DNA of 64,000 nt from Candidatus Latescibacterota bacterium (GTDB lineage Bacteria; Latescibacterota; UBA2968): positions 1,856,001-1,920,000 of the forward strand of contig OZ242195.1 in assembly GCA_965205975.1 (NCBI GenBank), in the 5' to 3' direction. Below are positions 1-64,000 of this stretch, one piece after another; within the stretch, counting starts at the first letter, position 1, and each line of letters starts with the position of its first letter. Position numbers and translations under genes: made by a program. The notes below the pieces were generated by a model. The model did not search any database. It worked only from the letters and a program-made list of their open reading frames with translations, and was not told the origin of the DNA.

Positions 1-2
1 AT

Positions 3-1211
3 GTTGAACGAGATCAACCGTTCTTCTGTTATCTCCCCTACAATATCCCACACACCCCATTTCAGGTACCCGACGAGTTTTACGAGCCTTTCCGCGACAA
101 ACCGATTGAGATGCGGGCGACCAACCCCGACCAGGAAGAAATAGTGCGCACGCGGGCGGCACTGGCTCTCTGTGAAAACATCGATTGGAACGTGGGACGC
201 TTACTGGACAAACTCGACGAGTTGAGAATCGCGGAAGACACCATTGTATTTTATTTTGGAGACAATGGGCCCAATGGCGCGCGCTGGAATGGCGGGATGA
301 AAGGCACAAAAGGATCAACAGATGAAGGCGGCGTGCGCGTGGCGGGCTTGATGCGCTGGAAGGGGCATATTCAAGCGGGTACAGTCATTGAAGAAATCGC
401 CGGAGCAATTGATCTATTGCCCACATTTGCAGACCTTGCGGGTATCGACCTGAAAGTTGAAAAACCCCTGGATGGCCGCAGCCTCAAACCCCTGCTATTG
501 GGCGAAGATGTCGAATGGTCTGACCGCATCATTCTATCACACCAGCGGGCACAATTGAGCGCGCGCAATCAGCGCTTCCGATTGGACATAGAGGGCAAGT
601 TATACGATATGGTCGCCGACGGTGGACAGACAACCGATGTGTCAAAAGAACACCCCGATGTCCACGCGGAATTGTCAGATGCCGTAGCAAAATATCACGC
701 TGAAGTCTTGCCCGTCAACGACGACCGTCCCTTTGCCACGGGCTACTGGAAAACGACCCGCTTGCCCGCGCGAGACGGAGTGCATCACGGCACAGTCCAG
801 CGCAGTGCAGGTGCGCCCAACTGTTCTTATTTCACGCACTGGACCCAGGTAGGCGATCGGATGACCTGGGATATTGAAGTCGGCACAACGGGCGACTATG
901 AAGCAGCGATTTATTATACATGCCCGGAAGAAGATGTGGGATCAACCGTCGAACTGGCATTTCATCCCACGCATGGCCAGGCAACAAAAGTGCAAGGACA
1001 GGTGACCGACGCACACGACCCACCACAAATCGGCGCAGCAGATGACCGCTATCCTCGCGGAGGCGAGTCCTATGTGAAGGATTTCGAGCCATTGACATTG
1101 GGAACAATTCATCTAAACGAGGGCAGAGGAACCTTGACCTTGCACGCCCTTGACGTACCCCATTCACAGGTGATGGACGTGCGACGCGTGATGCTGACGT
1201 TGAAGGAATGA
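3..1211 (+). CDS. Arylsulfatase-family protein, 5' end outside the window
   Basis: The frame is open from base 3 (QPFFCYLPYNIPHTPFQ) into the ORF at 111. Sulfatase motifs: NIDWNVGRLL, FYFGDNG, KGSTDEGGVRV, DLLPTFADLAG. Confidence 0.9.
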   Translation, partial: VERDQPFFCYLPYNIPHTPFQVPDEFYEPFRDKPIEMRATNPDQEEIVRTRAALALCENIDWNVGRLLDKLDELRIAEDTIVFYFGDNGPNGARWNGGMKGTKGSTDEGGVRVAGLMRWKGHIQAGTVIEEIAGAIDLLPTFADLAGIDLKVEKPLDGRSLKPLLLGEDVEWSDRIILSHQRAQLSARNQRFRLDIEGKLYDMVADGGQTTDVSKEHPDVHAELSDAVAKYHAEVLPVNDDRPFATGYWKTTRLPARDGVHHGTVQRSAGAPNCSYFTHWTQVGDRMTWDIEVGTTGDYEAAIYYTCPEEDVGSTVELAFHPTHGQATKVQGQVTDAHDPPQIGAADDRYPRGGESYVKDFEPLTLGTIHLNEGRGTLTLHALDVPHSQVMDVRRVMLTLKE

Positions 1212-1213
1212 GG

Positions 1214-1316
1214 ATCCGCAGATTACGCAGATGGGCGCAGATGAAGGCGGATCAGGATTTTCAGGATGGGAGGATGAACAGGATGAAAGGCGGGAGATGT
1301 CCGCAGATGGCGGAGA
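1214..1316 (+). repeat. GCAGAT repeat cluster plus CAGGAT repeats
   Basis: atccgcagat-tacgcagat-gggcgcagat (1214-1242), then tcaggattttcaggatgggaggatgaacaggatgaa (1252-1287), then gtccgcagat (1299-1308), all right after the sulfatase stop. Confidence 0.85.
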
Positions 1317-1498
1317 AAAAACGCGAGTGAGTGGTTTACTACTGCGACAGCAGTTCATTTGAACAGAACGCCAATTTGCGGCTAAATGAAGAATTTCCCT
1401 TGACAGACAGAGTGAAATCTTTTTCTTTATTCTGCGAGAAAGTCTTTCATGTAATATTTTTACTCAGACCAGCAACTCTTATATTTATACCAGTTATT

Positions 1499-2083
1499 AT
1501 GAAATATAAACTCAAAGACATCGCCCTCGTTCAGATGGGTCTCTCCTTCCGGGCCCGAATCGAACCGGATGCAGATGGAAATGTGGCAGTCATTCAGATG
1601 CGCGACCTAACCGAAGATAACAAGTTAGATCATAGCAATCTGACTACCATTAATATAAACGACATAAATGAACGCCATCTGGTCGAATGCAAAGATTTGG
1701 TTTTCCGCTCTCGAGGTAGAACGACTACTGCCGCAATCATCGACCAGGAACTAGGCCAAGCAGTTGTTGCAGCCCCGCTGTTTCTCATTCGGGCTATAAG
1801 CGAAAAAGTACTGCCAGAATATCTATACTGGTTTATCAACCTGCCCTCATCTCAGGCATTTCTGCACAGCAGGGCGACCGGAACGATGATGATTATGATA
1901 GGCAAATCGGCTCTCGATGCTTTGGAAATCCCTCTCCCCAATCTGGAAACTCAGAAGCAAATCGTCGCCCTCGCCGATTTGTTAAATAGGGAACAAAGGC
2001 TGATGAGAGAATTGACAGAGCAAAAGGAAAAACTGGTCAAAGCAATTCAGATGCGATTGGCAATAGAATCTGAAAAACCTTAA
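1499..2083 (+). CDS. Half-size HsdS-like protein (single TRD plus conserved helix), 194 aa
   Basis: MKYKLKDIA start, LPEYLYWFIN and the HsdS conserved-region motif IPLPNLETQKQIV; directly upstream of hsdM. ATG 1499 preferred over the longer ORF call at 1331. Confidence 0.8.
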   Translation: MKYKLKDIALVQMGLSFRARIEPDADGNVAVIQMRDLTEDNKLDHSNLTTININDINERHLVECKDLVFRSRGRTTTAAIIDQELGQAVVAAPLFLIRAISEKVLPEYLYWFINLPSSQAFLHSRATGTMMIMIGKSALDALEIPLPNLETQKQIVALADLLNREQRLMRELTEQKEKLVKAIQMRLAIESEKP

Positions 2084-2105
2084 ATCAACAGGAGTAAAAC
2101 AAAAT

Positions 2106-3617
2106 ATGAATAATCAAATCCAACAAAAAGACATCAACAATGCTGCCTGGGCTGCCTGCGACACCTTTCGCGGCGTGATGGATGCCGCCGGATATAAGGA
2201 CTACATCCTCGTAATGCTGTTTCTAAAATACATTTCCGATGTCTGGCAAAACCACTACGCGGAATACAAAAAACGATACGGCGACAACGATGAACGCATC
2301 CGACGCAGGCTGCAGAATGAGCGTTTTGTATTGCCGGATGGCAGCAGCTTTTACAGCCTTTATGAACAGCGCTCTGCTGCCAATATCGGCGAACTCATCA
2401 ACATCGCACTGGAGGCGATTGAAACGGAAAACAAACAGAAATTGGAAGGCGTTTTCCGCAATATAGATTTCAACAGCGAGACAAATCTCGGCAGAACCAG
2501 AGACCGCAACCGTCGCCTGAAAACACTGCTGGAAGATTTCAACAAACCCGAATTAAATATGAGTCCCAGACGGGTTTCAGAGGACGTGATTGGCAACACG
2601 TACATCTATTTGATTGAACGTTTCGCATCTGACGCGGGCAAAAAAGCCGGTGAATTCTACACGCCGCATAAGGTATCCGAACTGGTGGCAAAACTGTGCG
2701 CGCCCAAACCCGGTGCCCGCATCTGTGATCCGGCCTGTGGGTCTGCGGGTCTTCTCATTGAAGCCGCGCGCGTGGTAGGCGACAAAAACTACGCCCTTTA
2801 CGGAATGGAAGTGAACGGCAGCACCTGGGCATTGGCGCGTATGAATATGTTTCTACACGGAGCCGACGCAGCCCGCATCGAATGGTGCAATACACTCACT
2901 GCCCCCGCACTGGTAGAATCCGACCGACTGATGAAATTCAGCAATGTGGTCGCCAATCCCCCATTTTCACTCAATAAGTGGGGCGCGGAAGACGCCGAGG
3001 CAGACATATACAACCGCTTCTGGCGCAGTTTGCCTCCCAAATCCAAGGGCGACTATGCGTTTATCAGCCACATGGTAGAAACAGCTTTGGAAAAACAGGG
3101 ACGGGTTGCTGTGGTAGTCCCACACGGCGTTTTGTTCAGGGGCGGTGCAGAAGGACGCATTCGCCAGCAACTCATCGAAGAAAACTTGCTCGACGCCGTT
3201 ATTGGCTTGCCGGGCAATCTATTCCCCACGACTTCAATACCAGTCGCCATTCTGGTCTTTGACCGCTCGCGCGAACAAGGGGGGGCGAATGAGAACTGCA
3301 AAGATGTCTTGTTTATTGATGCAAGCCGGGAATATCAGGCAGGCAAGAATCAAAATGCATTGCTGGACGAACATATTGAGAAAATCACTACCACTTATAA
3401 AAAACGCCATGATATGGACAAATACGCCCACCTCGCCACCTTTGAAGAAATTGAAGAAAATGACTTCAATTTGAACATTCCGCGTTATGTAGATACCTTT
3501 GAAGAAGAAGAGGAGATTGATATTGATGCGGTGCAACTTGAGATAGACCGGCTGGAAGAGGAGTTGAGCGTGGTGCGAGGAGAGATGGGGAGATTGATGC
3601 AAGGTATCCGCAGATGA
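2106..3617 (+). CDS. hsdM: Type I RM methyltransferase subunit M (m6A)
   Basis: GEFYTP, motif I DPACGSAG, motif IV NPPF, HGVLFRG, FNLNIPRYV. The stop codon lies inside a GCAGAT repeat. Confidence 0.97.
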   Translation: MNNQIQQKDINNAAWAACDTFRGVMDAAGYKDYILVMLFLKYISDVWQNHYAEYKKRYGDNDERIRRRLQNERFVLPDGSSFYSLYEQRSAANIGELINIALEAIETENKQKLEGVFRNIDFNSETNLGRTRDRNRRLKTLLEDFNKPELNMSPRRVSEDVIGNTYIYLIERFASDAGKKAGEFYTPHKVSELVAKLCAPKPGARICDPACGSAGLLIEAARVVGDKNYALYGMEVNGSTWALARMNMFLHGADAARIEWCNTLTAPALVESDRLMKFSNVVANPPFSLNKWGAEDAEADIYNRFWRSLPPKSKGDYAFISHMVETALEKQGRVAVVVPHGVLFRGGAEGRIRQQLIEENLLDAVIGLPGNLFPTTSIPVAILVFDRSREQGGANENCKDVLFIDASREYQAGKNQNALLDEHIEKITTTYKKRHDMDKYAHLATFEEIEENDFNLNIPRYVDTFEEEEEIDIDAVQLEIDRLEEELSVVRGEMGRLMQGIRR

Positions 3618-3635
3618 ACGCAGATAGGCGCAGAT
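3606..3635 (+). repeat. GCAGAT decamer triplet
   Basis: atccgcagat-gaacgcagat-aggcgcagat, overlapping the hsdM stop. Confidence 0.9.
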
Positions 3636-3637
3636 GA

Positions 3638-3706
3638 TTTGAAAGCGGTAAGTTAGAGGAGGAGTCAGTTATTTCCATTTTGGAAACAACTGCCCAAGAT
3701 GGCAAA
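3638..3706 (+). pseudogene. Relic fragment of a second RhuM-family gene
   Basis: Translates FESGKLEEESVISILETTAQDGK, 12/23 identical to FDSSELQRDSVIRKFRTTAADGK of the intact gene (3933-4001). No start codon. Confidence 0.7.
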
Positions 3707-3735
3707 ATCAAAAGGGATCCGCAGATGAAAGGACA
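3701..3735 (+). repeat. GCAGAT repeat copy carrying an RBS
   Basis: ggcaaaatcaaaagggatccgcagatgaaaggaca. 3701-3727 matches 5181-5207 at 25/27, and 3717-3735 is identical to 5267-5285. Confidence 0.9.
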
Positions 3736-3740
3736 AAAAC

Positions 3741-4802
3741 ATGAGCAAGAAATCCTCAAAAGATTTGACGATCCGCAGCAGCACAGCGGAATTTCTGATC
3801 TTCACCCGTCAATCTGGCGAAGGTGGCATTGAGGTTCGCTATGAGGATGAGACCATCTGGCTGACGCAGAAGCTGATGGCGGAGTTGTTTGAAGTTACCA
3901 CCCCAACGATTAACGAACATCTGAAAAACATCTTTGACTCCAGCGAATTACAGCGCGATTCAGTTATTCGGAAATTCCGAACAACTGCCGCCGATGGAAA
4001 AAACTACAATACCCAGTTTTACAATCTGGACGCCATCATCTCGGTCGGTTATCGGGTAAACTCCAGGCGCGCCACGCAATTTCGCCAATGGGCAACCCAG
4101 GTCTTGCGCGATTTTGCGATCAAAGGCTATGTTCTGGATAAGCAACGGTTGGAAAATGGCGCGTTTCTCGGCGAGGATTATTTTGAGCGGTTGTTGGAAG
4201 AAATCCGCGAGATTCGTCTAAGCGAACGGCGGTTTTACCAAAAGATCACCGATATTTACGCCACCAGCATGGATTATAACAGGGATGCGCCGACCACCCG
4301 CGAGTTTTTCGCCAGAGTGCAAAACAAACTGCATTATGCTATTCACGGCCATACCGCAGCGGAATTGATCCGACAGCGGGCAGATCAAAAAAAGAAAAAC
4401 ATGGGATTGACCAGTTGGGAAAACAGTCCCAGAGGCAAAATCCTGAAGTCTGATGTGTCTGTTGCAAAGAACTACCTGTCGAAAGAAGAACTGGAATCTC
4501 TCGGGCGTATCGTCAACGCCTATATTGACCTCGCCGAAGACCGGGCACAGCGCAAGATTCCCATGACAATGGAGGACTGGGCAAAACGGCTCGATATATT
4601 TCTCGAGGCTTTTGACCGGCAGATATTGAAAGACAGCGGACAAGTCAGTGCCGAGATTGCCAGAGCCCATGCCGAAAGCGAGTTTGAGAAATACCGAATT
4701 GTTCAGGATCGTTTGTTTGAATCTGATTTTGATAGAGAAACTAAAGAATTAGAACGACAACTGGGTCGGAAAGACGAGGGTTCTGCGAATATCTGCGGAT
4801 AA
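3741..4802 (+). CDS. RhuM-family (Virulence_RhuM) protein
   Basis: TIWLTQKLMAELF, YNLDAIISVGYRVNSRRATQFRQWAT, IREIRLSERRFYQKITDIYA, AKNYL. Confidence 0.9.
   Translation: MSKKSSKDLTIRSSTAEFLIFTRQSGEGGIEVRYEDETIWLTQKLMAELFEVTTPTINEHLKNIFDSSELQRDSVIRKFRTTAADGKNYNTQFYNLDAIISVGYRVNSRRATQFRQWATQVLRDFAIKGYVLDKQRLENGAFLGEDYFERLLEEIREIRLSERRFYQKITDIYATSMDYNRDAPTTREFFARVQNKLHYAIHGHTAAELIRQRADQKKKNMGLTSWENSPRGKILKSDVSVAKNYLSKEELESLGRIVNAYIDLAEDRAQRKIPMTMEDWAKRLDIFLEAFDRQILKDSGQVSAEIARAHAESEFEKYRIVQDRLFESDFDRETKELERQLGRKDEGSANICG
4782..4802 (-). repeat. Inverted GCAGAT repeat copy
   Basis: tctgcgaat-atctgcggataa on the + strand; provides the stop codon of the RhuM-family gene. Confidence 0.75.
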
Positions 4803-4853
4803 TATTGGACAAGCAAAACCTATTGGCAAAATTACAAGGAGACCGACCCTACG

Positions 4854-5228
4854 ATGAGACAGATGAGAAATTATCGCGATTATTTGATCGAAAAACTTTC
4901 TGACCGCGAGAGAGCCATCTCCTACCTTCAAACGGCATTGGAAGAGCATGAAAAAGATCCGGATAGTGCCGCGTTTTATTACGGATTCAGTGCGGCTGTT
5001 GAAGCCCAAGGCGGTGCGCGAAAATTTGCCCGAAAGACGCATAGCGATCCTCAAGATGTGGTGAATGCCCTGTCAAATAAGGACGAGACGCTGATTGCGA
5101 ACATCATCGCCCAACTGCCCGCGACGCAATGCGAGATTTCTGAAACAGAGAAATTGCAGGCGGTCAAGATAAAGCAGGAGGGCAAAATCAAAAGGTATCC
5201 ACAGATGGACGCAGATAGACGCAGATGA
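4854..5228 (+). CDS. Putative addiction-module antidote (HI1420-like), degenerate C-terminus
   Basis: The pattern YLIEKLSD..AISYLQTALEE...AAVEAQGG is typical of this family. The last residues (YPQMDADRRR*) are read from the repeat. Confidence 0.6.
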   Translation: MRQMRNYRDYLIEKLSDRERAISYLQTALEEHEKDPDSAAFYYGFSAAVEAQGGARKFARKTHSDPQDVVNALSNKDETLIANIIAQLPATQCEISETEKLQAVKIKQEGKIKRYPQMDADRRR

Positions 5229-5285
5229 AATGTAGGGGCAGTGCCTTGTGCCTGCCCGTTAGATGAATCCGCAGATGAAAGGACA
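5181..5285 (+). repeat. Composite element: GCAGAT triplet + GTAG-type REP hairpin + RBS-bearing unit
   Basis: atccacagat-ggacgcagat-agacgcagat (5197-5226), GTAGGGGCAGTGCCTTGTGCCTGCCC (5232-5257), atccgcagatgaaaggaca (5267-5285). Confidence 0.9.
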
Positions 5286-5290
5286 GAGAT

Positions 5291-5800
5291 ATGGATAAAA
5301 GACTTTTAGACAATCCTACCGAAATGGTCTGTGAGAGCAGCATCTTATATGGTCGAGAAAAGAGGCTTACCTTCGAAGATATTATCACTGGGAATGCCCC
5401 TCACTATTCAGGGCAGATGGACAATATCCCGACCTTCATCACTCGCAAGCGCGGCGATGAGGCCATAGCCTATAACTACACCAATTTAGATCCGATGTAT
5501 GGGACTATAGTCTATGGGGGACCGAGCATGCGGAAAAAGATTTCGCACAAAATTTTGAGAATCAAACCAAATCCTCAACAGATCTATTGGAAGCCAACCC
5601 TGCAGATCGAAATTGACCCCAAGGCCGACACGTCAGATGATCGTGCGAATGAACTTGTGCAGTTGGTTCAATCTTGGGTGGACGAGGGAGATGCTGACGA
5701 ACAGCGAGAAACACTCGAATACCTCATTCACGCTTTGGATGAAGATCGGCCGTCCAACCGTAAACTCTTCCCAAAGGAACTGAAAGGAAAGAGTTGGTGA
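5291..5800 (+). CDS. Hypothetical protein, probable antitoxin of the downstream PIN gene
   Basis: Acidic C-terminus VQSWVDEGDADEQRETLEYLIHALDEDRPSNRKLFP; GTGA overlap with the PIN gene. Confidence 0.6.
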   Translation: MDKRLLDNPTEMVCESSILYGREKRLTFEDIITGNAPHYSGQMDNIPTFITRKRGDEAIAYNYTNLDPMYGTIVYGGPSMRKKISHKILRIKPNPQQIYWKPTLQIEIDPKADTSDDRANELVQLVQSWVDEGDADEQRETLEYLIHALDEDRPSNRKLFPKELKGKSW

Positions 5801-6294
5801 GCCAGACCGTACTGCTCGATAGCGGCCCTCTTAGTATGATAACCCACCCAAAGAGTTCGGGAAAATCCATGCAGTTTAAAAACTGGTTTCAGCAGTTAGT
5901 AGCCAGCGGCGTGACAGTGATAGTACCAGAGATCACAGACTACGAGGTTCGACGCGAGTTGCTCAGAGCACGCAAAATCAGCAGTATTCAGCGACTTGAC
6001 GCGCTTATCACCAAGACCGAATACCTGGCGATCACAACCGAAGCCATGCGCCAGGCTGCAAAGTACTGGGCCAATGCTCGTCAGCAAGGTCAACAAACTG
6101 CAGATAATAAAGCACTTGATGTCGATATGATCCTGGCGGCGCAAGCGACAATGCTGAACCAGACTGACGTGGTTATCGCGACGACAAACGTAAAGCATCT
6201 GGCCCCATTCACTCAGGCGCTGCTCTGGTCCGATATTAGTCCGGAGATTCCGAGCAGTTCAAACGGAGATTTACAGAATGACAGTGAAAAATGA
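5797..6294 (+). CDS. PIN-domain (VapC-like) ribonuclease toxin
   Basis: VLLDSG, PEITDYEVRRELL, LDVDMILAAQA, IATTNVKHL. Confidence 0.85.
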   Translation: MSQTVLLDSGPLSMITHPKSSGKSMQFKNWFQQLVASGVTVIVPEITDYEVRRELLRARKISSIQRLDALITKTEYLAITTEAMRQAAKYWANARQQGQQTADNKALDVDMILAAQATMLNQTDVVIATTNVKHLAPFTQALLWSDISPEIPSSSNGDLQNDSEK

Positions 6295-7186
6295 ACTATT
6301 GCAGGATGGATGGCGGGAAGTGAAGTTGGAGGATGCTTGTGAAGTTATTGTCAGTCCAGTTGACAAAAAGACTGTTGATGGAGAATTGCCTGTCAGATTA
6401 TGCAATTACACAGATGTTTATTATAACAATACCATTGATTCTGAAATTGACTTTATGACTGCCACAGCCAAACCTCGAGAAATAGAAAAATTCTCGCTTT
6501 TTAAAGACGATGTAATCATTACTAAAGATTCTGAAACACCCGATGACATTGGTGTTCCTACCTATGTCAAAGAAACCATTGACAATCTGTTGTGCGGCTA
6601 TCATTTGACAATTCTTCGCCCAAAGAAACGGACGATAGGGAAATATGTTTGTTATGCCTTGACTTCTCAGAAAACAAAGTATGATTTTTATAGATTCGCT
6701 AATGGGATTACACGCTTTGGATTGACCTCTAAATCTTACAAAAAAATCAAAATCCTACTTCCACCCCTTCCCGAACAAAAAGCCATTGCGTCTTTGCTGG
6801 AAAAATGGGACACGGCCATTGAGAAAACTGAGGCACTGATAGAGGCAAAAGAGAAGCGGTTTAAATGGTTGCTGAAAACCCTCATCAGCGACCAGCAGGA
6901 TAATCCTGAATGGCAAAAGATGAAGTTAGGAGAGATTTGCACATTTGAATATGGTAAGCCGCTCAAAGAACAAGATAGAATCGGTTATCAATACCCTGTG
7001 TTTGGATCAAATGGAATTGTTGGTCGTCATAACGAGTATTTGGTAGCTGGTCCATTTATCGTGGTTGGGAGAAAAGGTTCGGCTGGTACAGTTTCATATT
7101 CAATGAGTAATGGCTTCCCTATTGATACAACATTCTACATAAATTTACAAAGTGGAGAGATTCACCTTCGGTTCTTATATTACTTA

Positions 7187-8234
7187 ACGCGATGTGTGAC
7201 TTCAAAATGTTACGAGGCCGTCAAAATCCAGCGGGTCTCTGTAATTGATGATATTTAGAAAGACACACATGGTATGGGTTAAGATTTTGGTATGCCACAA
7301 GTTTAATAGATGCCAAGCATCTCGCACTTTCATGCGCGCAATATGCAAACGTTCAGTCAATTGTGCGTAAACGGTTTCGACTAATCGCCTTGTGGTTCTC
7401 TTGGCTTTGGGCAAAATGAAAGGGGTGCGTTGTGGATTGTCTTTCATATTGGACTTTAAGGGTGTCTTTATGCGTATGCGGTAGGTATCAAAGCACCTTT
7501 TTTGCCAGTCCAAATCCATAAATGCTGAATCGGCTAAGACGGTTGTATCTCCCATCGTGCCTTCTATGAGTGCGTCTCGGCACTGCTTGTCGTGTCCATA
7601 GGCTTGCAGGATAGGCGCGTGGAGGATAAGGCCATAATCCGTGATCCTCAGACCGCCCTTAAAACCAAAATACGCTTCGTTTTTGGCTGCGCAAAAGCCT
7701 TTTGAAGGGATAGGGAACTCAAAGACGGGCTCACCTCTAAAAATCTTGCGCGTATGTCGCCTTGCCAGTTTACAGATGGGTAAGGGCAAGGTGTCTATGA
7801 TCTGACAGGACGCCTGATGCCCTTCGAGGCAGGCCACAATCCGCTGTTGCATCCACATCTTGACAACCCACAAATTGGCACATTGACGCACAAAGGCCGG
7901 ACGATCTTTCAAAGTGGGAAACCAGTCTATAAAGTGTTCTTTCATCTGCTCATAAAGTTTCTTCTGGCTTGAATACCCCAAAAAGTGACCCACGATTTCT
8001 ATGGTGAGGCATTCCACATCACTTAAACCGGGTTCAAAGCCTGCCCGACGCGGCTTGCCATGCACCTCACAATACGCTGGATAGAGGTCGTCTTCAATAA
8101 AACAGTAGATTGTAATGACAAAAAGGGCTAAATTATACATTGGAGGTTCCTTTCGTTGCATGGCTTCTTGTTTTACGGACAATCCAAGATAGCCGAGGAA
8201 CCTCTTTTTGTCTATTTAAAGTCACACATCACGT
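7187..8234 (-). mobile_element. IS982-family insertion sequence, 1048 bp
   Basis: Terminal IRs ACGCGATGTGTGACTTCAAA / ACGTGATGTGTGACTTTAAA; 9-bp direct repeat TATTACTTA at 7178-7186 and 8235-8243. Confidence 0.95.
7202..8140 (-). CDS. IS982-family DDE transposase
   Basis: LSDVECLTI, IIDTLPLPIC, YFGFK, VLADSAF, RRLVETVYAQL. Confidence 0.92.
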   Translation of the reverse strand: MYNLALFVITIYCFIEDDLYPAYCEVHGKPRRAGFEPGLSDVECLTIEIVGHFLGYSSQKKLYEQMKEHFIDWFPTLKDRPAFVRQCANLWVVKMWMQQRIVACLEGHQASCQIIDTLPLPICKLARRHTRKIFRGEPVFEFPIPSKGFCAAKNEAYFGFKGGLRITDYGLILHAPILQAYGHDKQCRDALIEGTMGDTTVLADSAFMDLDWQKRCFDTYRIRIKTPLKSNMKDNPQRTPFILPKAKRTTRRLVETVYAQLTERLHIARMKVRDAWHLLNLWHTKILTHTMCVFLNIINYRDPLDFDGLVTF

Positions 8235-8511
8235 TATTACTTATTATTGCATGTAGAACTTGATAGAATTAGTGCTCAGTCTGGTGTGCCGGGTCTAAAC
8301 AGAAATGATGCGTATAAAATTTCAATATCAATACCGTCTTCTGTCGAGCAAAAAGGAATCACTCGAACACTAGACGCAGGAAACCGTGAAATTGATCTAC
8401 TCAACCAACTCGCCGAGAAATACCGCACACAAAAACGCGGATTGATGCAGAAGTTGCTGACGGGAAAGTGGAGGGTAAAACCAAACACGAAGGCGAGGAT
8501 GTGAATTTTAT

Positions 8512-8577
8512 AAAAAAAGGAGCGACCAGCCTCAAATGAGGAGGATTACTGAAAAGGAGCAATCCTCACTGGTCACT
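8512..8577 (-). ncRNA. Candidate 66-nt structured small RNA
   Basis: Nested stems AGUGACCAG/CUGGUCGCU and GAGGAUUGCU/AGUAAUCCUC, a U7 tail, and an upstream TTGACA-N17-CATGAT promoter. The two G-U pairs form only on the minus strand. Confidence 0.6.
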
Positions 8578-8583
8578 AATATG

Positions 8584-8612
8584 ATCATGTGCCATTATGC
8601 TGCATTTGTCAA
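8584..8612 (-). promoter_or_regulatory. Sigma70-type promoter for the candidate sRNA
   Basis: TTGACA (8612-8607), 17-nt spacer, CATGAT (8589-8584); the predicted +1 at 8577 is the first base of the outer stem. Confidence 0.6.
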
Positions 8613-8641
8613 CCAAGTAAATGCTTAAAACAAAAAAATTA

Positions 8642-8701
8642 ACTCAAAAACGCGGATTGATGCAGAAATTGCTAACTGGCAAGTGGAAAATAAAAATATA
8701 A
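8642..8701 (+). pseudogene. Relic 3' tail of a second hsdS allele
   Basis: Encodes TQKRGLMQKLLTGKWKIKI*. 23 bp identical to 8430-8452, then synonymous differences only through the Trp codon. Confidence 0.85.
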
Positions 8702-8711
8702 GGTAATAAAT

Positions 8712-11700
8712 ATGGCTACATCAAAACGAAATTATTCACAAAGGACACAGAGGATTCTGGACATCCAGAGCTTAAATCAATGTGCATTCCCAGGATGTAC
8801 GAGCCCTTTGGTCGAGCCAGGCGCCGGACAATCAGGCCCTGCTGTTATTAGTGATATATGCCACATTTATGCTTCGAGCCCTAGTGGTCCAAGAGGGCAA
8901 GGGGGTCTCACAGAAGATGAACTAAAGTCTATAGATAACCTGATTTTGCTTTGCCCGAATCACCATAGGGTGGTGGACCGTCAACCTGAAACTTATACAG
9001 CTGAATTGCTCAAACAATGGAAGGAAGAGCATGAAGCTAAAGTGAACAAGCAACGCCCTGCTGGCTTAGATATTATAAGGGAAATCGTTGATCAAAAAAT
9101 TAAGGATGAAACCGATATACTCCGCAAATCTCGCTTTTTTGCCGAGTTTAACAGTACCCTATATTCATTAGAACTCGCAAGAAAGTTGGTAGAAGGAGAA
9201 CTTTCGGTTGGTACTAATGCTGTAAGGAGACAGGCCCTTGCTTGGTGTGTGCGAATCCTATCTGCCAAAAAATTGGATAAAGCAAAAGAATATCTCTATC
9301 ATGCGAAAAAAATAGGTACTTGTGAAGAAATAGATATAGCAGATGCCTTTATATCGTCACAGAAGGGTGATAAAAGCACTGCTCTAAGTGCTCTGACAAG
9401 CATTGATTCACCAATGTCTCTGTCCGCAGCCCTCATAGTTGTCGCAAATCATGATGGGTCACAGGAGGCTATTGACTGGCTAAAGACAGTCGGTATTGAC
9501 ACTGCTGATTTGGCCCCCGAAGGCAAACGGTTTCTTTTGCAGTGTCAGCTTGAACTCGCTGATTGGGAGGCAGCACAAGAATGTCTTGATGTACTGAGTG
9601 ATGACGATTTGCGTGATGCCCCAGTCCTCCATCACTTGAAGGCTATAACACACCTTCTAAGAGCAGTGCCAGATGAACTTCGCTCTAGCATACTTCAACA
9701 ACCACCTTTTGAAGCTGTCAAATTTCCTCTTGGATCAGATGCAGATGCAATTGAAGCCCGCCGACTGGCACACCACCACTTTATAGAGGCTCAAAAAGTA
9801 GCAAATCAGTTAAATTTTCCACAGGCAGCAGCAATAGATAATGAGTACGCACTGTGGCTTGAACTCAAGGATCCCAATGAATCGGACAATGGGCGGAAAC
9901 GGCTGGAAGTTGAACTTAGCGATCCCAAGTCCGCTCTACACCTCGTTCATCTCGGATTTCAATTTGGCATAGAATTAGATACAGCATTAGTCGAACGGGA
10001 GATCGAAAGACAAATTGCTCTCAATGGCAAAACGACCTATGACGCGGCAAAAGCGCGTCTTGCTATCGTTTTCAGGCAACAGACGCCGAAGGAGGCCACA
10101 AATTATATCGCTCGGTACTACGACGAACTTGTCGACCATATTAGTAAAAAATCACTACTGTTTCTCCAAATAGATCTGTTTTCTCAAACTGGACAGATAG
10201 GAAAGGCAAAAGAGTGCTTAGACATCCTTTTAAAAGAAGGACTGCCTGAGATAGATAAAAGCCGGCTTGAGTTCATAATTGCTGAGGCAGAAGGAGAAAT
10301 TGATCCGGTTGAGAGTCTCAAAGAGCAGTTTCAAAAAACAAACGCCCTTAATGATTTGGAAAACCTTGTCCGCAGGCTCAAAGAACAAGATGACTGGAAC
10401 GGTCTTTGCGAATATAGCGAAATTCTGTTTGACAGAACCGGCGAGTTGCGCCAAGCGGAGGATTTAGCACTCGCTTTATACAATACACAAAAGAATGAAC
10501 AACTTATAAAGTTTCTGAAATCAAACAAAGAACTTTTAACGCAGTCCGAACTACTACAAATGCTCTATTGCTGGGCTTTGTTTTTCGAGGGCGATTTACT
10601 CAAGGCTCGCTCCGAATTAAAAAAATTAAATGGTGATTGGGATGATGAGAAAAACCGCAAATTACATCTTTATCTTACAATCTCTTTGGGTGATTGGCCT
10701 GATCTTTCTGAATTTGTAGTTAAAGAGTATCAGAAGAAAGACAAGAGAAATGCTCAAGAATTGATACAAATTGCTCAACTGGCCCTTCAAGTGAACTCAC
10801 CCTATGCAAAAGAGTTGATACAGGCGGCGGCAAACAAAGGGAATAATAATGCTGATGTATTAGGAACCGCCCATTTTCTTGCAGCAAGAGCAGGTTTGGA
10901 AGATGATCCAGAGGTCTCTCAGTGGATTCAACAAGCCGTTGTGCTCTCTGGTGACGATGGACCAATCTGGAAAATGACGCTAAAAGATTTCTGGGATCAA
11001 GTGCCAAATTGGAATCGTCAAGCCTCTGAAATATGGCATCAGTTGAGACGTGGCGAGATCCCGATGTTTCTTGCCGCAGAAGGTACCAATAGGTCCCTTA
11101 GTGATTTGATGCTTTTCCCCGCTTTGGCGAATCCATCAGTAAACGATCCTCGGCGGAGAGTCATCATCCCTGCATATAGCGGTCAGCGACACCCGTTATC
11201 TCTCGATATCAATAGACAAATCGGAATGGATGCAACCACATTGCTCACTTTGAGTCTTTTGAATCTGTTGGACGATGCACTGGACGCTTTTGATACGATC
11301 CACATACCACATTCAACTCTTCGCTGGCTTTTTGATGAAAAACAGAGAGTTGCATTCCATCAGCCAAGCCGGATCAAAGATGCGAAAGAAGTATCTAATT
11401 TATTGAACACTGGTGCGTTAGAAAAATTCTCGCCAAGTACTGTGCCCAACAGTGATTTATCCATCCAAGTTGGAGACGTGTTGGCACAATTTATAGCAGA
11501 GGCAGAAAAAGCGAGCGACAATGACAATACTCAACGCATCGTCGTGCAGCCATCCCCTGTTTATCGGGTTGTCTCTCTGATGGAAGAAGAAGCAGACTTA
11601 CAAGCGCATGAAACCGTGTTGAATAGTTGCCAAGCTATTGTGGAGAAGTTGAGACAAAAGGGCCAGATTACGGCGAATGAAGCACAGAAGGCATGTGACT

Positions 11701-12782
11701 ATTTGCAACTTCACGAGAAACCCTGGTCAAACCAGCCAGATATAGCTGATGGAGCAATACTGTATTTAAGTGACCTGGCTATAGCCTATTTTCAGTATCT
11801 CGGAATATTGGAAAAGCTGCATGCTGCTGGCCTCAAACCTATTATTTCGCCCCAAAAGGTATCTGAAATAAATCAACTCATTTCTTATGAAAATATTTCT
11901 GAAAAGGCCGAAAATACCATAGAACACATACGGCTGGCCGTCAATTCACGGATAGAGACAGAAAAAATACAGATAGGCAGACAATTCTATGTCGATCAAC
12001 CAATAGACAGGTCAATATCCGAACATCCAAGTGTGGGTATTTTCTCATTAGAGAAGGGCTGCAACGCAATCATTATGGACGACAGAGTCCTCAACCAACA
12101 TGCCAATTCCAATCATAGCGACCCACCTATGCCGATATTTTCAACATTGGACCTTATAGATGCACTGGTCTCTAATGGTTCTAAAATACCTGAAGAACGA
12201 CGAGAGTACAGGACCCAACTTCGTAGAGCTGGATACGTATTTATCCCCGTAAGCGTAGATGAACTTGCCCATCATCTTGAAACCTCTGAGGTTGTGGATG
12301 GCAAAGTTGTTGAGACAGCCGAATTAAAAGCTATCCGCGAAAATATTCTTCTCGTTCGAATGAGTACCTGGCTTCAACTTCCAGAAGAAGCATATTGGCT
12401 TGTTGAGTTGCAAAAAACTTTTGTCCATGTGCTAAAAGATCAGTGGAAAGCCGATGCTGACTTTTCGGTTGCCCGGACCCACTCTGACTGGATCTTGGAT
12501 CAAATTGGCATCCATGGCTGGGCACATAGCTATGGCCCTGAGATCGGATCCAACATTGTCAAGACGGGAAGTAGCGCACATATTATGGCGGTGCTCACAC
12601 CCCCAGTTGAAGAACCACAGAAAGTCAGGAAGGAATACTGGAATTGGGTTGAAGGGAGAGTTTTAGCTCCGATCAAAGAACAATATCCCGATCTGTACCT
12701 CGAGCTTGTCGAATGGCACCGAAGATGGATTGCAAAAATTGCTGATATGGATATGATTGAGGAAAGGAAAAATGATGAATAG
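8712..12782 (+). CDS. 1356-aa protein: N-terminal HNH nuclease, TPR-like helical middle, C-terminal PIN-like domain(s)
   Basis: QCAFPGC...ICHIYASSPSGPRG...DNLILLCPNHHRVVD. PIN-like segments IGMDATTLLTL..IHIPHSTL, LYLSDLAI and IIMDDRVL. Confidence 0.75.
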   Translation: MATSKRNYSQRTQRILDIQSLNQCAFPGCTSPLVEPGAGQSGPAVISDICHIYASSPSGPRGQGGLTEDELKSIDNLILLCPNHHRVVDRQPETYTAELLKQWKEEHEAKVNKQRPAGLDIIREIVDQKIKDETDILRKSRFFAEFNSTLYSLELARKLVEGELSVGTNAVRRQALAWCVRILSAKKLDKAKEYLYHAKKIGTCEEIDIADAFISSQKGDKSTALSALTSIDSPMSLSAALIVVANHDGSQEAIDWLKTVGIDTADLAPEGKRFLLQCQLELADWEAAQECLDVLSDDDLRDAPVLHHLKAITHLLRAVPDELRSSILQQPPFEAVKFPLGSDADAIEARRLAHHHFIEAQKVANQLNFPQAAAIDNEYALWLELKDPNESDNGRKRLEVELSDPKSALHLVHLGFQFGIELDTALVEREIERQIALNGKTTYDAAKARLAIVFRQQTPKEATNYIARYYDELVDHISKKSLLFLQIDLFSQTGQIGKAKECLDILLKEGLPEIDKSRLEFIIAEAEGEIDPVESLKEQFQKTNALNDLENLVRRLKEQDDWNGLCEYSEILFDRTGELRQAEDLALALYNTQKNEQLIKFLKSNKELLTQSELLQMLYCWALFFEGDLLKARSELKKLNGDWDDEKNRKLHLYLTISLGDWPDLSEFVVKEYQKKDKRNAQELIQIAQLALQVNSPYAKELIQAAANKGNNNADVLGTAHFLAARAGLEDDPEVSQWIQQAVVLSGDDGPIWKMTLKDFWDQVPNWNRQASEIWHQLRRGEIPMFLAAEGTNRSLSDLMLFPALANPSVNDPRRRVIIPAYSGQRHPLSLDINRQIGMDATTLLTLSLLNLLDDALDAFDTIHIPHSTLRWLFDEKQRVAFHQPSRIKDAKEVSNLLNTGALEKFSPSTVPNSDLSIQVGDVLAQFIAEAEKASDNDNTQRIVVQPSPVYRVVSLMEEEADLQAHETVLNSCQAIVEKLRQKGQITANEAQKACDYLQLHEKPWSNQPDIADGAILYLSDLAIAYFQYLGILEKLHAAGLKPIISPQKVSEINQLISYENISEKAENTIEHIRLAVNSRIETEKIQIGRQFYVDQPIDRSISEHPSVGIFSLEKGCNAIIMDDRVLNQHANSNHSDPPMPIFSTLDLIDALVSNGSKIPEERREYRTQLRRAGYVFIPVSVDELAHHLETSEVVDGKVVETAELKAIRENILLVRMSTWLQLPEEAYWLVELQKTFVHVLKDQWKADADFSVARTHSDWILDQIGIHGWAHSYGPEIGSNIVKTGSSAHIMAVLTPPVEEPQKVRKEYWNWVEGRVLAPIKEQYPDLYLELVEWHRRWIAKIADMDMIEERKNDE

Positions 12783-14703
12783 CCCTTATGTCAAATCTGC
12801 ATTGGCACAAACAGCTTTGGATCTTACTCCTCCACTTATACGTGAGACTTTGCTTAAGGAGTCTAATTTTCGGGATGAGTACAGTCTCACAGCGAATGTG
12901 ACTCTTTCCTTTCCCGATATTGATACTACATTTCACCTTTCCAGCCTGTACGATGCTATCCGAAGCGTTCTTGCAGGTGCATCAGAAAAGAAAGTGATTG
13001 ATACGGAAGGCCAAAAGTGGAGGCTAAAAAACATCGGCAAGAAAGGAGAGCCGCATCTTTCACTTTCTCGCGGCGAAAAGCATTTCTCTCTTCCTGACCT
13101 TGCGACACTTTCTCCAGATAGAGATACACGTCTACGTTTTCTTGATGAAGCTATTTTTGACGTTAATCTTCCCAGCAGTGTATCAGATCAATGGCGTAAT
13201 ATTCTTTCGGAACGCGCCCTCGAAGATGACGAAGTTGATACGTGTCTTAGTGAGTTTCGCAATACACCAGTTGAAATGGTACGTGCCATACAGAGTGAGA
13301 TTATGGCGGGACAAAGTAACTTGTCCTCGCTGGTTCCTTCTTCCCATAGATATTTTGAAAGACTTGTGGGCGTATATGACGACAGTCCTACCATTCGCGA
13401 TTATGCTGCCAGTGGTGGTAGAAAGCTCTTTGCTCAACTGTCTGCGTGGCGACCCTATGACGGCTTTTTATTTAGCCTCCTTCTGTCATCACACACCTCG
13501 CTAACAGATGAAATCAATGTCGATCAGTTGAGTAGTGAAGATCTTGTACGCGCCTACGATTTTTTGGCAAAACATGGTGATAGAATTTCGCAGTTGGGTG
13601 CTATTGAAGTCGGCTTGCGCGTTCTTCCATCAAGGCCTGAGATAGAACAGGGTCTTATCAGTCTCATTGAGCAAATTCGTGATGACGATATTGAGGGACA
13701 AACAAGCGATTTCAAACTACTCTGGGCATTGTTTTGCCTTGTGGATGGAGAGCTATCAAGGACCCGTCTTTTGTCTTCGAAACCACCTTTTTATAGAAGA
13801 TTAGCAGCCTTATCACAGGCTGCATTGATTCATCGCCAGCATGTGAATTTACCTATTGATGTTGACATTGACCGCTTCAGTAAATGGACTTTTAGCAATC
13901 GTGGACAACAATATTACCTCCAATCGCTGGTCGATATGCGTTTGGAACCGCGCTGGGATCCCTATCTTGCAATGGCTTCGCAAATGAAGGCATATTTCTT
14001 TGGTCGCATACTGAGCGCAGCAAAGAAATACGAGCAGAATATAAAGGGTAATCAAATATACGATTTAGTACTCGCAAACAAGACCGGAAGCCCTCAGCCT
14101 TTTGGTGATGACCCTGAGACATGGTTACCTGGTCCATTAGAGGGAGAGGAAAAAACGCAAAAGAATTTGCCAGCCGAAATCGCAGAAACAATTGAGACAC
14201 AGATCCGGAAAGATGAAGTAGGACCATTGTCGTTTGTTGCGCTTGTTAATTTCGCCTTGATTTTTCCTTTTAGTACAGATCATGCTGAATTGGCGGCAAA
14301 AGCATTACAGCGTGCTAACTATCGAATTCCGGACATAGAAGACAGATCGCAGCTTGTTATTATATTAGATGGACTGGCTAAGGTTGCCGCCGTTTCGAGG
14401 AGTTTAACACTCGCGGATGAATTGCAAATCCTTGTACGTAGATACAGGCATGATGCTGAGTATGAGTTGTCCATACAAGAGGTCATAAGAATCTGCCTCT
14501 TAGCCGCTGCAAGTCGTTCAGATCTGAGTGAATGGACAAAATTTGTCGGTGACTGGCTAACGGAACTCGCATTTGGCGATTTGAAAGACGAAGAAGCACA
14601 AGGACTCCATTTGTGCTTAAATAGTCTTTGTCATGCAGTTCCTGAGCTATGGGTATCCTGCGGAAGAGCCGATGCCGCTCTATCCGCTTTGATAAACAAA
14701 TGA
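12772..14703 (+). CDS. Hypothetical 643-aa helical protein coupled to the HNH/PIN gene
   Basis: Long intact ORF with an RBS (GGAAAGGA), overlapping the upstream gene by 11 nt; no motif recognised. Confidence 0.8.
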   Translation: MMNSPYVKSALAQTALDLTPPLIRETLLKESNFRDEYSLTANVTLSFPDIDTTFHLSSLYDAIRSVLAGASEKKVIDTEGQKWRLKNIGKKGEPHLSLSRGEKHFSLPDLATLSPDRDTRLRFLDEAIFDVNLPSSVSDQWRNILSERALEDDEVDTCLSEFRNTPVEMVRAIQSEIMAGQSNLSSLVPSSHRYFERLVGVYDDSPTIRDYAASGGRKLFAQLSAWRPYDGFLFSLLLSSHTSLTDEINVDQLSSEDLVRAYDFLAKHGDRISQLGAIEVGLRVLPSRPEIEQGLISLIEQIRDDDIEGQTSDFKLLWALFCLVDGELSRTRLLSSKPPFYRRLAALSQAALIHRQHVNLPIDVDIDRFSKWTFSNRGQQYYLQSLVDMRLEPRWDPYLAMASQMKAYFFGRILSAAKKYEQNIKGNQIYDLVLANKTGSPQPFGDDPETWLPGPLEGEEKTQKNLPAEIAETIETQIRKDEVGPLSFVALVNFALIFPFSTDHAELAAKALQRANYRIPDIEDRSQLVIILDGLAKVAAVSRSLTLADELQILVRRYRHDAEYELSIQEVIRICLLAAASRSDLSEWTKFVGDWLTELAFGDLKDEEAQGLHLCLNSLCHAVPELWVSCGRADAALSALINK

Positions 14704-14760
14704 TCCATCTAACCAGAAAATTCGTTCGCCCTTGCATCTAACGGCTTTCCCTCTGGACCT

Positions 14761-16193
14761 GGTGTTGTCCCTATATTAGTTGAAATAGTAGAGGCTCCAA
14801 TGTAAATTGGATACAGCAGATTCAACCGTGAAAACGCTGTGTCCACAACCAAAGGAGCCCGTGATGAAAAAAGTATCGCACAAAGCCCCCAAAGTCAAGG
14901 CAATCCACAAAGACGATGCAACGTCCCAGACACCCACACAAGAAGAACTGGACATACTGGATACCCGCATCGCGCTGATCCAGGCCTTGATCCCATTAGG
15001 ATTAGACGCCGTGGCAGAAGAATTGCAGGAGGAAGTGAGCCGCTTGGCCGGGGACAGATACAGTCGCAAAGACACCGAAAACCCCAATCGTCGGTGGGGC
15101 AGTCAACAAGGGTCTGTGTATCTGGCCGATCAAAAAGTGCCGATCTCTGTACCGAGGGTACGTAATGTGGAGAGGGATGAGGAAGTCTGCCTTGAGACCT
15201 ATCATCACCTCCAAGTTCCCAGACGTATGGATGAAGGGCTGCTCCTTCGCGTGATCAAAGGCATTGCGACTCGGTCTTATCAAGCCTGCGCTGAGGCGAT
15301 CCCGAAAGCCTTTGGGCTGTCCTCATCAACGGTATCGAGACGTTTTATCAAGGCGTCGGCACAAAAGCTGAAGCAGTTCCGTGAACGCTCTTTAGCGCCG
15401 TATGACTTGGTTGCCCTCTTTATAGATGGCAAGACCTTTGCAGACCAAGAGATGATCATTGCTCTGGGCGTGACGATAGAAGGGCACAAAATCCCAATAG
15501 GCTTTGTCCAGGCTGCCACTGAGAACGAACGCGTCTGTCGGCAGTTTATACAGTCTCTCATCAATCGTGGCTTGGTCTATCACAAGGGCCTGCTGTGTCT
15601 TATTGACGGCTCAAAAGGCTTGTATGCTGCCCTTACAAAGGCATTGGACGGTTACGTGGTCATCCAACGTTGTCAGTGGCACAAGAGAGAGAACGTGCTT
15701 TCCTATCTGCCTAAAAATAAACAGGATCAGATCAAAAAGGCCCTACAAAATGCCTACGACCAGCCCACCTACAAAGATGCTAAAATGGCACTCTTATCCC
15801 TCAAAGCGGAATTGGCCTTGATCAACGAAGACGCGCTCTCCAGCCTTGAAGAAGGAATAGAAGAAACCCTTTCCTTGCATCGCCTCGGACTGATGCCGCA
15901 CTTGAAGCAGTCCTTTCGTACGACAAACTGCATTGAGTCCATAAACTCAATGGTCGCACAAATCACACGAAATGTGAAGAGATGGACAAACTCGAATCAA
16001 CGCAGGAGATGGTTAGCCACCGCTCTGCTGGACATTGAACCCCGATTGCGAAGGGTCAAAGGCTACAAAAGCCTACCCAGGCTCAGGCGCGCACTGCACA
16101 AGCACTTGAAACTCGATACAGACTGGCAAGACCCAATTGCTGCGGATTGAAAACACCGGCCTCAATTATTTCAACTAAATATAGGACTTGACC
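14761..16193 (+). mobile_element. IS256-family insertion sequence, about 1433 bp, no target duplication
   Basis: Imperfect 27-bp IRs GGTGTTGTCCCTATATTAGTTGAAATA / GGTCAAGTCCTATATTTAGTTGAAATA. The flanks (tctggacct, agacaactg) do not match. Confidence 0.85.
14864..16150 (+). CDS. IS256-family (Mutator-type) transposase
   Basis: ALFIDGK, LIDGSKGL, QRCQWHK, RTTNCIES; RBS AAAGGAG before ATG 14864. Confidence 0.93.
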   Translation: MKKVSHKAPKVKAIHKDDATSQTPTQEELDILDTRIALIQALIPLGLDAVAEELQEEVSRLAGDRYSRKDTENPNRRWGSQQGSVYLADQKVPISVPRVRNVERDEEVCLETYHHLQVPRRMDEGLLLRVIKGIATRSYQACAEAIPKAFGLSSSTVSRRFIKASAQKLKQFRERSLAPYDLVALFIDGKTFADQEMIIALGVTIEGHKIPIGFVQAATENERVCRQFIQSLINRGLVYHKGLLCLIDGSKGLYAALTKALDGYVVIQRCQWHKRENVLSYLPKNKQDQIKKALQNAYDQPTYKDAKMALLSLKAELALINEDALSSLEEGIEETLSLHRLGLMPHLKQSFRTTNCIESINSMVAQITRNVKRWTNSNQRRRWLATALLDIEPRLRRVKGYKSLPRLRRALHKHLKLDTDWQDPIAAD

Positions 16194-16674
16194 AGACAAC
16201 TGGCGAGCATCTCAAGTTCGCAATATCGGTGTTATCGAAGGCAATAGGCCAGCGACAGATAATGATTGGGAAACGATTAAAAGAGGTGGAGACGCAGCCA
16301 TAGTGAGGTGGATCAGAGGCCAAATGAGGGGAAAGACTTGCACCATTGTTTTGGTAGGAACAAACACCGCGAATCGCAAGTGGATCAACTATGAAATAGT
16401 AGAATCGTGGCGTCAAAAAATGGGGGTGGTGGGCATTCATGTCCATGGCCTGAAGGATAGATATGGTCGCACTTCAGCAATGGGCTATAATCCCTTCGGC
16501 TACTTCACATTTCCAAGAACGGTAACAGCAATGTCAAGCGTTGTGCGGTGCTATAACCCACCGGGCCGGAACAGCACAGAGAGGTATAATTGGATTGCCA
16601 ATAATCTTTCAGCGATGGTTGAAGAAGCAATCGACATCCGCAAAAAATTCCAAGCAGGAAGGTATGTCAAATGA
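16192..16674 (+). pseudogene. ThsB-like TIR-domain (DUF1863-type) gene, 5'-truncated by IS256
   Basis: The frame reads DNWRASQVRNIGVIEGN..NDWETIKRGGDAAI..CTIVLVG..RKWINYEIVES from the IS end. It is preceded by an in-frame TGA and lacks the usual N-terminal F-x-S-F-H-Y strand. Confidence 0.85.
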
Positions 16675-17117
16675 ACAACAATGAATGTATCTTGAAGCAC
16701 CTGGAGTTTATTCAGGATATCGTAAACCGCTTGGAATCCAATGCCTTCCTTCTCAAGGGGTGGAGCCTTACCGTCCTTGTCGGAGGATCCTTATTGATGG
16801 TGAGACTTAGGCCAGACCAACCTCTATTAGCATTGACACTTCTCGTACCTGTTTTCGGGTTCTGGATGCTGGATGCATATTTTTTGTGGCAAGGGCGGTT
16901 GTTTCGAGATGAGTACAACCGGGTGCGTAAACAGGATGAGACCGACTTTGCCCTGGATCCGATGCAACATAAGCATAAACCGAAACGTAGCTGGTGCTCA
17001 ACATTTTTCTCCGGTACGCCGTTCATTTTTTATGTTGTGGAAATTGGGTTTGTTTCAGTTCTCGTTTTTTTTCTATGGATGGCAGGCATCCCGGCACCTG
17101 AGAATTGCTTCCCATGA
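16671..17117 (+). CDS. Small transmembrane protein of the type found next to TIR genes
   Basis: KHLEFIQ..NRL..NAFLLKGW, FWMLDAYFL..RLFR; three hydrophobic segments; ATGA overlap with the TIR gene. Confidence 0.75.
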   Translation: MNNNECILKHLEFIQDIVNRLESNAFLLKGWSLTVLVGGSLLMVRLRPDQPLLALTLLVPVFGFWMLDAYFLWQGRLFRDEYNRVRKQDETDFALDPMQHKHKPKRSWCSTFFSGTPFIFYVVEIGFVSVLVFFLWMAGIPAPENCFP

Positions 17118-17165
17118 TTTTCCTTCTTCGCCAAAGGTAACTAACGGTCTCTTAGAGATAGTTTT

Positions 17166-17219
17166 ATCAGCGTCTATCCTGGTCTTCACAAGGACAGGCC
17201 TATGTCCATCTGCGGATAA
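17166..17219 (-). repeat. Inverted GCAGAT triplet with an inserted hairpin
   Basis: atcagcgtct-atc[ctggtcttcacaaggacaggcc]tatgtcc-atctgcggataa on the + strand. Confidence 0.65.
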
Positions 17220-17247
17220 CACTTAATTTTACATTTTACTCAATACA

Positions 17248-17391
17248 ATGAGCAGACAACCATTCACCAGACCTCAAGCTGCGGAGTTGGCGCGGCGGTT
17301 AAAAGAACCCCGACGATTCATTCAAGTCGTATTGGGAGCGAGGCAGGTCGGCAAAACGACCCTTGCATTGCAAGTGGCAGATCAGGAGGAT
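17248..17391 (+). pseudogene. N-terminal relic of an AAA-family ATPase, in frame with hicB
   Basis: RRFIQVVLGARQVGKTTLA (Walker A), followed by an abrupt switch to HicB sequence. Confidence 0.75.
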
Positions 17392-17619
17392 ATGATGAGA
17401 AATTTTAGAATTATCGTTGAAAGATATTCCGATGGCTATGTGGGATATCCGCTCGGATTGAAGGGGGTCGTCGTTGGGCAGGGAGATACTTATGAAGAGG
17501 CATTGGCAGATGTAAAATCTGCTATTCGGTTTCATATTGAGACGTTTGGTAAAGAAGCGTTTGATGAAGATCCGCCGGTTCTGGAAACTTTTATGATTAA
17601 TGCAGAAATGGCGGTATAG
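17392..17619 (+). CDS. hicB: HicB-family antitoxin (short form)
   Basis: GYVGYPLGLKGVVVGQGDTYEEALADVKSAI; own RBS AGGAGGA. Confidence 0.85.
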   Translation: MMRNFRIIVERYSDGYVGYPLGLKGVVVGQGDTYEEALADVKSAIRFHIETFGKEAFDEDPPVLETFMINAEMAV

Positions 17620-17859
17620 ATGGCGAAGTTTCCTGTGGACGCACCCAGACGAAGGGTGATTCGCGCTTTCGAGTCTTTAGGATTCAAACGTGTACGCGAG
17701 GCAGAACATATTGCTATGCTTAAGGAAAATGCGGATGGTTCAAGAACTCCTTTGACGATGCCCAATCATCCGCGACTAAAGTCATCAACTTTGCGAACGA
17801 TTTGCACGCAATCAAAAATTTCGCGCGATGATTTTTTGCGTGCCTATCAAGATGCTTGA
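17620..17859 (+). CDS. hicA: HicA-family toxin
   Basis: VIRAFESLGFKRVREAEHIAM...LTMPNH..LKSSTLRTI. Confidence 0.85.
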   Translation: MAKFPVDAPRRRVIRAFESLGFKRVREAEHIAMLKENADGSRTPLTMPNHPRLKSSTLRTICTQSKISRDDFLRAYQDA

Positions 17860-17934
17860 TATCATTTGGAGGTTTATTCAGGGCGTCTTGAATCGTTTGG
17901 AATATTACCTAACCATCTATTTTATAAGGGTTTT

Positions 17935-17966
17935 ATCTGCTTCCATCTGCGCCCATCTGCGGATAA
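17935..17966 (-). repeat. Inverted GCAGAT decamer triplet
   Basis: atctgcttcc-atctgcgccc-atctgcggat-aa on the + strand, just upstream of hsdR. Confidence 0.9.
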
Positions 17967-17981
17967 AACAGGAACGGAGCA

Positions 17982-20900
17982 ATGCCTACCTTCCCCTTCA
18001 GCGAAAAACATCTCTCCCAAATCCCTGCCCTGCAGCAGCTAATTAACATGGGCTACCGGTATCTCCCCCCCGAGAAGGCAATGGTAGAACGCGGCGGTCG
18101 CGCCTCCAATGTTCTGCTGGAAAACATCTTGCGCGATCAGCTTAAAAAAATAAACCGCATTCACTACAAAGGCGGTATGTATCTGTTCAGCGAGGAGAAT
18201 ATTCAATCCGCCATTCAGAAAATCAAAAATGTCCAATACGATGGCTTGCAAAAAACAAATGAAGTGATCTACGACCTGATAACGCTTGGCACATCGCTTG
18301 AACAAACAATTGAGAGCGATTCCAAAAGTTATACCCTGAACTATATCGACTGGAAAAATCCCGCGAACAATGTGTTTCACGCCACAGCGGAATTTTCTGT
18401 TGAACGCCCCCGCAGCATGGAAACCGCAAGACCGGATATTGTGCTGTTTGTGAATGGCATTCCCCTTGTTGTAATGGAGTGCAAAGGCCCCGATGTAGAT
18501 GTGGATCAGGCCATATCTCAGACAATTCGCAATCAGGGCGAAGAATATATCCCGCGTCTTTTCATTTACGCGCAGTTATTGTTGGCTATAAACAAAAATG
18601 AGGCAAAGTACGCAACAGTGGGAACTTCAAAGGCGTTCTGGAGTATTTGGGACGAAATGGAAGATTCTACTCACGAAGTGAATGCCAGCATCAATAAACC
18701 CCTTTCCGCTGAAGACAAAGACGCCCTATTCCGTGGCGATTTTGCCCTATCAGAATCGCACTTTGCCGCGCTTGAAAGCACAGGCGACCGGCTGCTTACG
18801 GAACAGGATAAATGTCTTCACAGTTTATGCCGCCCGGAACGTCTGTTAGAACTGATTTACGGCTTTATAGTCTTTGACCTCGGTATCAAAAAAATTGCCC
18901 GATACCAGCAGTTCTTTCTCGTTCGTTCCGCAATGAAGCGCATCAAACAAATAGATAATACAGGACGCCGCCAGGGCGGCATTGTCTGGCACACACAGGG
19001 GTCTGGAAAATCCATCACAATGGTTATGTTGGCTCGTAATCTGGCTCTGAACTCCGAACTGAATAACTCCCGAATGATTCTTGTTACAGACCGCAAAGAC
19101 CTGGACAAACAACTCGGCAACACCTTCGCGGCCTGTGGACTGATCATGGAACGAGCGACAACCGGACGGAATCTGGTCAAACACATCAAAAACGAAGTAG
19201 GCATCATCACGACGCTAATCAATAAATTTGATACGGCACTTTCTGCTGAAAAATACGTTGATGACTCAGCGAATATTGTCGTCCTCGTAGATGAAAGCCA
19301 CCGCACAAACTTCGGCTCTCTCGCAGCGCGTATGAGGCAGATGTTACCCAATGCCTGTTACATCGGTTTCACGGGTACGCCATTGCTCAAAAGAGAGAAG
19401 AACAGTTTTGTTAGATTCGGAGGTCTTATTGAACCGCACTATTCCGTGCGACAGGCGATCAAAGACAAGGCAGTGGTTCCCCTGCTGTACGAGGGGCGAC
19501 ATGTGGAGATCGAGCAAAACAAAATCGCTGTTGATTTGTGGTTCGAACGCCATACGGAAAACCTGACAGACGAACAAAAAGCCGACTTAAAAAGAAAATA
19601 TTCCCGTGCAGATGCACTCAATCAGGCAGATCAGATCGTCTATATGTGCGCGTTTGACATAAGCGAACACTACCGCGCAAACTGGCAGGACACCGGATTT
19701 AAGGCGCAACTTGTAGCACCCAACAAATCGACTGCCCTGAAGTATCGAGAATTTTTCAGTGAGATAGACGCTATTTCATCAGAGGTCGTTATCTCTCCCC
19801 CGGATACGCGAGAGGGACATGAGGAGGTAGGCGAAGAGACGGACGAGGTCAACGCGTTCTGGAACAAAATGATGGCTCGTTATGGTTCCGAAGACCAATA
19901 CAACAAGCAAATCATCGCGCAGTTCAAACACGCGGATGACCCGGAAATTTTGATTGTAGTAGATAAACTCATCACGGGATTTGACGCGCCTCGCAATACC
20001 GTGCTCTATCTGTGCCGCAAGTTGCGCGAACACACATTGCTCCAGGCTATTGCCCGGGTTAATCGCGTACACGAAGATAAGGAATTTGGCTATGTCGTTG
20101 ATTATGCCAACGTGCTTGGTGAACTGGATAAAGCACTGAACGAATACGACGCACTTGCGAATTTTGACGGAGAGGACCTCGCAGATGTCCTGATCTCCAT
20201 CCAGGAAGAAATACAAAAATTGCCGCAACGTTACTCAGACCTCTGGGACATATTCAAAGAAATTAAACATTCCCGAGATGAAGAACGCTACGAAGTCCTG
20301 CTATCCGATGACGCATTGCGGGAAGATTTTTATGAACGCCTCACGGAGTACGGCAAGACCCTCGCCATCGCGCTTTCATCTGAGCAGTTCATTATGCAGA
20401 CCAAAGAGGCTCAACTCAAACGCTACAAAAGCGACCTCTTACGTTTTGAGAAGCTGAGAAAGGCTGTCAGACTGCGCTACGCCGAAGCCATTGATTACGG
20501 CAATTATGACTCCCGAATTAAAAAGTTGCTAAACACGCATATTCAGGCAAATGAGGTTACCCAATTAAACGCCCCCGTGGATATTTTTGATGACAACGCC
20601 TTTTCTATGGTCAGAGAGACGCAAGGCATCTATCGCACCCGAAATACAGCGGCAAACGCCGACCAGATCGCGCATGCAACCAAACGCAAGATTACCGAAA
20701 ACATGGACAAAGACCCCGCTTTTTATGAGAAATTCTCAAAACTCATTCAGGAGGCAATCGACGATTTCAGGCAGCAACGGATATTAGCCCTGGATTATCT
20801 GCAAAAGGTGAGCGAGATTCGAGATAAGGTCGAAAGCACACAACGCGACGATGTACCCGACGAAATTCGCAATAACGGTGAGGCTTGTGCATATTTTGGC

Positions 20901-21176
20901 GCAATTAAACCCTGTTTCTCAAAAATTGACATTGGTGAAAGCCAGACCGATAACATCGCAATAAAAACAACGCTTGCCATTCAAACCGCGATAGATAAAA
21001 ATTGGAAGGTAGATTTTTGGAATGATGGTGACGCGCAAAATGCCGTAAAAAATGAGATTGATGATTTCTTCTACGATGTGGTGGAAGAAGTGCATGGCAT
21101 TGATCTATCGTCAGAACAAATGGACGAAATGATCAGCCAAACCATGAGGATCGCCAAATTCTGGAGACCCGCTTAA
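17982..21176 (+). CDS. hsdR: Type I RM restriction subunit R
   Basis: RPDIVLFVNGIPLVVMECK nuclease motif, HTQGSGKS, DESHR, GFTGTP, QAIARVNR. Confidence 0.97.
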   Translation: MPTFPFSEKHLSQIPALQQLINMGYRYLPPEKAMVERGGRASNVLLENILRDQLKKINRIHYKGGMYLFSEENIQSAIQKIKNVQYDGLQKTNEVIYDLITLGTSLEQTIESDSKSYTLNYIDWKNPANNVFHATAEFSVERPRSMETARPDIVLFVNGIPLVVMECKGPDVDVDQAISQTIRNQGEEYIPRLFIYAQLLLAINKNEAKYATVGTSKAFWSIWDEMEDSTHEVNASINKPLSAEDKDALFRGDFALSESHFAALESTGDRLLTEQDKCLHSLCRPERLLELIYGFIVFDLGIKKIARYQQFFLVRSAMKRIKQIDNTGRRQGGIVWHTQGSGKSITMVMLARNLALNSELNNSRMILVTDRKDLDKQLGNTFAACGLIMERATTGRNLVKHIKNEVGIITTLINKFDTALSAEKYVDDSANIVVLVDESHRTNFGSLAARMRQMLPNACYIGFTGTPLLKREKNSFVRFGGLIEPHYSVRQAIKDKAVVPLLYEGRHVEIEQNKIAVDLWFERHTENLTDEQKADLKRKYSRADALNQADQIVYMCAFDISEHYRANWQDTGFKAQLVAPNKSTALKYREFFSEIDAISSEVVISPPDTREGHEEVGEETDEVNAFWNKMMARYGSEDQYNKQIIAQFKHADDPEILIVVDKLITGFDAPRNTVLYLCRKLREHTLLQAIARVNRVHEDKEFGYVVDYANVLGELDKALNEYDALANFDGEDLADVLISIQEEIQKLPQRYSDLWDIFKEIKHSRDEERYEVLLSDDALREDFYERLTEYGKTLAIALSSEQFIMQTKEAQLKRYKSDLLRFEKLRKAVRLRYAEAIDYGNYDSRIKKLLNTHIQANEVTQLNAPVDIFDDNAFSMVRETQGIYRTRNTAANADQIAHATKRKITENMDKDPAFYEKFSKLIQEAIDDFRQQRILALDYLQKVSEIRDKVESTQRDDVPDEIRNNGEACAYFGAIKPCFSKIDIGESQTDNIAIKTTLAIQTAIDKNWKVDFWNDGDAQNAVKNEIDDFFYDVVEEVHGIDLSSEQMDEMISQTMRIAKFWRPA

Positions 21177-21886
21177 TGTCGGAAACTCAGCACGCCATCA
21201 TGTATGCGGGCGAATCCATCCCCTTTCATCTGAGTTATTCCAACAGAAAATCTATCGAAATTGCCGTTCACCCAAATGGCTTAGTAACTGTAAAAGCACC
21301 ACTGGAAACAGATAAAAACCTCATCGAGCGTCGCGTTTACAAGCGCGCGCGTTGGATAAGACGCCAGATCCGCTATTTTGCACAGTTTGACCCGCGGACT
21401 CCAGAGCGGCGGTTTGTCGGAGGTGAAAGCCACCTTTACCTGGGGAAAAAGTATCGGCTAAAGATAAGACAGGCCGAAACGAACAAGGTCTTGCTAAAGC
21501 ATGGATTTTTTTATATAACAACCGTTAATAACGAACCAGAACATATCGCGATGTTGCTCGAAGAATGGTACCGAAGCAAGGCGAATATTTATTTTTCACG
21601 AGTGTTTGAAGAATGTTGGCATCCCTTTCAGAAAAAAGGGATAGATAAACCCACCCTCAAAATCCGAAAGATGAAAACGCGCTGGGGAAGTTTGAGCAGA
21701 AAAGGCAACCTGACGTTAAATCTGGACCTCATCAAAGCACCCAGAGAATGTATTGAATACGTCGTTATCCACGAGCTATGCCACCTGTTTCATCCCAATC
21801 ACGGGGCAGAGTTTTATAACTTGCTTGAACTCATGCTCCCCGATTGGATAAAACGAAAACACAAATTGGAAATGGCACTGTCTTAG
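21176..21886 (+). CDS. M48/YgjP (DUF45)-like zinc metallopeptidase
   Basis: MKTRWGS, YVVIHELCHL, NHGAEFY; usual position after hsdR. Confidence 0.9.
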   Translation: MSETQHAIMYAGESIPFHLSYSNRKSIEIAVHPNGLVTVKAPLETDKNLIERRVYKRARWIRRQIRYFAQFDPRTPERRFVGGESHLYLGKKYRLKIRQAETNKVLLKHGFFYITTVNNEPEHIAMLLEEWYRSKANIYFSRVFEECWHPFQKKGIDKPTLKIRKMKTRWGSLSRKGNLTLNLDLIKAPRECIEYVVIHELCHLFHPNHGAEFYNLLELMLPDWIKRKHKLEMALS

Positions 21887-21906
21887 AATCAGATCCGGCA
21901 TTCAAA

Positions 21907-23223
21907 TCACAACGTATGCAATTTTTGCGACAAATTTTCAACAGGTGTAAACACCCACTGTTTTCCTCTTTTTACCGCATTGAGCAATCCTTGAGCCTGT
22001 AAATTCAGCAAATCTGTACGTGCGGTCTGATAAACCACATTGTGGCTATTCTGGTGGCCATAGATTGTATAGCGATGGCGGGGATGGCGAAGTGCATGAC
22101 TCAAAAGTGCGCGTTGTCGATGATTGAACACGGCAGAATTTTTCAACACCTGATCAATGTCTTCAAATAGTCGCGCTTTGCGTTTGGCATATTGATGAAA
22201 TACATCCACAGTTTGCTCAATAACGCGCAATTGGTATAAAATAAAATACGTCAAATCATTGTCATCCGTCTCAGTGTACAAAAAGGACCGGCTATATCTT
22301 ACAGGAGCCTTGTGCAAAATTTGCGAAATAGACAAAAACTTAAACAGCCCGTAACCATTGCGTAGCATCAACCAGTAGAACAGTGCGCGTGCGGTGCGCC
22401 CATTGCCATCGACAAATGGGTGGTCATATCCCAGCCAGAAATGCAACATAATCGCTCGAAGCGCCGGATGAATAAACCAATCTGGCGTTTTGCCATTGGC
22501 AAAATCGCACATCGCCTGCACGCGCTCGGGGAGCTCTTCCGCAGGTGGCGGACGGTGCAAAATCTCACCAGTAATGGTATCGGTAACATAAACAGATTCT
22601 TTTGCATACCGAAAACGACCAGTACCTGATGGATCGTCCAGAGTATCTTCCGTCACCAGGCGGTGCAGATGAAAAATCAGGTCTTGAGTTAAAGGCTGAT
22701 CTTTCAACTCGCCAATTGCATTCATAGTGAGATAATTATTCAAAATCATCTGCTCACTGCGATTCTGTGGGGCTCGTCCAGTGCGGAGCATTTCTCTGGC
22801 GACCTGGCGCGTGGTTGTGGCACCTTCGAGTTGGCTGGATGTAATGGCCTCTTCAATCAGTGAATCCACAAAGTAGAGATTGGAGAACTCAGATGTAGTA
22901 GCCTGTTCAAGCAGACTAGAAAAACCAGACCTTCCCAAATCGATTTGGTGCAAATACTCGGGAATGGGGTCTATAATCAAAAAACGAAACGGGATGCCCG
23001 AGCCATCAACAAGTGGGATTTCTTTCCACAATTCCTTGCGGTGCAGCTTAAGGCCCAACCACCACTCGCGATGTGTCAGCCCCCGGGGAGGAGTCCGATA
23101 ACGCAACTCATCCCAATGCAAGTAGTCAGCCAACTCCACTTCCGAAATCAAATGTGGAAGTCGTCCAACTTCCACATCGCGCATCAGATCATCGAAAGCC
23201 GGTGGTATTTGCGGTTTTTTCAT
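21907..23223 (-). CDS. Fic-family protein (class II, N-terminal inhibitory motif) with probable C-terminal wHTH
   Basis: HPFVDGNGRTAR catalytic motif, SSQLEG inhibitory motif, VVYQTARTDL near the C-terminus. Confidence 0.92.
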   Translation of the reverse strand: MKKPQIPPAFDDLMRDVEVGRLPHLISEVELADYLHWDELRYRTPPRGLTHREWWLGLKLHRKELWKEIPLVDGSGIPFRFLIIDPIPEYLHQIDLGRSGFSSLLEQATTSEFSNLYFVDSLIEEAITSSQLEGATTTRQVAREMLRTGRAPQNRSEQMILNNYLTMNAIGELKDQPLTQDLIFHLHRLVTEDTLDDPSGTGRFRYAKESVYVTDTITGEILHRPPPAEELPERVQAMCDFANGKTPDWFIHPALRAIMLHFWLGYDHPFVDGNGRTARALFYWLMLRNGYGLFKFLSISQILHKAPVRYSRSFLYTETDDNDLTYFILYQLRVIEQTVDVFHQYAKRKARLFEDIDQVLKNSAVFNHRQRALLSHALRHPRHRYTIYGHQNSHNVVYQTARTDLLNLQAQGLLNAVKRGKQWVFTPVENLSQKLHTL

Positions 23224-23249
23224 AATCACTGCCCATCCATATTAAATGC

Positions 23250-23386
23250 TCATACTAATTTCATACTAATATATGTAAAATTAGTATGAAAGGCTATCTA
23301 TACTTGTCCATATCGCTGTCCATTCATATTGGATGTTCATACTAATCTATGTAAAATTAGTATAAAAAGCCATCCATACTTGTCCA
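23250..23386. promoter_or_regulatory. Duplicated palindromic site between the divergent Fic and SDR genes
   Basis: 51-bp direct repeat (23260-23310, 23336-23386; 5 mismatches). Each copy contains TTCATACTAAT-N9-ATTAGTAT(G/A)AA. Confidence 0.7.
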
Positions 23387-23459
23387 CTAAAATGTGGTGT
23401 GCTTAGTAGAAAACGTCGTATATTATGAAACATCAAAACCTACATAAAGAGGGTTATTA

Positions 23460-24305
23460 ATGGGATTACTCAAAGGAAAAGTAGCGATCATCACGGGTGG
23501 CGCGAGCGGCATTGGTCGCGCAACTGCTCGCCTCTTTGTTGAAGAAGGCGCACAAGTCGTCATCGCAGACATCCAGGAAGATAAGGGTCAAACCGTAGCA
23601 GAAGAACTCGGTCCCAACGCCATCTTCCAGCACACCAATGTGAGACGGGAACCCGATATCAGAGCCATGATCGGCCTCGCGGTCTCACACTTTGGACGCC
23701 TGGATTGCCTCTTTAACAACGCCGGATACGGCGGTGTAGCAGGACCTGTTGAAGAAACATCCATGCGGAGTTTTGACAAAACCGTAAGCATTCTCCTGCG
23801 CGGCGTATTCATGGGCATCAAATACGCGGCTCCCGTGATGAAAAAACAGGGATCGGGCAGCATCATCAGCACGGGTTCCGTCGCGGGCCTTCGCACGGGC
23901 TATGCGCCGCATGTGTACAGCGCGTGTAAAGCCGCCGTCATACACCTCACCCGCACAACGGCAATGGAATTGGGACCTCACAACATCCGTGTCAACTGTA
24001 TATGCCCCGGTGGCATTGCCACCCCCATATTTGCCCCGGCATTGGACCTCGCGCCCGAAGAATCCGACAAAGCATATCAACTCATGACCGAAAAACTCGC
24101 TGGTGGGCAGCCCATTCACCGCGCGGGGCAACCCGAAGACATCGCACACGCAGCCCTCTATCTCGCCAGCGATCACGCCTCATTTGTCAACGGTCACGCC
24201 CTCGTCGTCGATGGCGGCCTCATCGGCGGCCAAAAATGGGACAGATCCTGGATCGCCCGAGAGGGGCTTACGTCTGATGAGGACATACGTGAAGAAGGAG
24301 AATGA
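23460..24305 (+). CDS. Short-chain dehydrogenase/reductase
   Basis: TGGASGIG, NNAG, YSACK. Confidence 0.95.
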   Translation: MGLLKGKVAIITGGASGIGRATARLFVEEGAQVVIADIQEDKGQTVAEELGPNAIFQHTNVRREPDIRAMIGLAVSHFGRLDCLFNNAGYGGVAGPVEETSMRSFDKTVSILLRGVFMGIKYAAPVMKKQGSGSIISTGSVAGLRTGYAPHVYSACKAAVIHLTRTTAMELGPHNIRVNCICPGGIATPIFAPALDLAPEESDKAYQLMTEKLAGGQPIHRAGQPEDIAHAALYLASDHASFVNGHALVVDGGLIGGQKWDRSWIAREGLTSDEDIREEGE

Positions 24306-24306
24306 T

Positions 24307-25287
24307 ATGAACCGCGTTTTAATCTCATTGGCCCTCATGCTCTTTATCGCTTGTGGCAGTGAACAAACCGGACCGGCAAAAACAACCATTGCCGTCATCC
24401 CCAAAGGCACAACCCACGAGTTCTGGAAATCGATTCACGCAGGTGCTGTCAAAGCGCAGCGCGAGTTAGACATAGAAATAATATGGAAAGGCCCGCTCAA
24501 AGAAGACGACCGCGAAGACCAGATCGCACTGGTCGAAAACTTCATCTCTCGCGGCGTTTCGGGCATTGTACTCGCGCCCCTCGACGACACTGCCCTTCGC
24601 GTACCCGTCGCCAATGCCGTGCGCAGCGGCATCCCGGTCGTCATCATCGACTCAGGGCTTCAAAGCGAGGACTTCGTCTCCTTTGTCGCCACCGATAATT
24701 ATCGCGGAGGACGCCTCGCAGGTGCCGACATGGCCCAACGCCTGAACGAAAAAGGCAAAGTCATCATGCTGCGCTATCAGGAAGGCTCTGCCAGCACAAT
24801 GAAACGCGAACAGGGATTCCTCGACGCAATAGGCGAGTATCCAGACATCGAAATTGTCTCATCAAATCAGCACGGCGGTGCCACCACCGAAAGCGCGTAT
24901 CAGGCCAGCGAAAACTTGCTCGCTCCCTTGAAGGACGCAAATGGCAAACTCACCATCCAGGGCATCTTCTGCCCCAATGAATCCACCACATTTGGCATGC
25001 TGCGCGCCCTGCAAGACGCGGGCCTCGCTGGCAGTGTCATATTCATCGGCTTTGACAGTTCGGAAAAACTCGTCGAAGCCCTCGAAAACGACCAGATCCA
25101 CGGGCTTGTACTGCAAAACCCCTTTAGAATGGGCTACCTCGGCGTCAAAACCATGGTCGCACATCTCAAAAATCAACCCGTTGAAAAGCGCATCGACACC
25201 GGCGTTGCCCTCGTCACCAAAGACAATATGAACGCCCCAGACATCAAAGACGTATTAACGCCAGACCTGAATAAATGGCTTAAGTAA
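24307..25287 (+). CDS. Sugar ABC transporter substrate-binding lipoprotein
   Basis: Lipobox FIAC, IAVIPKG, VATDNY, FIGFD; RbsB-like. Confidence 0.92.
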   Translation: MNRVLISLALMLFIACGSEQTGPAKTTIAVIPKGTTHEFWKSIHAGAVKAQRELDIEIIWKGPLKEDDREDQIALVENFISRGVSGIVLAPLDDTALRVPVANAVRSGIPVVIIDSGLQSEDFVSFVATDNYRGGRLAGADMAQRLNEKGKVIMLRYQEGSASTMKREQGFLDAIGEYPDIEIVSSNQHGGATTESAYQASENLLAPLKDANGKLTIQGIFCPNESTTFGMLRALQDAGLAGSVIFIGFDSSEKLVEALENDQIHGLVLQNPFRMGYLGVKTMVAHLKNQPVEKRIDTGVALVTKDNMNAPDIKDVLTPDLNKWLK

Positions 25288-25300
25288 ATGGAGGAAATAG

Positions 25301-26821
25301 GTGAAAAAACTTTTTCGAATTGCGCTAATTATCACTGCCATCCCTTCAATTGCCCTATCGCAGACCTTACCCAACCTGACTGCGCTAAGCGAAACTATTA
25401 AGCCACAGGTATCGTCAATTCGGTTACTCAACTTTATCCAGCCATTCACAATACGCTATCAGACAAACGCGGAAATCACCGCATTCATAAGCGATGAGTT
25501 CAATCAGACTGTACCGCTAACAATTCGTCAAAACTACGATCTATTAATCCGCGCCATCGGGTTGTACCACGGAGGTATCCCCTTCGACTTCGAAGCTCTG
25601 ATAAGAGCTTCACAGAGCCAAATAGGTGCCTATTACTATCCCGCAAACCGTTCTATCAACATCCCGATAGGATCAATTCCCATACAAGAGCTTCGAGTAA
25701 TCGTAGTCCATGAACTGACGCATGTGCTACAGGACCAACACTTTGGACTCGACCGTTTACTCAGCGCAACAAACAGCGACAAATTATTAGCCCATCAAGC
25801 TCTCGCCGAAGGCGATGCAACGCTGGTGGAATACCTCTGGTTTTTAGATCGCACTGGACAAACGATGTCAGATGCCCAACTACAACAATTCGTAAACAAT
25901 ATTGCCAACACGACGGTTGGCGAAGTCAAACGCAACCTCAAAGATGCAACAGCAGATCCACAGGTCGTCAAAGCGATTGACGAAACCCCCGATTTTATAT
26001 TCGAACAACAACTTGGAATCTACTTTCGCGGGCTGGCCTTTGTATTTGATCTGAAAAAACGCGGAGGCTGGGCAACAGTGAATCGCGCGTACACCAATCT
26101 GCCAATGTCAATGGAACACATCCTTCACCCAGACAAATACTTCGCAGGAGAATCTCCCGAGGAGATCGCACTTCCAGATCTGGCAAACGAAACCTTCACA
26201 GGGAGCTGGGAACTGTTGGACCAGGATACACTGGGCGAATTTGGCCTCAGAATCATCTTCAATACCTTTGATGTCAATACCCCATCACACTCGGCGGCCG
26301 CGGGCTGGCATGGCGACCAGTATGTCGTCCTCAAACACCGCCAGGATGATACACCCGCTCTCGTCCTGTTCACGACCTGGGATACGGAACGGGATGCGAC
26401 AGAGTTCAAAACAGCCTACGAAGACGTGCTCGCAATAAAACACCGTGGATCTACAGACTTCAGAATTGAGCAGCGAGGGACAGATGTGTTAATTTCTGAA
26501 TCATCTCGGGACCTCGACCTGTTATTTGCGTACCTCGAAAAAGTTCGGTTCACCCCCACGGTAGCCCTCGAACTCTTCGATTTTGACGGCGATCGCACGA
26601 TCGGCTTCTCGGACTTCCTCCTGTTCGCTGCCCACTTTGGCAAGAACAGTTCTGACCCTGATTTTGACCCGCAATTCGACATCGATGCAGATGGTATGGT
26701 CGGCTTCTCGGACTTCCTCGCATTTGCTTCTGCTTTCGGAAAACAAATTACGCGCAACTCAAAACCCACTGTTGTAATTGACCCGCACGTTATCCACCGC
26801 ACGTTGGGATTCGTCCGATAA
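25301..26821 (+). CDS. Secreted zincin-like protein with C-terminal dockerin/EF-hand pair
   Basis: Signal peptide, HELTH...LAEGDA, and twin repeats DFDGDRTIGFSDFL / DIDADGMVGFSDFL. Confidence 0.75.
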   Translation: MKKLFRIALIITAIPSIALSQTLPNLTALSETIKPQVSSIRLLNFIQPFTIRYQTNAEITAFISDEFNQTVPLTIRQNYDLLIRAIGLYHGGIPFDFEALIRASQSQIGAYYYPANRSINIPIGSIPIQELRVIVVHELTHVLQDQHFGLDRLLSATNSDKLLAHQALAEGDATLVEYLWFLDRTGQTMSDAQLQQFVNNIANTTVGEVKRNLKDATADPQVVKAIDETPDFIFEQQLGIYFRGLAFVFDLKKRGGWATVNRAYTNLPMSMEHILHPDKYFAGESPEEIALPDLANETFTGSWELLDQDTLGEFGLRIIFNTFDVNTPSHSAAAGWHGDQYVVLKHRQDDTPALVLFTTWDTERDATEFKTAYEDVLAIKHRGSTDFRIEQRGTDVLISESSRDLDLLFAYLEKVRFTPTVALELFDFDGDRTIGFSDFLLFAAHFGKNSSDPDFDPQFDIDADGMVGFSDFLAFASAFGKQITRNSKPTVVIDPHVIHRTLGFVR

Positions 26822-26841
26822 AGCGGTCAGGCATATCCTCT

Positions 26842-28329
26842 ATGTCTATTCCCAGACATCCGCGCTTTGCCATGCACGGCATTCGCAAAACCTTTGGCGC
26901 GACCGTCGCGCTCGACAATGTCGATTTTGCCGTTTCAGCCAGCGAAATTCACGCCCTCATCGGTGAAAATGGCGCAGGCAAAAGCACCCTGATGAAAGTG
27001 CTATCGGGAGCCTTGCAACCCGATGCCGGGGAAATGAACGTTGACGGATCGCCCTTCGCACCTGCCAATCCCCTCCAGGCGCGGCAGCAGGGCGTCGCCA
27101 TGATCTATCAAGAACTCTCCCTCGCGCCGCATCTAACCGTTGTAGAAAACGTCCTCCTCGGAATGGAAATAACGCGACGCGGGCTATTGCAAAAATCAGA
27201 CATGCACGCCCTTGTTCAAAACGCGCTAACAGAACTCGACCATGCCGATATCGACCCCCACGCACGCGTAAGCACCCTCACCATTGCCGAACGACAAATC
27301 GTAGAAATTGCACGCGCACTATCTGTTCAATGCCGCGTCCTCGTCCTCGACGAACCTACCAGCAGCCTCACGCGCGCAGATGCCGACCGTTTATTTCGCG
27401 TGATGCAACGCCTGAAAGCGCGAAATTTGGCAATCGTCTATATCTCGCATTTCCTCGAAGAAATCAAAGAAATCGCCGATCAATTCACAGTTCTGCGAGA
27501 CGGCAAAAAAGCTGGCAGTGGCCCGGTCGCTCAAACTCCCATATCCGACATCGTCCGCCTCATGGTCGGTCGGCAAATTGACGACTTTTTCCCGCGCTCC
27601 AAACGCACGCCGGGCGAACCCCTCCTCGATCTCACAAACGGCGCCCCTCTCCCTCACAGCGCGTCCCTCGTCCTGCACCGCGGAGAAGTACTCGGTATTG
27701 GCGGACTCATCGGCGCGGGTCGCACGGAACTTTTGCGCGCCATTTTTGGCCTTGACCCCATCAGTAAAGGCAATATCACCTTCGCGCACAGCACGGGCCG
27801 CGCAACACCTGTACAGCGCCTCGCTCAAGGAATGGGATTGCTCAGCGAAGACCGCAAAGACGAGGGCCTCGCCCAGTCTATGAGTCTGGCCGACAACCTC
27901 ACCCTCTCACGCTTGCCCAGAGGGTTCATCTTTCCCAAAAAACTGCACACCATTGCCCATCAGTGGATATCTCGCCTCGACATTCGCACATCGGGACCTG
28001 CACAATCCATTGCAGATCTTTCCGGCGGCAATCAGCAAAAAGTCGCGCTCGCCCGCCTGCTCTATCACGATGTAGATTGCCTGCTTTTGGACGAACCCAC
28101 GCGCGGTATTGACATTGCCAGCAAAGCCGACATCTACCACCTGATTGACCAACTCGCAACACAGGGAAAAGCCATTCTCCTCGTAAGCAGTTACTTGCCT
28201 GAACTCCTCGGGATATGCGACCGCATCGCCGTCATGTACCGCGGTCAACTCGGCCCGGCGCGTCCCGTTGACAAATGCAGCGAACACAGCCTCATGCTCG
28301 AAGCGACCGGGCAGGAGGTCGCACTGTGA
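26842..28329 (+). CDS. Sugar ABC transporter ATP-binding protein (two domains)
   Basis: GENGAGKST, LDEPT (twice), LSGGNQQK. Confidence 0.95.
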   Translation: MSIPRHPRFAMHGIRKTFGATVALDNVDFAVSASEIHALIGENGAGKSTLMKVLSGALQPDAGEMNVDGSPFAPANPLQARQQGVAMIYQELSLAPHLTVVENVLLGMEITRRGLLQKSDMHALVQNALTELDHADIDPHARVSTLTIAERQIVEIARALSVQCRVLVLDEPTSSLTRADADRLFRVMQRLKARNLAIVYISHFLEEIKEIADQFTVLRDGKKAGSGPVAQTPISDIVRLMVGRQIDDFFPRSKRTPGEPLLDLTNGAPLPHSASLVLHRGEVLGIGGLIGAGRTELLRAIFGLDPISKGNITFAHSTGRATPVQRLAQGMGLLSEDRKDEGLAQSMSLADNLTLSRLPRGFIFPKKLHTIAHQWISRLDIRTSGPAQSIADLSGGNQQKVALARLLYHDVDCLLLDEPTRGIDIASKADIYHLIDQLATQGKAILLVSSYLPELLGICDRIAVMYRGQLGPARPVDKCSEHSLMLEATGQEVAL

Positions 28330-29264
28330 ATTATCTATCGCGCTTTGCCCCCTTGCTGGGCCTATTTGCAGTGTACGGCCTATTCGCCATTCTCGGTCCC
28401 GACAGCTTTAGCAGCGGCCGCAACCTCGAGACCATCGCGCGTCAAACAGCCATTGTCGGCACAGCAGCGCTCGGCATGACCCTCGTCATTATTGCCGGGG
28501 GCATTGATCTCTCTGTCGGCTCCATCATAGCCCTGACCACCGTCACCATCGCAGCAGCGCTCCAGGCTGGCCTGTCACCCCTGTTCGCTGCACTCATCGG
28601 CATACTCACAGGCGCCCTGTGCGGCCTTGTCAACGGCCTGATTATCACCCGTTTTCGCGTCGTACCTTTTATCGTAACACTCGGCACGCTACTGCTCGTG
28701 CGCGGCATTGCCAAAGGACTGGCCAGCGAACAGAAAATCGACGCTCCCCTCACCTATCTCATCGACCTGCTCGCAGCACTTCCGCAAGATGCGTGGTGGA
28801 TATTCCCGCCCGGCGTATGGCTCCTCATCATCCTCGCCCTCCTCACCGTCGGATTCCTCGCCTATACGCGCCCGGGCAAACACATCGTAGCCATTGGCTC
28901 CAATGAAAACACGGCTCGCCTGTGCGGCATTCGCGTTGAAGCCACCAAATTACTCGTCTATACCCTCGCCGGAACATCCGCAGGCATAGCCGGACTCCTC
29001 CAATTTTCGCGCCTCACGGTAGGCGATCCCACGGTCGCTGTTGGCCTCGAACTCGACGTCATCGCAGCCGTTGTCATCGGCGGGGGCAGCCTCTCGGGCG
29101 GCGAAGGCTCGGTACTCGGCAGCGTGGTCGGTGCCCTGATCATGACCGTCATTCGCTCTGGCTGTTCACAAATGGGCCTGCCAAATTGGGTGCAGGAAAT
29201 CGTCACTGGCATTATTATAGTCACCGCGGTAGCTGTCGATAGACTGAGACATCGAGAAAGATAG
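28326..29264 (+). CDS. Sugar ABC transporter permease
   Basis: GGIDLSVGS, PFIVTLG, ELDVIAAVVIGG; GTG start overlapping the upstream stop. Confidence 0.95.
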   Translation: MNYLSRFAPLLGLFAVYGLFAILGPDSFSSGRNLETIARQTAIVGTAALGMTLVIIAGGIDLSVGSIIALTTVTIAAALQAGLSPLFAALIGILTGALCGLVNGLIITRFRVVPFIVTLGTLLLVRGIAKGLASEQKIDAPLTYLIDLLAALPQDAWWIFPPGVWLLIILALLTVGFLAYTRPGKHIVAIGSNENTARLCGIRVEATKLLVYTLAGTSAGIAGLLQFSRLTVGDPTVAVGLELDVIAAVVIGGGSLSGGEGSVLGSVVGALIMTVIRSGCSQMGLPNWVQEIVTGIIIVTAVAVDRLRHRER

Positions 29265-29382
29265 TGAATACCCATCTCTGTTTTTTGCAACTTATTTCCC
29301 ATACCTGAGTTAGAAAAAACATATCTTATTGCAGACCGGAGCCAACGCCATGGCTCATTCACCCATTTCAAGGAGTAAACCC

Positions 29383-29829
29383 ATGCAAACCCGACGCACT
29401 CTCTCCCTCATCGCCCTCGCTTTTTTGTTCACCACAGCCCCTGTCTTTGCAGGCACCGTGGAAGTAGAAGGCGAAGGCACGCCAGCCCTGTACGTGGTCA
29501 AAGTACACGCCGACTGGTGCGGCTCCTGCAAGGCACTGGTGCCCATTCTCGACGAAGTCCGAGAAACCATGTCTGCCGAGCCTGTTCTCTTTCTCACCCT
29601 GGATGTAACCGACGCAGACCGCACCGGCCAGGCCCGCCTGCTGGCCGCAGCCCTCGGCATAGAGCAACATCTCAAAACCAATAACAAGACCGGACTGGTC
29701 CTGATCATCAACCCCTCGGACAAGGCCCTGCTGGAAACCCTGACTAAAGAAAACACCGCCGATGAAATGGTCGGCAAAATTGAGGGTCATATTGCTGAAA
29801 CTGCGGACGCAGACGATATGGATATGTGA
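29383..29829 (+). CDS. Exported thioredoxin-family protein
   Basis: Signal peptide and ADWCGSCK; RBS AAGGAG. Confidence 0.85.
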   Translation: MQTRRTLSLIALAFLFTTAPVFAGTVEVEGEGTPALYVVKVHADWCGSCKALVPILDEVRETMSAEPVLFLTLDVTDADRTGQARLLAAALGIEQHLKTNNKTGLVLIINPSDKALLETLTKENTADEMVGKIEGHIAETADADDMDM

Positions 29830-29925
29830 GGCAAGAGATCAAATTACGGTGCATCACTTAGCGATCACTGGGCGATGCACCTGAAAAATCAACTATATTA
29901 CAATGCTACTTATCGGAATCACAAC

Positions 29926-31203
29926 ATGAACAAAGACACCGCATTTCAAATGGGAGCCTCAAACCTGCGCTTTGGGGTAGGGACAACGCGAGAGATCGGC
30001 ATGGACCTTTCCGACATGGGCCTCAAGCGCGTCCTCGTCATCACCGACCCCAACCTCGTCGATCTACCCCCTGTTCAAACCGCGAGAGAGAGCCTGGAAT
30101 CCGAAGGCATAGAATACGATCTGTTCGATCGCGTACGCGTGGAACCCACAGATATCTCTTTCAAAGACGCCATTGCAGTCGCCACAGAAGGTGCTTACGA
30201 AGGCTATGTCGCCATTGGGGGCGGTTCATCTATCGACACGGCAAAAGCAGCCAATTTATTTGCAACCTATCCCGACGACTTCTTCGCCTATATCAACGCA
30301 CCCATCGGCCAGGGCAAACCCGTTCCCGGCCCCGTCAAACCCCTCTTTGCCATTCCCACCACAGCCGGTACGGGAAGCGAAACCACGGGCGTAGCCATTA
30401 TGGACCTCTCTGACCGCCACGTCAAAACCGGCATTGCACACCGCTATCTCAAACCCGACCTCGCCATTGTCGATCCCGAAAACACGCGCACCATGCCGCC
30501 TTCCATCGCGGCGGCAACCGGCCTCGACGTCCTTTGCCACGCCCTCGAATCCTTCACCGCTATCCCCTATACCGAACGCCCCAGACCCAATCGCCCAATC
30601 GAACGCCCCGCCTATCAAGGCGCCAACCCCATTTCCGACATGTGGGCACTCAAAGCCATTGAAATGACGACGCAATACCTGCCCCGCGCGGTTCGCAACC
30701 CCGATGATGACGAAGCCCGCGCGCAAATGATCCTCGCCGCATCGCTCGCTGGCATCGGCTTTGGCAATGCAGGCGTTCACCTCTGCCACGGCATGTCGTA
30801 TCCCGTCTCAGGTATGGTGCGAGACTTCAAACCCAAAGGCATGATCACAGACCACGCCATCATCCCACACGGCATGTCCGTCGTCCTCAACGCCCCTCCC
30901 GTCTTTCGATTCACAGGACCCGCGCAGCCTGAACGCCACCTTCAAGCTGCTCAGATCATGGGGGCAGACATCTCCAACGCATCTCCCGATGAAGCGGGCC
31001 ACATTCTCGCCAATCAAATCGTCGCCCTGATGAAGCAACTCGAAGTCCCCAATGGTCTGTCAGCAATCGGATTTACCGAAAGTGACATCCCTGCACTCAT
31101 AGAAGGCACCCTCCCCCAACACCGCGTCACCAAGCTCTCACCGCGCCCCGCAGAAGCCGAAGATTTGGAAGCCTTGTTCAAAGATGCAATGGTTGCATGG
31201 TGA
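29926..31203 (+). CDS. Hydroxyacid-oxoacid transhydrogenase (Fe-ADH family, ADHFE1-like)
   Basis: GGGSSID, PTTAGTGSE, RPAYQGANPISD, GVHLCHGMSYP. Confidence 0.88.
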   Translation: MNKDTAFQMGASNLRFGVGTTREIGMDLSDMGLKRVLVITDPNLVDLPPVQTARESLESEGIEYDLFDRVRVEPTDISFKDAIAVATEGAYEGYVAIGGGSSIDTAKAANLFATYPDDFFAYINAPIGQGKPVPGPVKPLFAIPTTAGTGSETTGVAIMDLSDRHVKTGIAHRYLKPDLAIVDPENTRTMPPSIAAATGLDVLCHALESFTAIPYTERPRPNRPIERPAYQGANPISDMWALKAIEMTTQYLPRAVRNPDDDEARAQMILAASLAGIGFGNAGVHLCHGMSYPVSGMVRDFKPKGMITDHAIIPHGMSVVLNAPPVFRFTGPAQPERHLQAAQIMGADISNASPDEAGHILANQIVALMKQLEVPNGLSAIGFTESDIPALIEGTLPQHRVTKLSPRPAEAEDLEALFKDAMVAW

Positions 31204-31212
31204 AATCAAAGG

Positions 31213-31241
31213 TTGCCATTCTGTTTCTGAAATATTATGAT
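31213..31241 (+). promoter_or_regulatory. Sigma70-type promoter
   Basis: TTGCCA-N17-TATGAT upstream of the symporter. Confidence 0.55.
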
Positions 31242-31288
31242 GTAAGCACCAACAGCATTGATATGCAGGCATAACAGGAGGGGTTTTC

Positions 31289-33139
31289 GTGGACGCTAAA
31301 CTAATCTGGCTTTTTGCTTTTGTGGGACTTTACTGGGCTTATTGCCTCTTCTGGGGTGTCAGAGGCGCTATCTCTTCACGCACATCAACCGACTACTTCG
31401 TGGCCGGACGCACCATTGGCTTATGGGTATTTGTTCTTGCGGCCACCGCCACCAGCTTTTCTGGCTGGACCTTTGTAGGACACCCCGGCAAAATCCTCAT
31501 CGATGGCCTGCCCTACGCATTCGCTTCCTTCTATGCCCTCACAATACCCTTTACAGGCGTGCTCTTTTTGCGCCGCCAATGGGTCGTTGGTCGGGCGTTT
31601 GAACACATTACCCCCGGCGAAATGTACACCACCTACTACGGTGGCAATGCCATGCGTCTGCTCACGGTTCTCGTCGCCTTCCTCTTTTCAGTACCTTATC
31701 TCGGCGTACAACTCCGCGCCTCTGGCGACCTCTTCCACGTACTCACAGACGGCATGATCGGCATTGAAGTGGGAATGTTCGCCCTCTCTGCCATTGTTAT
31801 GATCTACGTCGCCTCCGGCGGTCTTCGATCCGTTGCCTATGTTGACTGCGCCCAATGCGTCTTGCTCGCCCTCGGCATTGTCATCCTGGGCGGCATCGCC
31901 ATCAGCTTTGCAGGAGGTTGGGGCGGGTTTACCGATGGCCTTGCAGCCTATGTCAAACAAGACCTTGCATCGGGCCAAAAACTCACCCCCGCCGGTCACT
32001 CAAATATTGTCGCTATGCCGGGAACGATCCAGGCCGTATCTTCAGGGGCAGAAGCACAGGGCAGCGTGTGGACCGGCATGATGTGCCTCACCTACATGTT
32101 CGCACTCATGGGCATCCAATCCTCACCCGCCTTTTCCATGTGGTGCTTTTCCAACAAAACCAGCGAACCTTTCCGCTGGCAGCAAGTCGTGGCATCCTCG
32201 ATTATCATCGGCATCATCCTCTTCACCTTTACCATCTTTCAGGGTATTGGGGGCAATATCCTCATTGCAAACGGCATCTTTGAATCCGCCAATGACAAAA
32301 ACCTCGTCCCCCAACTCATCAACCTGCTCACCGACTCAGCACCCTGGCTCGTTGGCCTGCTCGCAGTTTGTGCCCTCGCCGCAATGCAATCCACCGGCGC
32401 TGCCTACATGTCCACCTTCTCCGGCATGGTCACCCGCGACCTCTACAAACAGTACGTCGCCCCCGACGCATCGGACAGCGTACAAAAACTCTGTGGGCGC
32501 ATCTTCGTCATCGTCGTCACAGTGGTCGCGCTATTCGTCGCCGCACAATTCACCGGCGCCATCGTCATGCTCGGTGGCCTGGCAGTTGCCTACGGCTTCC
32601 AGATGTATCCGGCACTCATGGGCGTATGCTACTTCCCCTGGCTCACCCGCAAAGGCGTGGTCTGGGGCCTTGTTGCCGGCCTTATTGCCGTTACCCTGAC
32701 TGACCGTACAGTAGCCGTATTTGGGCTCCCCTGGGGTGCATTTCCTCTCACCATTCACAGCGCGGGCTGGGGCATCTTTGCCAACCTGATCATTGCCCTG
32801 TTCGTCTCAAAATTTGCCTCAGAAAACAACGGAGAACGCGAAAAACGCAAAAAACACCACGCCTTCATCCAGGCCGTCTCTGGCCTCACCGACGACCAGA
32901 AGAAATGGGTGACCCCGGCGTGGATCCTCACAGTTTTGTGGTTCCTCGTTGGATTCGGGCCTTTTGCCACGGTTGGCAACACCCTATTTTCCGACCCCAA
33001 CACCCCGGCCACATGGGCACCTTTTGGTTTGCCCTCGCTGTGGGTCTGGCAACTCCTCATGCTGATCTTTGGCATCTTCGTCATGTGGATGCTCGCCTTC
33101 AAAGTCGGCCTCTCCAAACCCGTTCCGTCGAAAACGTAG
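31289..33139 (+). CDS. Sodium:solute symporter family protein
   Basis: DYFVAGR, ATSFSGWTF, GGLRSVAYVD, AAMQST; many TM helices. Confidence 0.92.
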   Translation: MDAKLIWLFAFVGLYWAYCLFWGVRGAISSRTSTDYFVAGRTIGLWVFVLAATATSFSGWTFVGHPGKILIDGLPYAFASFYALTIPFTGVLFLRRQWVVGRAFEHITPGEMYTTYYGGNAMRLLTVLVAFLFSVPYLGVQLRASGDLFHVLTDGMIGIEVGMFALSAIVMIYVASGGLRSVAYVDCAQCVLLALGIVILGGIAISFAGGWGGFTDGLAAYVKQDLASGQKLTPAGHSNIVAMPGTIQAVSSGAEAQGSVWTGMMCLTYMFALMGIQSSPAFSMWCFSNKTSEPFRWQQVVASSIIIGIILFTFTIFQGIGGNILIANGIFESANDKNLVPQLINLLTDSAPWLVGLLAVCALAAMQSTGAAYMSTFSGMVTRDLYKQYVAPDASDSVQKLCGRIFVIVVTVVALFVAAQFTGAIVMLGGLAVAYGFQMYPALMGVCYFPWLTRKGVVWGLVAGLIAVTLTDRTVAVFGLPWGAFPLTIHSAGWGIFANLIIALFVSKFASENNGEREKRKKHHAFIQAVSGLTDDQKKWVTPAWILTVLWFLVGFGPFATVGNTLFSDPNTPATWAPFGLPSLWVWQLLMLIFGIFVMWMLAFKVGLSKPVPSKT

Positions 33140-33216
33140 AATCACAGCGCAAAGCGCTTTTTGCAGAATAAAAAAGCTCGGTGGAAAATCCACCGGTATT
33201 TCATGGAGATAGATGA

Positions 33217-33429
33217 ATGGCAAAGCCTCACATCCCTCTAAAACTGGATAGAACAGCTCTCTCTATAGGCTCACTTTCCGACACGTCGGAAGAACGTACA
33301 TATTGGCTTACCCAAACGCCTCGCGAGCGCCTGAAACAAATCGAAATTCTTCGTCGGATCAATTATGGAAATCGAGCTACCAGACGACTTCAAAGAGTTC
33401 TTGAAGTTGCTCAACGAACATGGCGTTGA
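33217..33429 (+). CDS. Small hypothetical protein, partner of the downstream nucleotidyltransferase
   Basis: YWLTQTPRERLKQIEILRRINYG; RBS GGAG; overlaps the next gene by 65 nt. Confidence 0.6.
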   Translation: MAKPHIPLKLDRTALSIGSLSDTSEERTYWLTQTPRERLKQIEILRRINYGNRATRRLQRVLEVAQRTWR

Positions 33430-33811
33430 ATATCTCTTGATTGGTGGCTATGCTGTCGGTTATTACGGTTACCCACGAGCCACTAACGATTTAGATATTT
33501 GGATTGCAGTCCATCCTCAAAATGCCGAACGCCTGGTCACTGTCCTGCAAGCCTTTGGATTCCCCACATCCGATCTATTTGCAAACATATTTCTCAATGG
33601 AGAAGACATCATTCGCATGGGCGTTCCTCCAATGCGTATTGAAATTATTCCATCTATCTCTGGTGTTGATTTTGATACATGCTATGCAGAACGCATCGTG
33701 GATACCATAGATGAAATTCAAGTCACTCTAATCAGTCTTGAGCACTTAAAGGCGAACAAAAAAGCCAGCGGAAGATTCAAAGACCTCGACGATTTAGAAC
33801 ACCTTCCTTAA
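33365..33811 (+). CDS. Pol-beta-superfamily nucleotidyltransferase (AbiEii-like motifs)
   Basis: YLLIGGYAV..PRATNDLDI, KKASGRFKDLDD. Confidence 0.8.
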   Translation: MEIELPDDFKEFLKLLNEHGVEYLLIGGYAVGYYGYPRATNDLDIWIAVHPQNAERLVTVLQAFGFPTSDLFANIFLNGEDIIRMGVPPMRIEIIPSISGVDFDTCYAERIVDTIDEIQVTLISLEHLKANKKASGRFKDLDDLEHLP

Positions 33812-33817
33812 AAGCCT

Positions 33818-34852
33818 TCAATATTCCCACAGATCATCGTCGAACCACACCCCAAACCCCGGTCCCTCACCTGGTGCCATTTTGCCATCCATAACTTCCG
33901 GCTGATCGCGCACCCAATTCATCCAGGGGCGCCTACTTTCAGCCAGCGGATCGGGATCGAGTGCGACAATCGCGTGCAGCGCCCACACCTCTCCCCCACG
34001 ATGCGGACACACCTCTGTATTGTACTCCTTCGCCAACGCGTAAATTTTCACCAACTCTGTCAATCCCCCGCACCAGCACACATCAGGTTGATAAATAGCG
34101 TGTAATCCCCGCTGCATCAGCGCCTCAAATCCACGCGCCGTATATTCGTGCTCGCCACTCGCAATGGGAATGGGACTCTCGCGCATCAACCGTTCATAGC
34201 CGTCAAAATCCTCTGGCAAAAGCGGCTCTTCCAACCAGTCCAAATTGAACTCAGCCAACCGATCCGCAGCGCGCAATGTGCCCTCTACATCCCACGACAT
34301 TGACGCATCGCACATCAACTGAATATCGGCACCCACGGCTGCTCGTGCATCCGCAAAAAAATCCGCTATGGCATCCAATTCACTGTGGGGATCCATCCCG
34401 CCAACACCAAATTTTAATGCCTTATAACCCAGCGCGAGTGCGCCCTCAAGACCATCCCGCGACCACCCCGTGCGATACGACGGCACCGCCATTCGCGTTC
34501 CACCCAGCACTTCGACAAGCGGTTTATTCGCCCGTTTGCCCCGCAAATCCCACAATGCCAAATCCACACCACTAATCGCCATCATCGCAATCCCCTTGTA
34601 TCCATAAGCTGCGGTATGGCGATACATCGCATCCCACAACCCCTCGACATCCTCGGCATTCGCGCCGATTAACACCTCGCGCAACACCGTCTGAACCACA
34701 TGAATACCCGCCGGGCCGCCTCCACCAACACCGTATCCCGACAACCCATCATCCGTATCAATACGAACGAGAATCTGTCCAATCGTTCCGCGCCAACCAG
34801 CAGGCGCGCGATCCGCCTCGGGCTGCACTGCGCGAACATGTGTAATGATCAT
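33818..34852 (-). CDS. Mandelate racemase/muconate lactonizing enzyme family
   Basis: ISGVDLALWDL, KALKF, WLEEP, GEHE, QPDV. Confidence 0.93.
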   Translation of the reverse strand: MIITHVRAVQPEADRAPAGWRGTIGQILVRIDTDDGLSGYGVGGGGPAGIHVVQTVLREVLIGANAEDVEGLWDAMYRHTAAYGYKGIAMMAISGVDLALWDLRGKRANKPLVEVLGGTRMAVPSYRTGWSRDGLEGALALGYKALKFGVGGMDPHSELDAIADFFADARAAVGADIQLMCDASMSWDVEGTLRAADRLAEFNLDWLEEPLLPEDFDGYERLMRESPIPIASGEHEYTARGFEALMQRGLHAIYQPDVCWCGGLTELVKIYALAKEYNTEVCPHRGGEVWALHAIVALDPDPLAESRRPWMNWVRDQPEVMDGKMAPGEGPGFGVWFDDDLWEY

Positions 34853-34967
34853 ATGCGATCTCCTATTAAAAATAAAAAATAATTGCCATTCTGCGTCTTG
34901 ATATAAGACCCGATTCAGGATATATTTACTACAACTGACTTACCCGCCAAATTCCCGGAGAAATATA

Positions 34968-35709
34968 ATGGATAAAACAATCAGACGCACGCCTGATGGA
35001 AAGCCCGAACGGCGCACGCCCGATGAAATGCTGCGCGATGCCGTATCAGACGATACCGATATTCCCGGCAAGGGCAAGCCACTCGACTTAAAAGCGTATT
35101 TCCGTCCCAATGAGGAACATCGCATGGCGGGCAAAATTCTGCGCGACAACAACGTGCTTCCCGCACATCTCCAGGAGCGCAAAGATGCGGAAGAATACCT
35201 CAAAAAAGCCGAAGAGCACCTGCAGCGCGCAACCGAAAAAATCGCACCATTGCAAAAAGCAATACGCCCCCTCGCGCAAATACTCATCCGCACATTTTCC
35301 AACGACAAAGAGATGTGCGAAGCGCTTGGCCTGAACGCACTACCAGAAAATTTTCACCCCAACGCGAAAACGCCGCCCGCGTCCGATCTCCTTGAGACCA
35401 TCAGCACCTTCGACCAATTGTGCAAACAATACAATGCACGGGTGCGCGACCTGACATACCGCTACCTCGAAAACCTGCGCCTCGCGCACGAAAATATCGA
35501 AGCCAGCAAAAAGCGGCAACTCGTCAACCGCTCGCTTTTGCCAGCTTATGCACCCATTGCCAAAGTCGATATCAAAGCGCAGAGAAAATACATACAAAAG
35601 ATGTTTCCCCCTCCTGCCCGAACGCCCACGCGACTGGCAATCGCGTCTCAAAACATGGCAACGCTCTCAAAAGCCATCCCTCTGGCATCGCATGTTCAGA
35701 TCTGTCTAA
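34968..35709 (+). CDS. DUF1992 (DnaJC28-like domain) protein, probably frameshifted at 35607-35611
   Basis: DIPGKGKPLDL..KILRDNNVLP. Removing one C gives a plausible C-terminus ending at TAA 35709; as given, the ORF runs to 35840. Confidence 0.7.
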
Positions 35710-35724
35710 TCTTCTTTTTTCTTT

Positions 35725-35778
35725 ATCTGTGTACATCTGCGAAAAACGCTCAAATTATTCGCGTTTTTTTCTGCGGAT
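35725..35778 (-). repeat. Inverted GCAGAT repeat with internal hairpin
   Basis: atctgtgtac-atctgcg[aaaaacgctcaaattattcgcgttttt]ttctgcggat on the + strand. Confidence 0.65.
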
Positions 35779-35878
35779 ACCTCCACCTGACCCACTCCTA
35801 TCTTGTCTTGACGCATTATCCAAATTCTTGTAATTTATAAGTAAGTAAACACTTTCTTTTTTTATCAGGAGTTGATCT

Positions 35879-38176
35879 GTGGCAAACGGTTCCGAGATAA
35901 ATCTTCTGGAAATCCCTCCGCAGCACATTTTAGATGGCCTTATCCCATCGCACGAAACGGTCCAATTATCGGTCAGTACCGACATTTGTCTCGATGGCAC
36001 GTATGGCATCGCTTATCTCCTCGCCACGGACAAACACTTGTTTGCAATCAGCCCCAACGGCGATTCGACACCACACACAGAGCGTATCCCACTTTCAGAA
36101 ATTACCAATCTCGAAGTCAAAGACCTGTTTGGCAACAGCTTACTCAAAGTCCGCACCGGAACCACAGGTGCCACACTCGCGCGATTTACCAAAGGTCAGA
36201 ACCAGAAATTCAATCGGATAACGCACCAACTTGAAACCCTTGTAAAAGACGCACGCAAAACCGAAGAAAAAATCGCAAAAGGCCAACTTGGGCGTGCGAT
36301 TTCGGGCAGACGGTGTGACGTGTGCGGCACAATCATTTCCCGCAGAGTGGGAGTCTGCACCAACTGTCTCGACACCCGGAAACTGCTGTATCGCTTGCTC
36401 GCCTATGCGCGTCCCTACTGGAAACTCGGAACCCTGAGCCTTGTCCTGCTCCTCACCGCGACATTCATTGGCCTTACCCCACCGCTTTTGATGCGCGAAC
36501 TCATCGATGGCGTACTCGCACCTTCTGCAACATATGAAACGACCTTCTTCCGCGACATCACAAACAGTATATTTGGGATACCAACCGGATACCAAATCCT
36601 CTATTTTCTCGTGGGCCTGCTCCTGCTGATCAACCTCTCACGATCGGGCCTTCGCGCCGTACGCTCGTATATCCTATCCGTTCTTGGACAGAAAATCACC
36701 TATAACCTCAGGAATGAGGTCTATCAGCACCTTCACCGACATTCTCTCAGCTTCTACAACGAACGCGAAACCGGCACCATTATGGCCAGCATCACCCAGG
36801 ATGTGGGGCGCCTGCAAGATTTTATCAGCGATGGCCTGCAAGAAATCATCCGCGACATCGTTACCATCGCCTTTATATGCATCATTCTCTTTACGATGAA
36901 TATCAAACTCGCCACCCTCGTTTTAATCCCCACGCCCCTTCTGATTATTGCAACCCTCAAATTTGGTCACCACCTGCATCGCACCTATCGCGGCCTGTTT
37001 CGGCGTTGGGCTGCCATCAGCGCACTCCTTGCCGACACCATTCCCGGCGTGCGCGTGGTCAAAGCCTTTGCACAGGAAAACCGCGAAGTGGGTAAATTTC
37101 AGACGCGCAGCGAAGACCTCCTCAAGGGCGAAATCAAAATTGCGGGCATTCGCAGCATCTTCAGTCCCGTCATGGCTTTTATTACATCTATCGGAACGCT
37201 GATTATATGGCTCGTGGGAGGCTCCTCGGTTCTCGACGGCGCATTGACCCTGGGCAACTTTGTGGCATTTACACAGTACATGTGGCAGTTTTATGGCCCG
37301 GTTGAAAGCCTCTGCCGCCTCAACCACCGCTTCCAGCGGGCCGCGTCTTCTGCCGAACGCGTCTTTGAAGTGCTCGACACGCAGCCCGACGTAACCGACA
37401 GGCGCAGCGCGTACCCAATGCCCTCAATTGAAGGACGCATCCAATTTGACGACGTGACATTTTCTTACGAACCCGGCAAACCCGTTCTCAAAAATCTCAA
37501 TTTTACCGTTGAACCCGGCGAAATGATTGGCCTCGCCGGACATTCTGGCGCGGGCAAAAGCACCCTGATCAACCTGATTTGCAGATTTTACGACATTGAG
37601 GACGGCGCAATTTTAATTGACGGACGCGATATCCGCACTGTCACCCTCAAATCCCTGCGCGATCAGATTGGCGTCGTTCTGCAAGACCCCTTTCTCTTCA
37701 ATGGGCCCATAGCCGAAAATATCGCATACGGCAACCCCGATGCAGCACTCGATGAAATCGTCGCAGCCGCCAAAACAGCCAATGCCCACGATTTTATCCT
37801 CCGCCTACCCGATAGCTACGACACACCCGTAGGTGAACGCGGCGTTCGGCTCTCGGGCGGCGAAAGACAACGCATCTCCATTGCGCGCGCGATCCTGCGA
37901 AACCCGCGTATTCTAATTCTCGATGAAGCCACCTCCAGCATGGATACAGAGACAGAATCACAGATTCAGGAAGCCCTTTACAGACTCGTGCAAGGGCGCA
38001 CGACCTTTGCCATTGCCCATCGCCTTTCCACGCTCAAACACGCAGACCGTCTCTTTATCATCGACCAAGGCGAACTCGCCGAGATGGGATCACACGCCGA
38101 ACTCATCGCCTACGATGGTATTTACGCGCGCCTTTGCCGCATGCAAACCGAACTGTCAAAACTTCGCGCGTGGTAG
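35879..38176 (+). CDS. ABC transporter, fused permease/ATPase, with N-terminal extension and CxxC-CxxC
   Basis: CDVC..CTNC, GHSGAGKST, LSGGERQR, ILDEATS. Confidence 0.92.
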   Translation: MANGSEINLLEIPPQHILDGLIPSHETVQLSVSTDICLDGTYGIAYLLATDKHLFAISPNGDSTPHTERIPLSEITNLEVKDLFGNSLLKVRTGTTGATLARFTKGQNQKFNRITHQLETLVKDARKTEEKIAKGQLGRAISGRRCDVCGTIISRRVGVCTNCLDTRKLLYRLLAYARPYWKLGTLSLVLLLTATFIGLTPPLLMRELIDGVLAPSATYETTFFRDITNSIFGIPTGYQILYFLVGLLLLINLSRSGLRAVRSYILSVLGQKITYNLRNEVYQHLHRHSLSFYNERETGTIMASITQDVGRLQDFISDGLQEIIRDIVTIAFICIILFTMNIKLATLVLIPTPLLIIATLKFGHHLHRTYRGLFRRWAAISALLADTIPGVRVVKAFAQENREVGKFQTRSEDLLKGEIKIAGIRSIFSPVMAFITSIGTLIIWLVGGSSVLDGALTLGNFVAFTQYMWQFYGPVESLCRLNHRFQRAASSAERVFEVLDTQPDVTDRRSAYPMPSIEGRIQFDDVTFSYEPGKPVLKNLNFTVEPGEMIGLAGHSGAGKSTLINLICRFYDIEDGAILIDGRDIRTVTLKSLRDQIGVVLQDPFLFNGPIAENIAYGNPDAALDEIVAAAKTANAHDFILRLPDSYDTPVGERGVRLSGGERQRISIARAILRNPRILILDEATSSMDTETESQIQEALYRLVQGRTTFAIAHRLSTLKHADRLFIIDQGELAEMGSHAELIAYDGIYARLCRMQTELSKLRAW

Positions 38177-38193
38177 CGAATAAAGGTATATAA

Positions 38194-38703
38194 ATGTCTT
38201 CACTCCCCAATCTGACCGGCGACCTCTCTTTACTCTCGCCCCGCGACATTCGCCTGTATCTCGACGATTTTGACGATCTCACACTCGACCTGCGCAGCGA
38301 AATCCACGAGCGGGTTGGTGTTCAGCGCGCTTTTCCGCTCAACGCGTCCACAAAATTTATCGTAATTCTAAATTCAGACGGCGACGAAATTGGCATTGTA
38401 CGCGACATGGCCGATCTCGACTCAGACAGCCGAGATGCATTGGAAATAACACTCGAACAGACATATTTTATGCCTCGCATTCTAAAAATAAATAGCATTG
38501 TTTCCAATTTTCACGTCCCCACATGGGATGTGGAAACAGATCGCGGGCACCGCGTATTTGAAATCCCCAGCAGCAAGCGCGACGTGCGCGTAATTGACGA
38601 CGTACGCGTGATCCTCCGCGATGCCGATGGCAACCGCTACGAGATCGTCGATTACCGTCGCCTTGACCCCGATAGCATTGCATTTGTGGAAACCATTGTT
38701 TGA
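38194..38703 (+). CDS. DUF1854-like protein
   Basis: RAFPL, YFMPRI, WDVETDRG, DADGNRYEI; follows the ABC gene. Confidence 0.8.
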   Translation: MSSLPNLTGDLSLLSPRDIRLYLDDFDDLTLDLRSEIHERVGVQRAFPLNASTKFIVILNSDGDEIGIVRDMADLDSDSRDALEITLEQTYFMPRILKINSIVSNFHVPTWDVETDRGHRVFEIPSSKRDVRVIDDVRVILRDADGNRYEIVDYRRLDPDSIAFVETIV

Positions 38704-38792
38704 AACCTGTATCTGGGGAACAATCGCACTACAATTTTCGTCAAAACCAAAATGAATTGATGCGCCTATTTTTGTATTAGAAAGGAGGGACC

Positions 38793-41700
38793 ATGAAACT
38801 CAGTGAATTTGCCATTAATAAACCCATCAGCACCATTATGATTGTGCTCAGTATTATGATGATGGGTTTTATTTCCCTATTCAGACTGCCGCTCGAATAC
38901 CTGCCCAGCCTGACATTTCCGCGTATCTTTGTTTCCGTCAATTACCCCTCCTCTTCTCCGGAAGAAATTGAGCGGTTCATTACGCGCCCTATCGAAGAAA
39001 TCCTCGGCACGCTGTCGGGCGTTGAAGGCATAAGTTCCTCATCGAGCGGATCCAGTGCACGCGTCGGCATGGAATTTGCGATGGATGCCGATATGGACAT
39101 CATCGGTGTTCACATCCGCGACCGTCTCGATCAAGTTCGCGCCGACCTGCCCGCCGATGTCGATCGCATCGATATTCGCAGCTTCGACACCGAAGACTTT
39201 CCCATTCTCGAATACTCCCTCACCTGGCTTGGCGAAAACAACCAGGAACTCGTCAATGTTTACAATCAGCTAATCTTGCCCAGAATACAGCGTCTCGAGG
39301 GCGTCGCCAATGTCGCGCTCGAAGGATTGCGAGAAAAAGACCTTCTTATTGAAGTCGATCAAAAAGCCATGACAGCCTATAAGATGGACTTCCGCACTAT
39401 TAATCGCGCTCTGAACAGCAACAATATCAATGTCTCTGCGGGATATGTCACCGAAGGCAACAAACGTCTCGCCGTGCGCAGCATGGGCGAGTTTGAAACC
39501 GTTGATCAAATTCGCGCACTGCCCATTCGCCCCAATCTCACTCTCGCCGATGTTGCCGATGTCACATACGATTATCCCGAATCCCGCAGCTTTGAACGCC
39601 TTGACGGGCGTCCTTCGCTAAACCTTGAAGTCCAGAAAGCCTCAACAGCCAACATGGTCGATGTCTGCAAACTCGTGCGCGACGAACTCGCCCTCATCCA
39701 CGAAGAAGTCGGCAAAGACAAGCTCCGAATGCACATAGTGCGCGACCGATCTATCGACGTGACAAATAGCATCGCCAGCCTCAGCCAATCTGCTATTTTG
39801 GGAGGCCTGTTGGCCGTCATCGCCATCTTTATTTTTCTTCGCAATTTCCGCAGCACGCTCATCATCGGCTCTGCTATTCCCATCAGTGTGCTCACCGTTT
39901 TCCTGATCATGTATTTCATGCGGCAATCCGGATCGAACATCACCCTCAATCTCATTTCCATGATGGGGCTAATGGTCGCCATCGGCATGCTCGTCGATCC
40001 TGCTGTCGTGGCCCTTGAAAATATCTTTCGCAAACGATTTGAAATAGGGCAAGGTGCCAGGCAGGCCGCGCTTGAGGGCAGCAATGAAATCGGGCTTCCA
40101 GTTCTCGCTGCATCGCTCACGACCATCTGCGTATTTATCCCGGTCATTTTTGTCACCGATTCGCGCACATCGCTCTTCATGCGCGACTTTGCCATTACCG
40201 TGATCATATCTGTTATTGCCTCGTTTTGTATCGCGCTCTCACTTATCCCGCTTGCAGCCTCTCGCGCCTTCAATGATGATGGTAAAATCCTTGATCGCGT
40301 TCTCAAGAGTATTGTCGGCCTTGTAGCCGCGCTCGGTTTGGGAGCCTTTATTTATTACACGGACTTCAGCAAAATTGATTACGCTGGCCTGTGGGCAAAT
40401 TTTAACACGACCATCAGCGCGTTGCCGACATTTGCCAAAATCGGTTTTCCCGGCATCATTGCCCTGGTCATCTTTCTCTATTTTCGCTATCGTTCAATTG
40501 GCCCCAAAGCGATGTATGCCAAATTCGTATCTTCCACCCTTCACTACCGCTGGGCAACTCTCTCGGTAGCATGTGTTCTCCTTTTTGTCGGCAACTACAT
40601 CTACGGCAAAGTAGAGCAACAGCCCTTCCGATATCAGCCCAGTCGCGCCGTAAGGCTCACCATTGAAATGCCCCGCAGCTACGATGTAGATAAAGCGCGT
40701 GAGATCTTCAAAATTGCCGAAGACATACTCATCCCCTTAAAAAACGATCTCGACATCGAAGCCATTGGCAGCCGATACAGCGGTCGGCGCGGCACCCGCC
40801 TGACCCTTTATCTCACGCCAGCAGACGAAGGCAAACTCACCACAGATGAAGTTCAGCGCAAAGTTATCGCCCTCCTGCCCAAAGACATTCCAGGTGTGCG
40901 TTTCAAATCCGGCGGTGGCCGCGGTAGTTCTGCCGTGGGGGCTGGCGTTCAACTCAAAGGGCGCAACCAGGAAACACTGGCCATTTTAGCTGAAGACATT
41001 GAAACCAGCATGCAGGGAATGCCCGGCGTTCACGAAATACAGACCAGCCTCGAAAGCGGAACCGAGGAAATTCGCGTCACAGTCAATCGCGAGCGCGCAC
41101 AGCGCTATGGTCTCTCTCCGCGCGATATTGCAAACACCATAGCCTCTGCACTCGGTTCGCGCGGTGGCTCCAACTTCAAAACCCCCGATGGCGAAATCGA
41201 CATCACAGTGCTGCTGCGCGAAGAAGATCGCGCCACCCTCGAACAACTCAAAACAACGGAATTTGAAAGCGATAACGGCGGCATGGTCACCTTCTCCAGC
41301 CTGGCGAATTTCGACCTGACAACGGGACGCAACACGATTCAACGCGAAGATCGCATGTCAACCGTAACCGTTTTTGCCAATACAGATCAGCAAGCGGTAT
41401 TTCGCGTGGGGCAGATCATGAAAATGCGCATGGAAGGCGTCCCCCTGCCCAAGGGATATACGTATGAAATGGATCGCCGATTCAGATCTATGAATGCAGA
41501 ACAAAACCAGGACTACGAGACCTTGATTTTAGCACTCATTCTCATTTACATCATCATGGCCTCACTCTTTGAATCCTATGTCCATCCACTCACCATTATG
41601 TTCTGCATATTCTTCGCATTCATCGGCGTCGCCCTCGGTCTCTACACCTTCAAAATCGCCATGGACAGCAATGCCAAATACGGTCTTCTCGTACTTTTTG

Positions 41701-42047
41701 GTATCGTGGTCAACAACGGTATTGTCCTGGTCGATCACATCAACAGATACCGAAAACAGGGGCTTGTTCGCCGCGATGCTATTATCCGTGGAGGGCAAGA
41801 TCGCTTGCGTCCGATTATGATGACCGCTACCACCACCATCATCGGTCTGATGCCGCTGGTACTGCCGATGCTCTTTGGCAATGCAGAAGGCACCTCAAGG
41901 CGCTGGGGACCAATTGGTCTGGTGGTTATTTCCGGGCTATCTATCTCAACAATCCTGACCCTCGTACTCTTGCCCACGGTCTATTCCCTCATGGATGACC
42001 TCTCCCAATTTGCCAAGCGCGTCACAGCCGTAGCACGCGCGCAATAA
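38793..42047 (+). CDS. RND efflux permease (AcrB/AcrD/AcrF family)
   Basis: SPEEIE, IGMLVDPAVVALENI, GIVVNNGIVLVD, RLRPIMMT. Confidence 0.95.
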   Translation: MKLSEFAINKPISTIMIVLSIMMMGFISLFRLPLEYLPSLTFPRIFVSVNYPSSSPEEIERFITRPIEEILGTLSGVEGISSSSSGSSARVGMEFAMDADMDIIGVHIRDRLDQVRADLPADVDRIDIRSFDTEDFPILEYSLTWLGENNQELVNVYNQLILPRIQRLEGVANVALEGLREKDLLIEVDQKAMTAYKMDFRTINRALNSNNINVSAGYVTEGNKRLAVRSMGEFETVDQIRALPIRPNLTLADVADVTYDYPESRSFERLDGRPSLNLEVQKASTANMVDVCKLVRDELALIHEEVGKDKLRMHIVRDRSIDVTNSIASLSQSAILGGLLAVIAIFIFLRNFRSTLIIGSAIPISVLTVFLIMYFMRQSGSNITLNLISMMGLMVAIGMLVDPAVVALENIFRKRFEIGQGARQAALEGSNEIGLPVLAASLTTICVFIPVIFVTDSRTSLFMRDFAITVIISVIASFCIALSLIPLAASRAFNDDGKILDRVLKSIVGLVAALGLGAFIYYTDFSKIDYAGLWANFNTTISALPTFAKIGFPGIIALVIFLYFRYRSIGPKAMYAKFVSSTLHYRWATLSVACVLLFVGNYIYGKVEQQPFRYQPSRAVRLTIEMPRSYDVDKAREIFKIAEDILIPLKNDLDIEAIGSRYSGRRGTRLTLYLTPADEGKLTTDEVQRKVIALLPKDIPGVRFKSGGGRGSSAVGAGVQLKGRNQETLAILAEDIETSMQGMPGVHEIQTSLESGTEEIRVTVNRERAQRYGLSPRDIANTIASALGSRGGSNFKTPDGEIDITVLLREEDRATLEQLKTTEFESDNGGMVTFSSLANFDLTTGRNTIQREDRMSTVTVFANTDQQAVFRVGQIMKMRMEGVPLPKGYTYEMDRRFRSMNAEQNQDYETLILALILIYIIMASLFESYVHPLTIMFCIFFAFIGVALGLYTFKIAMDSNAKYGLLVLFGIVVNNGIVLVDHINRYRKQGLVRRDAIIRGGQDRLRPIMMTATTTIIGLMPLVLPMLFGNAEGTSRRWGPIGLVVISGLSISTILTLVLLPTVYSLMDDLSQFAKRVTAVARAQ

Positions 42048-42050
42048 CAA

Positions 42051-42095
42051 AAAACCCCAAGTGCTCGGCAAACCTTACCGAGTACTTGGGGTTTT
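42051..42095. terminator. Bidirectional hairpin terminator
   Basis: aaaaccccaagtgctcgg / ccgagtacttggggtttt between convergent genes. Confidence 0.8.
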
Positions 42096-42106
42096 GCTTC
42101 TTCCCT

Positions 42107-42140
42107 AAAAGGCACTACGCTTCCTCGCGCAGTGCCTTTT
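42107..42140. terminator. Second bidirectional hairpin terminator
   Basis: aaaaggcact / agtgcctttt. Confidence 0.7.
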
Positions 42141-42145
42141 ATGTT

Positions 42146-42514
42146 TCATTTGATGTGATCAACCTCTTGTATTTCACTGCCCGCATCGCAGTCGGCCTTA
42201 AAAACGGCGCCATCTTCAACAATCAAGACACCCGTTTGAATTTTTCCAATAAAAGTGGCTTGCGACTGCAAATGAACCTTCTCCTCAGCCACCAGATTCC
42301 CCACAATGCGCCCGCTGATCAATGCGTCGCGCACCTTTACATTGGCCTCAACAATACCCGACGTTCCTACAATCAACGTACCGGATGACTCGAGTTCGCC
42401 TTTCAAGACCCCATCCACACGCACGCCAGCCTCAATTTGAAAATGACCTTCAGAAACTGCCCCACGCCCAATAATGGTATTCATGGTTTTGTCAAAATTA
42501 GTATTGCGATCCAC
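42146..42514 (-). CDS. Bactofilin (polymer-forming cytoskeletal protein)
   Basis: TIIGRG, VRVDG..G, LIVEDGAVF; GTG start after AGGAGGAG. Confidence 0.92.
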   Translation of the reverse strand: MDRNTNFDKTMNTIIGRGAVSEGHFQIEAGVRVDGVLKGELESSGTLIVGTSGIVEANVKVRDALISGRIVGNLVAEEKVHLQSQATFIGKIQTGVLIVEDGAVFKADCDAGSEIQEVDHIK

Positions 42515-42599
42515 GGATCTCTCCTCCTGAAAGTTTTCAACGGGCACCTAATATAAATCTTATGTACTTTGAGTCAATTTCTTTCTTCAAATTTTCCGC

Positions 42600-42628
42600 T
42601 TGACAAGCATTTTTTACAAGCGTACTTT
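42600..42628 (+). promoter_or_regulatory. Sigma70-type promoter
   Basis: TTGACA-N17-TACTTT. Confidence 0.6.
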
Positions 42629-42663
42629 GCGAGCCATTTTACACCCAAAACCGAGGAGAAACT

Positions 42664-43038
42664 GTGGCATTCACAATTACTAAGACCGTTCGCCCAAACG
42701 CCGTGTGGCAAGAAATGTACCTCCAGATACAAAAAGACCAGCGCGTAATTATCACTGCAGAGGGCCTCTGGTCTCCCGAGATGCGTCCGCTTACAATTGT
42801 CTGGTGTGGCCCCGATGGCATTGAAGGGCGTCCCGCCAATGATCAATATCTCTTGCCCGGCACAAATGTGGGGGCACTCGTTGGGCGCATTGCCGACAGT
42901 CCCATTCTTTCGGTGGGCAATTATTTCGATTTCTATTCGCCCTACGAAGGCCCGCTATTTCTCGCCATGAACGAAAATCCCGAATACCACAGCCAGGCCG
43001 GTTCCCTCCACGCTCAAATCATCTTGTTTGACCTGTGA
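42664..43038 (+). CDS. LecA/PA-IL-like lectin-fold protein
   Basis: 124 aa; IITAEG.W, WCGPDG, GALVGRI, GPLFLAMNE..GSL follow the PA-IL pattern. Confidence 0.6.
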   Translation: MAFTITKTVRPNAVWQEMYLQIQKDQRVIITAEGLWSPEMRPLTIVWCGPDGIEGRPANDQYLLPGTNVGALVGRIADSPILSVGNYFDFYSPYEGPLFLAMNENPEYHSQAGSLHAQIILFDL

Positions 43039-43817
43039 AACTAATCCGATTTTTTGCCCGAGAATACGCCCTTTCTGGGCTGTTTATCATCCTGCTACTC
43101 GGCTTGTGGGAAGTGATCGTGCGAAGTCTCGACATCGCCGCATTTATTCTTCCCCCACCCTCTCAAATCCTGTCTAAATTTGCCGCATCCCATCGCCTCC
43201 TGCTCTCTCATGGTCTCGTCACACTCACCGCAGCCCTCGGCGGCTTTTTTACAGGCGCGTCATCGGGGCTATTGTGCGCCATAGCAATGGCCCGTTCCCG
43301 CCTGATCGAACGAATGCTCTATCCGCTGGTCATCTCTACCCAGACCTTCCCCAAAGAGGCACTGGCTCCTGTCTTTGTCATCTGGTTTGGATTTGGCCTT
43401 TTGCCCAAAGTGATTATTGCGGGCCTCATTTCTTTTTTTCCAGTTGTGATCAACACCACGCGCGGTCTCTTATCCGTTGACAAATCCATCCTCGACTTGA
43501 TGCGTTCGCTCTCGGCCAGCCAACGACAAATTTTTTTTAAAGTGCGCTTGCCCAATGCCATTCCCTATCTTTTTGCCGCCCTCAAAATGTGCATCACGCT
43601 CAGTGTGATTGGCGCTGTAGTCGGCGAATTTGTCGGCTCCAGTGCGGGTCTGGGCCACCTCATTCGCCTCGCCAATTCAGAACTCGCCACTGATTTGATG
43701 TTTGCCGCCCTGCTCGCACTCGGGTGTATGGGCACGGGCCTGTTTTTGCTCGTTGACGGCCTCGAAAAAACAGCCCTGCGCCGTTGGGGCGGCGCCGTTG
43801 AAACCATAGGTCGCTAA
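43035..43817 (+). CDS. NitT/TauT-family ABC permease
   Basis: ILPPPSQI, IWFGFG, KVRLPNAIP, AVVGEF. Confidence 0.92.
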   Translation: MKLIRFFAREYALSGLFIILLLGLWEVIVRSLDIAAFILPPPSQILSKFAASHRLLLSHGLVTLTAALGGFFTGASSGLLCAIAMARSRLIERMLYPLVISTQTFPKEALAPVFVIWFGFGLLPKVIIAGLISFFPVVINTTRGLLSVDKSILDLMRSLSASQRQIFFKVRLPNAIPYLFAALKMCITLSVIGAVVGEFVGSSAGLGHLIRLANSELATDLMFAALLALGCMGTGLFLLVDGLEKTALRRWGGAVETIGR

Positions 43818-43830
43818 AAGGAGTATTCCC

Positions 43831-44796
43831 ATGAAAAAAATATTCATCGCTCTTGCCCTCACACTCATCACTCTGTCTTGTACGAGTACAGACAAAACAC
43901 AGGTGCAGTTCATTCTCGACTGGAAAGCGCAGATGGAACACGCGGGCTTTTTTGTCGCCAAACAAAAGGGGTTTTATGAACAAGAGGGACTTGAGGTTGA
44001 AATTCTCGAAGGCAGTGGTGCCCCCACTTCAGCCCGCGTCGTGGGCAATGGCACCTACAAACTCGGCGTAGCCAGCGGATCGGCAACTGTTATGGCGAGA
44101 GTGCGCAACATTCCCATTGTATCGCTCGCCGTAATCAATCAGCAAACCCCGGTAGTCGTTTATTCACTCGTAGAAAAAAATATCACAACACCGCAGGACC
44201 TGATCGGCAAAAGCATCGGCGTCAATATCGGCGGCACAAAACACCGCGAATTTCAAGCCTTCTTGCGCCAACAAAATATCTCTGAAGAAGACATACAACT
44301 CATGGGCATGAGCGAAGCCAGCCCAGCACCGCTCCTCGCAGGTCAAGTCGATGCTATGCTCGGATATACCGAAGACCAGCCCGTCACAGTTGAACTCCAG
44401 GGCCACGCGGTCAATCGCCTTGCCCTATCGGATTACGGCATCGATGTATATAGCACTAATATCATTGCCAACGAGTCTTTTCTCAAAGAAAATCCCAACC
44501 TGATCAAACGCTTTTTGCGGGCGAGCCTGCGCGGATGGCAACACGCTGTCGATCATCCCGAAGATGCGGTAGCAGCCTACATGGCCGCGCGTCCCGAAAG
44601 CGACGAGGCCTTCAATCGCGCCAATTTCAAATATCTAATCCCCCTGTTGCAGAGCACCGACACCCAACAACAGGGCCTGGGTGCCCAAACAGAAGCAAAA
44701 TGGCAACAAACACAGGATATCCTCCACAGCCTGGGCATGATCGACCAAAAAGTCGATCTCAACCTGCTCTTCACCACGACATTTATGCCTGAGTGA
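43831..44796 (+). CDS. NMT1/THI5-like ABC substrate-binding lipoprotein
   Basis: Lipobox TLSC, LDW..EHAGFFVA..KGFYEQEGLEV. Confidence 0.9.
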   Translation: MKKIFIALALTLITLSCTSTDKTQVQFILDWKAQMEHAGFFVAKQKGFYEQEGLEVEILEGSGAPTSARVVGNGTYKLGVASGSATVMARVRNIPIVSLAVINQQTPVVVYSLVEKNITTPQDLIGKSIGVNIGGTKHREFQAFLRQQNISEEDIQLMGMSEASPAPLLAGQVDAMLGYTEDQPVTVELQGHAVNRLALSDYGIDVYSTNIIANESFLKENPNLIKRFLRASLRGWQHAVDHPEDAVAAYMAARPESDEAFNRANFKYLIPLLQSTDTQQQGLGAQTEAKWQQTQDILHSLGMIDQKVDLNLLFTTTFMPE

Positions 44797-46180
44797 AGTC
44801 GGGAGCTAACCGCACACCAACCGCTTGCTCATAAGCATACGCCAGACGCAAAATTTGAGCCTCGTCATAAGGCTTGCCTATAATCTGCAAACCGATGGGC
44901 AAATTCTCATCGGACCATCCACACGGAACCGACACCGCGCACAAACCCAAAAAATTGACCAGCCGCGTTGTCAACCTGACGGGCGCGACATCCACATCTG
45001 TGATATGCGGTGCAACCGTCAACATCGTCGGACAAATCACGGCATCCACATCTCGCAGGGTCTCGCGGGCCGAGATTCGCAACTGCTCGCGCCGCTGCAA
45101 AACCGCTGCATAATCTGGCGCAGAAAAAGACGCGCCATGTGCTATCCGCGTTCGAATGCGCGGATCCATCATCTCGCCCTGCCTGGCAATCAAATCCCCA
45201 TGGCACGCATACCCTTCCACGCACATAATCATCGAACTGCCGCGCCCCTCGAGCTCCTCGTCTAATTCCTCCCGCGCTTCGGAAAAGTACATCTCCCTCA
45301 CATCAACCCCCAAATCACACAAAACCCCTGCCGCGGCTTCTACCGAAGCGATAACCTCAGCATCTGCCCCATCGCAAAACGGATCGCGCACAAACCCGGC
45401 GCGCAACCCCTTCACATCTCGCTTTAATCCGCGAACCACATCTACCAGCGGCTGATTTAACGTCACCGGATCAGCCGCATCAGGCCCCGCAATCGCTTCA
45501 AATACCAGCGCGGCATCTTCCACAGACCGCGTCAAAGGTCCCATGCTATCCAGCGTCCACGAAAGCGGCATCGCGCCAGCGCGGCTCACCCGTTCCAGCG
45601 TAGGCTTGAGACCCACAACACCGCAAAACGACGCCGGGATCCGAATAGAACCGCCCGTATCTGTCCCCATCGCAACAGGTGCCAGCCCTGCCGCCACGGC
45701 CACCCCCGACCCACTGCTCGACCCACCCGGCACGCGTTCTGATCCCCAGGGATTGGGCGGTGTACCGTAATGGGGATTCAAACCATAAGGCCCAAATGCG
45801 AGTTCTACCATATTGGTCTTACCCATCAACACGGCACCCGCCTGCGAAAGGCGCTTTGCGACAGTTGCCGAATCCTCCGGTACAAAAGTATCCCATATTT
45901 TCGCACCCGAAGTCGTGCGAATACCCGCCGTGTGAAACAAATCTTTAAGCGCGATTGGAATGCCGTGCAAAGGCCCCAAATCCGATCCCGACCGCAACAT
46001 CGCCTCCGCCGCCTGTGCCTCGGCGCGCGCGCGTTCTGCCGTAACTGTAATAAACGCCTTTGTCCGATCGCCGTATTCGTCAATGCGATTGAGCAGCGCA
46101 TCCACCACCTCAACCGGCGATACATCGCCCACCCGATAGCGCGCGCCCAATTCCGATAGGGATGCAAAATGTATATCCAC
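44783..46180 (-). CDS. Amidase-signature family protein
   Basis: LHGIPIALKD, GGSSSGS, GTDTGGSIRIP. Confidence 0.95.
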   Translation of the reverse strand: MDIHFASLSELGARYRVGDVSPVEVVDALLNRIDEYGDRTKAFITVTAERARAEAQAAEAMLRSGSDLGPLHGIPIALKDLFHTAGIRTTSGAKIWDTFVPEDSATVAKRLSQAGAVLMGKTNMVELAFGPYGLNPHYGTPPNPWGSERVPGGSSSGSGVAVAAGLAPVAMGTDTGGSIRIPASFCGVVGLKPTLERVSRAGAMPLSWTLDSMGPLTRSVEDAALVFEAIAGPDAADPVTLNQPLVDVVRGLKRDVKGLRAGFVRDPFCDGADAEVIASVEAAAGVLCDLGVDVREMYFSEAREELDEELEGRGSSMIMCVEGYACHGDLIARQGEMMDPRIRTRIAHGASFSAPDYAAVLQRREQLRISARETLRDVDAVICPTMLTVAPHITDVDVAPVRLTTRLVNFLGLCAVSVPCGWSDENLPIGLQIIGKPYDEAQILRLAYAYEQAVGVRLAPDFTQA

Positions 46181-46182
46181 AG

Positions 46183-47223
46183 TCAGACATCCTCCCCTGG
46201 CGACCACGTCACCCGTCCGGCAACCATGTCATCTAACAACACAAGCTCCCCACCGCGTTCTGCCGACGCATTGGCCCCCAGTACAGCCGCCAGACTGTTC
46301 AGCGCATCGCCATACGAACTCCGCATCGCGGTTCTGTCTCCCTTGCGTATCGCATCGACAAATGCCTCTGCCTGAAACGCAAATGCATTGGGACGATTAT
46401 CCCACGCCGCGACTTCTTCACCATTCGACACGACATTTTGCGCCGACCACTCCAAAAGCGCGTCGTCGGCAACCACCGTCACATTGCGCCGCGCATAATT
46501 CACATTGGTCAACACCCGCGAAGTTGTCGCATTGGCAACCACGCCGCTCTTAAATCGATAATTCACATTATAGGCATAAGGCATATTGATCGGCTCTGGA
46601 CCATCACCTGCCGCGCGGTAAAAATAAAACGCCGATACCGCCTCAATATCGCCCAGGAAAAAACGCAATAGATCGATCATGTGAATGGTATTTTCCACAT
46701 ACGATCCCCCACACAGGGCCATGCGACTCGTCCAGTATCGGATATGCCGCCCGCTGTAAAACAACTGCACCAGTGCGTGTCGCGGAATCCGCGTTTCGAG
46801 CATCGCCTTCATATATTCAGCAGAAGGATAATAGCGACTCATGAATCCCACCTGGGAAACAATACCCGTCCTATCAATCGCCTCGCCAAATGCTACAGCC
46901 TGAGCCATATCTAAACTTTGCGGTTTCTCCACAAAAAGGGCGATCCCCTTTTCTGCTGCGATCAACTCCGCATCCGTATGCAAGGTCGGAGGCAAACACA
47001 CATAAACCCCGTCCAATTCCTCCTTGTCAAACATCTCGCGGTGATCCGTATAAACAGATTTCGCGCCCCAAATTTTTGCCTGATCAGACACAACGCCCTG
47101 ATCCACATCGCAAAATGCCTGCAACACCACCTCGCCCTTTTCAACCAATTGGTATAGGGCAGGCAAATGTGCATTCTGTGGAATATGACCCAATCCGATC
47201 ATACCCATGCGAACGGGTTGCAT
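46183..47223 (-). CDS. Gfo/Idh/MocA oxidoreductase
   Basis: GMIGLG, FVEKP, IHMIDL. Confidence 0.92.
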   Translation of the reverse strand: MQPVRMGMIGLGHIPQNAHLPALYQLVEKGEVVLQAFCDVDQGVVSDQAKIWGAKSVYTDHREMFDKEELDGVYVCLPPTLHTDAELIAAEKGIALFVEKPQSLDMAQAVAFGEAIDRTGIVSQVGFMSRYYPSAEYMKAMLETRIPRHALVQLFYSGRHIRYWTSRMALCGGSYVENTIHMIDLLRFFLGDIEAVSAFYFYRAAGDGPEPINMPYAYNVNYRFKSGVVANATTSRVLTNVNYARRNVTVVADDALLEWSAQNVVSNGEEVAAWDNRPNAFAFQAEAFVDAIRKGDRTAMRSSYGDALNSLAAVLGANASAERGGELVLLDDMVAGRVTWSPGEDV

Positions 47224-47226
47224 ATA

Positions 47227-48123
47227 CTAACCCCCCTCAATTTCTGCAATCAATTCTCCGGATAATTGCTTGCCATCCGACACACGCACACAATCCTCTA
47301 ACTCATCAATATCCGATACCCCACACAACAACATCGACACCCGATTGTCCGACAACAAATAGCGCAAAGCCGTGCGCGTCATAGGTTCATTTACACCTTC
47401 AACTATTTTCTCCACTCGCATTAAATTGTCATACAAATCGGCAAATCGCTCCTGTGCCATCCACTGCCCCCTTTTTGAGCCCAACAACCCCGCGTGCAAT
47501 GGCGAAGCACAAATCACAGCAACGCCTTCTGCTGCTGCCGTGGGAATCAACTCCTCGGTTGCTTCTCGCGTCAGCAAATCGTACTTGCAAAACGTAATCA
47601 CCGAAACAAAAACATCGGTCTCTTTGAGCACCCGAGACATCAAACCCAGATCAGAACCCGTCAGCCCAATATAATCACAGATTCCCTGAGACTGTATCTC
47701 CAACAACGCTTCTATAGTTCGACCCGCATCAAACAACCCGGGCCACCCGGCTTTTTCGGCCTCATGCACCTGCAAAAGATGAACATGATCGCGCTTTAAC
47801 CGCTTCAAACTCGCATCGAGACCGCGCCACACTGCATCGCGTGTATAATCAAACGGCTCGGGATAATATCCCACTTTTGTCGCCAGATAATACGGCTCAC
47901 GCACCCCTGACAGCGCGACACCCAGCACCTCTTCGCTGCGACCGCGTCCGTAAAGCGGTGCCGTATCGAAATAATTTACACCCAATTCCAGCGCCCGTTC
48001 CACCACCGCTACGCCATGCGACATCGGTTTTAGCCCCATCTCGGGACGCCCGTAGAACCAAGACCCGCCAAGCCCTATCTCGCTGACCTCCCATCCCGTT
48101 TTACCAAATATTCTGTATTCCAT
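47227..48123 (-). CDS. Aldo/keto reductase
   Basis: MEYRIFGKTG, YFDTAPLYG, ATKVG, SLKRL. Confidence 0.93.
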   Translation of the reverse strand: MEYRIFGKTGWEVSEIGLGGSWFYGRPEMGLKPMSHGVAVVERALELGVNYFDTAPLYGRGRSEEVLGVALSGVREPYYLATKVGYYPEPFDYTRDAVWRGLDASLKRLKRDHVHLLQVHEAEKAGWPGLFDAGRTIEALLEIQSQGICDYIGLTGSDLGLMSRVLKETDVFVSVITFCKYDLLTREATEELIPTAAAEGVAVICASPLHAGLLGSKRGQWMAQERFADLYDNLMRVEKIVEGVNEPMTRTALRYLLSDNRVSMLLCGVSDIDELEDCVRVSDGKQLSGELIAEIEGG

Positions 48124-48128
48124 TTTAA

Positions 48129-48803
48129 TTACCGATACCATCGACTCAATGTGATATCCGACACGGAACACGCATAGAGGAGGCGCAACACCCACATCTC
48201 TACCACAGTGCGAACAAAGCCCCACTTGCGCCACCGCCGCGTGGAACTGCATACCTGTGCATTGAGCATCACAAATTTTCCCACACGCACTACACGCGCG
48301 CAAAACTCGGAATCTTCAAACAACTGCAAGGATGGAAATCCCCCCACACCTTCAAACGTATCGCGCCGAACATAAATACCCTGATCGCCATAAGTAATCC
48401 CCAAATACCGGGACCGCAAAGTGCTCAAAAACGCAACCAATCGAAAACCAATCGTCTTCTCCGACAACCCGAGTTGAAACCGCCCGCCCACCACACCGGG
48501 TACGCGCAACGAGTCGCGTATCAACATCATCCCCTCAGAGGGTAAAAACGTATCGGCGTGTAAAAACAAAAACACATCGCCCATCGCCTGTTCTGCTCCG
48601 GCATTCATCTGCATCGCCCGTTCTGCTCTCTCTGCCTGAACCCATTGCACCCCACTACGCGCCTCAACCACTTGTTGCGTGCCATCTATACTCCCTCCAT
48701 CTACCACAATCAGTTCCACATCCTCAACACCGCAAAACTGTGCCAGGCATGCGCCGATAACAGCCTCTTCATTTAGAACGGGAATAATCACACTAATCTG
48801 CAC
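48129..48803 (-). CDS. GT2 glycosyltransferase (TIGR04283-like)
   Basis: ISVIIPVLNE, VVDGGS, RAMQMNAGA, FLHADT, YGDQG, FED. Confidence 0.9.
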   Translation of the reverse strand: MQISVIIPVLNEEAVIGACLAQFCGVEDVELIVVDGGSIDGTQQVVEARSGVQWVQAERAERAMQMNAGAEQAMGDVFLFLHADTFLPSEGMMLIRDSLRVPGVVGGRFQLGLSEKTIGFRLVAFLSTLRSRYLGITYGDQGIYVRRDTFEGVGGFPSLQLFEDSEFCARVVRVGKFVMLNAQVCSSTRRWRKWGFVRTVVEMWVLRLLYACSVSDITLSRWYR

Positions 48804-48813
48804 ACCAACTCCG

Positions 48814-49356
48814 CTATTTTTTTATTATATCAAAAAACTGCCGCCCATAACTAATCAGCGAAACAACGAGACATGCAACACTCAGACCAATCAGCGCGGG
48901 TTTGAGCACATCGGCATCCCACAAATAGGCCAAAAGCAACCCACTCAGCACCAGCGTTGTGACCTTGCCCCAAAAATTGGAAGGCAACAACACATCATGT
49001 CGCCTGACCAGATACATCCCCGCAAAAAAAATCACCACATCGCGCATCAAAACAACCAGAACCAGCCATACGGGTAAATCTTTAAACACAACCATGGCAA
49101 TTGTAATTGCCCCAACAGCCACCTTATCGGCCAGAGGGTCGAGAATCTTCCCCCACTGTGAAATTTCACCCCACCTGCGCGCGAGCCACCCATCTACCCA
49201 ATCGCTGACAATCATCACCACCACCACGCCGAATGCTTCCCATACATAATTCGGGCCCAATGAAATAAGCCACACAGCGGGCAGGATCAGCACCGCGCGC
49301 AACAAACTAACGGCATTTGACAGCGTCCAAAACCGACCGCGTTCAGCAGTTCCCAT
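48814..49356 (-). CDS. CDP-alcohol phosphatidyltransferase
   Basis: DWVDGWLARR..GKILDPLADK. Confidence 0.93.
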   Translation of the reverse strand: MGTAERGRFWTLSNAVSLLRAVLILPAVWLISLGPNYVWEAFGVVVVMIVSDWVDGWLARRWGEISQWGKILDPLADKVAVGAITIAMVVFKDLPVWLVLVVLMRDVVIFFAGMYLVRRHDVLLPSNFWGKVTTLVLSGLLLAYLWDADVLKPALIGLSVACLVVSLISYGRQFFDIIKK

Positions 49357-49364
49357 TCAATACC

Positions 49365-50096
49365 TCACGACAACATCAATTTCAGACCAATTCCCAGTAC
49401 CAGAACCAGCACACAGCGGTTAAACCACACAGGGGACAATCGCCGGTTCAAAAACAAACCGACCGCAGCCCCCAGGAACAAAGCTGGCAACATCCACACA
49501 TCCATCATCAAACTCTGGAAATTGATCAATCCCAAAAAAACATAAGGCGTCAACTTCAAAAGATTCAAAGCAATGCCAAAAATCCACGCCGTGCCTACAA
49601 ACGTACGCCCGACCAGACCCTGCGGCAACAAGTACAACATCAAAATCACGCCACCTGCAGAAACCAATGTGGAAACCACCCCCAAAGTCACACCAACGCC
49701 AAAACGCATCCACGGTCCCGGCGGTTTCACATTCGCCAGCACCCGGTCCCTCAGAGCCTGTAGCACTGCAAAAATGCATGCCAGAGCGCCTAACATACGC
49801 CGAAACCAGACCTCTGGCACAATATCCAGAATACCAGCGCCAATCAAAATACCCAGCACCATGCCGGGCATCAATGCTTTGACGTGATCGCCAACCCAAT
49901 GCCCCCAGTAGTACCGCGCACTGATCACATCGGTTGCCAACGACAGCGGCAAAACAAGCCCCAATGCGGACTTCGCAGGCACGGCAAGCGCGAGAACCGG
50001 CACAGCCACCACACCAATGCCTCCGCCAAATCCCGCGCGCATCACGCCAATCAAAAAACCGCCAACCCCCAACACGACAAAATCAATTATGTCCAT
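49365..50096 (-). CDS. TauE/SafE-family sulfite exporter
   Basis: GFGGGIG..VP, AGG motif, about 8 TM helices. Confidence 0.85.
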   Translation of the reverse strand: MDIIDFVVLGVGGFLIGVMRAGFGGGIGVVAVPVLALAVPAKSALGLVLPLSLATDVISARYYWGHWVGDHVKALMPGMVLGILIGAGILDIVPEVWFRRMLGALACIFAVLQALRDRVLANVKPPGPWMRFGVGVTLGVVSTLVSAGGVILMLYLLPQGLVGRTFVGTAWIFGIALNLLKLTPYVFLGLINFQSLMMDVWMLPALFLGAAVGLFLNRRLSPVWFNRCVLVLVLGIGLKLMLS

Positions 50097-50904
50097 CAGC
50101 GGTTACCTTCACACTTCCTTGCCATATCTCAAACGCATTCGCCGCAGGCCCCACTATAAACAGCGCGTAAAACGGCGCGTAAATCGCTTCATTCAAGCGC
50201 AAAATCATCTCGACAAAAGCCACCAGAAACGCGACAAAACACTGCCCCTTTCGCGTGAACACAGTCGTTTTGGGATCTGTAATCATAAAAAAAATGAACA
50301 ACTGATACATCGGTCCTGTAATCGGCGCAATACTCGTCAAATACGCCTGCCCGGTAAACAAGCAGCGAATAAGAGCAAAAGCCAAAAACGAAATAACATA
50401 TACCGCGCAGATATGAAACCGCCGCAATCGCCAGAGCGCGGCACTCCCCAGAACCCAGATAATTACCATTACCGATAGAGTATTGCCCCACTGGATACTC
50501 AACCCCGCCACCACTTCAGGAGCGAGAAACAGCATAATACTCACTCCAAAATTGGACGGATTCCACAAATGCCTGCCGCGCCATCGCAACACATACTTAG
50601 ATGCAATAGACAACACACTACACAACACATAAGGCCAAAACAAAGGCGAGCGGATTAAAATGCCCACACTGATCCCGGTAATATACGCACTGACCAGCCC
50701 CGGCCAAACACCCCACGTCAACCGCCCCAATACAAATTCCGCCAGCACGCTGCTCAGGATAGCTGTCAGCGTCTGCCCCAAACTCTCCAAAAAGCCAAAA
50801 GTAACCTGTCCTCCAATCAAAATGCACGTAATCAATGCCGGCGACAGATAACGGCTCTGCAACCCCGTCCAGACCGACTTCCAGAACCCGCTCGCTCGAT
50901 CCAT
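50083..50904 (-). CDS. UnbU/RnfD-like membrane protein
   Basis: SAYITG, SKY..RHLWNPSNFG, FFMITDPKT. Confidence 0.8.
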   Translation of the reverse strand: MDRASGFWKSVWTGLQSRYLSPALITCILIGGQVTFGFLESLGQTLTAILSSVLAEFVLGRLTWGVWPGLVSAYITGISVGILIRSPLFWPYVLCSVLSIASKYVLRWRGRHLWNPSNFGVSIMLFLAPEVVAGLSIQWGNTLSVMVIIWVLGSAALWRLRRFHICAVYVISFLAFALIRCLFTGQAYLTSIAPITGPMYQLFIFFMITDPKTTVFTRKGQCFVAFLVAFVEMILRLNEAIYAPFYALFIVGPAANAFEIWQGSVKVTADGHN

Positions 50905-50987
50905 TACAATTCTCTCTGTACACGGCAATTGTACATTGTTCCGTCTATGAACTGGCCTGAGAATCGGCCAGTTGTACATCGCTCCGT

Positions 50988-52775
50988 CTATTCGTCTATC
51001 CGATGCACCCGCCGCACATCGGGCGCGTAAAACATCTGCATATGTCCCGACGGCCAGCGTATTGCAACGCTATCAACCGCCGCACCCTCACCTAAACCAA
51101 AATGCAGCGGGCGTTGATTCTGCGCGGCATATCCACTCCCGCTCGACACCTCCTGCACCTGCACCTCGCCATTCCAAAATACCCGCACCCGCGCCCCAAT
51201 CGCACTGCGATTGCTCTGCTGCCCAAATAGCTCGAACCCAATCCAGTTCGCCTCTACCCGCACTGTATTGCGGTATAAAAGAAGCGGTCCCCGCTGATTG
51301 GCCACCACCACATCCAGCGCCCCCCGATTCCACAAATCTACCAGCGCCACAGCCCGCCCGTCGAATCGGTCCTGCACACCTACCGCCTGTGCCACCTCGA
51401 CAAATTGCCCCACCCCGTCGTTCACCCAAACGCGCTTGGTCTGATGACCAGCCAGACTTCTGCCCCGCATCGGAGGCCAATTTTTTGCATCTGAAATAAT
51501 CGCGCTATGCCCGCCCGCCACCTGAGAAAAATCGTACCAGTAATTCCCACTTCCCTCTGCCGAAATATATCCATTGGTCAAAACGATATCCAGCGCCCCA
51601 TCGTTGTTCAAATCTCCGAACTGCGCGCCAAAACTCCACCCACCCAGATCCACGCCCATCGCCCCGGCCAGATTTTCAAACCGCAAGGCCTCATCTCCCA
51701 TGGGCACCCACAAATTATTTCCCTGAATAAGAACACCAGCCTGGGAAATATTGGTCTCGTAAATTGCCAGATCTCCTCGATTCAGCACATCGCCAAATGC
51801 GGCATTCATACCGCTCTTCGGTTGGCGTCCCACCCCGGTTTGCTCTCCTGTCTCGACAAACCGCTTTCCACCCTCGTTCACATATAACTCGGATATCCCG
51901 TAATCATTGGACAAAAACAGATCGGGAAATCCAGAGCCGTTCAAGTCCGCCGCACCCACCGCCAGTGTCCACCTTCTGCTCGTGATTCCGACCTGTATAG
52001 TCACATCTTCAAATGTCCCATCGCCCGAGTTCCTCAGCAAGTACTTTCGCCCCCCATTATTCGCATATTCAAAACTCTCCGGCATCATCCGAGTGGTCTC
52101 CAAATCCCACAAATCCAGGGACTCGGACCAGTAACCCGCCACAAAAATATCCAGATACCCATCGCAGTCGTAATCTACCCAAATCGCACTCCCGGCATTG
52201 ATCCACCCGGGCAAACCCGCTATTTCTGTCACGCGCTCAAACACCTTCCCCTCGCGATTGCGAAATAACTCGGGCTGGCCCCATTTATACAAAAACAAAT
52301 CTTCGAACCCATCGTTGTCGTAATCGCCCCACACAGACCCCATACTCACACCCGCCCTGTTCACATCTGCCACGCCCATTGTCTCAGCCACATCTTCAAA
52401 ACCCATCTTCCCCAAATTTCGATACAACCGATTCAAACTGCCCTTGCGACTACTGGTCACATACAAATCCTGCCATCCATCCCGGTCGTAATCCACCACC
52501 GACACCGCCGCACCCATCGACGCGATAATCGGCATAATATGATCCAGCTTTGCATCCAGCACAGGCGCTTCATGTACAAAATCGATCCCCACCTGTTTTC
52601 CAACTTCCTCCAGATGGAATCCATATCGTTCAGAGCCAGTGCCACTCACTTTCCCCACCTGCCATCCCCCCCACTTCATCGCGACCAGCACCACCAGCAA
52701 TAGTCCAAAAAACAGCACTACCAGAATCCGCACAACGCGATTGGGATGCCTCTCCTCTATCCCGCTGTCTTTCAT
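50988..52775 (-). CDS. CRTAC1-family FG-GAP/ASPIC-UnbV protein
   Basis: DYDRDGWQDL-type repeats; C-terminal NRSAIGARV..LHFGLG..IRWPSG. Confidence 0.92.
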   Translation of the reverse strand: MKDSGIEERHPNRVVRILVVLFFGLLLVVLVAMKWGGWQVGKVSGTGSERYGFHLEEVGKQVGIDFVHEAPVLDAKLDHIMPIIASMGAAVSVVDYDRDGWQDLYVTSSRKGSLNRLYRNLGKMGFEDVAETMGVADVNRAGVSMGSVWGDYDNDGFEDLFLYKWGQPELFRNREGKVFERVTEIAGLPGWINAGSAIWVDYDCDGYLDIFVAGYWSESLDLWDLETTRMMPESFEYANNGGRKYLLRNSGDGTFEDVTIQVGITSRRWTLAVGAADLNGSGFPDLFLSNDYGISELYVNEGGKRFVETGEQTGVGRQPKSGMNAAFGDVLNRGDLAIYETNISQAGVLIQGNNLWVPMGDEALRFENLAGAMGVDLGGWSFGAQFGDLNNDGALDIVLTNGYISAEGSGNYWYDFSQVAGGHSAIISDAKNWPPMRGRSLAGHQTKRVWVNDGVGQFVEVAQAVGVQDRFDGRAVALVDLWNRGALDVVVANQRGPLLLYRNTVRVEANWIGFELFGQQSNRSAIGARVRVFWNGEVQVQEVSSGSGYAAQNQRPLHFGLGEGAAVDSVAIRWPSGHMQMFYAPDVRRVHRIDE

Positions 52776-55700
52776 GGCCTGTCATTCCTCAGCACCCGAT
52801 CAAACCAATCAGGCGTCACATACCGCGTGTGAAACCGCTGCCAGTCCTCTGCATTGCGCTTAAACACCGGATCATCCTCAAGTGTTTCAGGCGGGCGATC
52901 ATAAGACAAAACCCCATGCACGGGCAAGGGCAACACCGTCGTTGAAAAAGCCGTATTATAATCGCCATCCTTAACCCATCCATCGCCTTTCAAAACAAAA
53001 TCCCGCACCAGCTCTCCAGGATCGGGCAAAGCCGCAAACAGCAACTGGATTTCATCTCCCGCATTCACAATCGCATATCGATCATCGACCTGTGCCAGCA
53101 ATGGCTCTACATCTCCATATCTCGTGTAATATCCCACGAGATCTCGCCACATTTGCGAAGTCCCACCAAGCGCGTGATAATCCGGCACCTCGGGCGAACT
53201 CGCATCTGCCTCCGCCACCTGAGAAAACCCGCGATAACGCAACTGCGCGCGGTCCAAAGGTACAGAATGAACCGTCATCACACTATCTTCAAGCGGCACG
53301 GCCCACGCCAAACGATCCCAATAAATCTCCAAATTGGTCTGCAATCTAAATTTTCGGGGAACATCTCGCGGAAAAACACCGCTCAGATCGATCAATACCG
53401 TCTTGCGCTTTCCGGCGGGAAACCCCAGGTCTGGATGTGCGACGCGCCAACCAGTCCCATCAAATACATGCAGAGAAAGTCCCTGGGGTGGCGGATGGCT
53501 ACCCTGCCCCAGCGCCACATTGATCGAACTATCCGTCGGATGAATCCATCCCTGACCAACCAGCCACAGAGGTCCTTCTCTCGGCACCTCGTCTCCCACC
53601 ACCACCTCCACATAGTGTTCTCGCGTCACCCCTTGATACGCGCCCCGCCCAAAAGTATCCACATACTGTCCATCCCGCGCCTGCACCCTATCGGTCACAT
53701 CGCGCCCCCGATCATCTTTCACAACAGCAAATGACCGGGGCTGCGTAGTCGCGTAAATATCGAGCGATGGAGAAACCCGGGCAAAACGCTCATCCACAAA
53801 AATCGACGTCCCCTCGGGATGATCAACTGCAACAAGAGAAACCCAATCGACAAAATGCGTCTCCCAAAGTTCACCCGTAATCCGTATGTCGTACACCCCA
53901 TTTTGAGCAATTAGCTGATCGCCTCTGACCTTTACCCAATCTTCCGTCTGATCAATACCCGCAACAACCTGAGCATTGATCCGCATCCCCAGAGGCGACC
54001 GCCACAGAAAATCCGTTACAAACCCCATCTCCGACCCATTGTACGCAAAAACCCAGGGGCACGACCCCTTCAACCGCTGTACAGCACGCACCACCTGATC
54101 AACCTCCAGATCGAACTCCACCTGAGGCATCCCATTGGGCCACACAATCCGCACGAGATCTGCCCCCGTATAAGTCCCCAACCCAAAATGTAATACCGGA
54201 TTCGTCACCACTTGCTTCTGATAAAATGCGCCAGAACGCAACTCCACTTCTGATCCCAAACCCAGTGCATTGATCCTGCCATCGCCAGAAGCCCTACCGC
54301 CCACGGGACGAATCGCCTGCCAGTGATACGCCAAATCGCCCCGATTCACCAGTTGCAACGCCTCTCCTGCATCCGAAACACCCAGCAAATCGAGCCGACC
54401 ATCGCCCGTCAAATCCGCCACACCAGTCACGCGCGCCTGCAGATCCAGAGCATGGTAAGCCTCTTCCGACGCCAGATAGGCGCGTTTGCCAAACACCAGA
54501 TCCAGCGCGCCATTATTATCCAGATCCGCTATGAGAAGCGGAGCAGGACCTGCGGTTGAATCACCCTGGATCAGAGTGCGAATCCCTCCTTGCGATACAG
54601 CGATCACAGCGCCATCTCGATCTACAACCACGCGCTCTAAGTGCCCATCTCGATCCAGATCTCCCGCGCTTAACGCAATCCCGTTCATCGCCTTCCTCGC
54701 CCCCGGCGTAAATACACCAGCCCGCTCGTTAATCGCCTCGATCAATTGCCCTTTTCGATCCAGCATCGCCGCATCGGGATCGCCATCCCCATCGCAATCT
54801 ACCCACACAAATCCCCTCAGTCCATCTACATTACCGAAAGATTCTCGCGCCACAAACGAACCATCCCCATTGTTTTGCAACACGAGAGGCGGTCCTGTAG
54901 AACGCCCCAACACAAAATCGACATCCCCATCCATCTCTACATCTGCTCCCCACACGCCAGCTATCTCTTCTTCGTCCAACCCAATGGAATCAGTCACATC
55001 CTCAATCCCGCCATCTCCATTACGTCGGAACAATCGAAAGCCCTCTGACCCCACCAGCGCCAGATCTAACGCAAAATCGTTATTCCAATCAACCGTCAGC
55101 ATCCCATCCATCTCCGACACATCTGGAAAATCGAGCGCAATCCCCTCCATCCCCCACACTTGAGAAGCACTTGCCGCAACCACCTCTACCTCTTCTTTGG
55201 ACCAGAAAGGCTTGAGCACCTGCCAATCACTTCCCTCCAAATCCGCAACGGGTTCGGGTTCAAAGTGCATGTTCAAATCCGCAGGTGCTGGCATAGCCTG
55301 AGGCATACTGAACTTCAAAAATTTAACTATGGGATCTCCCAGGCGTTCAGCCGGCACAATCAGCGCATCCAGCGCGCGTCGGTACATCGGATCGCGCAAC
55401 AACACATTGTGCAAAAACATCGCTTGCAAAGCTACTTCACTCCCCCCTTCCATCTCGCCCTGCAAACTGCGCAACTGCACCCGCGCCGCAGCCGGCCAGT
55501 CTTCTGCCCACTCGCCCAACTTCTCCACCGATGCACGCAGAGCCTCCTCCTCATCCCGTTTGCCCGCCTGCCTCGCCCGCTCAACCCACAATGCAGGATT
55601 ATCCGGCACCTGTCTGATCAATACCTCCAACTGTGCCCAGACCTCGTCCTCGCTCCCTGCTCCTCCCCGTCGCTCAACCTCCTTCATCAGCGCGTACTGC

Positions 55701-56095
55701 GCCTTCACAAGCCCCTGTTGCGCCGCGGCCTCGAAAAACGCGATAGCAGCGTCGGATTGTCCTCTACTGCGCTCGACCAATCCCTGTAACATCGTAATAG
55801 TACCGCTTTCGGGCATCAGTGAACGCGCTGTCTTCAGGTCTTTTGCCGCCCCACCGTAATCCCCGCGCCGCAGCCGCAACACCCCGCGATTTGCCCACGC
55901 AACCGGCTCATCGGGTTCCAATGTGAGAGCGCGGCTCAAACTGGCATCCGCCCGGTCAAAAGCACCCACCTCCAGCGCGAACACACCCGTATAGAATGCG
56001 GAGACATAATCCGCGGATGGCGTAGCCATCTCCTCTTCTCCGCATCCAAAACTCAACACCATCAACAACCCGATCACGCGACGAATATCAAGCAT
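52772..56095 (-). CDS. TPR + FG-GAP + ASPIC/UnbV lipoprotein
   Basis: Lipobox SFGC, TPR repeats, DxDxDGxxD repeats, LHFGLG, KGSCP, GWVKDGD. Confidence 0.85.
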   Translation of the reverse strand: MLDIRRVIGLLMVLSFGCGEEEMATPSADYVSAFYTGVFALEVGAFDRADASLSRALTLEPDEPVAWANRGVLRLRRGDYGGAAKDLKTARSLMPESGTITMLQGLVERSRGQSDAAIAFFEAAAQQGLVKAQYALMKEVERRGGAGSEDEVWAQLEVLIRQVPDNPALWVERARQAGKRDEEEALRASVEKLGEWAEDWPAAARVQLRSLQGEMEGGSEVALQAMFLHNVLLRDPMYRRALDALIVPAERLGDPIVKFLKFSMPQAMPAPADLNMHFEPEPVADLEGSDWQVLKPFWSKEEVEVVAASASQVWGMEGIALDFPDVSEMDGMLTVDWNNDFALDLALVGSEGFRLFRRNGDGGIEDVTDSIGLDEEEIAGVWGADVEMDGDVDFVLGRSTGPPLVLQNNGDGSFVARESFGNVDGLRGFVWVDCDGDGDPDAAMLDRKGQLIEAINERAGVFTPGARKAMNGIALSAGDLDRDGHLERVVVDRDGAVIAVSQGGIRTLIQGDSTAGPAPLLIADLDNNGALDLVFGKRAYLASEEAYHALDLQARVTGVADLTGDGRLDLLGVSDAGEALQLVNRGDLAYHWQAIRPVGGRASGDGRINALGLGSEVELRSGAFYQKQVVTNPVLHFGLGTYTGADLVRIVWPNGMPQVEFDLEVDQVVRAVQRLKGSCPWVFAYNGSEMGFVTDFLWRSPLGMRINAQVVAGIDQTEDWVKVRGDQLIAQNGVYDIRITGELWETHFVDWVSLVAVDHPEGTSIFVDERFARVSPSLDIYATTQPRSFAVVKDDRGRDVTDRVQARDGQYVDTFGRGAYQGVTREHYVEVVVGDEVPREGPLWLVGQGWIHPTDSSINVALGQGSHPPPQGLSLHVFDGTGWRVAHPDLGFPAGKRKTVLIDLSGVFPRDVPRKFRLQTNLEIYWDRLAWAVPLEDSVMTVHSVPLDRAQLRYRGFSQVAEADASSPEVPDYHALGGTSQMWRDLVGYYTRYGDVEPLLAQVDDRYAIVNAGDEIQLLFAALPDPGELVRDFVLKGDGWVKDGDYNTAFSTTVLPLPVHGVLSYDRPPETLEDDPVFKRNAEDWQRFHTRYVTPDWFDRVLRNDRP

Positions 56096-58076
56096 CGTGC
56101 TCCTTCCATCCCGGTATTGAAATATCCATCCGCCGCTCAGGCGCGTAGATCCTATCCCCCTTATAAGGCGTATCCTGCGTCAGAATATAAATGGCGCCCT
56201 CGTGTACATACGTAATCTCATCCCTCGAATCTCCCACCACATCTTCCACAACCCCGCCCGCCCAATCGAATGGCAAGCCCTCGCACACGGGTTTAATCAC
56301 CTTGCGACACTCTGCATCGTAAAACCCGAATGATTCCGCACTGGTGCCGATAAACAACAACTCTTGTCCATCACCTCCCCAGTTCACAGCCGGACCTCCC
56401 TGGCTCATGTTATCCGGCTCCATTCGGGACAGCGGATCCCCCTGCCCACTCACCAGATTCATAACACCATAAGTTCCCCACCGATCGCCCATCCACATCT
56501 CCAACCCCGGCAAATCGGGTCTAAAATTCCCCGCGTAAATCCCCTGCACATGTCCATAGCGGTGGTGTCGCAACAGTGTACCATCCCGCGCATCCACCAG
56601 GAAAAATCCCGGATCACTCCCCGCAATCCCGACCTCTGGCCCATTGCTCTCATCCCCATCCAATTCCCCAAAAGAAGCGTGGTCAATATGCCCTGCACCG
56701 CCAGAATCCTCGATGTACTCCGACCCCTCCATTGTCCAGAGATGATTTCCATCCCCATCGTACAGATCGTAACCGGGCAAAATTTCATCCCGCCCGTCGC
56801 CATCCACGTCGTAAAACCAGATATACATCCCGTACCACGCATTGTGCGCGTCCTGCCGCCAGCGCAAGTTCAGATTTTCGTCAAATGCCCAGATCGAATA
56901 CCCTGTGCCCGCGCCATCCCCATCTCGCAAAATCAAATCCTGCGCCTTCTCCGTCTTTCTAATTTTACACGGCCAGATCACCCTGAGCGAATGCAAAACA
57001 TCTCCCATGCTCGCATTCCTGTATCCCCGATACGGTCCCGTCCTCGGCAATTCTGTTTCCGCCGTCACCTCGCCCGACTTTCCGCTCACCAGCTTTAACC
57101 GATCATCCTCAATACCGATAAAGTCTTCCACCCCATCCCCATCCAGGTCGTGTACCACAGATCGTTGCAGCCCTTTTGCAGCGGGAAAAGTCCGATCGTA
57201 TTGCACTTCCCCATCAAAATCCAGGCACACGACGCGCACGCCTTCATCCGTCTCCTTTTCCAACACAATTTCCTTTTCCCCCGCCCCTCTAAAATCGCCG
57301 TATCGAACGCCACACGGCCAGAACTCGCCAATATCAATCCGCTTCCACAGCACGGGTTTTGGATACTTCTCCGCCTCCTCCGCCACCTCTTTTTGATATG
57401 CATCCAACCGACTCACATACGCGGCATTACCAGATGCACTCGTTGTGACGCGCACCGCGCGCATGCGACTCCGCGTATTTGTACGCACGCCCACTTTCCC
57501 CGTTGGAAAGCGATCGTCATAAGCCACAAATGCCTGCTCCCCATTCACATAACACGCAAACCGCTCGCCCTCACACACCACCTTTAGCGTGTAATACTGT
57601 CCCCTATCAAATCCATTGGGCAGATCCGCCAGCATCGTCCATGCCTCGTCTTCTCTCCGATAGAGCACAAACCGGTCAAATCCCTCCATACAAAAATAAT
57701 AATACCGCCTCAAATCCCGATACCGCACCATAACCCCCGACCGAGCGACAATCGCGTGGGGATCGTCATTGCCCGGCTGGGTATATGCATTCAACTGCCG
57801 CACCTGCGCTTCCACCGTGTAATCCCCCCACAGCGGCTCACCCGCCACCAGGCACCGATCCGACTTGGCAGTGTGCTCCAACACCTCTGTGTCCCCATCT
57901 TTCACCACCCGGTAGTTACTCAGCATATTCCACTTGGGAGGTGCGACCAGCGCATTTCCCCAGCCCTTGAAATATTGCTCCTCGATACTCTGATCCGGTT
58001 CTGTCTTATCCAGCACCGTCCCCAGCGGACATCCCGTCAGGTCAATTTCTGCCAGCAATTGTTCATTGCTTGCCAT
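56088..58076 (-). CDS. Hypothetical protein: DUF1080/LamG-like domain plus FG-GAP (PL11-like) propeller
   Basis: WGDYTVEA..GKVGVR beta-sandwich, DVDGDGRDEI, GHID, GNFRPDLPGLE. Confidence 0.7.
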   Translation of the reverse strand: MASNEQLLAEIDLTGCPLGTVLDKTEPDQSIEEQYFKGWGNALVAPPKWNMLSNYRVVKDGDTEVLEHTAKSDRCLVAGEPLWGDYTVEAQVRQLNAYTQPGNDDPHAIVARSGVMVRYRDLRRYYYFCMEGFDRFVLYRREDEAWTMLADLPNGFDRGQYYTLKVVCEGERFACYVNGEQAFVAYDDRFPTGKVGVRTNTRSRMRAVRVTTSASGNAAYVSRLDAYQKEVAEEAEKYPKPVLWKRIDIGEFWPCGVRYGDFRGAGEKEIVLEKETDEGVRVVCLDFDGEVQYDRTFPAAKGLQRSVVHDLDGDGVEDFIGIEDDRLKLVSGKSGEVTAETELPRTGPYRGYRNASMGDVLHSLRVIWPCKIRKTEKAQDLILRDGDGAGTGYSIWAFDENLNLRWRQDAHNAWYGMYIWFYDVDGDGRDEILPGYDLYDGDGNHLWTMEGSEYIEDSGGAGHIDHASFGELDGDESNGPEVGIAGSDPGFFLVDARDGTLLRHHRYGHVQGIYAGNFRPDLPGLEMWMGDRWGTYGVMNLVSGQGDPLSRMEPDNMSQGGPAVNWGGDGQELLFIGTSAESFGFYDAECRKVIKPVCEGLPFDWAGGVVEDVVGDSRDEITYVHEGAIYILTQDTPYKGDRIYAPERRMDISIPGWKEHDA

Positions 58077-58149
58077 GTCTTCCTCCCGGTAAAAAATTGG
58101 AAATTACATCGACGCGGTGTCTCTTATCATACCATCAACAAAGCTGAAC

Positions 58150-60096
58150 TCAAAATACATGCACCACATGCCCCTGTCCCGGAAACCAGACCATATCTAC
58201 CACAAAAGATAGCGTTACTGCCAGGGCATATCCAACCAACAGACCGATAAAAAAAGGCTGCCACTGGCGGTACAACACCATCCCCCCTCCCTTCAGCAAC
58301 AACCCCTTGATCGCCCAAACCAGAAAGGCCGAAAACGCCAGTTCTCGTGTAAAATTAGTGCCGGGAATGGTCAGTCCGATCGGGTGAAGCGGCCACCTCG
58401 GAAACCGGTAACGCAAAAAACTCAACAGTCCCATCAGCGCGGCACCGATACCGAACAGCATCAGTCGAATACTATCCGTACCCTGTGGCGACTTCATCTT
58501 GGCAACTGCCGCATTAAAGGCCGCTTTGTTCCCACTTCGATAGGGCCACACATCAAAATGATAGGCTCCATGGGCATAAGCAAGGTGAAGCGTTAATACA
58601 AGCGATACCACTGCACTCAACCCGAGGCCAAATACCACAGCCCAGAGCAGAAGGCGTCGGTTGCCACGCACAAAATCTGCCAGCCGTGCCCCGTGTACCA
58701 ACCCGGGCATAAACAGTCCCCGATAGGAAATCAACGCATAGGAAAATGCCAATGCCGTCATCGTCGCTCCCGACAGGGTACGCGTACCCAGAGCAGCCAT
58801 CGTAAATGCCTGACCGCTCAACGGGGTGCGCACATAAATCAACCCTGTCTCCGCCACGATCTTGGCGACCCCCACATACGTCACCAGCGTTGCCAAAACA
58901 CACAACATAGCTGCACCATAGGCCATTCCCGCCGCGTGTAGCCACAACACCAGATAACCCAGCCCGATAAACAACCCCCATACCGCCACCCGGTAGCCCA
59001 TCATCTCGTCCGAATCTCCGGCGTTCCGATCCCCTCTAAAAGCACTGCGGAATGCGGCGTAAAAGTGCCTCCGGGCCATCCACAACCCCCAGACCACAAA
59101 TACGGTCAACGCCCCGAACCCCTCCCAGCCAGCCACCTCGTATGACGAACCCCAACTGTCGGAATTCTTCAAACCAAACCCCAGTCGCCTTAAGATACCC
59201 ACCTGGAATACATTCAACACATAAAAAAACCAGACGCTAAACAACACTTCCAGATTGGCAAAATACACAAACCCGATCGTAAACAGATTGAGCTTGATTC
59301 GGATTCCAGGGAAACTGCGGCCCAGTGGTAGCCATGTTCCAGACCGGTAACTGCCCGTGGGAAATTTAGGCACCCCAGGAGAAAAATACGACAGGATGTT
59401 CCAGGCGATCATCCCAAATCCCGTCACAGCACCCGACCAGAACAACCTTCCCCCAATCATCCGTATCCCGTGTTTCGGTGCCGAGACCAGATCCACCGCC
59501 ACATTTGCCAGCGGATAGACCAATCGCTCGTGATCCACCCACTGCCGCCGCAACAAAACCGCCAGACAAATCGACACACACGCCGCTGCACCGATAAAAC
59601 TCAACCACCAGAACAGTGGCAAAACCCACTCTCCCCACGGCACAGCCTGTCCGGGCGGTAATCCCTCAAAAAACCATGTCATCGCCCGCCCGTCTTCCGA
59701 GGGCGCCATCCACGGTCTGATGTGATTGTGCAGGTAAGGTGCCCACCCATTCTCCGGTGTCGCAAAATAAAATGGTGCCGCAAGAATCCCCAACAAATAT
59801 CCCGGCAGTCCATCCGCCGCCGGGATCACCGCGCTGGCCAACCCCATCGTCAACGCCACCAGCAAATCCGAACGCCCGAATGCCCACTCGGGTTTTTGCG
59901 CTTTGAGCACTGGATTTACAATCAGGGCACACAGTACAAAGGGGACAAATAGGGCCAGCGCAAAATTGCTCATGTTCAACCGGGAGGCCCGCACAATAAA
60001 CTCAGAATAGGTAGCCCAAACACTCACCAGCACCACAAAAAATGACCCCAGTACCACCGCACGAACCTTAAACCGATCGTCTCGCACCTGCCCCAT
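58150..60096 (-). CDS. Polytopic membrane protein (DUF6785/DUF6784-like)
   Basis: FYFATPENGW, RRQWVDHERLVYPL, WPLHPIG, PFFIGL. Confidence 0.75.
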   Translation of the reverse strand: MGQVRDDRFKVRAVVLGSFFVVLVSVWATYSEFIVRASRLNMSNFALALFVPFVLCALIVNPVLKAQKPEWAFGRSDLLVALTMGLASAVIPAADGLPGYLLGILAAPFYFATPENGWAPYLHNHIRPWMAPSEDGRAMTWFFEGLPPGQAVPWGEWVLPLFWWLSFIGAAACVSICLAVLLRRQWVDHERLVYPLANVAVDLVSAPKHGIRMIGGRLFWSGAVTGFGMIAWNILSYFSPGVPKFPTGSYRSGTWLPLGRSFPGIRIKLNLFTIGFVYFANLEVLFSVWFFYVLNVFQVGILRRLGFGLKNSDSWGSSYEVAGWEGFGALTVFVVWGLWMARRHFYAAFRSAFRGDRNAGDSDEMMGYRVAVWGLFIGLGYLVLWLHAAGMAYGAAMLCVLATLVTYVGVAKIVAETGLIYVRTPLSGQAFTMAALGTRTLSGATMTALAFSYALISYRGLFMPGLVHGARLADFVRGNRRLLLWAVVFGLGLSAVVSLVLTLHLAYAHGAYHFDVWPYRSGNKAAFNAAVAKMKSPQGTDSIRLMLFGIGAALMGLLSFLRYRFPRWPLHPIGLTIPGTNFTRELAFSAFLVWAIKGLLLKGGGMVLYRQWQPFFIGLLVGYALAVTLSFVVDMVWFPGQGHVVHVF

Positions 60097-60121
60097 TTAT
60101 TTCACCTCAACATCATCTCCG

Positions 60122-61087
60122 CTACTCGGTTTGCCTCGGAGACCAGCGGGGTGCAGAGACCTCCATATCCACAGAAACTTCATGCAAATCTGTGCCATTG
60201 GCATTTATCATCATCAACCTGTGCTCCAGGCGGCCACCCTGTCTCTCAAGGGTTCGCCGCACTTCAAAAGCAATCCTTTGACCGTCGGGAGACCAGGTAG
60301 GAGAAAAAAAAGCCACTGTGGAACTCGCACCCAGAGTCAACCGGCGCACTGCAGTCCCGTCGGAATCCATAGTATAAATCTCGTATTCCGGAAACTGATC
60401 CCGCACAGGTGGTTGATGCCGATTTGACGCAAATGCAATGCGCGTTCCATCTGGCGACCAGGCCGGGTGAATATTCTGAACACCATTAAAATCCGTAAGC
60501 CTGATCCGGTTAGAACCATCTGAATCCATGAGAAAAATGTCGATATTGTTTCCTTGACGCGATTGAAAAGCAATCCTGCGCCCATCGGGTGACCAGTCCG
60601 GGGCTTCATCACTGCTGGGAAAATTTGTCAGATTTTGCAATCCTGTTCCATCGAGGTTGACCGTGTAGATATCCCATCTATTCCTATTATCCTTCCTCGC
60701 CTGAAAAGCGATCTTTCCACCATCGGGAGACCAGACTGGCCCGAGATCGGGACCGGGCAAATCAACCACCTTCTGTATGCTCCTGTCCTCCAGATTAAAA
60801 ATATAAATATCGAAATTTCCCACGGCATCCCGGTTTGAAGCAAATGCAATGCGCCGCGCATTCGGAGACCAGGAGGGATTGGTATAGCCTCCCTGCTCGC
60901 TCGTAAGCCTCATCAAACCTTCGCCATCGGGACGCATCAAAAAAATTTTGAATGTCCTGAAATCTCCCGGTCCCACAAACGCAATGCGGCCTTCAACAGT
61001 TGAATAATCGGAATCCAGCAGACCGGTGTTTCCAGCACAATGAAGCAGAGGAAAAAACAGAAGATACAATATCCACTGGTTCCTCAC
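60122..61087 (-). CDS. TolB-like PD40-repeat protein
   Basis: Repeated P.WSPDG..IAF motifs; probable lipobox LLHC. Confidence 0.88.
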   Translation of the reverse strand: MRNQWILYLLFFPLLHCAGNTGLLDSDYSTVEGRIAFVGPGDFRTFKIFLMRPDGEGLMRLTSEQGGYTNPSWSPNARRIAFASNRDAVGNFDIYIFNLEDRSIQKVVDLPGPDLGPVWSPDGGKIAFQARKDNRNRWDIYTVNLDGTGLQNLTNFPSSDEAPDWSPDGRRIAFQSRQGNNIDIFLMDSDGSNRIRLTDFNGVQNIHPAWSPDGTRIAFASNRHQPPVRDQFPEYEIYTMDSDGTAVRRLTLGASSTVAFFSPTWSPDGQRIAFEVRRTLERQGGRLEHRLMMINANGTDLHEVSVDMEVSAPRWSPRQTE

Positions 61088-61102
61088 AGCACACCTCCTG
61101 CG

Positions 61103-62407
61103 CTATGCTGGCGCGCCATATACCAGAATCTTCCGTCGGTCGTAAATCAGCACCTCATCTCTGCCATCCCCATCTATGTCCAACACCATCGCGCCATATC
61201 CGATCCCATAATCGTACGCCCGAAATCCCCGGATGCGCTGTTTGGGCTGTTTGAAATCCTCTCGAAAGGGAAATTCCATCACCCGGTTGCCATCTCCATC
61301 CATCAAAAACGGCCAGTAAAGATGTGTGTCTTCTGGCTCGCTATCATAAGGCACATCCTCCTGTTGTTTCTTTAAAGCCGGGGCATAAATCACCAGATCC
61401 AGTCCGTCATCTCGCCAGCCGCGCACAGCATGTTGCGCGTATCCCACACCGGATTTTTGCCACAGTGCCTGTCCATCGGGCGTATAACACGTCATCCCAA
61501 TCCACTTTTCGTTCAAAATCATCGTCTGTCCATCTATATCACTGCGAAAACACCCCACCGTCGTATTCTGCGAATGCTCATGCGGGCGTCTCCATATCAT
61601 CTCGCCCTGCGTATTCGCCACAAAAAAATCCCTGCTACCCGAATACGCAATCTCAATCTCCCCATCCCCATTGAGATCTACCGGATTGATATTGTCCGCA
61701 TGCTCTTTCGTGGCATTTTCCACAGGGATCGACCACAACAAAGTCCCGTCGCTATCCACCAGATTATACCCGATCAACATCTCGTCACACCCATCGCCAT
61801 CCACATCGATCAACACCGGCGCATGGCCCGCCCCGTGATAATGCGGCGTCATCCACAATTCCGACAAATCGCTATCCAGAACATAAGTCGGATTGCCGTA
61901 TTCATAAGGCGAATAAGCACCATCATTGACTTTTACGACCAGTTGCTGCCGCGTCGGGTCGCCCTTCAAATTTCCTGCCTTCACCTGGGAAAAATTATCT
62001 GCTGGCAACTTCTTCTCTGCCTGAACCTCGCCCGTTTCCCCGTCAAAAACCGTCAGCACATCCCACACAATTGAAACCACCTCCGCCTTCCCATCGCCAT
62101 CCACATCAGCAGTAAGAAAATCATTGCCCCCATGCGCGCAGTACGGATCCGCCCCCCGATGCGGCTCGCCCACCTGCCACAGCTGATTGCCCTCCTGATC
62201 AATCGCCGTAATGCAGAACAAACGCCGTTCCTCATCCGTATTCCATCCCCGCTCAATGTAGAGATCCGACTTCAACTGCCCCGGACTCTGCCGCAACAAA
62301 AACTCCAGTTTTCCGTCCCCATTCACATCCGCCACAACCATCTGCCCGCCAATACCTTCTACATCCAGTTCCCACAGCAGCCGCGCATCTTTCTGTGCAT
62401 CACTCAT
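61103..62407 (-). CDS. FG-GAP/PL11-like beta-propeller protein
   Basis: DVNGDGKLE, DVDGDGKAE, GH..DVDGDGCDE, EHAD, GCFRSD. Confidence 0.7.
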   Translation of the reverse strand: MSDAQKDARLLWELDVEGIGGQMVVADVNGDGKLEFLLRQSPGQLKSDLYIERGWNTDEERRLFCITAIDQEGNQLWQVGEPHRGADPYCAHGGNDFLTADVDGDGKAEVVSIVWDVLTVFDGETGEVQAEKKLPADNFSQVKAGNLKGDPTRQQLVVKVNDGAYSPYEYGNPTYVLDSDLSELWMTPHYHGAGHAPVLIDVDGDGCDEMLIGYNLVDSDGTLLWSIPVENATKEHADNINPVDLNGDGEIEIAYSGSRDFFVANTQGEMIWRRPHEHSQNTTVGCFRSDIDGQTMILNEKWIGMTCYTPDGQALWQKSGVGYAQHAVRGWRDDGLDLVIYAPALKKQQEDVPYDSEPEDTHLYWPFLMDGDGNRVMEFPFREDFKQPKQRIRGFRAYDYGIGYGAMVLDIDGDGRDEVLIYDRRKILVYGAPA

Positions 62408-62469
62408 AGTTGGTCTCCTTATATCTTTGCATCCCTTGTCTGCGCTCTTATGTGGTTATCTCTTTTGAT

Positions 62470-62544
62470 GGGCGGGCACAGGGGCACCGCCCCTACATTT
62501 GATTTTGACTTTTCATCTGTGTCTATCTGCGTTCATCTGCGGAT
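62470..62544 (-). repeat. Composite GCAGAT triplet + GTAG-type REP hairpin
   Basis: Minus strand: atccgcagat-gaacgcagat-agacacagat-gaaaagtcaaaatcaaat-GTAGGGGCGGTGCCCCTGTGCCCGCCC. Confidence 0.9.
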
Positions 62545-63998
62545 GCGTTTTCTTCCACAACCACAACGCGGTCCACCCCAACATCTTCCAACACCTGCAC
62601 ACGCCCACTCACCCAACGCACCTCAATTCGATCCACGCGACGCGCATTGCCCAGCCCAAAATGAAGTCGCAAATCGCTCGCCGACAAATAGCTCGACTGA
62701 CTCCGAACCTCGCGCACCTGGATCTTTCCCCCCGCGCTCACGTGTACTACTGCCCCAATCCCATCCCTATTTGAAAACCCCTGTCTCGTCTCCTGAATAC
62801 CCCCCACCAGTTTTACAACGATCCAGTGTCCCGCGTCCCTACCCTCATTGCGAAACACCCGCGCTCGCTGTCCCGAATGCAGCACCACCAGATCCAGATC
62901 GCCATCCCCATCCAGATCGCCAATCGCCGACCCGCGACTTACCCCCGGTACTTCAACGCCCGCATTGACCATCTCAAATCGCCCGCCCATATTGCGAAGT
63001 ATCTGATCCCCCTGTAAATAGGACTCAGCCCTGGAAAACGCCTGTACATTCGGAAAAATATGTCCATTTGCCACAAACAGATCCAGATCGCCATCATTGT
63101 CATAATCTAAAAAATGGGTGCCAAATCCCAGAGGCAGAAGAGACACCCCCGCAATTCCGGTTGGCACACTTCCCTCCATAAAAAAACCACCCGCCATGCT
63201 CTGATAAATCGCATTGGTCTCATAAGAAAAATTCGTCACAAAAATATCCGACCGCCCATCCCCATCGATATCCCCTACATCAACCCCCATCCCCGCCTGC
63301 GTCCTCCCCTCTGCATTAAACGCCACGCCCGCCTCTATCCCCACATTTTCAAACCGTCCCCCCACGTTGCGATACAAAAAATTTGGCGTCGTATCATTTA
63401 CCACATAGAGATCGGTATCCCCATCCCCATCATAATCCAGACTCACCACCCCAAGCCCTTTGCCCGAAGGATCCGCCACACCTGCTTCAAAAGAAACATC
63501 CGTAAATAGTCCATTCCCCTCATTCCGATAAAGCAAATCCGGCGCACCCTCAAAATAGCCCGGATCGCAATACGTGCGAATGCCCATCCGCTCGCAATGC
63601 GGCTCGGTTTTCATATCATAAGTCAAATAGCGCACCACATACAAATCCAGATCGCCATCCCCATCCGCATCAAAAAAAGTGGCACCAGTAGACCACCCAC
63701 CGCCATCCACCCCCGCCTTTTTCTCCACAAAACCGCCACGACCATCATTTTGATACAGCACATTGGCATCATAACCCGTCGTATAAAGATCGAGATCGCC
63801 ATCATTGTCATAATCCCCAATCGTACACCCCATCCCATACCCCACACCAGGCGCGCCTGGAACAGCCGAAAAGCGAAACCCACCATCGTTCCGGTAAAGC
63901 GCGTTCTCACCCACCGCCTGCCCGTGTTCCCCATTGACAAAATACAAATCGAGATCGCCATCTCCATCCGCATCAAACACTGCACAGCCCGACCCCAT
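62523..63998 (-). CDS. CRTAC1-family FG-GAP/ASPIC-UnbV protein, 5' end probably outside the window
   Basis: DADGDGDLDL repeats, NRDGIGA..LHFGLG..VRWVSG. The stop codon lies inside the GCAGAT repeat. Confidence 0.92.
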   Translation of the reverse strand: MGSGCAVFDADGDGDLDLYFVNGEHGQAVGENALYRNDGGFRFSAVPGAPGVGYGMGCTIGDYDNDGDLDLYTTGYDANVLYQNDGRGGFVEKKAGVDGGGWSTGATFFDADGDGDLDLYVVRYLTYDMKTEPHCERMGIRTYCDPGYFEGAPDLLYRNEGNGLFTDVSFEAGVADPSGKGLGVVSLDYDGDGDTDLYVVNDTTPNFLYRNVGGRFENVGIEAGVAFNAEGRTQAGMGVDVGDIDGDGRSDIFVTNFSYETNAIYQSMAGGFFMEGSVPTGIAGVSLLPLGFGTHFLDYDNDGDLDLFVANGHIFPNVQAFSRAESYLQGDQILRNMGGRFEMVNAGVEVPGVSRGSAIGDLDGDGDLDLVVLHSGQRARVFRNEGRDAGHWIVVKLVGGIQETRQGFSNRDGIGAVVHVSAGGKIQVREVRSQSSYLSASDLRLHFGLGNARRVDRIEVRWVSGRVQVLEDVGVDRVVVVEENASADERR

Positions 63999-64000
63999 GG

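Follow-up and report, generated by a model that had tools for sequence, protein, structure and literature searches.

A predicted split double-PIN sensor with a swappable HNH effector, a rearranged relative of the TGP conflict systems

We analyse two adjacent genes in a window of 64,000 nt from a Candidatus Latescibacterota genome. By sequence comparison, they constitute a rearranged architectural variant of the TGP (TPR-GreA/B-C-PIN) systems, and the role of their family is most likely that of an abortive-infection sensor. We estimate a probability of about 0.6 that gene 1 and gene 2 form one sensor–effector machine, in which the sensing of infection fires the N-terminal HNH nuclease and aborts the infection.

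Table 1 Features of the locus (window coordinates)
Feature	Position	Strand	Basis or remark
54-nt duplicate (85%) of hsdS 3' end	8642..8695	+	just upstream of gene 1
Gene 1 (ORF1)	8712..12782	+	1356 aa; predicted effector and sensor N-half
Zn-binding HNH nuclease, Cap5/SAVED-HNH type, swappable effector	8712..9056	+	PADLOC match, invariant residues, replaced in relatives
TPR/PPR-like helical solenoid (residues ~119-750)	9066..10961	+	weak Pfam TPR_19; profile match to designer PPR chains
HTH_upst_double_PIN (PF24407), residues 757-826	10980..11189	+	E 6.9e-24
Two PIN repeats (residues ~836-1160), probably interlocked	11217..12191	+	PF20698 twice, model pLDDT 88.4, conservation
C-terminal helical domain of gene 1	12192..12779	+	model; joins gene 2 in fused relatives
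Gene 2 (ORF2)	12772..14703	+	643 aa (ATG-ATG start; 642 aa from 12775); predicted sensor C-half
Small beta/alpha domain; Permuted_GreAB-C (PF24388) at residues 52-93	12892..13092	+	Pfam match, secondary structure
All-helical body, no clear solved match	13093..14700	+	model pLDDT 94.9

Gene 1 and gene 2 as predicted halves of one sensor

As the first-pass annotation observed, both reading frames are open and intact, and they overlap, by 11 nt. A purine-rich, SD-like run precedes the start of gene 2, and gene 2 is predicted to be translationally coupled to gene 1 through the overlap. A contig from another study's run aligns gap-free over positions 11768-14760 and differs by 15 substitutions; therefore, the split between the genes is not an assembly frameshift. 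No slippery run is common to the loci and the overlaps vary (4 or 11 nt), so gene 2 is likelier to be made by separate initiation than by programmed frameshifting. No promoter-like site is found on the sense strand just upstream of gene 1, and RNA run X14 matches the locus only in short, divergent pieces (90-95% identity).

Gene 2 had been taken for an obligate partner of gene 1. In many relatives, it instead continues the gene 1 chain and makes up its C-terminal third. All 120 long gene 2 homologues among the matches listed carry gene 1 and then gene 2 in one chain. The gene 2 family is large and naturally modular: among the best 150 of its 1078 representatives (clusters at 50% identity), 28 are fused, 110 stand alone, and 12 are partial. 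On a 205-row tree, the split or fused state changes 31 times, with at least 21 changes forced. The pairing itself is conserved, with gene 1 directly upstream of gene 2 at 71 of the 71 loci having upstream sequence, and gene 2 present in all 11 of the 168 phylum genomes that carry gene 1. The fusions, the repeated changes of state, and the fixed order therefore speak against gene 2 being a partner in its own right, and the two genes appear to be two halves of one large predicted sensor protein.

The HNH nuclease is a swappable effector

Residues ~3-115 of gene 1 match the CBASS/SAVED-HNH effector models of PADLOC (E 4e-27), in accordance with the earlier assignment of an N-terminal Zn-ribbon HNH of the type used as an effector in CBASS Cap5-like proteins. 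H51, N76, C81, and H85, all intact here, are conserved without exception in the 148 aligned rows. The same HNH domain occurs in the CBASS Cap5/SAVED-HNH effectors and in PADLOC PDC-M68A, with matches at E 4e-27 to 4e-35. However, Cap5 has the HNH fused to a SAVED sensor and lies beside a CD-NTase, whereas the match in gene 1 stops at residue ~115, with no SAVED domain; a Pfam scan of 17 neighbouring ORFs finds no cyclase.

In relatives, the HNH is replaced by other effectors. The N-termini of 235 relatives comprise HNH (139), TIR (22), phosphoesterase (4), SMEK (2), SIR2 (1), PNPase (1), and others; 32 of the 235 have an N-terminus shorter than 50 aa. The family thus joins changing N-terminal effectors to an unchanging body, as TGP systems do, and draws on the same set of effectors.

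The double PIN of gene 1

The ~700 aa of TPR-like helices first reported in gene 1 are supported by the weak TPR_19 match and by profile matches to designer PPR chains (E 1.5e-4). The two PIN-like starts (nt ~11217-11231 and ~11757-11771) and the IIMDDR motif (DD at 12078-12083) lie where they had been placed, and both PIN slices match PF20698 (E 5.7e-6 and 3.4e-5). Against the whole gene 1 protein, PF20698 scores 42.2 bits (cut-off 27.8) over two stretches, and hhalign of repeat 1 against repeat 2 gives E 0.037 only. Foldseek returns no match for the model of either protein at E<=0.001. In a wider structural search with the double-PIN model, PIN folds rank top, and single PIN chains align across both repeats.

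The predicted outer PIN site consists of D840, E876, D1123, and D1124, and the predicted inner site of E930, S1020, D1021, and E1052, with residue 1020 being aspartate in most relatives. Over 292 sequences, D840 is aspartate in 279 and glutamate in 12, E876 and D1123 are conserved in all 292, and D1124 is conserved in 291. The near-invariant acidic residues thus make up one set only, drawn from both repeats, and the model suggests that the two repeats interlock to form a single invariant active site. Mean-field co-evolution (292 sequences, effective 153) does not confirm the interlocked topology, being too noisy to tell tandem from interlocked repeats. Of the DNase and RNase outputs first proposed, the HNH and PIN folds stand, but two independent RNase outputs are doubtful because the single near-invariant acidic set spans both repeats.

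A pattern scan confirms that Walker A is absent from both proteins, and PADLOC, Pfam, and NCBIfam scans give no NTPase family match for either. Few immune receptors lack an NTPase, and TGP-type proteins belong to this group. In contrast, Avs and bacterial NLR proteins contain a STAND P-loop NTPase, which neither gene here encodes. The NCBIfam scan of the proteins returns no match at all, and PDB sequence searches return no meaningful relative. In the ESM Atlas, gene 1 finds PF20698/PF24407 clusters and gene 2 finds nothing at 0.9.

Gene 2 and the possible role of a GreA/B-C-like domain

Gene 2 had been described as lacking a recognisable motif. In fact, it carries a named Pfam domain, Permuted_GreAB-C (E about 1.5e-10 to 1.6e-9). 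The helical body that follows has conserved residues R119, D269, E278, R341, R342, D387, R389, and R411, and a wide structural search with gene 2 returns generic helical repeats only (best Z 10.0, rmsd 4.1, 154 aligned, residues 463-642). Complex prediction of gene 2 with a rim-helix fragment of the host RNA polymerase beta-prime subunit scores 0.01, which speaks neither for nor against an interaction.

An alternative reading is the two-tier model set out for TGP systems by Kaur et al. (PMC8195603), in which the GreA/B-C-like domain would dock on RNA polymerase, the PIN would act first by cutting viral transcripts, and the HNH would serve only as a back-up. The near-invariant PIN acidic residues point to a working active site, as this model expects, and mutations in GreA/B-C abolish Bab/Agp defence (10.1101/2024.11.07.622273). 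However, the same preprint reports no effector-independent activity of Agp. Moreover, the GreA-like domain here is permuted, follows the PINs, and sits on a separate chain, and its hhalign comparison with 30 GreA C-domains gives only E 0.35. We therefore consider the two-tier model unlikely for this family.

Relation to known systems

TGP systems were predicted computationally as conflict systems (Kaur et al. 2021 eLife, PMC8195603), with HNH, REase, TIR, SIR2, and PNPase effectors at the variable N-terminus. Like the family here, TGP proteins as described there join such an effector to TPR and a PF20698-type PIN, are NTPase-free, and have a predicted anti-invader role, which bears out the early view of gene 1 as a defence-type TPR+PIN architecture. 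The differences from that description are considerable. TGP proteins are encoded by one gene and place GreA/B-C after the TPR and before a lone PIN at the C-terminus, whereas the family here has an HTH at that place, two PIN repeats, and ~830 further residues after the PINs, including the permuted GreA/B-C-like domain. The family here reaches ~2000 aa in total, usually in two genes, compared with ~1100 aa for TGP proteins, described as mostly stand-alone. The accessible supplement of PMC8195603 contains one TPR+PIN+PIN row, of 2304 aa. What TGP and this family have in common is confined to three signals: a PIN of the PF20698 type, the effector set, and the name that Pfam gives to the gene 2 domain.

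That the pair is undescribed, as first supposed, is not supported: its parts have names in three Pfam families, and it is related, in rearranged form, to the predicted TGP systems and their validated example Bab/Agp. In Bab/Agp (10.1101/2024.11.07.622273), the TGP protein is the sensor and abortive infection the output; Agp is 1094 aa with a single PIN, in contrast to the double PIN here. PF24407, PF24388, and PF20698 match parts of the family directly, covering ~260 of 2000 residues, and curators have therefore seen such an architecture. A possible parallel is DS-3 of DefensePredictor, a defence protein that has been validated; its PIN is split along the sequence, and catalysis by this PIN is needed. 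DS-3 is, however, a one-protein system for which the accessible text of PMC13092281 describes no TPR, HNH, or GreA-like parts.

No named PADLOC system covers the pair: version 2.0 gives 0 matches for gene 2, for gene 1 beyond residue 116, and for 25 distant core/gene-2 relatives. Our literature search, which covered supplements in part, finds neither a description of the two-gene or double-PIN form nor an experiment on the family, in agreement with the initial impression that it is not experimentally validated.

Effector-less relatives share a motif with a small membrane gene

A ~70-aa membrane-helix gene lies upstream of the sensor in 20 of the 21 effector-less relatives and carries a ~20-aa motif also present in the sensor; this holds for 0 of 23 others. 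The motif is located at the sensor N-terminus, and in one relative (L127) the small gene is fused to the sensor. We call the motif amyloid-like by resemblance. Bab/Agp has the same layout, with a small upstream membrane gene and a motif, there BASS11, in common with the sensor N-terminus. Compared with it, the upstream proteins of the relatives are ~70 aa and single-helix, and their Bell-domain identity is putative. The window copy differs from that layout in having a fused HNH, without a matched motif or a small upstream gene. The effector-less relatives may thus offer bacterial immunity a second way of signalling through amyloids.

Proposed mechanism

In the sensor–effector reading, the two chains of the split sensor would assemble in trans. 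The constant body, made of TPR, HTH, interlocked PIN, helical linker, GreA/B-C-like domain, and helical body, would act as both infection sensor and switch. On detecting a phage product or hijacked transcription, the body would change state and cluster, and clustering would switch on the N-terminal effector, here an HNH DNase that would destroy DNA and so abort the infection. We infer the anti-phage role, the clustering, and the cell death. RNA polymerase as the trigger is a lead, by analogy with Bab/Agp, and the PIN may either cut RNA or only bind it.

A broader proposal, which we advance tentatively and hold to be less probable than not, is a widespread NTPase-free receptor class built on interlocked PIN repeats that act as a conformational switch and share one composite active site. 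The trigger, possibly on RNA polymerase, would be bound by a detachable 640-aa subunit whose helical fold is unmatched, and clustering would activate either a fused enzyme or a 70-aa membrane-disrupting protein, the latter by way of an amyloid motif family that has not been reported before. If true, this would be NLR-like signalosome logic on a nuclease scaffold. The split form allows either half of the sensor to be produced, removed, or exchanged on its own, and two readouts are on offer, the HNH and the amyloid-type output, so that the trigger, the clustering, and the function of the PIN are open to direct test.

Genomic neighbourhood

The pair does lie in the hsdS-hsdR interval but does not have it to itself, as the interval also holds an IS breaking hsdS (7185-8236), an IS256 element, a 5'-truncated TIR gene, PDC-M50A, and an AAA fragment. 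This position invites a toxin–antitoxin or guard reading, in which gene 2 would restrain a DNase/RNase toxin that is freed on inhibition of the neighbouring type I RM system; the genes overlap and are coupled, and type I RM genes accompany 8 of the 12 intact loci from closer kin, one of them a distant relative that sits in a different RM operon. However, RM genes are absent at the other 4. They lie near only 3 of 18 long metagenome loci, type I genes are matched in only 5 of 80 loci, RM operons without the cassette occur in kin (L028), and in the window an IS interrupts the full-length hsdS but the cassette is undamaged. In addition, the repeated fusion of gene 1 and gene 2 does not fit a labile antitoxin. 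The guarding of RM that was first suggested is thus unsupported, and we regard the whole reading as highly unlikely.

In favour of the sensor reading, defence or TA-type neighbours occur at 12 of the 18 long loci, a count made without a background control, and the distribution in kin is patchy (11 of 168), with deletion remnants; against it, 4 of the 18 have neither defence nor mobile genes nearby. The patchiness, the integrases, IS, and ICE genes among the neighbours, and 3 plasmid records would also suit a module carried on mobile DNA that serves selfish addiction, suicide under stress, or defence against plasmids. This, too, is very improbable: immunity better accounts for a 6-kb sensor of many domains, for the exchange of immune effectors, and for motif pairs like those of Bab/Agp, plasmid records with the family are rare (3 of 72,556), and the phage records and viral contigs searched hold no relative. 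The 54-nt duplicate of the hsdS 3' end is likely a scar of cassette capture.

A probable split sensor protein

The cassette of gene 1 and gene 2 probably encodes an abortive-infection sensor (we put this reading at about 0.6): the activated sensor body would fire the HNH domain, leading to abortive infection. The genes share an 11-nt overlap preceded by a purine-rich run, in a region of GC content 0.42-0.46 that is AT-richer than most of the window. A contig from another study's run spans the junction (11768-14760) with 15 substitutions and no gap; therefore, the split is real.

Of the 144 matches to longer relatives of gene 2, all 120 listed are single chains that align to gene 1 first and to gene 2 after it, most of them 1900-2280 aa long. 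In contrast to the separate obligate partner proposed by the first-pass annotation, gene 2 is thus, judged by alignment, the remainder of one and the same protein. The best 150 of 1078 gene-2 representatives divide into 110 stand-alone, 28 fused and 12 partial forms. A quick tree was drawn from 205 gene-2 modules, of which 140 are split and 65 fused; it takes in every fourth close stand-alone match, every third fused match and the representatives, and leaves out rows with <580 aligned residues. The split/fused label changes 31 times on it, at least 21 of these forced by starred branches, against 55 in shuffles; the direction of change is not readable from this tree.

The pairing is conserved. 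We fetched 82 gene-2 loci (80 of 166 metagenome matches and 2 plasmid records, a few of them duplicates), and gene 1 lies immediately 5' of gene 2 in all 71 with enough upstream sequence (62 split, 9 fused; stop and start nearly always overlap), the other 11 ending too soon. Gene 1 occurs in 11 of 168 Latescibacterota genomes, each time with gene 2; two further genomes carry gene-2 remnants alone. Since relatives fuse the genes and linkage is kept, the split chains are expected to bind each other.

Met occupies the junction position in 32/141 fused proteins. The fused gene of locus L005 retains a strong SD-like run and an ATG near 10001, and so may also produce the gene-2 chain by internal initiation. 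A distant relative within an unrelated type I RM operon (L029:7765-14161, minus strand) has a different split point, with a 351-aa Mrr-like nuclease gene followed by a 1789-aa core fused to the gene-2 module, although this could be a frameshift instead. Some fused relatives are shorter, at about 1070-1240 aa (P0233, P0234, P0240, P0242, P0251, P0259), and lack most of the TPR; P0182, P0205 and P0286 add a Schlafen/AlbA_2 domain C-terminal to the gene-2 module.

Domains and classification

Features of the cassette and its surroundings
Feature	Location	Details
Gene 1	8712-12782, + strand	intact, 1356 aa
Gene 2	12772-14703, + strand	intact; two ATGs, the first giving 643 aa
HNH, Cap5/SAVED-HNH type	gene 1 residues 3-115	PADLOC model match
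TPR/PPR-like helical region	gene 1, between HNH and HTH	weak profile matches only
PF24407, HTH_upst_double_PIN	gene 1 residues 757-826	E 6.9e-24
PF20698, PIN of TPR-GreAB-C-PIN system	gene 1, two stretches	Pfam match
PF24388, Permuted_GreAB-C	gene 2 residues 52-93, inside small beta/alpha domain	E 1.5e-10
Helical body, ~535 residues	gene 2, after small beta/alpha domain	structure model
Second, half-size hsdS, separate	1331-2083	
Full-length hsdS, IS-interrupted	6278-8504	3' remainder at about 8235-8504
DDE_Tnp_1_3 IS within hsdS	7185-8236	22-nt inverted repeats, short target duplication
Duplicate of hsdS 3' end, 54 nt	8427-8480 and 8642-8695	85%; latter in front of gene 1
IS256-family element and TIR gene region	14759-17117	37-nt imperfect inverted repeats
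123-aa ORF	17248-17619	AAA_14 N-terminal fragment and HicB-like piece
SoFic-like Fic gene	21907-23229	after hsdR-YgjP

The N-terminal HNH called from the sequence is borne out by PADLOC, and its residues H51, N76, C81 and H85 are invariant in 148/148 aligned rows. A pattern search of both proteins found no Walker A motif, as had been noted for gene 1. Gene 2, said to hold no recognised motif, does match PF24388; its predicted structure is confident (pLDDT 94.9), and structural searches found no clear counterpart among solved structures.

There is no full PADLOC match: the HNH alone is covered, with no model for the remainder or gene 2, and 0/25 distant core or gene-2 relatives are matched. NCBIfam matches neither protein. 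The claim that the system is undescribed is not supported. Its parts are already known as named Pfam families, and the supplement of PMC8195603 (12/13 files searched) has one TPR+PIN+PIN row; in the portion of the literature covered, no paper came up that describes or tests the double-PIN, two-gene or motif-coupled forms. The system would function like the TPR-GreA/B-C-PIN (TGP) conflict systems, but its domains do not follow the TGP order, and on that arrangement it is a TGP variant, not a member.

The double PIN

In the model of gene 1 residues 737-1356 (pLDDT 88.4), the best structural matches are single PIN chains, with middling Z values (1o4w, Z 8.8, rmsd 3.3, 118 aligned; EST1A PIN, Z 7.9, rmsd 2.7, 123 aligned). 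All listed PIN rows align from the first strand of repeat 1 to the last part of repeat 2, with ~120 residues spread across 310-360. The simplest reading of the model is that the two repeats are interlocked. Conservation over 292 sequences agrees with this: both repeats contribute to the set D840 (279, plus 12 E), E876 (292), D1123 (292), D1124 (291) and N1128 (290). A second set is looser (E930 282, D1020 273, E1052 245, D1021 215), and position 1020 is Ser in the window, as in 12 rows. Co-evolution over the same sequences gave no confirmation of the topology. From the alignment span and the shared set, the window copy probably keeps a single composite site, intact and in working order. Transcript cleavage by the PINs as the first output is an unlikely account of the system. 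Several of the short fused forms have no match to gene-1 residues ~884-1030, so that a large part of the proposed inner PIN would be missing.

Genomic context

The cassette lies within a type I RM operon, together with RhuM, PIN and TIR genes and PDC-M50A. The hsdS IS is missing from a contig of sequencing run X7. The IS256 element removed the 5' start of the ThsB-like TIR gene, which pairs with the PDC-M50A membrane gene; the two are probably a broken candidate defence pair. The AAA_14/HicB-like ORF and the Fic gene are more defence-island content. Because a duplicate of the hsdS 3' end precedes gene 1, the sequence suggests that cassettes enter the operon by recombination at hsdS ends.

Fourteen distinct loci comprise 12 intact cassettes, 8 near type I RM and 4 not, and 2 remnants in the slot. 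In a same-genus genome with the same RM operon (L028:10056-10118), only the last ~21 gene-2 codons lie between hsdS and hsdR, indicating deletion of the cassette. Across 18 long metagenome loci (93 neighbours, no background comparison), 12 have defence or TA-type genes and 3 have RM; 2 show mobile genes alone, and 4 show neither defence nor mobile genes. As RM is only variably nearby, the cassette uses the operon as a landing site and does not need it as a partner, which argues against the suggested guarding of the RM system; a toxin-antitoxin or RM-guard role is improbable. Three plasmid records carry relatives, and no phage record or viral contig does; a non-phage selfish module is equally improbable.

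Swappable N-termini and a motif-coupled form

Effector swapping, proposed as a check, is found. Among 235 relatives with a complete core start (of 258 with the core; the sample is biased to close kin), Pfam labels the N-termini as HNH (139), TIR (22), phosphoesterase (4), SMEK (2), SIR2 (1) and PNPase (1). Others make up a cluster of 13 members and several small clusters, which by their motifs we take to be restriction-nuclease-like, or are helical or membrane segments; 32/235 are <50 aa. The same variable set is reported for TGP systems in PMC8195603.

Where gene 1 has no room for an effector, it carries a ~20-residue Q/S/G/N-rich motif, and an upstream ~70-aa gene encodes a hydrophobic helix ending C-terminally in a matching motif. 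For the 45 loci in which the start of gene 1 is complete (three locus pairs duplicate or near-duplicate), grouping by motif pattern places the small gene in 16/17 versus 4/28 loci; regrouping by hand on N-terminal length gives 20/21 (<=75 aa) versus 0/23 (>=125 aa), and in the remaining locus, L127, the small gene is joined to gene 1 (5979-6245). Motif scores for 19 pairs are 51.9 (cognate), 45.8 (non-cognate) and 16.3 (shuffled), the first gap being inflated by kinship.

The motif resembles bacterial amyloid signalling motifs (10.1101/2020.01.06.895854), and the single-helix proteins are candidate amyloid-coupled membrane effectors. The layout is that of the validated TGP-based system Bab/Agp, a small upstream gene and a motif-sharing sensor. 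In the study of that system (10.1101/2024.11.07.622273), Agp is the phage sensor, GreA/B-C mutations abolish defence, and effector-independent activity of Agp was not found. By this analogy, the motif pairing gives the strongest indication of a constant body that acts as a switch and would activate its own N-terminus by clustering.

The ~70-aa genes lie 5' of gene 1 at L075, L076, L086, L087, L095, L103, L105, L107, L108, L109, L111, L116, L124, L128, L130, L132, L134, L135 and L139. Their proteins belong to no Pfam or NCBIfam family; the sole match is to the PDC-M43A N-terminus (4/4, E 5e-8 to 7e-6), with a weak EAD10 match in 1/5.
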